Below are positions 1-29,134 of a DNA stretch of 29,134 nucleotides, one piece after another. A model generated the notes under the pieces. The model had not been told where the DNA came from, did no database searches, and worked only from the letters and a program-made list of their open reading frames with translations. Within the stretch, counting starts at the first letter, position 1. Each line of letters begins with the position of its first letter. The stretch covers positions 1 to 29,134 of the forward strand of contig CAZRMR010000003.1 in the NCBI GenBank assembly GCA_964601245.1. The letters run 5' to 3'. Both the position numbers and the translations under genes were made by a program. This DNA is from an uncultured Candidatus Saccharibacteria bacterium (GTDB lineage: Bacteria > Patescibacteriota > Minisyncoccia > Phycocordibacterales > WO2-35-19).

Positions 1-175
1 GAGAAGCTCTGCCGTCTCGCGAGCGTCATCGAGCCACCCATTCTCCACTTGTTTACCGAGAATCTTTTGGAGTTCCTCGATAGTGAGTTCTCGTTTGAGA
101 AGCTCTGCCGTCTTGCGAGCGTCAGTGAACCACCCATTCTCCACTTGTTTACCAAGAATCTTTTGGAGTTCCTCG
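1..175. repeat. 96-bp-period tandem repeat (two copies visible)
   Basis: 1-79 vs 97-175 match at 74/79 nt; period of 96 nt equals 32 codons. Confidence 0.95.
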
Positions 176-261
176 GTCCGGTTTGGTTCGGGGAGAAAGT
201 CAAATGCTTTTTGTGCATATTTTCCTCCCAATTTTGTAAAAAGTTCATAAAGTTGGTTCAT
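1..261 (-). CDS. 32-aa tandem-repeat protein (runs off the left edge; not in the supplied ORF track)
   Basis: ATG at 261, GGAGG at 270-266, open to position 1: MNQLYELFTKLGGKYAQKAFDFLPEPNRT-EELQKILGKQVENGWFTDARKTAELLKRELTI-EELQKILGKQVENGWLDDARETAELL... Confidence 0.85.
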   Translation of the reverse strand, partial: MNQLYELFTKLGGKYAQKAFDFLPEPNRTEELQKILGKQVENGWFTDARKTAELLKRELTIEELQKILGKQVENGWLDDARETAELL

Positions 262-276
262 AAAACCTCCTTTATC

Positions 277-305
277 TTTATAATATTTATTACATAAAAA
301 GTCAA
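277..305 (-). promoter_or_regulatory. sigma70-type promoter for the repeat-protein gene
   Basis: TTGACT (305-300), 17-nt spacer, TATAAA (282-277). Confidence 0.6.
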
Positions 306-332
306 ATTTAAAAATATTTTAAAAATTATCTA

Positions 333-1028
333 TCACCATTCCCTCTCTTTCAATGCTTTTCTCGCCGCATCTTGCTCGGCGTCTTGTTTTGAGTCCCCTT
401 CACCTTCTGCAACCTTTTCTTCACCAAGAAACACACCAACTGTGAATTTTTTGTCGTGATCTGGTCCTGTTTCTTTTAGGGTTTTATATGAAGGTGTGAT
501 ACCTACCGCATCTTGAGCTTTTTCTTGAAATCTGCTCTTAGAATCTATCCAGAGTTCGTCATCAACAATTTTTTGGGTCATTGGTGTTATAAATTTCAAT
601 ATAAATTCTTCTGCTTTTTGATATCCAGAATCGATATATATTGCTCCGATAACTGCTTCAAGGGCATTGGCTAAAATATATTGGCGTGCTCTTCCAGTAT
701 CTTTTGCTTCCCCTTTCGAGAGAAGAAGAAATTCATTTATATTTATTTTTTTAGCAACTTCTGCGCAAGTTTGAGCATTGACTAAAGCGCTTCTTATTGA
801 AGTAAGATCGCCTTCATTTTTTTGGGGGTATTCATTGTAAAGAAAGTGGGTTATGACGAGTTCTAATACAGCATCTCCAAGAAATTCCAATCTTTCGTTG
901 TGACCATTTTTAATATGCTTATTTTCATTTAGAAAAGATCTGTGAGTCAAGGATTGTTTTAACAAGTCCTTGTTTTTAAAATTTACACCAATTATTTTTT
1001 CAAACTCTTCAAAATTTTTGTTTTGCAT
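333..1028 (-). CDS. rnc: Ribonuclease III
   Basis: Signature NERLEFLGDAVLEL, ANALEAVIGAIY, C-terminal dsRBD (GPDHDKKF...SKQDAEQDAA). Confidence 0.98.
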   Translation of the reverse strand: MQNKNFEEFEKIIGVNFKNKDLLKQSLTHRSFLNENKHIKNGHNERLEFLGDAVLELVITHFLYNEYPQKNEGDLTSIRSALVNAQTCAEVAKKININEFLLLSKGEAKDTGRARQYILANALEAVIGAIYIDSGYQKAEEFILKFITPMTQKIVDDELWIDSKSRFQEKAQDAVGITPSYKTLKETGPDHDKKFTVGVFLGEEKVAEGEGDSKQDAEQDAARKALKEREW

Positions 1029-1032
1029 ACCC

Positions 1033-1113
1033 TTAAGTTATAAAGTTAGAAAGGCGCAAGTTGGAAGGTTCAAAATATTTAAACTTTCAAACTTTGTACT
1101 TTTTAACTTTTAA
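1033..1113. repeat. Inverted array of 7-8-nt units between nusB and rnc
   Basis: AAG(T/G) units at 1035, 1043, 1051, 1058, 1065 face ACTTT units at 1083, 1091, 1098, 1106. Confidence 0.6.
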
Positions 1114-1984
1114 TTAACAAATTTATAGCTTTTGTAATTATTGGTAATATGTCATCATAAAAATTTAAACCAAGTATATCTGACAATTTGAACCACTGGA
1201 CATCATCAAGTCCACCTTTTTCTTCTTTGTTTTCAAGTGTTAATTCTTGAAAAGGAGCTTCTGCCAAATAATATATAACATGTTTTCTTAATTTTCCTTT
1301 TTCTGGATGAAAAGTGCCATAAGTATTTTCTCCAAGCTTTTCTTTTACCTCTACACTAAGACCGAGCTCTTCCTTTGCTTCTCTTACGAGACAATCTTTT
1401 TCGCTTTCCCCATTCTCAATTTTTCCTTTTGTAAGAGTCCAATGCCCAAAAACATCATGGACCAAAGCTACATAAATTTCTCCGTCATGATTGGCGTATA
1501 CGACGGCTCCAACTAAAGTTTCTTTTGTTTCTGGTTTTTTTGCTACACTCTCCTCGTCTTTACCTGGTTCTCCCATTTCTTTATAAACAGCACCAAGTAC
1601 TCCGTTTATAAATTTTCCACTTGTTTCTCCACCGAATTTTTTAGCTAGTTCTATGCTCTCGTTTATGGCCACTTTGGGAGGAACTTCGCTTCTATTGGAA
1701 AATAACAATTCATAAAGTCCAATACGAAGTATATTTCTGTCCATTATATTTATTTTCTCAATTGGCCACTCTGGAGCAGTTTTACTTATTATGTCGTCTA
1801 AATCTTTTATTTTATCTAAGATTCCTTTTAGGAGGTTTCTTGTAAAATTATCGGAATTTATACCTGGTGCAAACTCATTTAAATCCCTATCAAGTATTTC
1901 TTGTGTGTTCAATTTCTGACCACCAAAGTCCCACTCGTATAGAGTTTGTAGTACTGTTGATCTTGCAAGGTGCCTGTTTGCCAT
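1103..1984 (-). CDS. nusB: NusB fused to a C-terminal Nudix hydrolase domain
   Basis: N-terminal RHLARSTVLQTLYEW, DRNILRIGLYEL, VAINESIELAKKFG, FINGVLG (NusB); C-terminal Nudix box GKIENGESEKDCLVREAKEELGL. Confidence 0.95.
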   Translation of the reverse strand: MANRHLARSTVLQTLYEWDFGGQKLNTQEILDRDLNEFAPGINSDNFTRNLLKGILDKIKDLDDIISKTAPEWPIEKINIMDRNILRIGLYELLFSNRSEVPPKVAINESIELAKKFGGETSGKFINGVLGAVYKEMGEPGKDEESVAKKPETKETLVGAVVYANHDGEIYVALVHDVFGHWTLTKGKIENGESEKDCLVREAKEELGLSVEVKEKLGENTYGTFHPEKGKLRKHVIYYLAEAPFQELTLENKEEKGGLDDVQWFKLSDILGLNFYDDILPIITKAINLLIKS

Positions 1985-2099
1985 AGTTATGCTGTAAGAG
2001 ACAAGTATTATTTATTATGTTGAAAATTTGAAGATATAATAATTAATACATATCCCTTAATACAATATATTTTAACTTAATTTCAAATTACCCGCCAAT

Positions 2100-2327
2100 C
2101 TATTTATTTTCTTTGGCTTTCTCTTTTGCTTTTTTCTCACGCTTGGCAATCTTTGAATGCACATCCAAAACTTGTTTGCCTTTGTATTTACCACAAACTT
2201 CACACAACTTGTGTGGATGTTTTGGGCTACCGCATTCTTTGCACAAAGACAAAAAAACAGGAGAAAGCGCGTGGTGGCTCCTTCTGTTTGCCGTATGGGA
2301 TCTCGTATGTCTCATTCTTATTACCAT
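2100..2327 (-). CDS. rpmF: 50S ribosomal protein L32 (zinc-binding form)
   Basis: RRSHHAL, CKECG...PHKLCEVCGKYKG. Confidence 0.95.
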   Translation of the reverse strand: MVIRMRHTRSHTANRRSHHALSPVFLSLCKECGSPKHPHKLCEVCGKYKGKQVLDVHSKIAKREKKAKEKAKENK

Positions 2328-2371
2328 ATCTATATACTAATATATTTTAAAAAATAAGGCAAATAACAATA

Positions 2372-2391
2372 GGCCGATCTTTCGATCGGCC
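2372..2391 (-). terminator. Hairpin downstream of rnhB, probable intrinsic terminator
   Basis: 8-bp stem GGCCGATC/GATCGGCC, GAAA loop on the minus strand, followed by U-rich TATTGTTATTT. Confidence 0.65.
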
Positions 2392-2405
2392 CAAAAGTTA
2401 TATTT

Positions 2406-3032
2406 TTACAAAATAAATCTCTTTCTGTGAATTGAAGAAAGGCCATTTTTTTTGATAAGACTGTAGTGTAGGGCGGTACCATAACCTTTGTGGATTTGAA
2501 AAGAGTATTCGGGATATTTTTTTGATAGTCTGATCATCAGATGGTCTCTCGAAACCTTAGCAACTATCGAGGCACATGCAATAAATATGTTTCTATTGTC
2601 TCCACCGATTAGAGTTTTTTGGTTAGTGAATTGATTTGGGGCCTTTAGAGAACCGTCAAGTAGAATTTTTAATTTACAATCTTTAATTTTTAAATAATTT
2701 TCAATACCTAAATTTTCTAAACTTTTTTTAATTCCTAATTTAATTGCATAAGAAATTCCCTTCTTATCTACAATCTTATTTGAAATATTAGAAACATGAA
2801 AAAACACGCGGCCCGCCTTTTGGAGCTCGTACAGTTTTTTGTAAATTTCTTCTCTTTTTTTGGGACTTAATTTTTTTGAGTCTCTAAGTTTATTTTGAAA
2901 AATATTTTGTAACAACCATTTTTCCATCCTTTTTTCCGCTCCAAAAATTCCTACTGTTACTGGTCCCGCAAGTGGCCCTCTCCCCACCTCATCTATTCCA
3001 ACTATATATTGAGTTTTATGCAATCTTTTCAT
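2406..3032 (-). CDS. rnhB: Ribonuclease HII
   Basis: GIDEVGRGPLAGP, DSKKL, ILLDG, ASIVAKVSRD, HKGYGT. Confidence 0.97.
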   Translation of the reverse strand: MKRLHKTQYIVGIDEVGRGPLAGPVTVGIFGAEKRMEKWLLQNIFQNKLRDSKKLSPKKREEIYKKLYELQKAGRVFFHVSNISNKIVDKKGISYAIKLGIKKSLENLGIENYLKIKDCKLKILLDGSLKAPNQFTNQKTLIGGDNRNIFIACASIVAKVSRDHLMIRLSKKYPEYSFQIHKGYGTALHYSLIKKNGLSSIHRKRFIL

Positions 3033-3061
3033 TATTCTATTATTCCATTATTATACTAAAT

Positions 3062-6000
3062 ATGAAATTAACCCATCTTCATACTCATTCTCATTATTCC
3101 CTACTTCAAGCATTACCTAAAATACCTGAACTTGTGGATGCTGCTAAAAAAAATGGTATGGAAGCATTGGCTTTGACCGATAATGGTAATTTGTATGGCG
3201 CTATTGAATTTTATAAAGAGTGCCAGAAACAAGGATTGAAACCTATTATTGGTGTAGATGCTTATTTGGCTTCAAGAACTCGTTTTGATAAACAAGCTGG
3301 GGTTGATAAAGACCGATTCAGAGTGGTTTTGCTTTGTAAGAATGAAGTCGGTTATAAAAATCTTTTAAAATTAGTTACCGCTTCGTATCTTGAAGGTTTT
3401 TATTATAAACCAAGAATTGATCTTGAAATTTTAGAGAAATATCACGAAGGTCTTATTTGTATCTCTTCTTCTTGGAGTGGAGACATCTCTACCGCTTTAA
3501 GAAATAAAAATTATGAATTGGCCAAGAATTTAATAAATAAATATAAAAATATTTTTAAAAACGACGATGATAAACAAGACGGAGTCGCTTTAGGTGGAGA
3601 TTTTTATATTGAACTCACTATGCATCCAGAGCTTTTGGGCCACAATGAACACATGAATGAATTGGCTCGTTTTGCTAAAGAAAATTCAGTAGGGATCGTT
3701 GCTTCTCATGATGTATATTACATAAAAAAAGAAGATCGAGAAGCCAGAGAGACTTTGATGGCCGTTAGTCAAGGTATTGATTCAAAAAACTCATTATCGA
3801 GAGGTTTAGATGAATCAGAAGAAGATTTTTCTTTTTTAGATGAAGAAGAAATGAAAAAAAGATTTGCAGATTTTCCAGAGGCCATTTTTAATAATCATAA
3901 AATTTCTGCATTATGCAATCTTGATTTGGAGCTTGGTAGATGGGCTTTTCCTGATATAAAAATTTCTTCTGGCAAAACTTATGATGAAGAATTAAGAGAT
4001 CTATCTTATGCTGGTTTAGAAAAAAGAGATTTACCAAAAACTAAAGAAATAATAGACAGGTTGGATTATGAACTTGGGGTCATAAAGACAAAAGGATATT
4101 CTCCTTATTTTTTGGTCGTTGCTGATCTTTTAAGGTATGCCAGAGAAAATGGGATTCTAAGTAATATTAGAGGGTCTGTTTCTGGATCTCTTGTTACTTA
4201 TGTTGCCGGAATTACAAACATAAATCCTTTGGAATACGAAATACCTTTTGAAAGATTTTTAAATCCAGATAGACCAAGTGCTCCAGATATTGATATGGAT
4301 TTTGCTGATAATCGCCGAGACGAAATGGTTGAGTATGTGAAGCAAAAATATGGATCTGACAAAGTGGCTCAAATTGGAACTTTTGGGACAATGATGGCAA
4401 GAGGAAGTGTGCGCGATACTGCCAGAGCTCTAGGTTTTCCTTATAGTGTTGGAGATAGAATAGCCAAACTTATTCCAATGGGTGCACAGGGTCATCCGAT
4501 GACTATTGATAGGGCTCTCAGCGAAGTTTCTGAACTAGCAGAATTGTACAAAAAAGATGCTGATACAAAAAGAATCATAGATATGGCAAAAAAAATTGAA
4601 GGTTGTGCTCGTCATATTGGTGTTCATGCTGCGGGTGTTGTTATATCTCCAACCGAATTGACGAATTTTACTCCTCTCCAATTTGATCCCAAAGGAGAAA
4701 ACAAAATAATTACCCAATATGATATGTATAGTGTAGACGAAAATGGTGCAGGCCTCCTCAAGTTTGATTTTTTGGGTTTAAAAAATCTTTCCATAATATC
4801 TTCGACTATTGATCTAATAAAAAAATTGAGAGGTATTGATATAGATTTGGATAAAATGCCTATTGACGATAAAAAAACTTTCGAAATGCTTGCCAGAGGA
4901 GAAACAGAAGATCTATTTCAGCTTAACGGAGATGGTATGACTCGTTTTTTGGTTGAACTTAAACCATCATCAATTCACGACATAAACGCTATGGTTGCTC
5001 TTTATCGTCCGGGGCCAATGCAATTTATACCAAATTATATTGAAAGGAAGCATGATCCTTCCAAGATAACTTATTTAGATGAAGCTCTAGAACCAATACT
5101 TAAAAAAACTTATGGCATTTTGGTTTATCAAGATGATCTTTTAATGATGGCTCATAAGCTTGCTGGTTATTCTTGGGGTGAGGTAGATAAGTTTAGAAAA
5201 GCTGTTGGTAAAAAAATTCCAGAAGAAATGGCTTTGCAGAAAGAGAAATTTATAAAAGGATGCATTGAATTTTCCAAATGGTCAGAAAAAAAAGCAAGAG
5301 AAGTTTGGAAATGGATAGAACCTTTTGCCTCGTATGGTTTTAATAAAGCTCATTCAGTATCTTATGGAAGGGTTGCTTATCAAACAGCTTATCTTAAAGC
5401 AAATTTTCCTGGAGAATATATGCGAGCAGTATTGTCGGCTGAATCTGGAGATGTTGAAAAAGTTGCAAGATCAGTAAGTGAGTGCAAAAGAATGGGTATA
5501 AAAATATTACCTCCAGATATAAATGAAAGTTTTTCTGATTTTACTTTGATTGCCCAAAGCGATCCTCAAACTATCAGGTTTGGATTGTCTACTATAAAAA
5601 ATTTTGGTGAAGGAATTTCTCATACTATAACATCAAACAGAAAAGAAAAAGGTAAATTCAAATCGTTAGAAGATTTTCTAACTCGTATTCAAGATCGCAA
5701 CCTAAATAAAAAATCATTAGAAGCTTTAATAAAAAGTGGAGCCATGGATTCTTTTGGAGACCGTGGAGTTCTGCTTGCAAATATGGATAATTTGCTTGCT
5801 TATAATAAAGAAGTTTCTAATTTTAAAGATCAAAATTCTCTTTTCTCTTCTCTGTCCTCATCTGGTCAATTTTCACCACTTCACTTAGAAGAAGTGAGAC
5901 CAGCCCTACTTTCAGAAAAGTTGTCTTGGGAAAAAGAACTTTTAGGTCTTTATGTTTCTGGTCATCCGTTAGATCAATTTAAAGAAAAACTTCAGAATCA

Positions 6001-6286
6001 AAAAATCACAATAAAAAAAATAAAAGATGAAGCAAAAGAAGATGAAATTGTTGTGGTCGGTGGTTTAATAAGTGAAATGCGTGATATCTTGACCAAAAAT
6101 GGTGAAAAAATGTATTTTATAAAATTTGCCGATTTAACAGATGAAATTGAGTTAGTCGTTTTCCCTCGGACTCTTCAAGAGTTCTCTTCAATTTTTGTCC
6201 CAGACCAATGTATTGCAGTCAAAGCTCGCGTCTCTCTTCGCAATGGTGAAAAATCTCTAATTGCCGAAAAAGCCAAAAAGTTATAA
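3062..6286 (+). CDS. dnaE: DNA polymerase III alpha subunit (start revised from 2972 to 3062)
   Basis: PHP HLHTHSHYS, catalytic PDIDMDF, KFDFLGL, FNKAHS, C-terminal OB fold; the ORF-track start overlaps rnhB. Confidence 0.98.
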   Translation: MKLTHLHTHSHYSLLQALPKIPELVDAAKKNGMEALALTDNGNLYGAIEFYKECQKQGLKPIIGVDAYLASRTRFDKQAGVDKDRFRVVLLCKNEVGYKNLLKLVTASYLEGFYYKPRIDLEILEKYHEGLICISSSWSGDISTALRNKNYELAKNLINKYKNIFKNDDDKQDGVALGGDFYIELTMHPELLGHNEHMNELARFAKENSVGIVASHDVYYIKKEDREARETLMAVSQGIDSKNSLSRGLDESEEDFSFLDEEEMKKRFADFPEAIFNNHKISALCNLDLELGRWAFPDIKISSGKTYDEELRDLSYAGLEKRDLPKTKEIIDRLDYELGVIKTKGYSPYFLVVADLLRYARENGILSNIRGSVSGSLVTYVAGITNINPLEYEIPFERFLNPDRPSAPDIDMDFADNRRDEMVEYVKQKYGSDKVAQIGTFGTMMARGSVRDTARALGFPYSVGDRIAKLIPMGAQGHPMTIDRALSEVSELAELYKKDADTKRIIDMAKKIEGCARHIGVHAAGVVISPTELTNFTPLQFDPKGENKIITQYDMYSVDENGAGLLKFDFLGLKNLSIISSTIDLIKKLRGIDIDLDKMPIDDKKTFEMLARGETEDLFQLNGDGMTRFLVELKPSSIHDINAMVALYRPGPMQFIPNYIERKHDPSKITYLDEALEPILKKTYGILVYQDDLLMMAHKLAGYSWGEVDKFRKAVGKKIPEEMALQKEKFIKGCIEFSKWSEKKAREVWKWIEPFASYGFNKAHSVSYGRVAYQTAYLKANFPGEYMRAVLSAESGDVEKVARSVSECKRMGIKILPPDINESFSDFTLIAQSDPQTIRFGLSTIKNFGEGISHTITSNRKEKGKFKSLEDFLTRIQDRNLNKKSLEALIKSGAMDSFGDRGVLLANMDNLLAYNKEVSNFKDQNSLFSSLSSSGQFSPLHLEEVRPALLSEKLSWEKELLGLYVSGHPLDQFKEKLQNQKITIKKIKDEAKEDEIVVVGGLISEMRDILTKNGEKMYFIKFADLTDEIELVVFPRTLQEFSSIFVPDQCIAVKARVSLRNGEKSLIAEKAKKL

Positions 6287-6295
6287 TATTTATTT

Positions 6296-8131
6296 ATGAG
6301 TAAAGAAAAATCTCTCGACAAGCTCGAGACAAGCAATATTGAAGAAATAAGACATTCCCTTTCGCATTTATTGGCAGCGGCTGTTTTAGAAATTTATCCT
6401 GAAGCCCTCCCTACTTTGGGACCAGCTACTGATACAGGATTTTATTACGATTTTGATTTGCCGGCCGGAGTTTCAGCGAAGGAGGGTTTCTTAGAATCTA
6501 TTGAGCAAAAAATGCGTGAAATTGGAAAGACATGGAAGACTTTTGATGGTAAAGAAATCTCTTACGATGAAGCTAGAAAACTTTTTTCAAAAAATCCATA
6601 CAAACTTGAATTGATTGAGGAAATAAATTCTAAGGGTGAGAAAATTACTATTTATACTTCTGGTGAAGGTAAAAATTCTTTTACTGATCTTTGCCGAGGT
6701 GGGCATACCGGTGATATGTCAAATGTTTCCTTTGACAGTTGGAAACTTGATAGAGTGGCTGGTGCTTACTGGAGAGGAGATGAGAAGAACAAAATGCTTA
6801 CTCGCATTTATGGTTTGGCTTTTGAGACAAAAGAAGAACTTGATCAATTCATTCAGAATCAAGAAGAAGCAAAAAAAAGAGATCACAGGAAACTCGGAAA
6901 AGAGTTGGATTTTTTCCATATAGATGATGTTGTTGGTTTAGGTCTCCCCCTTTGGCACCCAAAGGGAGCTCTTTTGTGGAGAGTTATAGAAGAATTTTGG
7001 TATAAAAAACACTTACAAAATGGATACGATTTGGTGAGGACTCCTCATATAGGCAATAGGGCCCTTTGGGAAACTTCTGGACATTGGGGTTTTTACAACA
7101 AATCAATGTATCCCCCAATTGAGGTTGGCCAAACCCTGGAAGAAAAACAACAAAATAAAAAAATAGATAATTCCGAAGAATATTTATTGAAGCCGATGAA
7201 TTGTCCTTTTCATGTTGAGATTTATAACAATAGACCAAAATCTTATAGAGATTTACCTTTAAGATGGGCGGAGTGCGGTACTGTGTATAGATTTGAAAAA
7301 AAAGGAGAACTTTCTGGACTTACTAGAGTTAGGGGTTTTACTCAAGACGATGCTCACATTATTTGCAGAAAAGATCAGGTAGAAGATGAGCTAAAAAAAG
7401 TTATAGATTTTATTTTGTTTATTTATCAATCTTTTGGTTTTGATATTGGAAAAGTTAAAGTTTATTTGTCGCTTAGAGATCCGGAAAATAAAGATAAATA
7501 TGCTGGTGATGATCTGGGTTGGAAATTTACTGAGGAAGTTTTGAGGAAAGTTGCTGTAGAAAAGAAATTAAACTTCAAAGAAGAATTGGGAGAAGCAGCA
7601 TTTTATGGACCAAAACTTGATTTCAAAATCGAAGATTCTTTGGGTAGGGAGTGGCAATGTTCAACCTTACAATTTGATTTTAATTTACCAGAAAGATTTG
7701 ATATGACTTTTGTGAATTCAGAGGGTAAGCAAGAAAGACCTTACATGCTTCACAGGGCCTTGTTTGGGTCATATGAAAGATTTATAGGTCTTCTTATCGA
7801 ACACTATGCTGGAGCTTTGCCTTTCTGGCTTTCTCCTGTTCAGGTAAAAATTATTCCCGTGAGATCAAACCACAATGAATATGCCAAAAAAATTCATGAT
7901 TTTCTTATAGAAAATGATATCCGTTCAGAATTTGACGATAGAGATGAAAATCTTGGAGGAAAAGTTCGCTCTGCAAAAAATGAAAAAATTCCTTATTGGA
8001 TTGTAGTCGGTGATAAAGAAGTTGAGTCAAAAGAATTTGTTTTAGAATCTCTCGATGGTTCTAAATTAGATCCACTTTCTTCTCAAAATCTACTGGACCT
8101 CTTCCAAAAACAAATCAAAGAAAAGAAATAA
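6296..8131 (+). CDS. thrS: Threonine--tRNA ligase (no N-terminal TGS domain)
   Basis: RHSLSHLLA, DLCRGGH, KPMNCP, RVRGFTQDDAH, AFYGPK, anticodon-binding domain. Confidence 0.98.
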   Translation: MSKEKSLDKLETSNIEEIRHSLSHLLAAAVLEIYPEALPTLGPATDTGFYYDFDLPAGVSAKEGFLESIEQKMREIGKTWKTFDGKEISYDEARKLFSKNPYKLELIEEINSKGEKITIYTSGEGKNSFTDLCRGGHTGDMSNVSFDSWKLDRVAGAYWRGDEKNKMLTRIYGLAFETKEELDQFIQNQEEAKKRDHRKLGKELDFFHIDDVVGLGLPLWHPKGALLWRVIEEFWYKKHLQNGYDLVRTPHIGNRALWETSGHWGFYNKSMYPPIEVGQTLEEKQQNKKIDNSEEYLLKPMNCPFHVEIYNNRPKSYRDLPLRWAECGTVYRFEKKGELSGLTRVRGFTQDDAHIICRKDQVEDELKKVIDFILFIYQSFGFDIGKVKVYLSLRDPENKDKYAGDDLGWKFTEEVLRKVAVEKKLNFKEELGEAAFYGPKLDFKIEDSLGREWQCSTLQFDFNLPERFDMTFVNSEGKQERPYMLHRALFGSYERFIGLLIEHYAGALPFWLSPVQVKIIPVRSNHNEYAKKIHDFLIENDIRSEFDDRDENLGGKVRSAKNEKIPYWIVVGDKEVESKEFVLESLDGSKLDPLSSQNLLDLFQKQIKEKK

Positions 8132-8152
8132 ATTAAAATTAATAAATTAATA

Positions 8153-8841
8153 ATGGAAGGACCACTTCAGCAAAGCCAAATCACCGAAGCTCATTTGAAG
8201 GCTTACGAAAGAGCAAAGACTAGACTTTTGGAAGTTTTTCAAAAAAAGGATGAAAAAGAATTAAAGGAATTAATAGAAGAGGTGGAAAAATTTGCTGAAG
8301 TGGCTCAGATAGATAGTTTTGATATTAATAATGTTTTAGATGAAATAAAAAAAATTTTAGGACAAGATGATCCAAATATTTTCGTAGAGACAATATTCAA
8401 TTTAGTAAAACCATTATTGGATAAAAAAGTTGAACAACCTGAATATTTTGAAATCGCAAGAAGAGAAAGAATATTTCAAAATTCGGGTAATATTAAATTG
8501 AGTGAATTGATGTATTACAATGTTGATTTAGAAAATGAAATGGTGTTGCACACATCCATATTGCTCCAAGAGGAAATAAAGGTATAGGTGAAATAGTAAA
8601 AGCATTTCGCGGTGGCATGAAAGAATTAGCCAGACAAGTTAGTCAAAATGAAAAAATAAAAGAGATACAAGCGACTTCTTGGATTGTTGCCTCAAATCCC
8701 GGATTATTAAAAAAAGCAGGTTTTAATGTTGAAGGAGCTATAACGGAAGAAATGCGCACAACACATTTCAATGATGAAGATAGACCAGTGGCTTGGGCTC
8801 ATATAAACAGAGAAAAATTGTTAGAGAGGTATTTAGCTTAG
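8153..8841 (+). pseudogene. Frameshifted hypothetical gene (~227 aa if repaired), possible GNAT-like C-terminal half
   Basis: The 144-aa and 74-aa ORFs join if one AAATG of the tandem pair at 8533-8542 is removed: ...YNVDLEN-GVAHIHIAPRGNKGIGEIVKAFRGGMKELARQV...ATSWIVASNPGLLKKAGF. Confidence 0.8.
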
Positions 8842-8966
8842 TTTTTTATTCTTTACGATATATCGTATAAATTAAATAAAAGTTTTTCAAAAGTTGATTC
8901 AAAAAAATTTTTTAAATTTAACTTAAAAAAAGTAACCAAAAAATATCAAAATTTATTATTTTTTAT

Positions 8967-11051
8967 CTATATGTCAATATTAGCTAATTTAGCGTTTGAT
9001 TGGATGAAAGATTTGCGAGCTGGAACATCGGTACCCATAAGAATATCGAAAATACGATCTGCCTCTTGGGCATCCTCTATTTCTACTCTCTTCAAAATCC
9101 TTCTTTTAGGATCCATGGTTGTCTCCCAAAGTTCTTCTGCGTTCATTTCTCCAAGACCTTTGTATCTTTGGACATGAATTTTAGGACCTTTTGATTTATT
9201 TTTGGATTCTATTTCTTCTTCCTCTAAATTTTCTTCTGCCGATTCCGTTTCCTGTTCTTGATTTTCAACATTTTCTTCTACATTATTTTTACCCAATATT
9301 TTATTTTTATCTTCATCGCTATAGGCATAAAATATTTCTTTACCTTTTTTAATTTTATAAAGAGGTGGTTGAGCAATATAAATATAGCCATCGTCTATAA
9401 GCGGTCTAAAATATCTATACAACAAAGTTAAAATAAGAGTACGAATATGAGCCCCGTCAACATCGGCATCTGTAGCAATTATTACTTTATGATATCTAAG
9501 TTTTTCAATATCAAATGTGTCACCTATAGCCGTTCCCAAAGCTACTACCAAATTTTTTATTTGTTCTGAAGCGAGCATCCTGTCTAATCTGGCTCTTTCT
9601 ATGTTTAAAATTTTACCTCTTAAAGGAAGTATAGCTTGAGTTCTTCTATCTCTTCCTGTTTTAGCTGTACCTCCAGCAGAATCTCCCTCGACAATAAATA
9701 ATTCTGATTCTTCAGCTGACCTACTTTGACAATCAGCCAACTTTCCCGGAAGAGTCATCCCTTCTAAAACACCTTTTCTCAAAATAGAATCTTTGGCCGC
9801 TTTTGCCGCTTTTCTTGCTCTAAGAGCTAAGACAACCTTGCTTACTATTGCTTTAGCGTCATCTGGATTTTCTTCCAAAAAGGCACTAAAAGAATCTCCA
9901 AAAGCGTTTTCAACCATTCCTCTTGCTTCCACGCTTCCAAGTTTTGCTTTTGTTTGACCTTCAAATTGTATTTCTCGAAGTTTTACAGATATGACAGCCG
10001 TTAAACCTTCCAATACATCCTCCCCATTGAAAGCTTCTTCCCCATCTTTTATTAGATTGTTCTTTTTGGCATAAGAATTTAGAGTCCTTGTTAGTGCTGA
10101 TTTGAATCCAGTTATGTGAGTTCCCCCTTCGCTGTTATAAATATTGTTTGCAAAAGGCATTATTCTTGAAGAAATATCATCTATATATTGAAGAGCTATT
10201 TCTACCCCCTCACCCGCTGTTGGTGTATTTATTTTTTCTGTATAAAAAATATTTTTGTGTATCGGCTTTTGGTTGTGGTTATAAAATCTTATTAGTGACA
10301 TAAGACCGCCTTCAAAATAAAAACTCATTGACGGAGCTTCCAAAGATAAATCTGAAAGATAAAACAACCCATCTTTTTTATTTAAGATTGAATCTATTTT
10401 TTCATTTTTTCTAAGATCTATGACAGATATTTTTAGACCCTTAACTAGATAGGCCTGTTGTCTTAGGTGAGAAACGATTCTTCCGAAATCAAAAGAGACT
10501 TCTTTGAAAATCTCTATATCTGGCTCAAAGGTTATTATTGTGCCGTTCATTTTCGAGGAGCCTATTTTTTTAACCGAAGCTTTTTTCTTCCCTTTTGAAT
10601 ATTCTTGCATGTATATACCACCATCTCTATGAACTTCGGCCTTCATATAAATAGAAAGGGCATTTACCACAGAAGCACCTACTCCGTGTAAACCACCAGA
10701 GACCTTATAACCATCTCCTCCAAATTTACCTCCAGCGTGTAATGTGGTCAAAATTGTTTCCAAAGCAGAAACTTTTGTTTGTTTGTGCACATCGACTGGT
10801 ATACCTCTTCCGTTATCAACAACCCTTATTTTATTTCCTGGCAAAAGACAAACTTCAATATGGTCAGCAAAACCACCCATCGCTTCGTCTCTTGAGTTAT
10901 CAAAAATTTCCCATATTAAATGGTGCAAGCCATCCGGTCCAGTTGTCCCGATATACATTCCCGGTCTTTTTCTGACCGGCTCTAAACCTTCAAGCACCGT
11001 GATAGATTCAGCACTATAACTGCTTTTGTTTTTATCTTTTTTATCAGCCAT
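8967..11051 (-). CDS. gyrB: DNA gyrase subunit B
   Basis: LEGLEPVRKRPGMYIG, EIFDNSRDE, GGLHGVG, EGDSAGG, PLRGKILN, DADVDG, QRYKGLGEM. Confidence 0.97.
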   Translation of the reverse strand: MADKKDKNKSSYSAESITVLEGLEPVRKRPGMYIGTTGPDGLHHLIWEIFDNSRDEAMGGFADHIEVCLLPGNKIRVVDNGRGIPVDVHKQTKVSALETILTTLHAGGKFGGDGYKVSGGLHGVGASVVNALSIYMKAEVHRDGGIYMQEYSKGKKKASVKKIGSSKMNGTIITFEPDIEIFKEVSFDFGRIVSHLRQQAYLVKGLKISVIDLRKNEKIDSILNKKDGLFYLSDLSLEAPSMSFYFEGGLMSLIRFYNHNQKPIHKNIFYTEKINTPTAGEGVEIALQYIDDISSRIMPFANNIYNSEGGTHITGFKSALTRTLNSYAKKNNLIKDGEEAFNGEDVLEGLTAVISVKLREIQFEGQTKAKLGSVEARGMVENAFGDSFSAFLEENPDDAKAIVSKVVLALRARKAAKAAKDSILRKGVLEGMTLPGKLADCQSRSAEESELFIVEGDSAGGTAKTGRDRRTQAILPLRGKILNIERARLDRMLASEQIKNLVVALGTAIGDTFDIEKLRYHKVIIATDADVDGAHIRTLILTLLYRYFRPLIDDGYIYIAQPPLYKIKKGKEIFYAYSDEDKNKILGKNNVEENVENQEQETESAEENLEEEEIESKNKSKGPKIHVQRYKGLGEMNAEELWETTMDPKRRILKRVEIEDAQEADRIFDILMGTDVPARKSFIQSNAKLANIDI

Positions 11052-11059
11052 TATCCTTT

Positions 11060-11068
11060 ATTATAGCA
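11060..11068 (-). promoter_or_regulatory. Extended -10 promoter of gyrB
   Basis: TGC-TATAAT, 8 nt upstream of the ATG. Confidence 0.65.
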
Positions 11069-11070
11069 AA

Positions 11071-11760
11071 TTATGAGTTATCTCGCCAGTTTTCAAAAAG
11101 GTTTTTTATTAACAATTCTCTTGAATTTATCTCGTCTTTATTTTCTGGTATTGCCACAACGAAACGAATTTCTTCAATATTAGCCACCCTTCTAAATCCA
11201 ACTATCTTGGATGATTTTTTAAACTCATCTATTTTTTCTACAACAACCCCGTTTTTTATTTTTGTGGCGTGTAAGACATTTTCATCACCAAGATACATTC
11301 CAACATGATCGACTCCTTCCGGAACTTTTGTGCCACTTTTATATTCAATGCTCTCAGTATAAATTTTTCCTTTACCAGTATTCGAAAATACTAAATCTCC
11401 AAATCTTAATTCGTCTCTATCAATTTTTTTACCAAAAACATATTTATCTACAGATATGGAGGGCATCCATACTCCCGCCATTGTGTATAGATAACTTATT
11501 AAAGAAGAGCAACTAAAAGCGTCTGGAGCATCTTCCCTCATACTAGATGGGTTTTTGTATATTGCCCCCATGCATTTAGGTATAGTTTCTTTTATTGCTT
11601 CACCTACAATAACTTTTTTAAATTCTAAACCTTCTTTTGTAAGTAATTTCTCTATGTCTTTTTCATCTAAGTTTTTACCAGTTTCTTTTTGAAATTCTCT
11701 TACTGAGAATCCTATTAAATATTGCCAAGTTTTTTTGTTTTTTCTTATATTCAGATTCAT
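11071..11760 (-). CDS. NlpC/P60 (C40 peptidase) domain protein flanked by halves of a PheT B5-like domain
   Basis: AFSCSSLISY (Cys84), GDLVF, DHVGMYLG (His152), VLHA (His164); flanking segments resemble B5; no signal peptide. Confidence 0.85.
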   Translation of the reverse strand: MNLNIRKNKKTWQYLIGFSVREFQKETGKNLDEKDIEKLLTKEGLEFKKVIVGEAIKETIPKCMGAIYKNPSSMREDAPDAFSCSSLISYLYTMAGVWMPSISVDKYVFGKKIDRDELRFGDLVFSNTGKGKIYTESIEYKSGTKVPEGVDHVGMYLGDENVLHATKIKNGVVVEKIDEFKKSSKIVGFRRVANIEEIRFVVAIPENKDEINSRELLIKNLFENWRDNS

Positions 11761-11799
11761 CGTTGAATTTTATCATATTTTTATTTAAACTATATAAAC

Positions 11800-12969
11800 A
11801 TGAAAAAAACGAAATACAAAATAGAAAACAAAGAAGAAAAGGGCCTTTTAGAAACAATAGAGAAAAGAGAAGATGTGGAAGCCTTGAGAATAAAAAGATA
11901 TATTTCTATGCCTGATTTATCAAGGAAAGAGTTGAGCCCTCTAAAAGAAGTTGTAGAAAGAGCTAAAAATACTGAGACTTTAAAAGATTTTGATGAAATA
12001 GAAATATCAGAGATTGTCCCCGCTGATATAAGTTTTGATCTATTCAATTTTCCGGAAAATCATCCAGCAAGAAGTAAATCAGATACATATTATATAGATG
12101 AAAAAAATATTTTGAGGACCCATTGTACTGTGATGTGGTATTACTATCTGCATTTACCTGAAATAAGAGAAAAATTAGAAAAAGGAGAAGAATTGGGAGT
12201 CATATCTTTTGGAAAAGTTTATAGAAAAGATGAAATAGATCGAAGGCATATGAATGTTTTTCATCAGATTGATGGACTTTACCTTTGTCAAAAATCAGAA
12301 CACATAATTAATCAAGACGATTTAAAAAAAGTTCTGGCAGAAGTGGCACAGGGGATTTTTGGTAAAGATGTTAAATACAGATTTAATCCGGACACTTTCC
12401 CCTATACTCATTCTAGTCTAGAAATGGAAGTTGATAAAAATAGTATTAGTAAAAATGGAGAGAAAGAAGAATGGGTTGAAATACTTGGAGCTGGTATTGT
12501 TGAACCAAAAGTTTTAGAGAAATTTGGGATAGATAGTGAAAAGTATAATGGATGGGCTTTTGGTTTTGGTCTTGAGAGATTAGCTATAATTAGTATGGAA
12601 TTACCAGACATAAGACTTTTGTGGTCAGAAGACGAAAGAGTTTTAAAACAATTAAAACTTGGCCAAAAGTTTGTTGAGGTTAGCAAATATCCGGCAATAG
12701 TGAGAGATATATCTTTTGTGGTTGATAATGATTTTGTACCAAACAATTATTTTGATCTTGTTCGCCAGACTTTGGGTGATGTGGCAGAAGAAGTTGAACT
12801 TTTAGATAAATACGAAAATGAAGAAAAGTTTGGTAAAAATAAAATAAGTTATGCCTATCGCATAACCTACAGATCGCTTGATAGGACTCTTACAAATGCT
12901 GAAATAGAGGTTTTGCATAAAAAACTTGAAGATATAACAAAAAACACATTTAACGCGACAATTCGTTAA
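11800..12969 (+). CDS. pheS: Phenylalanine--tRNA ligase, single-chain mitochondrial-like type (catalytic domain plus FDX-ACB)
   Basis: HPARSKSDTYY, LRTH, GKVYRKDEID..H..VFHQ, GWAFGFGLERLA; C-terminal SKYPAIVRDISFVV...YRSLDRTLTNAEI (FDX-ACB). Confidence 0.93.
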   Translation: MKKTKYKIENKEEKGLLETIEKREDVEALRIKRYISMPDLSRKELSPLKEVVERAKNTETLKDFDEIEISEIVPADISFDLFNFPENHPARSKSDTYYIDEKNILRTHCTVMWYYYLHLPEIREKLEKGEELGVISFGKVYRKDEIDRRHMNVFHQIDGLYLCQKSEHIINQDDLKKVLAEVAQGIFGKDVKYRFNPDTFPYTHSSLEMEVDKNSISKNGEKEEWVEILGAGIVEPKVLEKFGIDSEKYNGWAFGFGLERLAIISMELPDIRLLWSEDERVLKQLKLGQKFVEVSKYPAIVRDISFVVDNDFVPNNYFDLVRQTLGDVAEEVELLDKYENEEKFGKNKISYAYRITYRSLDRTLTNAEIEVLHKKLEDITKNTFNATIR

Positions 12970-12991
12970 ATATGTGTTATATTCAAATTAA

Positions 12992-14224
12992 ATGGAAATT
13001 TCAGAAGTAATAACAAATATATTGCTTTTCGTGGCTCTCTATTTTGAGGTTTTTTTGCTTATAACTTATTTTGAAATAATAGAAAAAGAAAAAAAATCGA
13101 TATCCATAAAAACTGTATCAAAATACCCATCGGTCTCTATTATTGTGCCAGTTTGGAACGAAGAAAAAACGGTTTTAAAAACAATCTTTTCCCTACTCAA
13201 ATTAAATTATCCTAAAGACAAACTTTCAATATTCATAGTGGATGACGGAAGTGTGGACAATACATGGAAAGTTGTCCAAAGATTTTCAAAAAATAAACAG
13301 ATAAAGCTTTTAAGAAAAGAAAATGGTGGCAAACATACTGCTCTAAATTATGCTTTAGAATTCATAGATAGTGACCTTGTCGGTTGTTTAGATGCAGACT
13401 CTTTTGTTCATCCAGAAGCTTTGAAAAGGATGGTAATTCTCTTTGAGGACAAAGAAATAATGGCCGTTACTCCATCTATTAAACTTTTTGAACCAAAAGG
13501 TATTTTACAGATGATACAAAAAGCAGAATATATCTTTGGAATTTTCTTAAGAAAAGTCTTTTCCTATCTCAACGCTATATATATAACTCCCGGACCTTTT
13601 TCAATTTTTAGAAGAGATGTTTTTAGAAAAATAGGAAATTACAGACATGCTCACGGTACAGAAGATATGGAAGTGGCCATGAGAATGCAGAAAAACGGTA
13701 TGAAAATAGGCAATGTTCACAACGCTTTCATATACACAGTAGGTCCAAATACCCTTAAGAATCTCTACAAACAGAGATTGAGATGGGTCTATGGTTTTAT
13801 AAAAAACGTAATCGATTATAGAGATATGTTTTTCAAACCCCAGTATGGACATTTAAGTATGGCTATTTTGCCTGCAGCAAGTTTTTCGGTCTTGTCTACT
13901 TTATATTTCTTTGGGGCTTCTATTTTTAATTTTATAAACTCAATTATAGAAAAGATAACTCAAATATCTGTAGTTGGATTTTCTTTTGGTGATTTTAATT
14001 TTGATTTATTTTATATAAATACAGATATGATAGTTTTTGTATCAATGATTGCTATTCTTGGTACTTTCTTTATCATCGTCACATCAAGAGGTTTGGCAGA
14101 AGAAAAAGGAAAATTCGGTTTGGATAGCGTTTTGTTTTTGGCTCTCTATACTACTATAGCCCCTCTTTGGATGACCAAAGCTGTATATAACGTCGTTTTT
14201 GCTAAGAAGACTAAGTGGAGATAG
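12992..14224 (+). CDS. Processive family 2 glycosyltransferase (membrane polysaccharide synthase-like)
   Basis: DDGS, GGKH, DADS, TED and QRLRW (QxxRW) motifs; N- and C-terminal TM helices. Confidence 0.92.
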   Translation: MEISEVITNILLFVALYFEVFLLITYFEIIEKEKKSISIKTVSKYPSVSIIVPVWNEEKTVLKTIFSLLKLNYPKDKLSIFIVDDGSVDNTWKVVQRFSKNKQIKLLRKENGGKHTALNYALEFIDSDLVGCLDADSFVHPEALKRMVILFEDKEIMAVTPSIKLFEPKGILQMIQKAEYIFGIFLRKVFSYLNAIYITPGPFSIFRRDVFRKIGNYRHAHGTEDMEVAMRMQKNGMKIGNVHNAFIYTVGPNTLKNLYKQRLRWVYGFIKNVIDYRDMFFKPQYGHLSMAILPAASFSVLSTLYFFGASIFNFINSIIEKITQISVVGFSFGDFNFDLFYINTDMIVFVSMIAILGTFFIIVTSRGLAEEKGKFGLDSVLFLALYTTIAPLWMTKAVYNVVFAKKTKWR

Positions 14225-14259
14225 GAATAGTATATAGGTTATTAGATTTTAGATATTAG
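14222..14259 (+). repeat. Left heptamer array ending in TAG
   Basis: TAG at 14222, 14228, 14235, 14243, 14250, 14257 (spacing 6, 7, 8, 7, 7). Confidence 0.6.
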
Positions 14260-14278
14260 TTAAAAATTAAAATTTAAA

Positions 14279-14628
14279 ATGGGGCTACATAGTCATAAAG
14301 ATTTGATTGTTTGGTAGAAAAGTATGGTTTGGGTAGTAAATATCTACGAACTTACAAAAAGTTTTCCTCAATCAGAAATATATAGACTTTCATCTCAAAT
14401 GAGAAGGTGTGCTGTTTCTATTCATTCAAATATTGCCGAGGGAAGTAAAAGAAAAATCAAAATGATTTTTTGTAATTCATAGCTATTGCTTTTGGTTCTG
14501 GTGCTGAGTTAGAAACTCAAATAGAAATTGATAGACAATTGAGATATATTAAACTAGAGTTATTGAATTCATTAGAAAATTTGCTCCAAGAAGTTATGAA
14601 AATGTTGTCTGTAATGAGTAGAAAATAA
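14279..14628 (+). pseudogene. Four-helix-bundle protein (23S rRNA IVP / S23 family) pseudogene; not in the ORF track
   Basis: MGLHSHKDLIVW*KSM...[34 protein letters not shown]...IAFGSGAELETQIEI; TAG at 14315-14317, one base missing from the A-run at 14452-14456, TAA at 14473-14475; ~116 aa if repaired. Confidence 0.92.
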
Positions 14629-14629
14629 A

Positions 14630-14654
14630 AGCCCAATCCTAACAAGACTGGGCT
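14630..14654 (-). terminator. Intrinsic terminator of the alpha-CTD-like gene
   Basis: Minus strand AGCCCAGTC-TTGTTAG-GATTGGGCT (9 bp, one G-U) followed by TTTATTTT. Confidence 0.75.
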
Positions 14655-14678
14655 GTCTATTCTTCTAATTGAGCGTAG

Positions 14679-15392
14679 CTATTTTAATTGCTCAATAATA
14701 AAATTTATCTCCTCTTGGAGCTCTTTTTCTGTTACATGTCCGACACCTCCAAGTTTTCCTTTCAGGAAAAAATCTCTTGTATATACGAGTTCTCCAACTG
14801 TCTGAATATCGTATTTCTTGAGCAGATTGTAGGTCCGGACCGAGAGCTCAAGTTCTTCCGTGGAGCAAGAAAGAAGTCCAGATTTTTCTGGTTGGAGCCG
14901 GTATTCTTGCAATTTTTCTTTAAGTCGCAAAGAAGCCAGATTTCTAGATGTGTCTCTCGGCTTCTTTTGGATGTCAAACTCCAAAGAATACGGGTTGAAT
15001 CTTCTTCCAGATAAAGTTTTCAGAACTCTCCGGAAAGTGGCTCGTTCAACATCTTGCTTGTGTTCTGTCTCGATTAGAGTATCTCGGGTTTTTTCGTAGG
15101 CGTTAACAATGCAATGAAAATAATGATATGTACCCGGCAACAACCACCGCAATTCGCTAGGGGGTTCCTCGCATATTTTCTTGATAGCCATTTCTTTGAT
15201 ACGATTTTGATCGGGTTGGCCTCTGTCTGAGAAAGTCTGAACATAAACCAGTTTGCCACGATTCTCGCTGACTTGCACAAATCTAACGACTGTGGTGCCT
15301 ATTCGTGTGTTCATCTTGTCGTCGATTAATGGTTCTCCAAGATTGCGATTGTTGTGATCAAGCAAATCCCTAAAGGATTGTGTGATCTCCAT
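14679..15392 (-). CDS. Hypothetical protein with C-terminal RNA polymerase alpha-CTD-like domain
   Basis: EELELSVRTYNLLKKYDIQTVGELV...GGVGHVTEKELQEEI follows the alpha-CTD pattern (E. coli [25 protein letters not shown]...NLGKKSLTEI); purine-rich AAAGGGG upstream of the ATG. Confidence 0.75.
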   Translation of the reverse strand: MEITQSFRDLLDHNNRNLGEPLIDDKMNTRIGTTVVRFVQVSENRGKLVYVQTFSDRGQPDQNRIKEMAIKKICEEPPSELRWLLPGTYHYFHCIVNAYEKTRDTLIETEHKQDVERATFRRVLKTLSGRRFNPYSLEFDIQKKPRDTSRNLASLRLKEKLQEYRLQPEKSGLLSCSTEELELSVRTYNLLKKYDIQTVGELVYTRDFFLKGKLGGVGHVTEKELQEEINFIIEQLK

Positions 15393-15415
15393 TTTTTGTT
15401 CCCCTTTCTTTTTTT

Positions 15416-15444
15416 AAGATAACATCTTATATCATACTTGGCAA
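15416..15444 (-). promoter_or_regulatory. sigma70-type promoter for the alpha-CTD-like gene
   Basis: TTGCCA (15444-15439), 17 nt, TGT-TATCTT (-10 at 15421-15416). Confidence 0.55.
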
Positions 15445-15483
15445 TGATTTGCGTTTTTTATGATTTCTGTTATTATCTTCTTA

Positions 15484-15507
15484 CTAACAACTATAGACTA
15501 ATCACTA
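15484..15507 (+). repeat. Right heptamer array starting with CTA (inverse of the left array)
   Basis: CTAACAA CTATAGA CTAATCA CTA; CTA at 15484, 15491, 15498, 15505. Confidence 0.6.
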
Positions 15508-15512
15508 CATTA

Positions 15513-16229
15513 ATGGATTGGAAGAAATATACATACACATTTTTTATAACAGCAGTTATTTTTATAACGGCTATATTTTTAAGCAATTATTTTAGCCAAA
15601 AGAGGATAAATGAGATAAAAAATATAGAAAGTAGAATTGCGGTAGATATCTTGGCTTCAGAAACCCAATTTTCTCTTCTGTCAGAGCTTTCTTGTAGAGA
15701 TATATCTAGCGGTTTACTCTCAAAAGAACTTGCTACTTTAGGTGATAAACTTTCTTATACAGAGCAAAATCGTGGATCTGATGATTCAGAAGTTATAAAT
15801 CTCAAAAAATATTACTCCCTACTCCAAATTAAGGATTTTATTTTGATGCAAAAAATAAAAGAAAGGTGTGGCTCTCTTCAGACAAATAGCGATCTTTCTG
15901 TAATGTATTTTTATTCAAACAAGGAAGATAAATGTCCTGATTGCCAAAAAGAAGGTTATGTTTTGACTAAATTAAGAGAAGAGTATCCAGAATTGAGGGT
16001 CTATTCTTTTGATTATGATCTTGACCTTTCTGCTTTGGAGACGATGATAAGTATATACAATATCAAAGACGAACAGCCGGCTATTCTAATAAAAGACAAA
16101 GTTTATTATGGTTTTAAATCAATAGACGAAATAAAAGATCTTATACCAGCTCTAAAAGAGATAGACAAAAAAAGAGCACTTGAAGAACTAAAGGCAAAAG
16201 AAGAAGCTACTTCTACAAAAACAAATTAA
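15513..16229 (+). CDS. Membrane-anchored protein with a C-terminal CxxC thioredoxin-like domain (start revised to MDWKKY at 15513)
   Basis: N-terminal TM helix; VMYFYSNKEDKCPDCQKEG...RVYSFD...PAILI. Confidence 0.75.
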   Translation: MDWKKYTYTFFITAVIFITAIFLSNYFSQKRINEIKNIESRIAVDILASETQFSLLSELSCRDISSGLLSKELATLGDKLSYTEQNRGSDDSEVINLKKYYSLLQIKDFILMQKIKERCGSLQTNSDLSVMYFYSNKEDKCPDCQKEGYVLTKLREEYPELRVYSFDYDLDLSALETMISIYNIKDEQPAILIKDKVYYGFKSIDEIKDLIPALKEIDKKRALEELKAKEEATSTKTN

Positions 16230-16234
16230 TTTTG

Positions 16235-16307
16235 AGCCACCTGTCAGGCTTGAACTGACGCGCTCCCGTTTACAAAACGGGTGCTCTACCAACTGAGCTA
16301 AGGTGGC
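16235..16307 (-). tRNA. tRNA-Thr(TGT), CCA not encoded
   Basis: 73 nt: acceptor GCCACCT/AGGTGGC, D arm GCTC/GAGC, anticodon arm CCCGT-TTTGTAA-ACGGG, T arm GTCAG-TTCAAGC-CTGAC. Confidence 0.97.
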
Positions 16308-16324
16308 AATAATTTAAAAATGAA

Positions 16325-16744
16325 CTAACTTATATCATCTTCGAAATCCAATCTGTCTTCAATCTTACCCCTCTCACCGTTGCCTTTATGTTCTGTTATC
16401 TTTTTCAGATAAAAGGAAGCTGATCCTTTGTTTTTTATTTGTTTTTTGCCTATAAGTATGCTGTTTTTTCTTAATCTATATTCTTCTATTATTCTATTTT
16501 TATATTTTTCAAACAACTCTATAAGCAACTCTTTTACTTTGACAAGTATAATATAACGGATCGTTTGAATCAATTGCAAACTTCTAAACTTTGTTGAATG
16601 AAAAAAAACCAAAGCTTTGTCGTCTAGTTTGTTTAGTATGCCAAGCATTGAGTTTTTATTGCCTTTTTTTATCTCAAAATATTTTATAACAACAAAAATT
16701 GTTGATATAAAAAACGAAAGACAAAAAATGATTATAGTTGTCAT
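16325..16744 (-). CDS. Hypothetical basic protein with an N-terminal TM helix
   Basis: 139-aa ORF 1 nt downstream of tsf on the same strand; hydrophobic N-terminus. Confidence 0.75.
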   Translation of the reverse strand: MTTIIIFCLSFFISTIFVVIKYFEIKKGNKNSMLGILNKLDDKALVFFHSTKFRSLQLIQTIRYIILVKVKELLIELFEKYKNRIIEEYRLRKNSILIGKKQIKNKGSASFYLKKITEHKGNGERGKIEDRLDFEDDIS

Positions 16745-16745
16745 T

Positions 16746-17330
16746 TTATTTGATAGAGAGTCTTGAAAATCTTCCTACCTCTGTTCTTTCTCCAAATTTT
16801 TGAGTTGCTTGTTCAATTAGATTTTTTATAGTTATCTCTGGGTTTTTTATGAAAGGCTGATCAAGCAAAACTTTTTCAGAAAAGTAAGAAGCCAGTTTGC
16901 CTTCAACTATTTTTGCTCTCATTTCTGCTGGCTTATCTTTCGCTTCTTCTTCAAAAAGCTCTTTTGCTTTTGCTTTGTCTTCTTCTTTTATATCTTCTAC
17001 TCTTATGTATTCTGGAGAAGAAGCTGTTATATGCATTGCAATATCTCTTGCAATGGCTTTAAAATCCTCATTTCGGGCCACAAAATCTGTTTCGCATAGA
17101 AGCTCTACCATGGCGCCCACATTGCCATTTGCGTGAATATAAGAGCCTATAAAGCCTGCCCCAAGATTCCTCTCGGCTTTTTTATCAGCTGAAACTTTGC
17201 TTATTTTTCTTAATATTATTTTCGCTTTTTCTATGTCGCCCCCTGCTTCTTCTAAAGCTTTTTTGCATTGCATTACGGATACTCCCGTTTCGTCTCTAAG
17301 TGTTTTAATAAGTTCGGTGCTTATTTCCAT
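16746..17330 (-). CDS. tsf: Elongation factor Ts (short form)
   Basis: IKTLRDETGVSVMQCKKAL, ELLCETDFVA, VLLDQPFIK; downstream of rpsB. Confidence 0.97.
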   Translation of the reverse strand: MEISTELIKTLRDETGVSVMQCKKALEEAGGDIEKAKIILRKISKVSADKKAERNLGAGFIGSYIHANGNVGAMVELLCETDFVARNEDFKAIARDIAMHITASSPEYIRVEDIKEEDKAKAKELFEEEAKDKPAEMRAKIVEGKLASYFSEKVLLDQPFIKNPEITIKNLIEQATQKFGERTEVGRFSRLSIK

Positions 17331-17423
17331 ATTTAAAATTTAAAGTTTATTAAATTAGACTTCTTAATAATATAATATTATAAAAAAATAGCTGATTTTT
17401 CAATACCTAATCCACAATCAGAC

Positions 17424-18113
17424 TTAATTTTTTTTATAAGCTTCGGTTATTTTTCTAACGAAGAAATCAATACTTGATACATTTGAGTCGTTTGCGGTAA
17501 TAGGATAATCTATTTCTGATATATTGTTGTCTGAGCCGCAAAGAGCCACAACCTTCATTCCCAAACTCTTTGCTTCTTTAAAAGCTGTATTTTCATATCT
17601 TGGATCTATTATAAAAACAGCTTTCGGAAGAGATTTCATATCTCTTATCCCCCAAAACATTTTTTTCAATTTTTCAATTTTTCTTTCTATAAGAAGTCTT
17701 TCTTTTTTTGTGTATTTATGCAATTCTCCTTTTTCTTTCTGATTTATGAGATCATGCATTATCGAAATTCTTTTACTTATTTCTGGAAAATTTGTAAGTG
17801 TCCCCCCTATCCATCTACTTGCCACATATGGCGCGTCTATTTTTTCTGCATATTTAGATACAGAATCTCTTGCTTCGTTTTTACCGCCAATGATCAATAT
17901 TGAGCTTTTTTCTTTTGACAATGAAGATACAAAATCAATAGCTTTTTCAAGCATTTCTTCTGTTTTTTCAAGATCAAATATGTCTACTCTATTTTTTGAA
18001 CCAAATATATATTGATTTACTGTTGGGTTTCTTCTTGATTTGCTAAAACCAAAATGAGCACCGACTTTCATCATTTCTTCTATATTTTTTGTGTTTTTTG
18101 TTGTTTCTGCCAT
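17424..18113 (-). CDS. rpsB: 30S ribosomal protein S2
   Basis: GAHFGF, RWIGGTLTN, LPKAVFIIDP, DYPITANDS. Confidence 0.97.
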   Translation of the reverse strand: MAETTKNTKNIEEMMKVGAHFGFSKSRRNPTVNQYIFGSKNRVDIFDLEKTEEMLEKAIDFVSSLSKEKSSILIIGGKNEARDSVSKYAEKIDAPYVASRWIGGTLTNFPEISKRISIMHDLINQKEKGELHKYTKKERLLIERKIEKLKKMFWGIRDMKSLPKAVFIIDPRYENTAFKEAKSLGMKVVALCGSDNNISEIDYPITANDSNVSSIDFFVRKITEAYKKN

Positions 18114-18165
18114 ACGGTTTTATAGAATACCAAATTTTAAAATATAAGCAAGTTATTTCTACTTT

Positions 18166-19116
18166 TTATTGATTATCGGTCTGGTTTCTAAATTCTTCTA
18201 TTATAGGGGTTAAATCACCCTTAAGTATTGTCTCTATCCCATGCCAATTTTTGTTTATTCTGTGATCTGTTATTCTGTCTTGCAAAAAATTGTAAGTTCT
18301 TATTTTTTCAGATCTGTCTGCCACTCCTATTTGTTCTTTTCTTTCGGCGGAATATTTTTTTGCTTCTTCTTCTCTCTTCAGCTCTATCAATTTTGCGTAC
18401 AAAATACCCATGGCTTTTTCTTTGTTTGCATTTTGACTTCTTTCTGCTGTTGATCTGACTACAAGCCCTGTTGGTTTGTGAGTAAGTCTTACAGCTGTTT
18501 CAACTTTATTTACATTTTGTCCGCCTTTACCTCCAGATCTTGAAAATTCTATTTCTAAATCAGCCGGATTTATTTCAAAAGTGGTTTCTTTTCTGATTGG
18601 CAAAATTGCTACAGAGGCGGTAGAAGTATGGACTCTTCCAGATTTTTCTGTTTTGGGTACTCTTTGGATTCTGTGTATTCCGGTTTCAAACCTCATATCT
18701 CTATACACATCTCTACCTCTTATTTCAAAAGAAGCTTCTTTATAACCCCCAAGCGGAGATGGAGATTCGTCCAAAACTTCTACTGACCAACCCCTTTTCT
18801 CAGCGTATTTTCTATACATATAAGCGAGCTCTTCGGCAAAAAGGGCGGCTTCTTCACCCCCAACACCAGCTCTTACTTCTAAAACTATTTCATTTGGAAA
18901 TTCTTCTTCTTTTTTTACTTCCTCCAATATTTCATCCATTTGTTTTATCAAGGCTTCTTTTTGGATATTTATATTTTTAAGATCTGACTCCGCCAATTCT
19001 TTCATCGTCTCGTCTTTTGCTAAATCCAAAATACCCTCCTCTTCTTTTAAAAGTCTTTCGTATTCTTGATACAAATATTGAGTCTTCTGATTTGATTTAT
19101 ATTTTTCTAGATTCAT
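18166..19116 (-). CDS. prfA: Peptide chain release factor 1 (start revised to MNLEKY at 19116)
   Basis: GGQ motif ([11 protein letters not shown]), PxT motif (QRVPKTE), [10 protein letters not shown]. Confidence 0.95.
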
Positions 19117-19117
19117 A

Positions 19118-19205
19118 ACACGACACAAATTACAAATGGACACGAATGACACAAATTCAGGAATGCTTTATTTATCTCATTCGCATGAATTTGTGTATCA
19201 GTGTC
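19118..19205. repeat. Imperfect long hairpin built from ACAC(A/G)AAT-type units in the rpmE-prfA spacer
   Basis: 11-bp perfect stem 19149-19159/19186-19196, outer GACAC/GTGTC, inner GAATG/CATTC; AC(A/G)AAT at 19125, 19132, 19142, 19151. Confidence 0.7.
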
Positions 19206-19211
19206 GGATCA

Positions 19212-19439
19212 TTATTTTTTGGTCTTTGAAGTTTTTGTAGCAGCAGCTTTTCGTGTTTTAAATCTTTCCACTCTTCCGGCGGCGTCAATAACTTTTTCAT
19301 TTCCTGTAAAGAATGGGTGACAGGCGCTACATATTTCTACTTTTATATCTTTTTTGGTAGAACCAACTTTAAAAGAGTTGCCACAAGAACAGGTGACTTT
19401 TGCGTCTGTATAATATTCTGGATGTATTTCTTTTTTCAT
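19212..19439 (-). CDS. rpmE: 50S ribosomal protein L31 (zinc form; start revised to MKKEIHP at 19439)
   Basis: [33 protein letters not shown]. Confidence 0.96.
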
Positions 19440-19483
19440 ATGTTTATCAATATATAACATTTAAAATTTTTTGCAACAAATTG

Positions 19484-19528
19484 AAAAGGCCTCACCCGAG
19501 CAGCAATTTGCTTTTGTGGGTGAGGCCT
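19484..19528 (-). terminator. Intrinsic terminator closing the GC-rich ncRNA
   Basis: 11-bp perfect stem AGGCCTCACCC/GGGTGAGGCCT, followed on the minus strand by TTTCAATTTG. Confidence 0.85.
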
Positions 19529-19880
19529 AAAGACGGGCGGTTGAGCCCCTTTTTGGTGCTAATCGCTACCCCTCGCGACTCACGAGCCAACTACACTCCC
19601 GTAGGAAAGGTTGGTATGGGTTTTGAATAACAGCAGAAAGGGCGCTATTACCGCAGGGGACACACAGCCCCCTTTCCTGTCGGTTTCGTGCCCAACCTTC
19701 AGGCCCCGATAGCCTGCGTTTGGGTGGCGAGGGCGACGTTTTGTCGCATTCTTGGGAACCTCCTTCAGAGAGCCCCGACCTACCAAAGAACTGAGCTTTA
19801 AGTGCGTCCGTAAAGGGATCGCACCGGCCCAGCACCAACAAGTGCCATTCTCCTCGTTTTCGTTCTTGTACGAGGATCAC
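19484..19880 (-). ncRNA. Unidentified ~400-nt structured non-coding RNA
   Basis: 200/360 GC over 19501-19860 against ~30% background; many stems; bounded by a promoter and a terminator; no RNase P, tmRNA or SRP hallmark recognised. Confidence 0.8.
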
Positions 19881-19885
19881 TATTA

Positions 19886-19913
19886 AGTATAGCAGATATG
19901 TAGAATTTGTCAA
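19886..19913 (-). promoter_or_regulatory. Strong sigma70 promoter for the ncRNA
   Basis: TTGACA (19913-19908), 16 nt, TGC-TATACT (-10 at 19891-19886). Confidence 0.8.
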
Positions 19914-20007
19914 GCAAAAATAAAATTAAAATTGTGGATTGCCAAAAAACGCTTAAAAATAATGATTTTTTAGCTTGTATTATAAATTTTAGTATTTATT
20001 CAATATT

Positions 20008-21393
20008 TTAAAATCCTTCCAATGGATCGATCATGGTTATTTGTATATTTGAAGCCTTAGACATAACTTGATCTCCATAAAATGAGTTTCTTGGGGTCCT
20101 GTTATCGCAGGCTCTACCTGAATAATATCTACAAGCGGCGTTTCTTTCTGCCGTAGCTCCACCATTTCCCGCCCCAAGATCTGCCAAGTATACTGCTGTC
20201 GCCATTATGGCGTGTTCTGGATTCCAAGGATTAACATTATCACCTTTTATACCAAAAAGATTGCCTAATTTATTTTTAAATAATTCCCATGTTGAAGGAA
20301 TAAATTGAGATGGACCCATACCACCGCCATATCCTCTACTTGAATTCCATTTTGTACCAGGGGGGCATGATACAGGGGTCATTTTCCAATCTTTTCCAAG
20401 TCTTTCTGTTATGTCTTTAAATGGTACAGTATCTCTTGGAGCTTTCATCACTTGTTCAAACAATGTCCCTGTGTTTTTCCCAGCGCCATCGCCAGTATCC
20501 AAATTATTTACAAGACAAGATCCTTGATTTTTACCAAGATCTGACTCTTGAGTTAAAATTGCCAATATTAAAGCCGGTCTAACATTTGTTTTTTGTGAAG
20601 CGAAGGTTGCATATTTTAGAGCATCTCCGAAAGGTATCCCTTCGCTATCTCTCAAAGAAAAGAGAGCGGCTCTTATTTGGGCGGCTTTCTTTTCTTTTTC
20701 TGCTATAACTTGAGCATAACTTTTTTCTTGGGTTTTATTTATTTGTATCAATTTTTGTTTTTCTGCTTCGTCTCTCTCTACCCTCTTTTTTTCTTGTTCT
20801 ACTTCGGCTTTTTTATCAGCTTCTGCTGTTCTTTTTTCGTCCAAAATTTTTCTCTCTTCATCTGTTTTTGCTTGCAAATATCTTATTTCATCAAATTGTT
20901 CTTTAAGTGATTTGTTTATTGTCTGATATGAATCTATATCTACGAAAAAATCAGATAATGTTTTGTTTGAAAGCATTACCTCAACCAACGAGTAAGACTC
21001 TGTCTGGTTTGCTTTCCTTATCATTGAAGATAGAGATTCTTTTCCTCTTTCTATCTTCTCTTCTAATTCAGCAATTGTTTTGCTTTTTAAACTTATCTGG
21101 CTTGTTAATTGTTCTATTTGAATTTGTCTTTGTTTTATAAAAGCTTTAGCTTCGTTTATTTTTGCTTGCAAGACAGAAACATCTCTTTGTAGAGAAGCTG
21201 TCCCCTGTTTTGTTTTATTTAAGACCGCTTCCCATTCGGCTATTTCTTTTTCTGTTGCTTCGAGTTCCGCCCTCCATTTTGCTTCTTGGGCTTGAATTTC
21301 AGCTTCGGTCAGAGCCAAAACATTATTGAAAGAAGGAAAGATTGAAAAATTTAAAATTATGGCAAAAGCAAAAATAATACCGTATTTTTTCAT
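20008..21393 (-). CDS. Secreted coiled-coil protein with a C-terminal lytic murein transglycosylase (SLT_2/MltB-like) domain
   Basis: Signal peptide (...NNVLA), ~220-aa heptad coiled coil, ILTQESDLG catalytic Glu, GPSQFIPSTW, AIMATAVYL. Confidence 0.9.
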   Translation of the reverse strand: MKKYGIIFAFAIILNFSIFPSFNNVLALTEAEIQAQEAKWRAELEATEKEIAEWEAVLNKTKQGTASLQRDVSVLQAKINEAKAFIKQRQIQIEQLTSQISLKSKTIAELEEKIERGKESLSSMIRKANQTESYSLVEVMLSNKTLSDFFVDIDSYQTINKSLKEQFDEIRYLQAKTDEERKILDEKRTAEADKKAEVEQEKKRVERDEAEKQKLIQINKTQEKSYAQVIAEKEKKAAQIRAALFSLRDSEGIPFGDALKYATFASQKTNVRPALILAILTQESDLGKNQGSCLVNNLDTGDGAGKNTGTLFEQVMKAPRDTVPFKDITERLGKDWKMTPVSCPPGTKWNSSRGYGGGMGPSQFIPSTWELFKNKLGNLFGIKGDNVNPWNPEHAIMATAVYLADLGAGNGGATAERNAACRYYSGRACDNRTPRNSFYGDQVMSKASNIQITMIDPLEGF

Positions 21394-21399
21394 GATTAT

Positions 21400-21408
21400 A
21401 TTATAGCA
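21400..21408 (-). promoter_or_regulatory. Extended -10 promoter, probably leaderless
   Basis: TGC-TATAAT, 6 nt upstream of the ATG at 21393. Confidence 0.65.
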
Positions 21409-21522
21409 AATTTTTGAAGAGTATATTTTGAAACGCCTTACAAGGTTGAATGGTCCGAAAACGATGAATTTTCTATCAAGAAAATATTCGTGTATTTAAA
21501 AATATATGTTGAAAAATATTTG

Positions 21523-22170
21523 CTAATGAGTTGTGGTCTCTACTTCTCCTTCTTCTTGTTTACCTTTCTTTTCTACTTCTATTTGGGATAGATCTACTGG
21601 TTTTTCTTCTTCCGTTTTTTCTTCTTTTGCTTCGGAAACTAAGGCTACAACTTCTTCTTCATCTTCAACAAGCTCTATTCCTGAAGGAAGTTTTATATTT
21701 TTTGCTAATATTTGGCTATTGAAATCTACTAAAGGAGAAATATCTACTTCTATTGAATGCGGTATATTTGAAGGATCAGCTTTTATTCTTATCTCATGCA
21801 TAACTTTGACCAAAATTCCTCCCAAATCTTTAACAGCAGGAGAAATACCTGTAAATTCTATAGGTAGAGCTAATTCTACTTTATGACCTTTCTCAAAAAC
21901 GTAAAAATCAGCATGTCTAGGTTCTCCAGAGACTGGATCAATATCAACATCTTTTATAAGGGCCTCAATATCTGCTCCAAATCCTTGCAGTTTTATGACA
22001 GCTGATTCCCCTGCGTTTTTCCATACCTTTATGAAATCACTTTTCTTTATTTGTATAGGAGTAGATTCTTTTTTGTGACCATAAAAAACGGCTGGCATAA
22101 GACCTTCCTTTTTTAAGGAATGTGTTTTGCCGATCTTTTCTCTTTTTTCAATATTTAAACTGAATACCAT
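21523..22170 (-). CDS. rplY: 50S ribosomal protein L25 (long CTC form)
   Basis: GLMPAVFYG, DVDIDPVSGEPRHADF, VKDLGGIL, IPHSIEVDIS, acidic tail. Confidence 0.95.
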   Translation of the reverse strand: MVFSLNIEKREKIGKTHSLKKEGLMPAVFYGHKKESTPIQIKKSDFIKVWKNAGESAVIKLQGFGADIEALIKDVDIDPVSGEPRHADFYVFEKGHKVELALPIEFTGISPAVKDLGGILVKVMHEIRIKADPSNIPHSIEVDISPLVDFNSQILAKNIKLPSGIELVEDEEEVVALVSEAKEEKTEEEKPVDLSQIEVEKKGKQEEGEVETTTH

Positions 22171-22216
22171 AATGACAAAGATAATAACAGAAATTAAAAA
22201 TATGGCAAATATTTTT

Positions 22217-23080
22217 TTAATTTAATAAGCCAAAAAGATAAATTCTATTTTCTACCACTTTTTGCATTGATTCTTTTGGTTCTTTCAAATATTTGTACGG
22301 AGCTATTTCATCAGGGTTTTCTGAAAGAGATTTTTGTAGACCTTGTCTATAAGCAACTCTCAATTCTGTGTTTATGTGAATTATTGAAATACCAGCCTTT
22401 ATGGCTTCTTTGAATTCTTCATCTGTTATGCCTGATCCCCCATGCAAAACAAGTGGTACTCCTGCAAATTCCCTTATTGTCTTTATTCTTTCTATGTCTA
22501 ATTTTGGATTACCACCCCTTACCATTCCATGAATATTACCAACAGCTGGGGCAAAAAGATCAATACCTGTTTCTCTCACAAAATCTCTTGCTTCTTCCGG
22601 CTTGGTCATATTGTTTTCTTTTATTTCCGCTTCTTCTGGTAGTTGATCTAGTATTTTTGAAGATTTGCCTATAAAACCAAGTTCGGCTTCGATTAAAATA
22701 TTTGGATTTTTTTCTCTTGCATAAGATACTGATTCTTTAGTCATTCTCACATTTTCTTCAAATGATTTTTCGACTCCGTCTATAATGGCGGAGTCAAAAT
22801 TTGCGTCTATCACTTGCTTCATTCTTTCAGGAGAATATGTGTGATCAGCATTTAAAAATATAGGCAAACCTTCTTCTTTAAATGTATCAACTAAAGCTTT
22901 TATTTGCTTGATTCCCACAAAATCCCTTTCTCCTTCTGAGACTCCTATAATAACTGGTGTATTCAATTTTTTTGAAGCATTGACGACTGCCCACAGACCT
23001 TCAATATTTGATATATTAAAATGACCTATTGCCACTTTTTTTGATTCAGCCTCGCTTATATAATCTTTTAAAGTTTTCAT
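22217..23080 (-). CDS. fba: Class II fructose-bisphosphate aldolase (start likely MKTLKDY at 23080)
   Basis: AIGHFN, LNADH, EAELG, PAVGNIHG, PLVLHGGSG, INTELR. Confidence 0.93.
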   Translation of the reverse strand: MKTLKDYISEAESKKVAIGHFNISNIEGLWAVVNASKKLNTPVIIGVSEGERDFVGIKQIKALVDTFKEEGLPIFLNADHTYSPERMKQVIDANFDSAIIDGVEKSFEENVRMTKESVSYAREKNPNILIEAELGFIGKSSKILDQLPEEAEIKENNMTKPEEARDFVRETGIDLFAPAVGNIHGMVRGGNPKLDIERIKTIREFAGVPLVLHGGSGITDEEFKEAIKAGISIIHINTELRVAYRQGLQKSLSENPDEIAPYKYLKEPKESMQKVVENRIYLFGLLN

Positions 23081-23172
23081 ATTAGAATTATACATCAAAA
23101 TATATTTAATAGTGAAAGTTATCTACAATCTTTTTTGTTTCAATTTTTTATAAATGTATAATTATTATTAGT

Positions 23173-24186
23173 ATGAATTTTCTAAATGAAGAAAAAAATT
23201 TTGATTTTGTGGCTATTGGCGATATTACGACTGACGCTTTTATAAGGCTTAAAGATGCAAAAGTCTTATGTGATTCTGAAGGTAAAAAATGCGAATTGTC
23301 TTTACGTTTTGGCGATAAGGTTCCTTATGAATTTATGGAGGAAGTAAGAGCGGTGGGCAATAGTGCAAACGCTTCAGTTTCAGCTCGGAGACTTGGTCTA
23401 AATTCTGCCTTGGTCACAAACGTTGGAGACGATCACAATGGTCTCGAATGTATAGCCACACTTAAAAAAAATGGAGTGGCTACAGATTTTGTATCTATAC
23501 ATAAAGACAAAGAAACAAATTATCATTATGTTTTGTGGTTCGAGGACGATAGGACTATTCTCGTTAAGCACCATGAATATGAATATAAACTTCCAGATAT
23601 TGGCAGACCAAAATGGGTATATTTGTCATCTATGGGAGAGAATTCACTTCCTTACCATCACGAAATTGCAGATTATTTAAGAAAAAATCCAGAAATAAGA
23701 TTAGCTTTTCAACCAGGTACTTTCCAAATTAAACTTGGTTATGAGAATTTAAAAGATATCTATTCTCAAACAGATGTCTTTTTTTGCAATAAAGAAGAAG
23801 CTAAAAGTATACTAAATAAACCAGAAGAGAATGATATAAAAAATTTGTTGATCGGAATTAGAGATTTGGGGCCAAATGTTTCAGTTATAACTGATGGCCC
23901 TAAAGGAGCTTATGCTTATGATGGATATGAAGGTTATTTTATGCCCACATTTAAAGATAAAAAACCACCTTATGACAGGACTGGTGCCGGTGATGCTTTT
24001 GCTTCAACTTTTATTTCGGCAATAGCTCTTGGTAGATCACTTTTTGACGCTTTTTTGTGGTCGCCAATAAATTCTATGTCGGTCGTTCAAGAGATTGGTG
24101 CTCAAAAAGGTCTTTTAAGACAAGAAGATTTGTTGAAAATTCTATCTGAAGCCCCAAGCGATTATCATCCAGAGAAAATAATTTAG
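23173..24186 (+). CDS. PfkB/ribokinase-family carbohydrate kinase
   Basis: GNSANASVSARRLG, VGDD, FCNKEE, VITDGPKGA, DRTGAGDAF. Confidence 0.93.
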   Translation: MNFLNEEKNFDFVAIGDITTDAFIRLKDAKVLCDSEGKKCELSLRFGDKVPYEFMEEVRAVGNSANASVSARRLGLNSALVTNVGDDHNGLECIATLKKNGVATDFVSIHKDKETNYHYVLWFEDDRTILVKHHEYEYKLPDIGRPKWVYLSSMGENSLPYHHEIADYLRKNPEIRLAFQPGTFQIKLGYENLKDIYSQTDVFFCNKEEAKSILNKPEENDIKNLLIGIRDLGPNVSVITDGPKGAYAYDGYEGYFMPTFKDKKPPYDRTGAGDAFASTFISAIALGRSLFDAFLWSPINSMSVVQEIGAQKGLLRQEDLLKILSEAPSDYHPEKII

Positions 24187-24215
24187 CCACAAGTGTTACA
24201 AGTGTTACTTGTGGC
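24186..24215. terminator. Hairpin at the convergence of pfkB and tkt
   Basis: 9-bp stem GCCACAAGT/ACTTGTGGC; weak U-tract on either strand. Confidence 0.55.
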
Positions 24216-24311
24216 CTTTGGATTGGGGGGGCTGGGGGAGAGAAAAGCACCGGTGTTTGGTAAGTGTCTGGATCACCTCCTTTCTCTCTCCCCCACTTTG
24301 TTCGTTAGACT
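24186..24311 (-). ncRNA. Putative small RNA carrying an 18-nt complement of the 16S rRNA 3' end
   Basis: AGAAAGGAGGTGATCCAG at 24285-24268 within a 15-bp stem-loop; promoter upstream, hairpin downstream. Confidence 0.55.
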
Positions 24312-24317
24312 GAGTAA

Positions 24318-24346
24318 AATTTATCAAATATTTTTTCTGTTGCCAA
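24318..24346 (-). promoter_or_regulatory. sigma70-type promoter for the putative sRNA
   Basis: TTGGCA (24346-24341), 17 nt, TGA-TAAATT (-10 at 24323-24318). Confidence 0.55.
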
Positions 24347-24359
24347 ACAAAACTGTTGA

Positions 24360-25355
24360 TTACTTTTTTCTTCTCATGACATCTTCCAGAGCTTTTTGTA
24401 TGTTTTCTGTTTCAAGACCATAGTGTTTAAAAAGTTCTTCTGGGCTTCCGGATTGGCCAAATTTGTCTTTTATTCCTACAAATTCAATGGGAACAGGATA
24501 TTTTCTAGATAATAATTCTGATACAGCACTTCCTAAACCTCCTGCTATTTGATGATCTTCAAGTGTTACTACTGCACCACATTCTTCTGCAAGTTCTAAA
24601 ATCTTTTCTTCATCAAGTGGTTTTATTGTATGAATATTTAAAACTTTGACTGGGATCCCCTCGCCCATAATTTTTTTAGCTACAAGTATTCCGTTGTATG
24701 TTATTGGTCCAGTTGAAATTATCACAACTTTTGCTTTTGTCATCGGATCAAAAAGTAAATTTGATTTACCAATTTCAAAAGGGGTTTCTTCTGTTGTTAT
24801 AATTGGAGTGGCGTTTCTCGCTAATCTTATATATACAGGCTTATTTATTTTTATTGATTCGATTGTGGCCTTCTTTGCTTCAAAATAATCAACTGGAGAT
24901 AGGACGACAATATTTGGTATTACTCTCATTAAAGCAATATCTTCAAGAGCTTGATGGGTACCTCCGTCTGGTCCGACAGAAACTCCTGCATGACTGCCAA
25001 CTATTTTTACTGGTAAATCGTTATAACAAATCGTCGTCCTTATTTGTTCCCAATTTCTTCCAGGATTAAACATTGCATAAGAGCTGATAAAAGGTATTTT
25101 GCCCATTCTTGCCATTCCGCTTGCCGTTGTAGCCAAATTTTGTTCTGCCACTCCTAATTGAATAAATCTTTCTGGATATTTTTTAGCAAATAAATTCATT
25201 TGGGTTGATTCGTTTAAATCAGCGCACAAACCAACTACTTCTTTATTTTGATCTCCGGCAATTAAAAGACCCTCTCCAAAACCTTGACGTGTTGATTTTT
25301 TTTCCACATCTTGATCAAAAAGTTTTGCATTTAATTTTAAATTCTGATTCAACAT
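24360..25355 (-). CDS. tkt: Transketolase, C-terminal subunit
   Basis: GVAEQN, SHAGVSVGPDGGTHQALED, PVYIRL, EDHQIAGGLG. Confidence 0.95.
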   Translation of the reverse strand: MLNQNLKLNAKLFDQDVEKKSTRQGFGEGLLIAGDQNKEVVGLCADLNESTQMNLFAKKYPERFIQLGVAEQNLATTASGMARMGKIPFISSYAMFNPGRNWEQIRTTICYNDLPVKIVGSHAGVSVGPDGGTHQALEDIALMRVIPNIVVLSPVDYFEAKKATIESIKINKPVYIRLARNATPIITTEETPFEIGKSNLLFDPMTKAKVVIISTGPITYNGILVAKKIMGEGIPVKVLNIHTIKPLDEEKILELAEECGAVVTLEDHQIAGGLGSAVSELLSRKYPVPIEFVGIKDKFGQSGSPEELFKHYGLETENIQKALEDVMRRKK

Positions 25356-25358
25356 TTT

Positions 25359-26207
25359 CTAAATTTGATTATTTCTTAATTCTGCAATCGCTTTTTCCGC
25401 TTCTTCTTTTGTTGGGGGTTTGCCATGCCATTTATAATTTTCCTCCATAAAAGAAACTCCTTTGCCTGGAATTGTATTGGCAATAATTACAGATGGTCTA
25501 TCAAAAACATTTTTAGCTTTATTTATCGCTTCTGCAATTTGATTGAAATCATGTCCATCTATAACTTGCACGTGCCAATTAAAAGATTCAAATTTTTGAT
25601 TCAATGGTTCAAGAGGCATTATAATTTCTGTATTACCCTCTATTTGGATATTGTTTCTATCTATTATGATGGTCATATTTTGCAATCTTTCTTTTGCACC
25701 AAGCATGACACCTTCCCAACTGTTTCCTTCATCTAATTCACCATCAGAAACTATACAATAAAATTGTTTTGGGGAATTTAGGCCATTATCCATTCTATCA
25801 GCGAGACACATTCCGACTGTTTGAGAAATACCACTTCCAAGCGGTCCAGAACTGGTTTCCAAAAAGGGCATAAATTCTCTGTGCGGGTGTCCCTGTAAAC
25901 GCGAACCAAATTTTCTCAAAGTTTTTAATTCTTCTAAATCAAAATATCCAGAGTGAGCCATTGTTGCATATAAAACTGGGCAAATATGCCCGTTTGACAA
26001 GATTAAACGGTCTCTTTCTTGCCAATTTGGATTGGTTGGATCGTGTCTTAATATATGAAAATAAAGTGTGGTAAAAATATCAGCCATACCCAAGGCTCCG
26101 GCCGAGTGTCCACTTTTTGCTTCGGCAAGCATTTCTATTATAGATATTCTTATATCGTTTGCTTTCTGTTTAAGCCATTTTATTTTTTCTTCTGACAAAG
26201 TTTCCAT
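25359..26207 (-). CDS. tkt: Transketolase, N-terminal (TPP-binding) subunit
   Basis: SGHSAG, DRLILSNGH, LQGHP, SGPLGSG, SDGELDEG...N, HGK. Confidence 0.95.
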   Translation of the reverse strand: METLSEEKIKWLKQKANDIRISIIEMLAEAKSGHSAGALGMADIFTTLYFHILRHDPTNPNWQERDRLILSNGHICPVLYATMAHSGYFDLEELKTLRKFGSRLQGHPHREFMPFLETSSGPLGSGISQTVGMCLADRMDNGLNSPKQFYCIVSDGELDEGNSWEGVMLGAKERLQNMTIIIDRNNIQIEGNTEIIMPLEPLNQKFESFNWHVQVIDGHDFNQIAEAINKAKNVFDRPSVIIANTIPGKGVSFMEENYKWHGKPPTKEEAEKAIAELRNNQI

Positions 26208-26208
26208 T

Positions 26209-26886
26209 TTATAATGTTTGATTTTTTATTTTTGAAATAGCTTCTTTTGGATCAATAGAATCAAATATAAAACTTCCTGAAACCAACCTAGAAACTCCCG
26301 CTTGTATAAGTTCTTTTGCTGTATTTTCATTTACTCCTATATCTATTTGTGTAGGAGTAAGAGGATATTTTTTTTTAAAATCTTTTATTTTTGTGATCAC
26401 AGATTTATCCAAATCTATGCCACTAAAACCAATTTTGTCGTTGCCCATAAACTGAACAAAGTCAACTTTTGAAATTAAATTTTCATAATCTTTTTCTTTT
26501 GAAGATGGGTTTATGCCGAGTCCTATTTCTAATTCTGTATTTTTAATAGATCTAATGCATTCTTCTGGATTATCAGTAGAACCAAGATGTATAACAAAAC
26601 TTTTTGCCCCTAGTGAAATAAAATCACTTATATAATCAAAAGGATCTAAAGTCATAAGATCTATTTCCATATTAAAATTATCGACAAACGGAAATTTTTC
26701 TTCTTCTCTCACCATCTTTATCATTTCTTCAAATTGGTTGCCATTGAATGGCCAAGTTTTTGTATGAGCATATTTGCCATCAATGATATCTATTTGAATT
26801 TTTTTAACTACTCCTAAAACTTTTATCAGTTTTTCTCTAATTGTATTTAAATCATGTGGGATTATGGCGGGTATTACCTCAATCAT
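26209..26886 (-). CDS. rpe: Ribulose-phosphate 3-epimerase (divergent)
   Basis: VIPAI, QIDIIDG, EIDLM, GLGINP, VQFMG, IDIGV, LVSGS; located between rpiB and tkt. Confidence 0.85.
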   Translation of the reverse strand: MIEVIPAIIPHDLNTIREKLIKVLGVVKKIQIDIIDGKYAHTKTWPFNGNQFEEMIKMVREEEKFPFVDNFNMEIDLMTLDPFDYISDFISLGAKSFVIHLGSTDNPEECIRSIKNTELEIGLGINPSSKEKDYENLISKVDFVQFMGNDKIGFSGIDLDKSVITKIKDFKKKYPLTPTQIDIGVNENTAKELIQAGVSRLVSGSFIFDSIDPKEAISKIKNQTL

Positions 26887-26890
26887 AATT

Positions 26891-27349
26891 TTATTGATTA
26901 TTTATTTTTTCTAACCTTCTTTTGTGTCTTTCTTCTTCTGAAAAAGGTGTTTCGAGCCAAATCTTTACAGCCTTTTTTGCTTCTTCAATTTCCAAAAATC
27001 TTGCTCCTAAAGATAATACATTTGAATCATTATGCTCTCTCGATAATTTAACTATTTCAAGATTACCTCCATAATATTCTGCTGATCTCACGTTTGGAAA
27101 TTTGTCTGCCACCATATCTTCTCCTTGACCACTACCTCCTAAAACTATTGCCCTTACCTCGTCCCCTGCAGATTTATCGGCTTCAGAGACTGCCTGTGCC
27201 GCTTTTTTTACAAACTCAGGATAATCATCTTCTGGGTTCATCTCAAACGCTCCACAATCTTCCACTTCAAAACCCAAATCCTTAACATATTCGATTAATG
27301 TATTCTTCATTTTAAACCCTGCATGATCTGAGGCAAAATATATTTTCAT
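26891..27349 (-). CDS. rpiB: Ribose-5-phosphate isomerase B (Cys-less GGSGxGE type, as in M. tuberculosis)
   Basis: ASDHAG, DDYP, LGGSGQGE, SREHNDSNVL, RHKRR. Confidence 0.95.
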   Translation of the reverse strand: MKIYFASDHAGFKMKNTLIEYVKDLGFEVEDCGAFEMNPEDDYPEFVKKAAQAVSEADKSAGDEVRAIVLGGSGQGEDMVADKFPNVRSAEYYGGNLEIVKLSREHNDSNVLSLGARFLEIEEAKKAVKIWLETPFSEEERHKRRLEKINNQ

Positions 27350-27360
27350 ATTAATATAAA

Positions 27361-28140
27361 TTATTTATCATTATCAACAAATGATTCATAAAGAGTAAGA
27401 ACCACAGCAGGACTTAATCCCATCCAGAACAATAACTCTTCAAAAGGAAACTCTAAACCAAAAAGATTAACCCAGCCAATATATTGCCCAGGGAAATACC
27501 ATTGTCCCAATTTCATAGCAGTAAGTTCATGAATCAAATAAAGCATAAAAAAGAATGCGCCTGTTTTTATAAACTTAATCAATAAATTTGGTCTCTTTTT
27601 TATTAAGAAAATAATAATCATTAATATTGGTAAAGATACCGATGTTGAATAAGCATATGGAAATAAAAGAAAATCCCTAGATACATATGAAAATAACAAG
27701 ACAATAATAAAAGTAAATGATGCTGGTATAAATATATATTTAAATCTTCTTGATAATTTATCTTTTCTGTCTCTTTCATAAAAATGTTCATAAAAAACTA
27801 GTATTGAAAGTGCCCAAAGAATAAACCATATAACTTCATCAACTGGCCAAAAACCAAATATTCTAAATTTAAATACCAATTGTTCACTTGGGACATACCA
27901 AGCATTATTTATAGTTGCAAATATATCAAAAATAAATCCAAATGACCCACCTATCAATAATGAACCACAGAAAACTTCCTTTATTGGCTTTTTCTTCCTC
28001 AAAAATAAGTAAATTGTAGGAACAACAAAAAATAATAAAGCAGAAGTTAAAGGTTTTACTTGAAAATAAATTATTATTGGAATAGAAATAAATATTATTG
28101 CCAATAAAACATAAAAATCTATACGAAGTGATTTATTCAT
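27361..28140 (-). CDS. Integral membrane protein with two lycopene-cyclase-like domains
   Basis: About 8 hydrophobic segments; repeated W...G..P.(D/E)E motif: AWY...FGFWPVDEVIWF and QWYF...FGLEFPFEELLFW. Confidence 0.7.
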   Translation of the reverse strand: MNKSLRIDFYVLLAIIFISIPIIIYFQVKPLTSALLFFVVPTIYLFLRKKKPIKEVFCGSLLIGGSFGFIFDIFATINNAWYVPSEQLVFKFRIFGFWPVDEVIWFILWALSILVFYEHFYERDRKDKLSRRFKYIFIPASFTFIIVLLFSYVSRDFLLFPYAYSTSVSLPILMIIIFLIKKRPNLLIKFIKTGAFFFMLYLIHELTAMKLGQWYFPGQYIGWVNLFGLEFPFEELLFWMGLSPAVVLTLYESFVDNDK

Positions 28141-28144
28141 ATTT

Positions 28145-29134
28145 TTATAAATATTTTCTTATTTTTAATACGTGTTTTATAAGGGTGGCTGTATATCCCA
28201 TTTCATTATCATACCAAGCGCAGACTTTGACTAAATTTTTATCGACTACACGGGTGAGGCCGAGGTCAGCAATAGACCCATAGAGAGAACCAATAATATC
28301 AGAAGACACAACAGGGTCTTTTACTGTCGTAAATATACCTTGCCATTTTTCTTCTTTTGAAGCTTCCTCCAAAACATAATTTATTTCCTCAACACTCGTT
28401 TCTCTTTTTGCAATAAAAGTGATATCAGCAATTGATCCGGAAATGACCGGTACTCTCATAGCCAAACCGTCAAACTTGCCATTCAAATCAGGGACAGCTT
28501 TTGTGACGGCTACAGCTGCTCCAGTTGAAGTGGGCACAATATTTGAAGCACCAGCTCTACCCTCTTTCCAATCTTTTTTGTTTGGTCCATCAACAATTGA
28601 TTGGCTTGCTGTATATCCGTGAACAGTATTTAAAATTGCTTTTTCTATACCTATCTTTTCATTTAAAATTTGAATGAGAGGAGCGGCGGCATTGGTAGTA
28701 CAAGAAGCATTTGAGCTTATGATGCTTTTCTCCAATTTCTCGTCGTTAATTCCCATGAGCACTGTTACATATTGTTCGTTGTCTTGACTGGCTTGCCCAC
28801 CCAAAACTTCACCCGAAGTTTTGGCGGGAGCGGTAATAACCACTTTTTTTGCTCCTGCGTCTATATGGGCTTTTGCTTTTTCAAAAGTGGTAAAAGCTCC
28901 AGTTGCTTCTATAACGACGTCAATATTTAAATCTTTCCAAGGTAAATTTATTGGATCTTTTTCGGATAAAAAATTTATTTTTTTGTTATCTATAATAAGC
29001 GAGCTTTTGTCTTCGCTCACAGAAATATTAAATCCGGAAATACCATAAGCGGTATCGTATTTTAAAAGATAAGCAATATTTTCAATATCACCAAGATCAT
29101 TTATTGCCAAAATTTCAATTTCTGGCTCATTTTT
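28145..29134 (-). CDS. gap: Type I glyceraldehyde-3-phosphate dehydrogenase (5' end outside the window)
   Basis: AINDL, VIEATG, SNASCTTN, HGYTASQ, PTSTGAA, AWYDNE; frame open to the window edge (KNEPEIEILAIND). Confidence 0.97.
   Translation of the reverse strand, partial: KNEPEIEILAINDLGDIENIAYLLKYDTAYGISGFNISVSEDKSSLIIDNKKINFLSEKDPINLPWKDLNIDVVIEATGAFTTFEKAKAHIDAGAKKVVITAPAKTSGEVLGGQASQDNEQYVTVLMGINDEKLEKSIISSNASCTTNAAAPLIQILNEKIGIEKAILNTVHGYTASQSIVDGPNKKDWKEGRAGASNIVPTSTGAAVAVTKAVPDLNGKFDGLAMRVPVISGSIADITFIAKRETSVEEINYVLEEASKEEKWQGIFTTVKDPVVSSDIIGSLYGSIADLGLTRVVDKNLVKVCAWYDNEMGYTATLIKHVLKIRKYL

Follow-up and report, generated by a model that had tools for sequence, protein, structure and literature searches.

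A stand-alone B5[NlpC/P60] module beside a single-chain PheRS gene in Patescibacteria: a likely remnant of an insert-bearing PheT

Few proteins are as conserved as the aminoacyl-tRNA synthetases, and to our knowledge the accretion of a foreign catalytic domain by these enzymes is rare in bacteria. Synthetase pieces that persist as separate genes are represented by AlaX, YbaK/ProX and ThrRS-ed, free-standing homologues of synthetase domains. These are domains that edit mischarged tRNA, whereas the gene described here follows the same concept with a structural domain that carries a foreign peptidase. That peptidase belongs with the P60-type NlpC/P60 DL-endopeptidases (MEROPS C40, PF00877), such as C. 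difficile Acd24020 (7cfl), E. coli MepS/Spr and B. subtilis CwlO, which have a papain-like fold and a Cys-His-His triad. Substrates of the P60 family are diverse. B. subtilis YkfC, a cysteine amidase of the P60 type, is intracellular, and its catalytic domain depends on a second, accessory domain that packs against it. On the synthetase side, PheRS beta of CPR bacteria has been discussed as lacking B2, with no insert mentioned (Mukai et al. 2017, PMC5370408). Our coverage of the literature, which was incomplete, yielded no published account of a PheT insert or of a stand-alone descendant.

The window analysed here is a stretch of 29,134 nucleotides from an uncultured Candidatus Saccharibacteria bacterium (contig CAZRMR010000003.1). 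It holds a gene, P0001, that probably is the remnant of a pheT of the Paceibacteria type, with NlpC/P60 nested in its B5 domain, and that probably survives as an autonomous cytoplasmic cysteine hydrolase. The case is built on homology, architecture and synteny, on the lack of a pheT gene, and on which residues are conserved and which are relaxed. The protein runs from a first half of B5 through a complete NlpC/P60 domain to a second half of B5:

11071..11760, minus strand: P0001, stand-alone B5[NlpC/P60] module gene, 229 aa (ORF, ATG to TAA)
11602..11730, minus strand: B5 first half, residues 11-53, strand, two helices, strand (alignment to PheT B5, hhalign)
11179..11601, minus strand: nested NlpC/P60 papain-like domain, residues 54-194 (PF00877, Foldseek, phmmer)
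11509..11511, minus strand: catalytic Cys84 codon, motif SCS (translation = C)
11305..11307, minus strand: catalytic His152 codon (translation = H)
11269..11271, minus strand: third triad residue, His164 codon (translation = H)
11074..11178, minus strand: B5 second half, residues 195-229, strand RFVVAIP, then helix (alignment to PheT)

The preliminary description, made from the DNA letters, had read the centre of this protein as a complete NlpC/P60 domain with Cys84, His152 and His164, and that reading holds. Residues 79-190 match PF00877 at E 7.5e-15, scoring 55.2 bits where the cut-off is 23, and in alignments with 7cfl and further chains C84, H152 and H164 fall on the catalytic positions. 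The AF2 model (mean pLDDT 93.6) was matched by Foldseek to Acd24020 at E 3.8e-9 with a TM of 0.87 by target, and phmmer found the same chain at E 8.2e-10. The best 50 Foldseek matches of the whole model in the PDB were all NlpC/P60 structures, which places P0001 in the papain-like alpha+beta fold. The GDL, HVG and RR motifs are common to P0001 and the P60-type DL-endopeptidases. In contrast to these enzymes, P0001 has no signal peptide, lipobox or wall-binding domain, its catalytic domain is nested within a tRNA-synthetase domain, its motif is SCS where theirs is usually DCS (a replacement also pointed out earlier), and it adds a hairpin of ~20 residues (131-150) between the GDL and HVG motifs. 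A Kyte-Doolittle scan of the whole protein detected neither a signal peptide nor a membrane helix (top 19-residue mean 1.12; average of the first 30 residues -1.11), in keeping with the cytoplasmic location already thought probable. YkfC and dipeptidyl-peptidase VI of Bacillus sphaericus (3h41, 3npf, 3pvq) are among the fold and sequence matches of P0001, with a weaker similarity (E 5.5e-4 to 0.3) than that to secreted autolysins. Such cytoplasmic murein-peptide enzymes have SH3b accessory domains where P0001 has B5 and, unlike P0001, have no link to a synthetase.

The catalytic residues are conserved among the closest relatives, to which the following counts are confined (62 stand-alone modules and 120 modules embedded in PheT; catalytic Cys in 180/182). 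Cys occupies the position of Cys84 in 62/62 stand-alone modules and in 118/120 of those embedded in PheT, and the counts are the same for His at the position of His152. The third triad position is His in 55/62 stand-alone modules and Gln in 6/62 (His or Gln in 61/62), and His in 113/120 PheT modules. Besides these residues, ~25 further positions are invariant or near-invariant in the stand-alone family. It is quite likely, judging from sequence, that P0001 is an active enzyme and that its activity is independent of aminoacylation.

The flanks of the nested domain had been proposed to be the two halves of B5 (residues ~15-50 and ~196-225). P0001 by itself falls below the PF03484 cut-off (13.1 versus 28.6 bits, E 0.11, first half only), and the N-terminal flank alone (residues 17-61) gives sub-threshold matches to both Pfam B5 (E 0.11) and PhetRS_B1 (E 0.014). 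Within the family, Pfam B5 is matched at E <= 0.1 in 21/45 members, the best at 6.3e-9. We joined the flanks of the 62 stand-alone homologues into a family profile and compared it by hhalign with B5 of insert-less PheT from the same taxonomic order. The comparison gave a probability of 97.7% (E 2.5e-12, 58 columns spanning both halves), as against 0.2-1.0% for B1, B3/4 and B6/7 of PheT as controls, so the proposal is upheld. A Foldseek check had also been suggested; B5 was assessed by profile-profile comparison because Foldseek misses a small split B5, and the whole-model search of the PDB returned NlpC/P60 chains only. The first half (E14-18, H20-27, H33-42 and E46-51 in the AF2 model) aligns with the B5 first half of both insert-less and insert-bearing PheT. 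The second half aligns with RFVVxVPxERxDLRIxEDLIEEIGRIYGY of PheT, a segment matched by Pfam B5 positions 33-67 in full-length relatives. Both flanks are therefore homologous to the B5 domain of bacterial PheRS beta (PF03484) and keep its order of secondary structure. In P0001, unlike in those proteins, B5 lies outside any PheT chain and is split by a 141-residue insert, which by alignment entered the hairpin between strands 2 and 3.

The B5 flanks have diverged at positions that PheT conserves. The R-x-D ... D-L-I-E-E-x-x-R motif of the second half is not present in P0001. At the positions R208, D210, D216, E219, E220 and R223 (P0001 numbering), conserved in 113-120 of 120 PheT modules, the residues of P0001 are K, E, L, K, N and E, and these positions are relaxed across the stand-alone forms. 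The earlier remark that the conserved acidic residues of B5 were lost is thus correct. Going by the UniProt annotation of E. coli PheT, the replaced residues would include acidic ligands of the Mg2+ shared with the alpha subunit. Tyr14 and Gly17, in turn, are conserved in insert-bearing modules and not in insert-less B5. Because this conservation is confined to insert-bearing modules and the flanks tie both ends of the nested domain to each other, the B5 halves of P0001 are probably not a passive relic.

If the module came from PheT, full-length PheT with NlpC/P60 inside B5 was to be expected, and the preliminary description had said as much. A family profile search returned 166 clusters at E <= 1e-30, and at least 105 clusters (50% identity) are full-length PheT of 770-840 aa with the module in the same B5 hairpin, at ~295-510. 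They cover profile positions ~3-207 with 140-284 bits. From end to end (profile positions 2-209) P0001 is homologous to the part of full-length PheT at residues ~295-510, and the insert-bearing PheT of Paceibacteria and other Patescibacteria is colinear with it over positions ~3-207, with the same module and the same insertion site. A Pfam scan of ten of the best matches found B3_4, NLPC_P60, the B5 second half, tRNA_synthFbeta and FDX-ACB in six full-length and three truncated PheT; the tenth, P0074, was rejected as a PheT, being an unrelated protein of repeated NlpC/P60 domains. In distant classes of the phylum the insert occurs in PheT of 929-955 aa. A phylum-wide sample of 300 genomes gave just three further PheT-embedded matches at E <= 1e-20; hence the module clusters in certain clades and does not extend across the whole phylum. 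Insert-bearing PheT retains B1, B3/4, B6/7, B8 and the canonical B5 motif, which P0001 does not, and its partner is a core-only PheS of 225-252 aa. P0001, having no B3/4, B6/7 (catalytic-like) or FDX-ACB, is accordingly not a PheT (TIGR00472) but a fragment-sized descendant.

The genes around P0001 place it in the slot of pheT. The features concerned are as follows:

11761..11799, no strand: divergent spacer between the module gene and pheS, 39 bp (sequence)
11800..12969, plus strand: P0002, single-chain PheRS, 389 aa, PheS core + FDX-ACB (PF01409 E 1.1e-59, PF03147 E 4.7e-22)
12992..14224, plus strand: putative family-2 glycosyltransferase (GT2), far side of pheS (ORF; position, size, motifs by eye)
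8967..11051, minus strand: gyrB, synteny anchor downstream of the module gene (ORF)

The start codon of P0001 lies 39 bp from that of the divergent P0002, exactly as first described, and -10-like hexamers were seen by eye 3-6 nt ahead of each ATG flanking the spacer. Two related genomes, G015 and G024, have head-to-head spacers of 37 bp and 40 bp. A linkage of homologues to pheS had been anticipated; within the window's family the stand-alone module adjoins pheS head-to-head in 7/7 module-bearing genomes. In two further loci (L003, L011) the module is co-directional with pheS, overlaps it by 4 bp and occupies the exact position of pheT in L015 and L016. One stand-alone subclade is away from pheS and adjoins a CAP-domain gene. 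Complete loci read GT2, pheS, pheT[NlpC], C39_2, gyrB (L015, L016). Reduced loci read single-chain pheS, module, C39_2, gyrB (L011, L013) or, where C39_2 is not recognised, single-chain pheS, module, gyrB (L003, the window). In L003, L013 and L015 a GT2 gene flanks pheS on the side where the window has its own, and gyrB comes after the module or pheT locus in L003, L011, L013, L015 and L016. Thus, the order in the window, GT2 / pheS / module / gyrB, is that of loci with a complete insert-bearing pheT. The link between a synthetase and an amidase-type fold, earlier called unexplained, stands as a positional and historical one, by synteny and B5 homology.

The window's genome has dispensed with the two-subunit enzyme. 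P0002 consists of tRNA-synt_2d and FDX-ACB, and among solved structures human mitochondrial PheRS comes closest to it (E 4.8e-57). A check for a separate pheT in this genome, estimated to be 100% complete, found none: the only match to TIGR00472 is the FDX-ACB of P0002, which is the sole FDX-ACB of the genome, and there is no B3_4. All 24 other genomes of the family examined have FDX-ACB in a frame of 378-447 aa. The window's genome and 23 of these 24 have no other piece of pheT, and all use single-chain PheRS. The lone B3_4 match of the family (G004:C27) belongs to a partial pheT cut off by the edge of a 1,899-bp contig, which may represent either contamination or a genuine intermediate. Sequence identity is 35% between the core of the single-chain PheRS and a core-only PheS, and 24% between the FDX-ACB of the single-chain enzyme and the FDX-ACB of an insert-bearing PheT, values that point to no particular source of the single-chain enzyme. 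Stand-alone copies of the module occur only in genomes with single-chain PheRS (7/7), the co-occurrence foreseen for a free module and a monomeric synthetase. The module is missing altogether in 18/24 sampled family members, so its function is dispensable.

We propose that a single-chain PheRS (PheS core + FDX-ACB) took over the charging of tRNA-Phe in this lineage, that pheT would thereby have become redundant, and that it was then pared down at its own locus until just the B5[NlpC/P60] module was left. This module would persist as an autonomous, cytoplasmic and, by prediction, catalytically competent Cys-His-His hydrolase. The B5 halves were probably kept because they form a small sheet-and-helix scaffold joining the ends of the nested domain, against which they probably pack, docking on PheRS having presumably been lost. 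The original suggestion of a pheT relic, dispensable beside a monomeric PheRS and kept for its hydrolase, is supported by the absence of pheT, the synteny, the invariant Cys and His and the drifted B5. The module may have been set free twice. In the tree, which is unrooted, the window's clade groups with the PheT subset having SCS and WMPS motifs (the P0075-, P0076- and P0085-type insert-bearing PheT), another clade of stand-alone forms falls with PheT of the DCS type, and a split with 99% SH-aLRT separates the two. Placing all stand-alone forms in one clade costs 41.7 log-likelihood units (p-AU 0.077, with groups named post hoc from the tree), so a single origin is not rejected; two independent liberations from PheT are favoured, not proven.

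Could P0001 still be a PheRS subunit, its B5 docking on the single-chain enzyme so as to tether or regulate the hydrolase, or to regulate the synthetase? The strict adjacency to pheS in the family and the translational coupling implied by the overlap in L003 and L011 would suit such a role, and the conserved 37-40 bp head-to-head layout could mean a continuing functional tie, not mere history. However, we consider it improbable, as the PheT-invariant B5 residues are replaced in stand-alone forms, one subclade is unlinked from pheS, and decay of pheT in place accounts equally well for the adjacency. A complex prediction for P0001 and P0002 scored 0.00 and was counted neither for nor against docking. 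A role on aminoacyl-tRNA is likewise quite improbable. Here the hydrolase would have evolved in PheRS for a synthetase-linked substrate (aminoacyl- or N-acyl-aminoacyl-tRNA, aminoacyl-adenylate), and would persist as a papain-fold deacylase or aminoacyl transferase acting in trans, for quality control or transfer, beside single-chain PheRS in lineages that have lost B3/4 editing. The domain did arise inside a synthetase subunit and adjoins pheS throughout the module-bearing family genomes, and the window's genome has no recognised B3_4. Furthermore, the NlpC/P60 superfamily includes acyltransferases with a Cys acyl-enzyme intermediate (LRAT); Pfam matches to LRAT are weak and occur in 14/45 members. 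But insert-bearing PheT retains its own B3/4, so the insert was not born as a replacement editor, and most single-chain family genomes (18/24) do without the module. The subclade beside the CAP-domain gene, the peptidoglycan peptidases as closest relatives in sequence and fold, and a recurrent partner (C39_2) that is another peptidase-type domain also argue against it.

That P0001 is a functionless, decaying pseudogene would agree with the dispensability of the module in most of the family and with the degenerate B5 motif. It is nevertheless highly improbable, since the frame is intact in 62 stand-alone clusters that have diverged to 37-65% identity, the catalytic and some 25 other positions are held, the AF2 model is confident, and new fusions to C39_2 have formed. 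The reverse direction, a free B5-like/NlpC protein captured later by PheT, we regard as extremely improbable. The unrooted tree alone gives no direction, and the AU test leaves the single stand-alone clade unrejected. Yet B5 is a universal PheT domain and flanks the insert exactly at its hairpin, the canonical motif is kept in PheT modules and lost in stand-alone forms, the latter occur only where pheT is missing and in its slot, and the insert is found in the long PheT of distant classes.

Under the preferred reading of a pheT remnant, the window amounts to a natural 'deletion experiment', in which the beta subunit became redundant and only the module was retained. Because all of the redundant subunit but the module was discarded, there is strong evidence that the hydrolase has a cytoplasmic job of its own; the ~600-kb genomes of these organisms hold few spare genes. 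PheRS beta contains a papain-fold cysteine hydrolase in considerably more than a hundred lineages of Patescibacteria. The window also documents how, in free bacteria, a single chain of the mitochondrial type came to replace (alpha-beta)2 PheRS. P0001 is small (229 aa), soluble and confidently modelled, so its activity can be tested without reconstituting PheRS.

As to the substrate, the closest solved relatives are gamma-D-Glu-diamino-acid endopeptidases, and many relatives of P0001 have an adjacent or fused Peptidase_C39_2. By analogy, we tentatively guess at a murein-type or other gamma-glutamyl/isopeptide-linked peptide in the cytoplasm, which in many relatives would be processed jointly with the C39_2 protein, as a possible rather than a probable answer. 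The C39_2 domain is adjacent in L011, L013, L015, L016, G005 and G025 and fused in eight proteins. As an obligate partner it was rejected for the window's genome, which has no match to PF13529, so a two-enzyme scheme does not apply there as such. Support among relatives is partial: C39_2 was recognised in 2/8 other module-bearing genomes and is also found without the module. A sequence search of the PDB with the C39_2 partner gave no meaningful match. Its structural neighbours in the ESM Atlas, a lead only, often carry lysozyme, Amidase_3, SLT or PG_binding domains.

P0001, a protein of 229 aa in which NlpC/P60 is nested between two B5 halves, makes the window an instance of the stand-alone form of this module. 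It lies next to a single-chain PheRS:

11071-11760, minus strand: P0001 gene, an intact ORF of 229 aa
11800-12969, plus strand: P0002, single-chain PheRS of 389 aa, a PheS catalytic core fused to an FDX-ACB anticodon-binding domain

Residues 79-190 of P0001, the sole PF00877 match in its genome, match Pfam NlpC/P60 with an E value of 7.5e-15 (55.2 bits; cut-off 23). The closest solved relative by sequence is the catalytic domain of the C. difficile autolysin Acd24020 (7cfl; E 8.2e-10). Its catalytic pair aligns with Cys84 and His152, and His164 is the third residue, which bears out the triad named in the preliminary description. An AlphaFold2 model built on an alignment of 45 sequences (mean pLDDT 93.6, pTM 0.89) has the order strand, helix, helix, strand, then a papain-like domain, then strand, helix. 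All 50 matches listed by Foldseek against the PDB were NlpC/P60 structures (best E 3.8e-9, TM 0.87 by target). As first described, P0001 has no signal peptide; nor does it have a membrane helix (top 19-residue hydropathy mean 1.12; average over the first 30 residues -1.11).

Pfam touches the flanks of P0001 only below threshold, where residues 17-61 hit PhetRS_B1 at E 0.014 and B5 at E 0.11; 21 of 45 relatives match B5 singly at E <= 0.1. For a direct comparison of profiles, the peptidase columns were removed from the alignment of 62 stand-alone proteins, and the joined flanks were aligned by hhalign with the B5 domain of eight insert-less PheT. The match had a probability of 97.7% (E 2.5e-12) over 58 columns across both halves; other regions of the same PheT gave 1.0% (B1), 0.2% (B3/4) and 0.7% (B6/7). 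P0001 is also colinear with both B5 halves in an alignment with PheT of its own order, eight of them insert-less (621-689 aa) and three with the insert, and the insertion site is the hairpin joining B5 strand 2 (GFxYxK) and strand 3 (RFVVxVP). By sequence comparison, the flanks are the first and second halves of B5, as had been proposed.

With a family profile of 45 close homologues as query, a search of 1.84 billion representative proteins gave 166 clusters at E <= 1e-30. Among the best 150 matches, most were 770-840 aa long and aligned to the profile at about residues 295-510. Ten top matches were scanned with Pfam: six were full-length and three truncated PheT with B3_4, NLPC_P60, B5, tRNA_synthFbeta and FDX-ACB, the B5 match covering profile positions ~33-67 immediately after the peptidase. 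The tenth, P0074, was unrelated, with repeated NlpC/P60 domains. Sorting the module-carrying sequences gave 105 full-length PheT, the fusions that the preliminary description had proposed to look for, along with 62 stand-alone forms, 8 stand-alone forms extended at the C-terminus, and 7 proteins built as B5[NlpC]-B6/7-B8. Five proteins of 478-533 aa (P0087, P0176, P0123, P0146 and P0156) have B5[NlpC/P60], B6/7 and FDX-ACB but neither B1 nor B3/4. These may be PheT that are split or devoid of editing, or gene calls cut short, and may represent steps from complete PheT to the free module. One insert-bearing pheT, which follows a canonical pheS end on a 2244-bp JGI 3300038862 contig (L002:207-2207), has three in-frame TGA codons (216-218, 1161-1163 and 1269-1271) and is closed by TAA at 2205-2207, within the B6 region. 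Since the first TGA stands at a conserved Trp position of PheT N-termini (MKYLHS[TGA]LAEYI), the sequence points to a TGA-recoded lineage, with Trp likelier than Gly.

The best solved relative of P0002 is human mitochondrial PheRS (E 4.8e-57, 197 bits), and bacterial alpha subunits in the PDB score 134 bits or less; P0002 falls below the cut-offs of NCBIfam pheS_mito and of the 'PheS-related mystery ligase SrmL' model. The assembly (594 kb, 37 contigs, estimated 100% complete) holds no separate pheT: TIGR00472 hits P0002 alone, at its FDX-ACB, and B3_4 has no hit. All 24 other genomes sampled from the family have FDX-ACB in a frame of 378-447 aa and therefore a single-chain PheRS. The stand-alone module is found in six of them and missing from 18. 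Seven of the seven genomes with the stand-alone module lack pheT, so the suspected co-occurrence of free B5-NlpC genes with monomeric PheRS holds. Across 16 other families sampled in the order, nine have insert-less PheT, three insert-bearing PheT (785, 817 and 841 aa), three single-chain PheRS, and one matched neither. B3_4 occurs in just one of the 24 genomes, G004, which also has single-chain PheRS; here a 490-aa pheT fragment (G004:C27:426-1898), spanning part of B3/4 through FDX-ACB without an NlpC match, runs off the end of a 1,899-bp contig; it may reflect contamination or a true intermediate. G007, a family genome which already has single-chain PheRS, shows a second, weaker FDX-ACB match (C9:11380-11679, E 9.1e-8) in a 405-aa frame that may be a PheS-like paralogue.

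The linkage to pheS extends beyond the window. In 7/7 module-bearing family genomes, pheS and the module gene diverge head-to-head, with spacers of 39 bp in the window, as noted at the outset, 37 bp in G015 and 40 bp in G024. In a second stand-alone clade (P0066, P0061), the module lies downstream of single-chain pheS in the same direction and overlaps it by 4 bp, at the site where pheT starts in complete loci (pheS-pheT junctions of 5 bp in L015 and 1 bp in L016). Complete loci (L015, L016) read GT2, pheS, pheT[NlpC], Peptidase_C39_2, gyrB; reduced loci (L011, L013) read single-chain pheS, module, C39_2, gyrB. L003 and the window have the reduced order with no C39_2 recognised.

Residues were counted over the closest ~180 modules (120 in PheT, 62 stand-alone).

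Second-half B5 residues, P0001 numbering
208: PheT modules R 120/120; stand-alone R 30, K 15 of 62; P0001 K
210: PheT modules D 120/120; stand-alone D 35, E 15 of 62; P0001 E
216: PheT modules D 115/120; stand-alone N, K, S or D; P0001 L
219: PheT modules E 113/120; stand-alone mainly K, A or N; P0001 K
220: PheT modules E 113/120; stand-alone E in just 21/62; P0001 N
223: PheT modules R 114/120; stand-alone S, K, Q or gap; P0001 E

Cys84 and His152 are each present in 62/62 stand-alone forms and 118/120 PheT modules; the third catalytic residue is His in 55 and Gln in 6 of the 62, and His in 113/120 PheT modules. Thus, by these counts, the peptidase residues of stand-alone forms are constrained and the synthetase-facing residues are free of constraint. 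The PheT-conserved D210, D216, E219 and E220 have become E, L, K and N in P0001. In E. coli PheT, the UniProt annotation places in this segment acidic residues that would bind a Mg2+ common to the beta and alpha subunits, so the preliminary description was right that the acidic metal-binding residues are lost. In the first B5 strand, Tyr14 (62/62 stand-alone, 98/120 PheT modules) and Gly17 (61/62, 111/120) are unconserved in insert-less B5; conservation only with the insert suggests that this strand packs on it.

The origin of P0001 from pheT is well supported: its flanks are B5, insert-bearing PheT exist, the genome lacks pheT, and the module sits in the pheT slot. The preliminary observation is confirmed and its interpretation as a relic of pheT supported. 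Capture of a free gene into PheT would reverse the direction, and is implausible: B5 is a native PheT domain, the canonical B5 motif persists in the PheT copies, and PheT of 929-955 aa with the insert occur in remote classes of the phylum. The simplest history would have a single-chain PheRS gene, from local domain shuffling or from outside, take the pheS position; pheT would become redundant and then be trimmed from both sides to the module, the one part still mattering. A tree of 64 modules splits with 99% SH-aLRT. The window's stand-alone clade falls on one side with six PheT, with which it shares SCS and WMPS signatures; on the other are 30 PheT and the second stand-alone clade, which has DCS and AIPR signatures. 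As this puts the two clades with different PheT, it favours at least two separate liberations of the module; constraining all stand-alone forms together cost 41.7 log-likelihood units, with an AU p of 0.077 that does not formally reject a single origin.

P0001 has an intact fold and triad, no export signal, and descent from a cytoplasmic enzyme; it is probably an active, autonomous cytoplasmic cysteine hydrolase. Its closest relatives are gamma-D-Glu-diamino-acid endopeptidases. A Peptidase_C39_2 (PF13529) gene adjoins the module or pheT in six loci and is fused in eight proteins. In ESM Atlas structural neighbours of this partner, PF13529 often occurs together with lysozyme, Amidase_3, SLT or PG_binding domains; these names are automatic and give no more than a lead. 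From these relatives, the partner and its neighbours, a murein-type or similar gamma-linked peptide is a tentative candidate substrate. The partner P0226 has no signal peptide by eye; C39_2 is recognised in some, not all, module-bearing relatives, and PF13529 is unmatched in the window genome. Absence of the B3/4 editing domain from that genome makes a tRNA-linked substrate attractive. However, insert-bearing PheT keep B3/4, most single-chain genomes lack the module, and one stand-alone subclade has moved from pheS to a CAP-domain neighbour; action on tRNA-linked substrates is improbable. In that subclade (P0047; P0054, fused to Peptidase_C39_2), found away from the pheS locus, the module directly follows a CAP-domain (PF00188) gene at L010:3081-6200 and L012:3994-5660, in L012 among the cell-wall genes Peptidase_S11, Glycos_transf_4 and VanW.

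P0001 belongs to known kinds, NlpC/P60 hydrolases and stand-alone domains derived from aminoacyl-tRNA synthetases. The literature searched gave no description of an NlpC/P60 insert in PheT or of its stand-alone form; Mukai et al. 2017 (PMC5370408) remarked on CPR PheRS beta without B2 and left the insert unmentioned. Public annotations of module proteins read 'NlpC/P60 family protein', 'hypothetical' or plain 'phenylalanyl-tRNA synthetase beta subunit'.

In the 39-bp spacer of the window (11761-11799), -10-like hexamers stand by eye 3-6 nt before both divergent ATGs (TATATA-aac-ATG for pheS, TAAAAT-tcaacg-ATG for the module gene). No Shine-Dalgarno is visible there, and scanning for the sigma-70 consensus gave no complete site. 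The hexamers near the ATGs and the missing Shine-Dalgarno suggest leaderless transcripts from back-to-back promoters. Further along, at 14324-14482 on the plus strand, an apparently truncated 52-aa ORF presumably resembles the four-helix-bundle '23S rRNA intervening sequence protein' family.

What the first reader, a model, noticed from the sequence alone, without database searches (positions are those of the whole stretch)
19484..19913. Stand-alone ~400-nt GC-rich, apparently pseudoknotted ncRNA with its own promoter and terminator
Seen: about 55% GC in a ~30% GC genome. A near-consensus promoter (TTGACA-16-TGnTATACT) predicts a start near 19880 and an 11-bp terminator ends it at ~19484. Stems on the minus strand: UCCUCGU/ACGAGGA (19876-19851), GUGCG/CGCAC, GCGAC/GUCGC, a C(UACG)G tetraloop (19606-19597), and two long-range helices that cross each other, CGCAGG (19718-19713)/CCUGCG (19657-19652) and AAGGUUGG (19699-19692)/CCAACCUU (19614-19607), which makes a pseudoknot. 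AGCGCCCUUU (19646-19637) can pair with either of two near-identical tracts, AAAGGGGGCU (19675-19666) or AAAGGGGCU (19552-19544), suggesting alternative folds. It lacks RNase P GAGGAAAGUC, tmRNA tRNA-like ends and the SRP GGAA loop. Inference: a large independent structured RNA, possibly a new class. From memory only and unverified, a few short words (CGCAGG/CCUGC pairing, GGGUAGCGA, GGGG(C)UCAA) recall the raiA-motif RNA.
Basis: partly seen in the sequence, partly recalled or inferred. Interest (0 to 1): 0.88.

Follow-up and report, generated by a model that had tools for sequence, protein, structure and literature searches.

The report
Orphan GC-rich RNA gene before rpmE
A tiny-genome Parcubacteria (Zambryskibacteria) bacterium carries a roughly 400-base, GC-rich, strongly folded RNA gene with its own promoter and terminator just upstream of the ribosomal protein L31 gene; it matches no known RNA family or protein, has no recognisable relative outside its own species, and lies where related species carry unalignable RNAs or nothing, so it is real but its function is unknown.

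Summary
The core observation holds. Window 19484-19880 (minus strand) is about 55% GC in a 34% GC genome. It has a near-consensus promoter and an 11-bp terminator, and its predicted fold is far more stable than shuffled copies (z = -5.2). The proposed crossing helices (pseudoknot) and alternative folds are not supported. It is not RNase P RNA or tmRNA, which lie elsewhere in the genome. It is not SRP RNA, because the whole clade lacks SRP, as already published. It gives no Rfam match at E <= 10, including 6S and raiA. No related DNA was found in about 460 Patescibacteria genomes, 142 syntenic loci or phages. Its open frames look like chance.

New context: the gap between a lytic-transglycosylase gene and rpmE is a variable slot in this family. 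In 47 of 101 non-redundant loci it is 200 nt or longer. Most of these share the promoter and terminator architecture but have unalignable RNA bodies. This genome holds a second orphan RNA unit and a third, mini-ORF-bearing unit with the same promoter. The RNA bodies are enriched in Shine-Dalgarno-like words, although this clade's 16S rRNA has no anti-Shine-Dalgarno sequence; this is unexplained.

The best reading is a stable, fast-evolving, stand-alone non-coding RNA. This scan has already noted the same rpmE-upstream slot in other genomes.

The parts
19933..19941 (-). CAATCCACA, a degenerate copy of a TTATCCACA-like box (identical to the DnaA-box consensus) upstream of the promoter
   Evidence: A box of this type lies 8-38 nt upstream of the -35 element in 20 of 47 long gaps of relatives. 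Its function was not tested.
19886..19913 (-). Promoter TTGACA-16-TGnTATACT
   Evidence: 11 of 12 consensus positions, with an extended -10. Almost the same promoter (CTTGACA-N16/17-GCTATACTTA) drives two other GC-rich units in this genome.
19484..19880 (-). Predicted transcript of about 397 nt. The start is inferred from the -10 box and the end from the terminator.
   Evidence: No RNA-seq data could be obtained.
19851..19876 (-). 5' stem-loop UCCUCGU/ACGAGGA, close to the predicted start
   Evidence: Mean pair probability 0.96. In the folds, most of the relatives' slot RNAs also begin with a 5' hairpin.
19759..19765 (-). AAGGAGG, a Shine-Dalgarno-like word, paired with UCUCU in the predicted fold
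   Evidence: The word is enriched in this class of RNAs, although the clade's 16S rRNA has no anti-SD.
19699..19749 (-). 16-codon open frame (AUG 9 nt after AAGGAGG). Probably not translated.
   Evidence: The one strain SNP (19730) changes Leu to Pro in it. The organism's own ribosome lacks an anti-SD.
19655..19679 (-). GGGG(G)/CCCC hairpin module, a hot spot of length change between strains
   Evidence: Run X6 carries a 25-nt tandem duplication of it. Run X4 carries 6 extra nt there.
19597..19606 (-). UCC-UACG-GGA tetraloop hairpin
   Evidence: Present in the minimum-free-energy fold.
19484..19528 (-). Intrinsic terminator: an 11-bp stem with an inner small hairpin, followed by UUUU
   Evidence: The base of the stem and the U tract (AGGCC...GGCCUUUUC) are shared with the relatives' slot RNAs.
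19449..19476 (-). rpmE's own promoter (TTGCAA-16-TATATT). Its -10 box ends 9 nt before the rpmE ATG at 19439.
   Evidence: The same promoter precedes rpmE in relatives with or without a slot RNA.

Best explanation
This is a stand-alone gene for a stable, highly structured, non-coding RNA of about 397 nt. It is transcribed from a near-consensus sigma-70-type promoter and ended by an intrinsic terminator. It sits between the stop codon of a coiled-coil lytic-transglycosylase gene and the separate, near-leaderless promoter of rpmE.

It belongs to a set of GC-rich promoter-RNA-terminator units found in Zambryskibacteria-type Parcubacteria. Their boundaries (promoter, 5' hairpin, terminator base) are kept. 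Their bodies change beyond recognition between genera, partly by duplication and shuffling of hairpin modules.

Inferred, not shown: the RNA acts in trans as an abundant, nuclease-resistant molecule. It would bind a partner, either a protein or an RNA, through a few exposed or conditionally exposed words such as AAGGAGG, not through a conserved global fold.
For: Transcription-unit signals, GC excess and fold stability.

No known RNA family:
- Only a tRNA reaches gathering score in the window. Only three chance-level hits appear at E <= 10.
- RNase P RNA lies at C5:11679-12082 with 112.6 bits. tmRNA lies at C1:52076-52487.

Not coding:
- The 115-aa frame has no Pfam hit.
- The 91-aa frame has no relative among 5.8 billion protein clusters.
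- GC by codon position is flat at 0.60/0.56/0.55, while neighbouring genes have GC3 of 0.18-0.26.
- The longest open frame is 104 codons, against a shuffle mean of 79 (p = 0.14). The class as a whole shows no excess of long frames.

Independence from rpmE:
- rpmE keeps its own promoter in loci with and without the RNA.
- A second orphan RNA unit with the same promoter sits upstream of an unrelated gene (C13:15021-15369, z = -5.05).

Slot context:
- The order L25, transglycosylase, gap, L31, release factor, S2 is conserved.
- Of 101 non-redundant loci, 51 have a gap of 110 nt or less and 47 a gap of 200 nt or more. Of those 47, 34 have a TTGAC promoter, 33 a GGCC-UUUU terminator and 29 both.
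- Similarity between loci is almost confined to the flanks.

Structure is under selection in at least one subtype: 8 of 41 predicted pairs show compensatory changes among four related slot RNAs.

Modular change: all strain polymorphisms in 951 nt lie inside the RNA. One of them is a 25-nt hairpin duplication.
Against: - There is no transcript evidence. Only DNA runs hold the sequence and no RNA run could be listed.
- No homologue exists, so no covariation supports this RNA's own fold.
- About half of related genomes have nothing in the slot, which argues against an essential role.
- No partner is identified. CsrA and Hfq genes were not found.
- The SD-like word cannot pair with the organism's own 16S rRNA.
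Confidence: 0.6

Rival explanations
1. It is an mRNA for one or more micropeptides. Candidates are the 16-codon frame after AAGGAGG-9-AUG, a second 16-codon frame at 19848-19798, or the 91-codon frame after GAGGAG-8-UUG. The GC-rich structure would serve as leader and trailer.
For: - SD-like words precede start codons at plausible spacing.
- In one subtype of relatives' RNAs a 12-18-codon frame is kept, mostly with third-position differences: VA-x-VYLGD and LAGDLT.
- The third unit in this genome has AAAGGAG-7-ATG and a 20-codon frame.
- Earlier scan notes describe GC-rich cassettes that encode small orphan proteins.
Against: - The clade's 16S rRNA has no anti-SD. Only 7% of backbone genes have an SD-like word.
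- The GAGGAG word is locked in the 5' hairpin (probability 0.96), and AAGGAGG is paired in the predicted fold.
- Open-frame lengths are no greater than in shuffles.
- No protein homologue was found.
- There is no codon-position signal.
- The only SNP is non-synonymous in both frames that it touches.
- The 'synonymous' differences in relatives also preserve a hairpin. One relative keeps the hairpin but, by my reading of its sequence, not the frame.
Confidence: 0.13
2. It is a functionless or selfish insert. Either it is a promoter-terminator cassette of foreign composition (moron-like), or it is a fast-decaying remnant that is transcribed but does nothing for the cell.
For: - The sequence is an orphan.
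- It is present in some close relatives and absent in others, with different bodies even within one genus.
- GC is 20 points above the genome.
- Three units in this genome share one promoter type.
Against: - A 594-kb streamlined genome keeps an 11/12 promoter, a 5' hairpin and a perfect terminator.
- GC richness and fold stability persist against the AT-rich genomic background; that this needs selection is inference.
- A subtype in relatives shows compensatory pair changes.
- The strand-specific word enrichment is not expected of junk.
- No match was found in phage records.
Confidence: 0.15
3. It is a cis-acting leader or attenuator of rpmE. Examples would be an L31-sensing element or a leader-peptide element that sets read-through at the terminator.
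For: - It always lies directly upstream of rpmE, with the terminator a few bases from rpmE's -35 element.
- Mini-frames with hairpins resemble leader-peptide attenuators.
- An earlier scan note made the same comparison.
Against: - rpmE has its own conserved promoter with a -10 box 6-9 nt before the ATG. This holds in relatives that lack any RNA.
- No Rfam L31-leader hit was found.
- The sister unit sits before an unrelated lemA-like gene.
- A 400-nt length and hypervariability are unlike known r-protein leaders (my own knowledge).
Confidence: 0.07
4. It is a very divergent functional analogue of a housekeeping RNA that Rfam cannot see here, most plausibly a 6S- or Ms1-like regulator of RNA polymerase.
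For: - No 6S RNA was found in the genome.
- 6S and Ms1 are abundant RNAs with poorly conserved sequences (my own knowledge).
- The promoter is strong.
Against: - The predicted fold is multi-branched. It has its own 5' hairpin and terminator, and is not a rod with a central bubble.
- About half of relatives have nothing in this slot.
- No hit to 6S was found at E <= 10.
Confidence: 0.05

Closest known systems
Orphan GC-rich intergenic structured-RNA candidates from GC-versus-length screens of AT-rich bacteria (Stav 2019, PMC6429828; Brewer 2021, PMC8632094; Narunsky 2024, PMC11109978; listed)
   Same: A long, GC-rich intergenic region in an AT-rich genome. It has strong predicted structure, no known family and no known function.
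   Different: No homologues exist from which to build a motif. The unit has clear transcription signals of its own. It lies in a syntenic slot whose content differs between relatives.
Phage 'morons' (promoter-gene-terminator units of deviant composition; my own knowledge, and the comparison used in earlier scan notes)
   Same: A self-contained unit with its own promoter and terminator. Its composition is unlike its neighbours, and it is present in some relatives and absent in others.
   Different: It lies on a chromosome among ribosomal-protein genes, with no phage context or phage match. The payload is RNA, not a protein gene. The flanks are conserved across a bacterial family.
CsrB/RsmZ-type protein-sponge sRNAs (my own knowledge)
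   Same: A strong promoter and an intrinsic terminator. Strings of hairpin modules change in number by duplication. The sequence evolves fast.
   Different: No CsrA gene was found. By my reading of the sequence, GGA is not repeated beyond chance, with about 5 copies in 400 nt.
6S RNA (RF00013) and mycobacterial Ms1
   Same: An abundant stand-alone RNA whose sequence is poorly conserved.
   Different: No Rfam hit. The predicted fold is not a rod with a central bubble. It is not kept in all relatives.
raiA-motif RNA
   Same: A structured ncRNA of a few hundred nucleotides with GC-rich helices.
   Different: No match to the Rfam model, even at E <= 10. The remembered shared words are short.
Leader-peptide transcription attenuators (trp, his; my own knowledge)
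   Same: A short open frame overlaps hairpins upstream of a terminator.
   Different: The downstream gene has its own promoter. The ribosome of this clade has no anti-SD to use the SD-like word.

Membership tests
Bacterial RNase P RNA (RF00010) | Match to the covariance model, and being the genome's only copy | tested here: not met
   No hit in the region at E <= 10. A bona fide copy scores 112.6 bits at C5:11679-12082.
tmRNA | tRNA-like ends and a tag reading frame | tested here: not met
   ARAGORN finds none in the window. It finds the genome's tmRNA at C1:52076-52487.
SRP RNA (RF00169, RF01854) | Match to the model, and presence of the partner protein Ffh | tested here: not met
   No RNA hit. 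No SRP54 or M domain was found in the genome or in 30 relatives. SRP loss in Parcubacteria is published (PMC4508563).
6S RNA (RF00013) | Match to the model, and a rod-like fold with a central bubble | tested here: not met
   No hit. The predicted fold is multi-branched. A functional analogue cannot be excluded by computation.
raiA, OLE, ROOL, GOLLD and other large ncRNAs in Rfam 15 | Match to the family covariance model | tested here: not met
   cmscan of 19400-19980 against all 4227 families at E <= 10 gave three chance-level hits to unrelated small RNAs.
Ribosomal-protein L31 leaders (Rfam) | Match to the model, and being part of the rpmE 5' UTR | tested here: not met
   No hit. A terminator and a separate rpmE promoter lie in between.
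   Both helices have pair probability about 0 and cost 10-13 kcal/mol when forced. Covariation cannot be tested because there are no homologues.
Slot RNAs between the transglycosylase gene and rpmE in Zambryskibacteria (defined here) | The same syntenic place, with homologous promoter and terminator flanks | tested here: met
   Synteny. The promoter region aligns with L007 and L136, and the 3' flank with L021.
Slot RNAs between the transglycosylase gene and rpmE in Zambryskibacteria (defined here) | Recognisable homology of the RNA body | tested here: not met
   blastn and nhmmer against 49 other non-redundant gaps found nothing.
GC-rich self-contained promoter-gene-terminator units of Patescibacteria (a class known only from this scan's notes) | GC excess, own consensus promoter, own terminator, SD-like word, orphan sequence, several units per genome sharing a promoter motif | tested here: met
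   Three units in this genome share CTTGACA-N16/17-GCTATACTTA.

The most novel reading that the evidence does not exclude
These GC-rich RNA units carry Shine-Dalgarno-like words on the transcribed strand. This element has AAGGAGG, and a 16-nt copy of the canonical 16S tail or its complement lies 4.4 kb away. The bacterium's own 16S rRNA has lost the anti-SD. The units could therefore be aimed at a ribosome or RNA that is not the bacterium's own. For example, they could be symbiont RNAs that dock on, or are expressed by, the ribosomes of a host cell, and they would diversify quickly as conflict molecules do.
Probability: 0.04. Interest if true: 0.9.

Novelty: new member of a known kind. Interest (0 to 1): 0.45.

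Why it matters
Parcubacteria have some of the smallest known cellular genomes, yet this one spends about 0.4 kb on a strongly promoted RNA of unknown role, and holds two more units with the same promoter.

Three observations make a concrete, testable puzzle about RNA biology in ultra-small symbionts:
- A family-wide slot keeps its promoter and terminator while the RNA body turns over.
- Hairpin modules duplicate between strains of one species.
- SD-like words are enriched in a clade whose ribosome cannot read them.

A function would add a new RNA class. If the units prove to be junk, that says something about how such genomes tolerate or create new transcripts.

Tried and rejected
- **Known RNA families.** Rfam at gathering score and at E <= 10 gave nothing. 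This includes 26 relatives' loci and the sister units.
- **Housekeeping RNAs.** RNase P RNA and tmRNA lie elsewhere. SRP RNA is rejected because the clade has no SRP proteins. No 6S hit was found.
- **Sequence homologues.** None was found in 60 relatives, 400 genomes of the phylum (two short chance matches), phage records, 80 metagenome loci or 62 genome loci. nhmmer also found none.
- **Protein coding.** Pfam, a search of 5.8 billion protein clusters, codon-position GC and open-frame length against shuffles were all negative.
- **Antisense targets in the own genome.** Only chance 11-18-nt matches were found.
- **Replication origin.** The TTATCCACA-like box is single here, and GC skew does not turn at this place.
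- **CsrA or Hfq as partners.** Neither gene was found.
- **Expression.** Only DNA metagenome runs hold the sequence. No RNA run was listed for it or for a groundwater relative's RNA.
- **Strain variation as a covariation test.** One SNP breaks an A-U pair in the predicted fold and is uninformative.
- **Not attempted.** A covariance model of this RNA alone was not built: 400 positions exceed the practical limit and there is only one sequence.

Full report
**1. The observation**

On the minus strand, 19484-19880 is a GC island. GC is 0.53-0.56 in 200-nt windows, against 0.26-0.41 beside it. The genome as a whole is 34.2% GC.

- Promoter: TTGACA-16-TATACT with an upstream TG lies at 19913-19886 and matches 11 of 12 consensus positions.
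- Terminator: an 11-bp stem, 19528-19518 pairing with 19497-19487, is followed by UUUU.
- Fold: the 402-nt stretch folds to -169 kcal/mol. One hundred dinucleotide-preserving shuffles give -139 +/- 5.7 (z = -5.24, none as stable). In the ensemble, 110 pairs have probability above 0.9.
- Long-range helices: the two crossing helices have pair probability about 0. Forcing them raises the energy to -155.8 and -158.9 kcal/mol. The proposed upstream partner of AGCGCCCUUU costs 7 kcal/mol, and the fold uses the downstream partner.

The pseudoknot and the alternative folds therefore rest only on complementary words, and nothing can test them by covariation.

**2. What it is not**

- Rfam 15 gives only a tRNA-Thr in the whole window at gathering score. 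It gives three chance-level hits in the region at E <= 10, and none is to RNase P, tmRNA, SRP, 6S, raiA, OLE, ROOL or GOLLD.
- The genome (594 kb, 37 contigs; the window is contig 3) has its RNase P RNA at C5:11679-12082 with 112.6 bits. Its tmRNA is at C1:52076-52487.
- No SRP RNA was found.
  - No SRP54-type GTPase or M domain was found in this genome. Among 30 relatives of the order, four gave only short, weak P-loop-like matches.
  - Loss of SRP in Parcubacteria is already published (Nelson and Stegen 2015, PMC4508563).
- No 6S RNA was found, and the predicted fold is not rod-like.
- Record titles of related contigs name the lineage as Candidatus Zambryskibacteria, within Parcubacteria/Paceibacterota.

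**3. It is not a protein gene**

- The 115-codon frame across the region has no Pfam match.
- The 91-residue product has no relative among 5.8 billion protein clusters.
- GC at the three codon positions is flat (0.60/0.56/0.55). Neighbouring genes have GC3 of 0.18-0.26.
- An earlier scan note says that GC-rich cassettes in Patescibacteria can encode orphan proteins in GC-rich codons. I therefore also compared open-frame length with shuffles. The longest frame is 104 codons against a mean of 79 (p = 0.14). Across 27 such RNAs the p-values look uniform.

**4. It is an orphan**

- blastn found no relative in 60 genomes of the family and order.
- In 400 genomes of the phylum it found only two chance matches of 22-35 nt.
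- It found none in phage records.
- blastn and nhmmer found none in the syntenic gaps of 29 + 80 + 62 related loci.

Public runs that hold the sequence are DNA metagenomes from hot springs, fresh water, wastewater and an estuary. Contigs from four of these runs were laid on 951 nt. In the pieces assigned to this organism they show only four differences, all inside the RNA. One is a U-to-C change at 19730. One is 6 extra bases in the hairpin 19679-19655. One is a 25-nt tandem duplication of that hairpin.

**5. The slot**

The gene order L25, coiled-coil lytic transglycosylase, gap, L31, release factor, S2 is conserved across the family.

- Among 101 non-redundant loci, the gap is 110 nt or less in 51 and 200 nt or more in 47.
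- Of the 47 long gaps, 34 have a TTGAC promoter, 33 have a GGCC...UUUU terminator, 29 have both, and 20 have a TTATCCACA-like box upstream.
- rpmE has its own promoter in every locus, with or without an insert. The -10 box usually ends 6-9 nt before the ATG, so rpmE is leaderless or nearly so, and the RNA is not its leader.
- Similarity between loci is almost confined to the promoter flank and the terminator/rpmE-promoter flank. The bodies do not align.
- Four species of one genus have three unrelated bodies and one empty slot.
- One locus (L051) has two RNA genes in tandem, each like the single gene of another species. Its first gene is a mosaic of two other types.
- Among four alignable RNAs, 8 of 41 predicted pairs keep pairing through changes on both sides. 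At least that subtype is therefore under selection for structure.

**6. Sister units in the same genome**

Three units share the promoter CTTGACA-N16/17-GCTATACTTA.

- The first is the present RNA.
- The second is a 349-nt orphan at C13:15021-15369, upstream of a lemA-like gene. It has z = -5.05, no Rfam hit and no homologue in 60 relatives.
- The third is a unit of about 250 nt on contig 26, with AAAGGAG-7-ATG and a 20-codon frame.

The promoters of RNase P RNA, tmRNA, rRNA and the tRNAs look different.

**7. An unexplained word**

- AAGGAG occurs in 9 of 21 independent RNA bodies, with 3.0 expected (p about 0.001).
- GGAGG occurs in 12 of 21, with 6.4 expected (p = 0.004).
- The complementary words are not enriched.
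- In this RNA, AAGGAGG lies at 19765-19759, 9 nt before an AUG that opens a 16-codon frame. In the predicted fold it is paired with UCUCU.
- The 16S rRNA of this genome and of all 26 relatives examined ends with an AU-rich tail and has no CCUCC. In this genome and most of its family the tail reads ...GUGGAAUAUUUCAAGG. This loss is published (Tsurumaki et al. 2022, PMC9297842).
- Only 7% of backbone genes have an SD-like word, and 39% have a -10-like box within 13 nt of the ATG.

The organism's own ribosome therefore cannot read these words by the classical pairing. In one subtype of relatives' RNAs, a 12-18-codon frame after GGAGG shows mostly third-position differences. The same differences keep a hairpin, and one relative keeps the hairpin but not the frame. 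I leave the micropeptide reading as a rival.

**8. Mechanism**

Shown: the signals of an independent transcription unit, an unusually stable predicted fold, no coding signal, fast turnover of the body with conserved boundaries, and hairpin duplication between strains.

Inferred: the RNA is abundant, because the promoter is consensus-like. It is long-lived, because of the 5' hairpin, the GC-rich body and the 3' terminator hairpin. It acts in trans through short words, not through a conserved architecture. No partner is known, and CsrA and Hfq genes were not found.

My odds:

| Reading | Odds |
|---|---|
| Stand-alone non-coding RNA | 0.60 |
| Micropeptide mRNA | 0.13 |
| Functionless or selfish insert | 0.15 |
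| rpmE leader or attenuator | 0.07 |
| Divergent 6S/Ms1-like RNA | 0.05 |

**9. Comparison with what is known, and novelty**

The closest published kind is the orphan GC-rich intergenic structured-RNA candidates from GC-versus-length screens (PMC6429828, PMC8632094, PMC11109978). Three literature searches found no paper on such RNAs in Patescibacteria.

This scan has already noted the same rpmE-upstream slot in at least three other genomes. It has also noted GC-rich promoter-gene-terminator units in many Patescibacteria genomes. Those notes were leads that I re-tested here on this genome. The element is a new, single-species member of that loosely defined kind, not a new conserved class.

Noticed in passing
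G000:C13:15021-15369 (+), held as L186:122-470: A second orphan GC-rich RNA unit (349 nt, z = -5.05) with almost the same promoter as the finding and its own terminator. It lies upstream of a lemA-like gene. It has no Rfam hit and no homologue in 60 relatives.
   Followed up: yes
G000:C26:285-560 (+), held as L187: A third unit with the same promoter. AAAGGAG lies 7 nt before an ATG that opens a 20-codon frame. GC-rich hairpins and a 13-bp terminator follow.
   Followed up: partly
window 24268-24285 (+); relatives L217-L229: A 16-nt copy of the canonical bacterial 16S 3' tail (GGAUCACCUCCUUUCU), or a super-SD if read on the other strand, sits in a GC-rich hairpin. The 12-mer occurs once in 13 of 41 related genomes, against 1 of 41 for the backwards control. 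It lies about 5-8 kb from rpmE on the same contig in three relatives (G022, G007, G001), as in this genome. The clade's own 16S lacks this tail.
   Followed up: partly
G000:C8:26190-26240 (-), held as L183/L210; relatives L191-L216: The 16S rRNA ends with ...GUGGAAUAUUUCAAGG and has no CCUCC anti-SD. All 26 related 16S genes found also lack it. This is already published for a Parcubacteria subgroup (PMC9297842).
   Followed up: yes
whole genome G000 and 30 relatives: No Ffh, FtsY or SRP RNA was found. This agrees with the published loss of SRP in Parcubacteria (PMC4508563).
   Followed up: yes
window 19439-19476, and 45 nt upstream of L25, the transglycosylase gene and S2: rpmE and its neighbours have -10 boxes a few bases before the ATG and no SD. 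Genome-wide, 7% of long frames have an SD-like word and 39% have a -10-like box within 13 nt. This points to mostly leaderless genes.
   Followed up: partly
relatives L010, L037, L051 (the last 70-90 nt before the rpmE ATG): A long hairpin, CCCGUUAGAAGU...ACUUCUAACGGG, abuts the rpmE start codon in some relatives. It may be a real L31 leader element. It is absent from this window.
   Followed up: no
G000:C4:24206-24281, held as L184:1707-1779: A tRNA-like sequence lies inside the 23S rRNA gene. Rfam scores it as tRNA at 51 bits, and ARAGORN calls it tRNA-Asp with anticodon AUC. It may be an insertion in the rRNA gene.
   Followed up: no
relatives' gaps; G000:C8, after the 16S gene; window 19933-19941: TTATCCACA, identical to the DnaA-box consensus, lies 8-38 nt upstream of the -35 element of many promoters in this family. 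There are 18 perfect copies in the 594-kb genome. Whether it binds DnaA or another factor is unknown.
   Followed up: partly
relative L028, gap between the transglycosylase gene and rpmE: Several copies of a palindrome, GTTGGACATCCGATGTCCAAC and close variants, and a 257-codon frame on the opposite strand fill the slot. This looks like an inserted element, not an RNA gene.
   Followed up: no
relatives L051, L052, L055 (upstream parts of the loci): Repeated hairpin elements of the type CCCCUCC...GGAGGGG...GGGGUGAGG give sub-threshold hits to the Rfam whalefall-1 model (22-26 bits; the cut-off is 37).
   Followed up: no

What the first reader, a model, noticed from the sequence alone, without database searches (positions are those of the whole stretch)
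24186..24346. Putative sRNA presenting a perfect 18-nt complement of the 16S rRNA 3' end with no start codon after it
Seen: plus strand 24268-24285 reads CTGGATCACCTCCTTTCT, the canonical bacterial 16S 3' terminus (established knowledge). Chance expectation in this window is of order 1e-6 under uniform base composition. On the minus strand this is AGAAAGGAGGUGAUCCAG, an extended Shine-Dalgarno. It lies in a 15-bp stem with one bulge (24233-24247/24280-24295) that leaves GAGGUGAUCCAG in the loop. A promoter (TTGGCA-17-TGnTAAATT) predicts a start near 24311 and a 9-bp hairpin lies at 24186-24215, giving ~125 nt. No AUG, GUG or UUG occurs at normal spacing downstream. Inference: an anti-SD-binding RNA that could trap, store or reprogramme 30S subunits in a genome where most mRNAs here lack SD sequences. 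Alternatively, a plus-strand anti-SD mimic that binds strong SDs.
Basis: partly seen in the sequence, partly recalled or inferred. Interest (0 to 1): 0.85.

Follow-up and report, generated by a model that had tools for sequence, protein, structure and literature searches.

The report
Small RNA displaying a perfect ribosome-binding site
A tiny uncultured (CPR-type) bacterium whose own ribosomal RNA has lost the sequence that reads Shine-Dalgarno boxes still keeps a conserved small RNA gene whose loop is a perfect 18-base Shine-Dalgarno box with no gene behind it, so the RNA is real but its binding partner is a puzzle.

Summary
CTGGATCACCTCCTTTCT lies at 24268-24285, once in the 594-kb genome, between convergent pfkB and transketolase-C genes. 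It is neither an rRNA fragment nor a misassembly.

Comparison with about 23 relatives puts the transcript on the minus strand. They share a sigma-70-like promoter, usually a closing stem whose sequence differs between genomes, and a conserved loop (GAG)AAAGGAGGUGAUCCAG. An intrinsic terminator follows on that strand only. No Rfam family matches, and no RNA-seq data exist.

The 16S of this genome and of 24 relatives (25 examined in all) ends GGAAUAUUUCAAGGUGAA or a similar sequence, without CCUCC. Predicted pairing is -4.5 to -8.7 kcal/mol with the own tail against about -36 with a canonical tail.

The genome also keeps about 20 small, higher-GC genes with textbook SD boxes among SD-less core genes. 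The RNA sits in a variable gap that holds such genes in two relatives. Seven relatives carry two or three motifs.

My best reading, at moderate confidence, is a start-codon-less RBS mimic that competes for whatever still recognises SD boxes. The partner is unresolved.

Earlier notes of this scan describe anti-SD-loop sRNAs in other CPR genomes. None describes this SD-polarity family.

The parts
24318..24346 (-). Sigma-70-like promoter TTGGCA-17-(TG)TAAATT; predicted start near 24311
   Evidence: Promoter scan. A comparable promoter lies at the same place after the transketolase stop in 11 of 23 relatives by a crude scan, against 2 on the other strand.
24176..24311 (-). Predicted small RNA of about 130-135 nt (ends inferred, not measured)
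   Evidence: Fold z = -3.84. Homologous promoter-to-terminator units lie in the same tkt/pfkB gap of 16 family members, with similar units at other sites in other families.
24282..24295 (-). 5' arm of the closing stem (UGGGGGAGAGAGAA)
   Evidence: In relatives the stem sequence is replaced entirely: GGACGCGGAG, GACACGAAGCAACGGAG, UUACCUCCGGA, ACGGUCCC.
24268..24285 (-). Conserved motif AGAAAGGAGGUGAUCCAG, the exact complement of the canonical 16S 3' end, at the 5' side of the loop
   Evidence: GGUGAUCC(A)G is nearly invariant in relatives. The purine run varies A<->G (GGAGG, GGGGG, GAAGG, GAGGGG).
24233..24246 (-). 3' arm of the closing stem (UUUUCUCUCCCCCA)
24176..24215 (-). Terminal hairpin GCCACAAGU...ACUUGUGGC followed by UAAAUUAUUUU; likely terminator of the sRNA. 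It abuts the pfkB stop codon and may also serve that gene.
   Evidence: In relatives a GC-rich hairpin plus U-run follows the motif on this strand in 17 of 23 (-13 to -29 kcal/mol), against 6 weak ones on the other strand.

Best explanation
This is an independently transcribed, non-coding small RNA gene on the minus strand (about 24311 to about 24178). It belongs to an undescribed family found in one order of CPR/Parcubacteria-type bacteria. The RNA exposes an idealised, start-codon-less ribosome-binding site, (GAG)AAAGGAGGUGAUCCAG, at the 5' side of a hairpin loop. Some relatives expose two or three such sites.

I read it as an RBS mimic (decoy). It would compete with the roughly 20 SD-led accessory mRNAs of this otherwise SD-less genome for whatever component still recognises SD boxes. 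It would thereby tune expression of that gene set without touching the SD-less core genes.

Shown: the gene architecture, the strand, conservation of the motif, absence of an ORF, absence of a canonical anti-SD in the cell's own 16S, and co-existence with SD-led accessory genes.

Inferred: transcription itself, the decoy action, and the identity of the partner. The partner could be the 30S with its degenerate tail, a CCUCC-seed sRNA or a protein.
For: Strand and gene architecture:
- Synteny holds in the tkt/pfkB gap across the family.
- A promoter precedes the motif in 11 of 23 on this strand against 2 on the other. A terminator follows in 17 of 23 against 6 weak ones.
- The minimum free energy favours this strand in 12 of 15 loci.
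- An enclosing helix is more stable than shuffles (at most 3% of shuffles as stable) in 8 of 23, with unrelated stem sequences between genomes.

Motif:
- It is conserved while the flanks diverge.
- No ORF follows it.

Sponge-like multiplicity:
- G001 and G082 carry 3 motifs. G007, G033, G225, G020 and G014 carry 2.

SD-led gene set in the same genome:
- 20-25 small genes have GGAGG 4-10 nt before ATG and mean GC 0.42, against 0.34 for the genome.
- Core genes have no SD.

Location:
- The same gap holds SD-led small ORFs in G002 and G021.
- In G072 the RNA lies directly beside three SD-led small genes.

Exclusions:
- No Rfam family matches.
- The family is single-copy, with no paralogues.
Against: - No transcript data exist.
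The own single-stranded 16S tail pairs with the loop at only -4.5 kcal/mol, no better than 11% of core leaders.
- The decoy idea does not explain why the best-conserved part is GGUGAUCCAG. That part complements the GGAUCA linker and the base of helix 45, beyond any normal SD. The accessory genes' SDs show only the GGAGG core.
- The RNA is missing at the syntenic gap of at least 5 relatives with a collapsed gap, and the pattern search found no other copy in the family.
- The excess of AGGAGG-N4-9-ATG over control is similar in carriers (mean +14) and non-carriers (+11), by my tally. Presence therefore does not track the SD-led gene load.
- CsrA, the classical reader of GGA motifs, is absent.
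Confidence: 0.35

Rival explanations
1. 30S-docking RNA, as the first reader proposed but adapted to the degenerate tail. The loop would pair with the cell's own 16S 3' tail. That tail, GGAAUAUUUC, is the canonical GGAUCACCUC with one U>A and three C>U changes, and G.U wobbles keep part of the duplex. The RNA would park or sequester 30S subunits.
For: - Duplex of -8.7 kcal/mol in family genomes (at most 3% of shuffled loops as stable), -16.1 in G072 and -9.3 in G082.
- The purine run varies only A<->G. U-rich partners tolerate this; CCUCC would not.
- The tail GGAWUWWUUCAA is conserved across the order, so it is functional.
Against: - The -8.7 value needs the last base pair of helix 45 to open. 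With the strictly single-stranded tail it is -4.5, within the range of ordinary leaders.
- Pairing is near random in G033 (-5.5) and G163 (-3.7).
- Tails change (A/U at three positions) with no compensating change in the RNA, which stays complementary to the canonical sequence instead.
- No G>A drift appears at positions opposite U.
Confidence: 0.15
2. RNA aimed at canonical 16S 3' ends that are not the cell's own, such as ribosomes of a host, prey or neighbour. The producer would be immune because its own tail is degenerate.
For: - The 18/18 complement, including CCAG opposite the base of helix 45, is kept across families whose own tails differ. Predicted duplex with a canonical tail is -28 to -40 kcal/mol.
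- All 8 carriers with a known 16S end have degenerate tails.
- Five or six class members with canonical tails had no stand-alone copy.
- No complementary RNA exists in the genome.
Against: - No export route, host or transcript is known.
- Phylogeny confounds the co-occurrence.
- The RNA is patchy within the family.
- This is speculation resting on the absence of an internal partner.
Confidence: 0.07
3. Sponge for a sequence-specific protein or for CCUCC-seed small RNAs. The SD-like sites would titrate a regulator of SD-led mRNAs rather than the ribosome.
For: - Relatives carry 2-3 sites.
- Earlier notes of this scan report anti-SD-loop sRNAs in other CPR genomes.
- G000 has a candidate promoter-to-terminator RNA with CUCCUCCUCCUUUU and UUCCUCC at C11:9562-9665.
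Against: - CsrA is absent.
- The C11 candidate has no BLAST homologues in the family. It also cannot pair with GGUGAUCCAG.
- A protein site would not be expected to match the 16S complement over all 18 bases.
Confidence: 0.15
4. Functionless remnant of an SD-led accessory cassette: promoter, 5' UTR and terminator left after the ORF was lost.
For: - The gap is a variable slot that holds SD-led ORFs or other inserts in relatives.
- First motifs in G001 and G007 still carry SD+AUG followed by an 11-12-codon frame.
- The RNA is dispensable in several relatives.
Against: - The motif, including non-SD bases GAUCCAG, is conserved in at least 17 genomes while stems and terminators turned over completely.
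- None has a start codon at usable spacing.
- Closing stems are maintained.
Confidence: 0.1
5. Plus-strand product: a trans-encoded 16S tail (split rRNA) or an anti-SD mimic RNA.
For: This is the only copy of the canonical tail in a genome whose 16S lacks it, and SD-led genes exist that nothing else can read.
Against: - Relatives show no promoter or terminator on that strand.
- Folding asymmetry favours the other strand.
- The flanks are not like helix 45.
- No conserved docking sequence exists.
- It is absent from several relatives with the same 16S.
- In G072, terminators and genes separate it from the 16S.
Confidence: 0.03

Closest known systems
STAB-SD 5' mRNA stabilisers of Bacillus (cryIIIA GAAAGGAGG; from my own knowledge, Agaisse and Lereclus 1996)
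   Same: A perfect, extended SD (GAAAGGAGG...) that starts no translation and is thought to act by binding the 16S 3' end.
   Different: STAB-SD lies in the 5' UTR of an mRNA, in organisms with a canonical anti-SD. Here the unit ends at a terminator with no CDS, and the host 16S lacks CCUCC.
CsrB/RsmZ-type sponge sRNAs
   Same: Promoter-to-terminator sRNAs that present one to several GGA-containing, SD-like motifs in loops to titrate a factor away from mRNA ribosome-binding sites.
   Different: No csrA gene is present. There is a single motif in this genome. The conserved part extends far beyond GGA and matches the 16S complement.
Anti-SD-less Parcubacteria 16S rRNA (Tsurumaki et al. 2022, PMC9297842)
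   Same: The host lineage fits their subgroup in which CCTCCT is missing from the 16S 3' end and SD helices are thought not to form.
   Different: That work describes the rRNA only. It reports neither a stand-alone RNA carrying the complement of the lost tail nor SD-led accessory genes.
C-rich / anti-SD-seed sRNAs (RsaE/RoxS, alpha-r14/NfeR1), including the CPR anti-SD-loop sRNAs noted earlier in this scan
   Same: Small hairpin RNAs whose conserved loop belongs to the SD/anti-SD pairing code.
   Different: Opposite polarity. Those carry CCUCC and bind mRNA SDs. This one carries GGAGG and would bind CCUCC.

Membership tests
16S rRNA 3' fragment / split rRNA piece | Flanks homologous to helix 45 or the ITS | tested here: not met
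   No SSU match in the window at the gathering or E<=10 thresholds. The upstream sequence is unlike the genome's own h45.
16S rRNA 3' fragment / split rRNA piece | Transcribed in tail-sense orientation and present wherever the 16S lacks its tail | tested here: not met
   Promoter and terminator lie on the opposite strand. The element is absent from at least 5 relatives. Of these, G006, G010 and G011 show the degenerate 16S tail.
Trans-encoded bacterial sRNA gene | Own promoter and intrinsic terminator, no ORF, conserved in relatives | tested here: met
Trans-encoded bacterial sRNA gene | Detectable transcript with defined ends | not testable with these tools
   No RNA run holds this DNA. The single 230-nt contig of run X7 is of unknown library type.
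CsrB/RsmZ-type sponge | Cognate CsrA/RsmA protein encoded in the genome | tested here: not met
   PF02599 is not found in a genome rated 100% complete; the controls respond.
CsrB/RsmZ-type sponge | Several GGA motifs in hairpin loops | tested here: inconclusive
   One motif here; 2-3 in seven relatives.
STAB-SD stabiliser | SD-like element upstream of a CDS on the same mRNA, and a complementary anti-SD in the host 16S | tested here: not met
   A terminator follows and there is no CDS. The host tail is GGAAUAUUUCAAGG.
Any Rfam 15 family | Covariance-model match | tested here: not met
   Only sub-threshold generic hairpin (miRNA) noise appears.

The most novel reading that the evidence does not exclude
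The RNA is aimed at canonical small-subunit rRNA 3' ends of other cells (a host, prey or competitor). The producer would be immune because its own 16S tail has degenerated. It would be an inter-cellular, ribosome-targeting RNA.
Probability: 0.07. Interest if true: 0.95.

Novelty: new variant of a known kind. Interest (0 to 1): 0.6.

Why it matters
About half of Parcubacteria are reported to lack the anti-SD (PMC9297842). Yet these genomes keep a minority of genes with textbook SD boxes, and nobody knows what reads them.

A conserved RNA that carries the exact complement of the lost 16S tail belongs to that unexplained SD code. It gives a concrete handle on the problem: finding its partner would show either how SD signals work without an anti-SD, or that the RNA acts on foreign ribosomes.

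It also adds a new sRNA family for CPR bacteria, where almost no regulatory RNAs are described.

Tried and rejected
1. Split 16S or trans-encoded tail. The only copy of the tail lies here and the 16S lacks it, which looked promising. I rejected it on strand evidence, patchy presence and lack of h45-like flanks.

2. 16S 3' intron in G072. There the tail-like sequence lies 1.6 kb downstream of the 16S on the same strand. The interval holds intrinsic terminators and three SD-led small ORFs with no Pfam match, and no homing endonuclease. Rejected.

3. CsrA sponge. No csrA gene.

4. Known RNA family. None.

5. Internal RNA target. A genome-wide duplex scan and a mismatch search found no rRNA, tRNA or intergenic site. 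The top hits are antisense to SD-led genes or lie in coding sequence.

6. Alternative SD code complementary to the new tail. No k-mer is enriched upstream of core genes beyond AT-rich and -10-like words.

7. Expression. No RNA runs hold this DNA. Laying the reads showed only DNA-type contigs.

8. Correlation of RNA presence with SD-led gene load in the family. No clear difference.

9. Covariance model. Not built. The closing stem sits in a different register to the motif in different genomes, and MAFFT cannot align the arms. I used shuffle tests per genome instead, which are significant in only 8 of 23.

10. Extra copies in the family. The additional pattern hits are coding sequence.

11. Candidate CCUCC partner RNA at C11. 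No homologues found by BLAST in the family.

Full report
**What is in the sequence.**
Window 24268-24285 (+) reads CTGGATCACCTCCTTTCT. The core occurs once in the window. GGATCACCTCCTT occurs once in the whole 594-kb, 37-contig genome. The site lies in the 173-bp gap between the stop codons of two convergent genes. These are a PfkB-family kinase (23173-24186, +) and the C-terminal half of a split transketolase (24360-25355, -).

On the minus strand the RNA from about 24313 to 24176 folds into two elements. The first is a 14-bp G/A-rich:C/U-rich stem around a 35-nt loop that begins AGGAGGUGAUCCAG. The second is a hairpin at 24215-24186. The fold energy is -44 kcal/mol with z = -3.84. A TTGGCA-17-TG-TAAATT promoter lies at 24346-24318 on the minus strand.

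No covariance model of Rfam 15 matches, even at E <= 10. Contigs from three DNA runs cover the element without a difference. X1 may be the source sample; X2 and X3 come from other studies. It is therefore not an assembly artefact.

**The cell's own 16S does not carry this sequence.**
The 16S gene lies on contig C8 and is cut at its 5' end by the contig edge. It has an intact helix 45 (CACGGCUAGC-GGAA-GCUGGUCGUG) and then reads GAAUAUUUCAAGGUGAACAACG.

The same tail appears in 19 further members of the family, nearly invariant for 16-18 nt before the spacers diverge. Related forms occur in other families of the order: GGAAUAAUUC, GGAAUUAUUC, GGAUUAAUUC(C). This fits the Parcubacteria subgroup reported to lack the anti-SD motif (PMC9297842).

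Core genes show no SD. GGAGG lies upstream of 1.1% of long ORFs. Leaders are AT-rich and often carry -10-like words.

**Which strand is the RNA.**
In the family, the tkt-C/pfkB gap is syntenic. In the tkt-sense orientation, which is the window's minus strand, 16 relatives show the same layout:
- a -35/-10 pair a few tens of bases after the tkt stop;
- then the motif;
- then a GC-rich hairpin followed by a U-run that abuts the pfkB stop.

A crude scan over 23 elements (17 in the family, 6 elsewhere) gave these counts:

| Feature | Minus (SD-like) strand | Other strand |
|---|---|---|
| Terminator after the motif | 17 of 23 (-13 to -29 kcal/mol) | 6 of 23 (weak) |
| Promoter before the motif | 11 of 23 | 2 of 23 |

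Whole-gap folding favours this strand in 12 of 15 loci, often by 7-20 kcal/mol, as expected from G.U pairs.

The stem around the motif has unrelated sequences in different genomes. Examples are GGGGGAGAGAGAA, GGACGCGGAG, GACACGAAGCAACGGAG, UUACCUCCGGA and ACGGUCCC. It is more stable than shuffled flanks in 8 of 23. Other members present the motif differently. Several pair GGUGA(UCC) with a degenerate complement a little downstream, such as UUACC, UCACC, GGGAUCACUUC or ACUGGAAACC.

GGUGAUCC(A)G is nearly invariant. The purine run before it varies only A<->G. No member has a start codon at usable spacing. In G001 and G007 the conserved GGUGAUCCAG motif is read in different frames by the short frames that open at an upstream SD+AUG, so the conservation is at the RNA level.

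The element is single-copy. Other pattern hits in the family are coding sequence. It is missing from the collapsed gap of at least five relatives. In others it is replaced by different inserts.

Similar promoter-to-terminator units occur at other loci in other families of the order. They lie next to RmuC and Dus genes and, in G072, next to the 16S. One occurs in another order of the class.

**What it is not.**
It is not a trans-encoded 16S tail or an rRNA relic. It is on the wrong strand, has no h45-like flanks and is present only patchily.

In G072 the tail-like sequence lies 1.6 kb downstream of the 16S on the same strand. The interval contains intrinsic terminators and three small SD-led ORFs, so it is not an intron.

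It is not a CsrA sponge, because there is no csrA gene.

**The partner problem.**
Predicted duplex energies of the loop are as follows.

| Partner | Energy (kcal/mol) |
|---|---|
| Canonical 16S tail | -28 to -40 |
| Own tail, family genomes (needs last h45 pair open) | -8.7 |
| Own tail, G072 | -16.1 |
| Own tail, G082 | -9.3 |
| Own tail, G033 | -5.5 |
| Own tail, G163 | -3.7 |
| Own tail, strictly single-stranded part | -4.5 |

The last value is matched by 11% of ordinary core leaders.

The own tail is the canonical GGAUCACCUC with one U>A and three C>U changes. The residual pairing therefore looks like inherited similarity. The tail varies between families while the RNA stays canonical.

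A genome-wide duplex scan and a mismatch search found no other RNA in the cell with the complementary sequence.

**Context that suggests a role.**
The genome holds 20-25 small genes with GGAGG 4-10 nt before ATG. Their mean GC is 0.42, against 0.34 for the genome. Their leaders would pair at about -12 kcal/mol with a canonical tail but only about -3 with the own tail.

Earlier notes of this scan saw the same puzzle in other CPR genomes. I re-tested it here.

The tkt/pfkB gap is one of the variable slots. It holds SD-led small ORFs in G002 and G021. In G072 the RNA sits beside three such genes. Seven relatives carry two or three SD-like sites in the RNA.

From this I infer an RBS mimic that competes with SD-led mRNAs for whatever recognises them. 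This step is inference, and two facts weigh against it:
- The accessory SDs share only the GGAGG core, so the decoy idea leaves the conservation of GGUGAUCCAG unexplained.
- The excess of AGGAGG-N4-9-ATG over control is similar in carriers (+14) and non-carriers (+11), by my tally.

G000 has a candidate CCUCC-motif RNA at C11:9562-9665. It has no detectable homologues in the family and cannot pair with the conserved 3' half of the motif.

**Literature.**
I found no description of an sRNA that carries an extended SD as its functional loop, nor of any sRNA in these lineages. The nearest concepts are STAB-SD stabilisers (from my own knowledge), CsrB-type sponges, and C-rich anti-SD-seed sRNAs of opposite polarity.

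**Verdict.**
This is a real, conserved, previously undescribed small RNA gene. The paradox makes it worth a transcript and interaction experiment: a conserved perfect complement of a ribosomal tail that the lineage has lost.

Noticed in passing
G000 contig C8:26177-26238 (L001 1488-1560, minus strand): The genome's 16S ends h45 + GGAAUAUUUCAAGGUGAA with no CCUCC. These 16-18 nt are nearly invariant in 20 family members and then diverge, so the new tail is itself under selection. It contains an SD-like AAGGUGA.
   Followed up: partly
G000 genome-wide, e.g. C3:46561 (-), C8:1250 (+), C14:1173 (-); in the window about 228-270 (-): About 20-25 small genes (40-350 aa, mean GC 0.42 against 0.34 for the genome) keep textbook GGAGG boxes 4-10 nt before ATG, although core genes have none and the 16S cannot read them.
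   Followed up: partly
Loci L054, L056, L064, L074 (G227, G229, G024, G233), tkt/pfkB gap: In these relatives the gap holds a 0.5-0.85-kb insert instead. It encodes a small ORF that looks to me like a DUF559-type endonuclease (from memory, not tested), flanked by G-rich inverted repeats (GGGGTGAGG...).
   Followed up: no
G000 C11:9562-9665 (+) (L132 about 263-366): Candidate ~100-nt RNA with an extended -10 promoter (TGCTATAAT). It has a loop with CUCCUCCUCCUUUU and a terminator hairpin whose loop reads UUCCUCC. BLAST finds no homologues in the family.
   Followed up: partly
L107 (G072:C1) 5060-6330, minus strand: Directly downstream of the 16S terminator lie three GC-rich, SD-led small ORFs (hydrophobic by eye), each with its own terminator. 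No Pfam match for the two tested. The SD-loop RNA gene follows on the opposite strand.
   Followed up: partly
L001 about 1839-2035 (G000 16S): The 16S carries a ~130-nt insertion at about model position 1150 relative to the Rfam bacterial SSU model.
   Followed up: no
G000 C1:53040-53200 (+): A GC-rich, promoter-to-terminator unit of about 150 nt downstream of smpB, the probable tmRNA and a small ORF. It starts GUGAAUGGGAGGGGGCUGG and ends in a hairpin plus U-run. Not identified.
   Followed up: no
Terminators of L060 (G014) and L072 (G001): The sRNA terminators of two different genera are clearly homologous (..CACGCAAAAGATCGGCTTGCGTG.. against ..CGCGCAAAAGATCGGCTTGCGCG..) with compensatory changes. 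Stem types of the main hairpin are distributed mosaically across genera, which hints at exchange of the cassette between species.
   Followed up: no

What the first reader, a model, noticed from the sequence alone, without database searches (positions are those of the whole stretch)
24186..24346. Putative sRNA presenting a perfect 18-nt complement of the 16S rRNA 3' end with no start codon after it
Seen: plus strand 24268-24285 reads CTGGATCACCTCCTTTCT, the canonical bacterial 16S 3' terminus (established knowledge). Chance expectation in this window is of order 1e-6 under uniform base composition. On the minus strand this is AGAAAGGAGGUGAUCCAG, an extended Shine-Dalgarno. It lies in a 15-bp stem with one bulge (24233-24247/24280-24295) that leaves GAGGUGAUCCAG in the loop. 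A promoter (TTGGCA-17-TGnTAAATT) predicts a start near 24311 and a 9-bp hairpin lies at 24186-24215, giving ~125 nt. No AUG, GUG or UUG occurs at normal spacing downstream. Inference: an anti-SD-binding RNA that could trap, store or reprogramme 30S subunits in a genome where most mRNAs here lack SD sequences. Alternatively, a plus-strand anti-SD mimic that binds strong SDs.
Basis: partly seen in the sequence, partly recalled or inferred. Interest (0 to 1): 0.85.

Follow-up and report, generated by a model that had tools for sequence, protein, structure and literature searches.

The report
Orphan small RNA carrying perfect Shine-Dalgarno
A conserved small RNA gene in tiny symbiotic (Parcubacteria) bacteria displays the exact complement of the universal 16S rRNA tail, yet these bacteria's own ribosomes have lost that tail, so the RNA cannot act on them and its partner is unknown.

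Summary
CTGGATCACCTCCTTTCT (24268-24285, +) is unique in the 594-kb genome. It lies in a 173-bp gap between convergent pfkB and transketolase genes, with a minus-strand promoter-like site, a 14-bp stem and a hairpin.

This organism's own 16S ends ...GUCGUGGAAUAUUUCAAGG, with no CCUCC. All 15 relatives whose 16S 3' end could be read also lack the tail, and genes here carry no Shine-Dalgarno (SD) signal.

The element is nevertheless conserved. Variants sit at the same spot in about 25 of 38 family genomes. Units with the same layout occur at other loci in about a dozen further families of the order. The only conserved block, AAAGGRGGUGAUCC, matches the universal single-stranded 16S tail. There is no conserved ORF and no Rfam match. 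Orientation features favour the SD-like strand.

I conclude it is a new stand-alone small RNA (sRNA) family. Its function is unproven. My best guess (about 0.3) is a decoy for canonical anti-SD tails, which can only belong to other cells such as hosts. Rivals are a protein sponge, an SD-helix mimic on its own 30S, and an rRNA-derived relic.

The parts
24341..24346 (-). -35-like hexamer TTGGCA of the sRNA promoter
   Evidence: Equivalent TTGCAA/TTGCGG/TTTACA hexamers lie just after the transketolase stop in relatives.
24318..24323 (-). -10-like hexamer TAAATT with upstream TG; the predicted start is near 24311
   Evidence: G015 shares ATTTGATAWATTTTACTCAG with G000.
24282..24295 (-). 5' strand of the main stem (GGGGGAGAGAGAAA), running into the conserved motif
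   Evidence: Minus-strand fold. Relatives have stems of different sequence but the same position.
24268..24285 (-). Conserved motif AGAAAGGAGGUGAUCCAG, the exact complement of the canonical bacterial 16S 3' tail
   Evidence: Conserved core AAAGGRGGUGAUCC in 31 homologues.
24233..24246 (-). 3' strand of the main stem (CUUUUCUCUCCCCC)
24187..24216 (-). Terminal hairpin (GCCACAAGU...ACUUGUGGC) followed by a U/A-rich tail that overlaps the pfkB stop codon; probable terminator shared by both convergent units
   Evidence: In relatives the T-run lies on this strand.
23173..24186 (+). pfkB-family sugar kinase gene (flank; convergent)
24360..25355 (-). Transketolase C-terminal half gene (flank; upstream on the sRNA strand)

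Best explanation
Shown:
- The locus has the layout of a stand-alone small-RNA gene on the minus strand, about 24311 to about 24180 (roughly 130 nt). Promoter-like and terminator-like signals favour this strand, but transcription itself has not been observed.
- It belongs to an undescribed sRNA family in an order of Parcubacteria/Paceibacteria whose 16S rRNA has lost the anti-Shine-Dalgarno (anti-SD) tail.
- The only element conserved across the family is a 14-18-nt purine tract (AAAGGRGGUGAUCC). It is identical to a perfect extended SD and spans the universally conserved single-stranded 16S 3' tail, with neither flank conserved.
- In many members this tract is predicted to pair with a weak, G.U-rich, tail-like pyrimidine tract inside the same RNA.
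- It does not serve as the SD of a conserved ORF.
- It cannot pair usefully with the cell's own 16S.

Inferred mechanism:
- The tract is a base-pairing decoy for canonical CCUCC tails.
- A perfect canonical tail would displace the weak internal partner and be sequestered.
- No such tail is encoded in these genomes, so the target would be ribosomes of other cells (the host or prey of these presumed episymbionts). The producer's anti-SD-less, SD-independent ribosomes would be immune.
For: sRNA gene:
- Promoter-like site and hairpin in the window.
- Conserved in synteny in about 25 of 38 family genomes, with completely diverged loops.
- Same layout at unrelated loci in about a dozen other families, for example after RmuC, Dus (before dnaX) and MreB.
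- Promoter-like score 7.66 of 12 on the SD-like strand against 4.62 on the reverse complement. Ten of 29 score at least 9 of 12, against 2 of 29.
- Terminator-like hairpin plus T-run downstream in 14 of 29, against 4 of 29 on the other strand.
- The minus strand folds better in 17 of 24 spacers, by 6.4 kcal/mol on average.

Not self-directed:
- The own 16S tail is GGAAUAUUUCAAGG; the same type is seen in 15 of 15 relatives whose 3' end could be read.
- There is no other copy of the canonical tail in the genome.
- GGAG or GAGG lies upstream of only 4.2% of starts, against 7.7% inside genes.
- Seed against own tail gives -9.4 kcal/mol, 18th percentile.

Pairing-type constraint:
- The conserved block matches the universal tail, with neither flank conserved.
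- Core substitutions are mostly A to G (GGAGG to GGGGG, AAAGG to AAGGG or AGGGG, GAUCC to GGUCC). These keep pairing with a C/U partner by wobble. Only one G to A lineage was seen, in a 34% G+C genome.
- Internal partners look like degenerate tails, such as GGAUCACUUC, UUGGAUCACCUUC and AUUACCUCC.
- Many members carry 2-3 motif copies.

Other points:
- Sister orders keep the canonical tail.
- CsrA, Era and bS21 were not found.
Against: - There is no evidence of transcription, export or contact with another cell; no host is known.
- The motif is not preferentially unpaired (0.35-0.37 against 0.41 for the whole RNA), unlike classical sRNA seeds.
- G499, from another order with a canonical 16S, carries an sRNA-like unit with a 25-nt exact copy (29 of 30 with one gap) of its own 16S 3' end. 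So such a unit can coexist with canonical ribosomes and there may act on self.
- The element was not seen at the pfkB-transketolase spot in about a third of family genomes, so it is dispensable.
- An unknown RNA-binding protein could explain the conservation.
- Promoter and terminator scans are consensus matches in AT-rich DNA.
Confidence: 0.3

Rival explanations
1. Protein sponge or decoy, following CsrB/RsmZ logic. An RNA-binding protein of these bacteria recognises AAGGAGGU-type sequences. The sRNA, with 1-3 motif copies, titrates it away from the few mRNAs that still carry such a sequence in front of their start codon.
For: - One to three motif copies per RNA.
- A small set of promoter-proximal ORFs carries AAGGAGGT at SD spacing although ribosomes lack the anti-SD. 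One shares 13 nt (GAAAGGAGGTGAT) with the motif.
- AGGAGG is followed by an ATG-started ORF in 16 of 210 cases, against about 3.5% for permuted hexamers.
Against: - CsrA was not found; the best hit scores 18.7 bits against a cut-off of 27. No candidate protein was identified.
- Protein sites rarely need 14 invariant nucleotides that coincide with the complement of the 16S tail.
- GGA is lost in the GGGGG variants.
- The motif is mostly helical rather than in loops.
- The SD-bearing ORFs could be recent transfers.
Confidence: 0.22
2. Ribosome-associated RNA acting on its own 30S. The internal helix of purine motif and pyrimidine partner mimics an SD/anti-SD duplex and docks in the platform cleft (h26/h28 region) that the lost tail no longer fills. 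It would act as a structural, hibernation or initiation-control factor.
For: - The motif is usually paired with a tail-like internal tract.
- A published note reports that h26, which contacts the SD helix, stays highly conserved in anti-SD-less Parcubacteria for unknown reasons (PMC9297842).
- The family is concentrated in the anti-SD-less order.
Against: - The partner strand, its position (upstream or downstream) and the helix geometry vary widely.
- A helix mimic would not need an invariant purine strand.
- The element is missing from many genomes of the family.
- No direct evidence exists.
Confidence: 0.13
3. rRNA-derived relic. A duplicated 16S 3'-end fragment (tail plus processing stem) now serves only as a stable hairpin, terminator or insulator between convergent genes, without sequence-specific function. 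A variant is that the plus strand acts as an anti-SD mimic in the pfkB 3' UTR.
For: - G499 shows that a fresh copy of a 16S 3' end (25-nt exact run; 29 of 30 with one gap) can arise in such a unit.
- The G000 flank GGTAAGTGTCT faintly resembles the h45 sequence GGAAGCTGTGGAT.
- The element sits between convergent genes.
- In G000 itself the plus strand folds slightly better (-50.4 against -44.6 kcal/mol).
Against: - The whole order lost the tail, yet the motif stays nearly invariant while loops and flanks diverged completely and genomic positions differ. That pattern indicates selection on the sequence.
- A terminator needs no such motif.
- Orientation signals favour the SD-like strand.
- Genes have no SDs for a plus-strand mimic to bind.
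Confidence: 0.1
4. A very short mRNA: the motif is a true ribosome-binding site for a tiny or non-AUG-initiated ORF.
For: - Perfect SD sequence.
- In G001 and G007 an upstream second motif is followed by ATG at 6-7 nt, giving 11- and 12-codon ORFs.
Against: - No start codon lies at SD spacing after the main motif in G000 or most homologues.
- The G001 and G007 peptides (MVWDVKEVIQP, MKWVKEGGDPAR) cross the motif in different frames. The shared CCCAUnnnAUGGG is a hairpin.
- The ribosomes lack an anti-SD.
Confidence: 0.03

Closest known systems
Shine-Dalgarno / anti-Shine-Dalgarno pairing (mRNA leader with the 16S 3' tail)
   Same: The motif AGAAAGGAGGUGAUCCAG is a perfect 18-nt extended SD for a canonical bacterial 16S tail.
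   Different: No ORF follows it. The producing cell's 16S has no CCUCC tail, and its genes carry no SD signal.
CsrB/RsmX/Y/Z protein-sponge sRNAs
   Same: Stand-alone sRNA with its own promoter and terminator, and one to several SD-like purine motifs.
   Different: CsrA is not detected. The motif is 14 nt rather than A(N)GGA, GGA is lost in some variants, and the motif is mostly helical.
Loss of the anti-SD motif in a Parcubacteria subgroup (Tsurumaki et al. 2022, PMC9297842)
   Same: The same lineage-level trait is confirmed here on 16 16S genes (G000 and 15 relatives).
   Different: That paper describes the rRNA only. No sRNA carrying the complement of the lost tail is reported in the passages I read, and keyword searches of the paper library found none.
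rRNA-mimic leaders and rRNA-derived fragments (for example r-protein autoregulatory leaders, rRNA operon remnants)
   Same: A short stretch identical, on the opposite strand, to a functional rRNA segment. G499 shows an origin from the genome's own 16S 3' end.
   Different: It is transcribed antisense to the rRNA-like strand, is not next to any r-protein gene, and has been kept long after the rRNA itself changed.

Membership tests
Translation initiation region (functional SD of an ORF) | Start codon 4-10 nt downstream of the SD, opening a conserved ORF | tested here: not met
   No ATG, GTG or TTG lies at that spacing in G000. No conserved ORF or frame is seen in homologues.
Translation initiation region (functional SD of an ORF) | Complementary anti-SD in the organism's 16S rRNA | tested here: not met
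   The own 16S ends GGAAUAUUUCAAGG. 15 of 15 relatives whose 3' end could be read show the same type. The duplex is -9.4 kcal/mol, 18th percentile.
16S rRNA gene, pseudogene fragment or misassembly | Flanks align to helix 45 or the rest of the 16S; match to the SSU model | tested here: not met
   No RF00177 match in the window. Only a faint resemblance upstream of the 18-mer. The same junctions are conserved in independent assemblies. The criterion is met in G499 for 30 nt only.
CsrB/Rsm-type sponge sRNA | Cognate CsrA/RsmE protein encoded in the genome | tested here: not met
   PF02599 best hit is 18.7 bits against a cut-off of 27, inside a 373-aa ORF.
CsrB/Rsm-type sponge sRNA | Multiple GGA motifs exposed in hairpin loops | tested here: inconclusive
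   There are 1-3 motifs per RNA, but the motif is mostly paired and GGA is lost in the GGGGG variants.
Trans-encoded bacterial small RNA (generic) | Own promoter and intrinsic terminator, no ORF, conserved across species | tested here: met
   orientation statistics; conservation. Transcription itself was not observed.
SRP (4.5S) RNA | Match to the SRP RNA model and presence of Ffh | tested here: not met
   Considered because two homologues lie just upstream of dnaX. RF00169 is not found in 61 genomes. No SRP54-type GTPase or M domain was found. SRP loss in Parcubacteria is published (PMC4508563).
Any Rfam 15 family | Covariance-model match at or near the gathering score | tested here: not met
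   Only sub-threshold microRNA hairpin noise was found (21 bits or less, against cut-offs of 47-105). Nothing was found in homologous loci.

The most novel reading that the evidence does not exclude
The sRNA is an inter-cellular weapon or manipulation factor. It would be an exported 'anti-anti-SD' RNA that sequesters the universally conserved 16S tail of host ribosomes and shuts down SD-dependent initiation. Loss of the anti-SD from the symbiont's own 16S would then be the matching immunity. That would link two otherwise unexplained traits of this Parcubacterial order.
Probability: 0.2. Interest if true: 0.95.

Novelty: new variant of a known kind. Interest (0 to 1): 0.72.

Why it matters
Loss of the anti-SD is one of the oddest features of Parcubacterial ribosomes. 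This work finds a conserved RNA in the same lineage that preserves the complement of the lost tail.

If the RNA targets canonical ribosomes, it would be the first natural RNA inhibitor aimed at the anti-SD. It would also give a molecular handle on how these uncultured episymbionts exploit their hosts.

If the RNA instead binds a protein or its own 30S, it reveals a new layer of translation control in SD-less bacteria.

Either way it defines a new sRNA family. The family can be sought in metatranscriptomes and tested in vitro with ordinary ribosomes.

Tried and rejected
- **Own 16S as target.** Rejected. The tail differs and the duplex is weak. No better site was seen: the only top hit inside the 23S coordinates lies on the opposite (antisense) strand.
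- **Era KH-domain ligand (GAUCACCUCC).** Rejected. No Era was found in the genome, and most CPR lack it (PMC10582724).
- **bS21 or CsrA partners.** Not found.
- **Divergent SRP RNA.** Considered because two homologues lie upstream of dnaX. Rejected: no Ffh or FtsY, the loss is already published, and no helix-8 motifs are present.
- **tRNA-derived element.** tRNA-Arg(CCG) of G520 contains the same 13-mer by chance. ARAGORN finds no tRNA at any sRNA locus, and none of the 40 own tRNAs carries the motif.
- **Repeat or mobile element.** Single copy.
- **Split or trans-spliced 16S tail, or RNA-templated tail addition.** Nothing supports either. The genes need no anti-SD, and the RNA-like strand is the wrong one.
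- **Covariance model of the family.** Not built. Outside the roughly 16-nt motif nothing aligns, so a model would add little to the pattern searches.
- **Look-alikes removed from the counts.** Many exact 13-mer hits in the order are coding. Six of these are the cyclophilin motif FMIQGGDP, and others lie inside long ORFs.
- **Literature searches** for a comparable sRNA found nothing.

Full report
**1. Observation**

The window reads CTGGATCACCTCCTTTCT at 24268-24285 on the + strand. Shuffles of the window give 0.01 matches even with three mismatches allowed. A 15-mer core with up to one mismatch is found nowhere else in the 594,293-bp, 34% G+C, 37-contig genome.

The 173-bp region 24187-24359 separates two convergent genes:
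- a pfkB-family kinase at 23173-24186 (+);
- the C-terminal half of a split transketolase at 24360-25355 (-).

On the minus strand:
- a 14-bp stem forms between 24295-24282 and 24246-24233, leaving GGAG and UCCAG unpaired in the loop while GUGA forms a weak 4-bp inner helix with CACC;
- a hairpin closes the unit at 24187-24214 (8 bp in the fold; 9 bp possible to 24216);
- a promoter-like site TTGGCA-17-TG-TAAATT lies at 24346-24318.

No start codon follows the motif at SD spacing. Rfam has no match beyond sub-threshold hairpin noise.

**2. The tail is not this organism's own**

The genome's only 16S gene lies on contig C8 and is cut at its 5' end by the contig edge. It has a normal helix 45 (CACGGCUAGC-GGAA-GCUGGUCGUG), but then continues GAAUAUUUCAAGGUGAA instead of GAUCACCUCCUU.

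Fifteen relatives had a readable 16S 3' end:
- Those of the same family carry the identical tail.
- Those of other families of the order carry related AU-rich tails, such as GGAUUAUUUCAA and GGAAUUCUUCC.
- Most of these tails appear able to form a 4-bp mini-hairpin that co-varies (UUCA/UGAA, UUCC/GGAA, UCCA/UGGA). I read this from the sequences; I did not run a covariation test.

By contrast, other orders of the same class end in ...GGAUCACCUCCUUUCU.

Record titles place the lineage in Patescibacteria/Parcubacteria, for example 'Ca. Zambryskiibacteriota'. Loss of the anti-SD in a Parcubacteria subgroup is already published (PMC9297842).

Consistent with that loss, GGAG or GAGG occurs at -20 to -3 of only 4.2% of 452 long ORFs, against 7.7% inside genes. 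G is depleted upstream of starts.

The seed pairs with the own 16S tail at only -9.4 kcal/mol, the 18th percentile of all genome windows. The RNA cannot work by binding the anti-SD of its own ribosomes.

**3. The element is nevertheless conserved**

A DNA search of relatives found a syntenic copy in G022, a different genus. Exact GGATCACCTCCTT occurs in 9 of 61 related genomes. In six family members it sits in the same pfkB-transketolase spacer, and it is never at a 16S end.

I fetched the spacer from 38 family genomes. About 25 carry a variant of the form (CU)GGAUCACC[UCC|CCC|UUC|UCCC]UUUCU. Loops and flanks are unalignable. In roughly a third of the genomes the two genes abut and the element is missing at this spot.

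Across 401 genomes of the order (118 families), GGATCACCYCCTT gives 63 hits against 5 for the reversed control pattern. I inspected 29 of these loci:
- Six encode the cyclophilin motif FMIQGGDP.
- About ten lie inside other long ORFs.
- Thirteen are non-coding units with the same layout as the window element. They sit at unrelated positions, including after RmuC, after MreB, and between Dus and dnaX. They represent about a dozen further families.

One counted genome (G285) is unpublished. Its hit is coding, and no claim here rests on it.

**4. Strand and anatomy**

Across 29 homologues:
- The best sigma-70-like match upstream of the motif scores 7.66 of 12 on the SD-like strand, against 4.62 on the reverse complement.
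- Ten of 29 score at least 9 of 12, against two of 29 on the reverse complement.
- A hairpin with a T-run follows the motif in 14 of 29, against 4 of 29 on the other strand.

In the family, the T-run of the hairpin next to the pfkB stop lies on the minus strand (for example G022). G001 has a separate transketolase terminator before the promoter. The minus strand of the spacer folds better in 17 of 24 cases, by 6.4 kcal/mol on average. G000 itself is an exception.

Some members carry two or three motif copies. No ORF or reading frame is conserved.

The anchored alignment of 31 members conserves only (R)AAAGG(A/G)GGUGAUCC(R). That block is the complement of the universally conserved single-stranded 16S tail. 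It extends neither into helix 45 nor past the mature 3' end.

Core substitutions are almost all A to G. These would still pair with a C/U partner by wobble. Only one G to A lineage was seen, despite the AT-rich genome.

The motif is not preferentially single-stranded (0.35-0.37 unpaired against 0.41 overall). In many members it is predicted to pair with an internal, degenerate, tail-like tract such as GGAUCACUUC, UUGGAUCACCUUC or AUUACCUCC. That tract lies sometimes upstream and sometimes downstream of the motif.

**5. What it is**

- Supported by these signals: a stand-alone, non-coding sRNA gene family, absent from Rfam and not found in the literature searches. Transcription itself has not been observed.
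- Inferred: selection acts on a sequence that is meaningful only as the partner of a canonical 16S tail.

No such tail is encoded in these genomes. Several of them are nearly closed, for example G001 with 9 contigs, and contain the sequence only in this element.

The most economical mechanism is a decoy for canonical anti-SD tails of other cells. The weak G.U-rich internal helix would act as a mask that a perfect target displaces. The producer's anti-SD-less, SD-independent ribosomes would be immune. This fits the presumed episymbiotic lifestyle of the group. It is unproven, and I give it about 0.3.

**6. Rivals**

- **Protein sponge (0.22).** A few promoter-proximal small ORFs carry AAGGAGGT at SD spacing, and one shares 13 nt with the motif. 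AGGAGG is followed by an ATG-started ORF about twice as often as permuted hexamers are. Against this, CsrA, Era and bS21 were not found, and a protein site would not be expected to coincide with the tail's complement.
- **SD-helix mimic docking on its own 30S platform (0.13).** This fits the helical state of the motif and the unexplained conservation of h26. It does not explain the invariant purine strand.
- **rRNA-derived relic or plus-strand mimic (0.10).** G499, from another order with a canonical 16S, has an sRNA-like unit with a promoter-like site and a terminator on the SD-like strand. It carries a 25-nt exact copy (29 of 30 with one gap) of its own 16S 3' end. This shows how such genes can arise, and that they can coexist with canonical ribosomes. 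The long retention of the motif after the tail was lost argues for function.
- **Tiny ORF (0.03).**

**7. Verdict**

The element is a new, conserved sRNA family with an unexpected sequence in an unexpected lineage. Strand-specific RNA-seq and simple binding or translation assays with ordinary 30S subunits would settle the main alternatives.

Noticed in passing
G000 contig C8 (L001:1488-1530, minus) and 16S 3' ends of relatives (L033-L052): In this order the 16S tail GGAUCACCUCCUUUCU is replaced by GGAWUAUU plus what looks like a 4-bp mini-hairpin that co-varies (UUCA/UGAA, UUCC/GGAA, UCCA/UGGA). A variable hairpin and a conserved (G)AGUCGAU box follow; the box is also present downstream of canonical 16S genes in sister orders. 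The pairing was read by eye and not tested.
   Followed up: partly
L161:1410-1594 (G499, another order of the class): A unit with a promoter-like site and a terminator carries a 25-nt exact copy (29 of 30 with one gap) of that genome's own canonical 16S 3' end (part of helix 45 plus the tail) on the antisense strand. It may be a young member or an origin of this sRNA family, in a cell with normal ribosomes.
   Followed up: partly
window 262-279 (-) with ORF window 1-261 (-); also G000 C8:1249, C7:4993, C14:1175, C31:1782, C21:3456: A handful of small, promoter-proximal ORFs carry a strong AAGGAGGT at SD spacing although the ribosome has no anti-SD. The C14 gene (radical-SAM-like CxxxCxxC) has GAAAGGAGGTGAT. 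AGGAGG is followed by an ATG-started ORF in 7.6% of cases, against about 3.5% for permuted hexamers.
   Followed up: partly
whole genome G000 and 40-60 relatives: No SRP RNA (RF00169), no SRP54-type GTPase (Ffh/FtsY) and no Ffh M domain were detected. SRP loss (ffh and ffs) in Parcubacteria is already published (PMC4508563).
   Followed up: yes
L024:1270-1440 (minus; G045): Directly downstream of that genome's sRNA lies a second, strongly structured non-coding region closed by GACAGAGGG/CCCUCUGUC, with its own terminator. The 324-nt stretch containing it has a z-score of -7. It has no Rfam match and contains GAUCCUCCUCC.
   Followed up: no
L001 about 1840-2035 (own 16S): The own 16S carries a roughly 130-nt insertion near E. 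coli position 1140, and its 5' part is cut by the contig end. The 16S is not followed by a 23S; a terminator and a protein gene follow instead. The 23S lies on another contig (C4:22736-26885) and is 4.1 kb long, so it carries insertions.
   Followed up: no
L183:192-263 (G520); L119, L121, L129, L132, L133, L142: The 13-mer AAGGAGGTGATCC also arises by chance in tRNA-Arg(CCG) (anticodon stem, variable loop and T stem) and in the cyclophilin coding motif FMIQGGDP. These are false positives to filter out in any motif search for this family.
   Followed up: yes
window 24360-26207 (-): Transketolase is encoded as two separate ORFs, an N-terminal half (25359-26207) and a C-terminal half (24360-25355). 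Class II fructose-bisphosphate aldolase (22217-23098) and pfkB lie nearby, forming a compact sugar-phosphate cluster.
   Followed up: no
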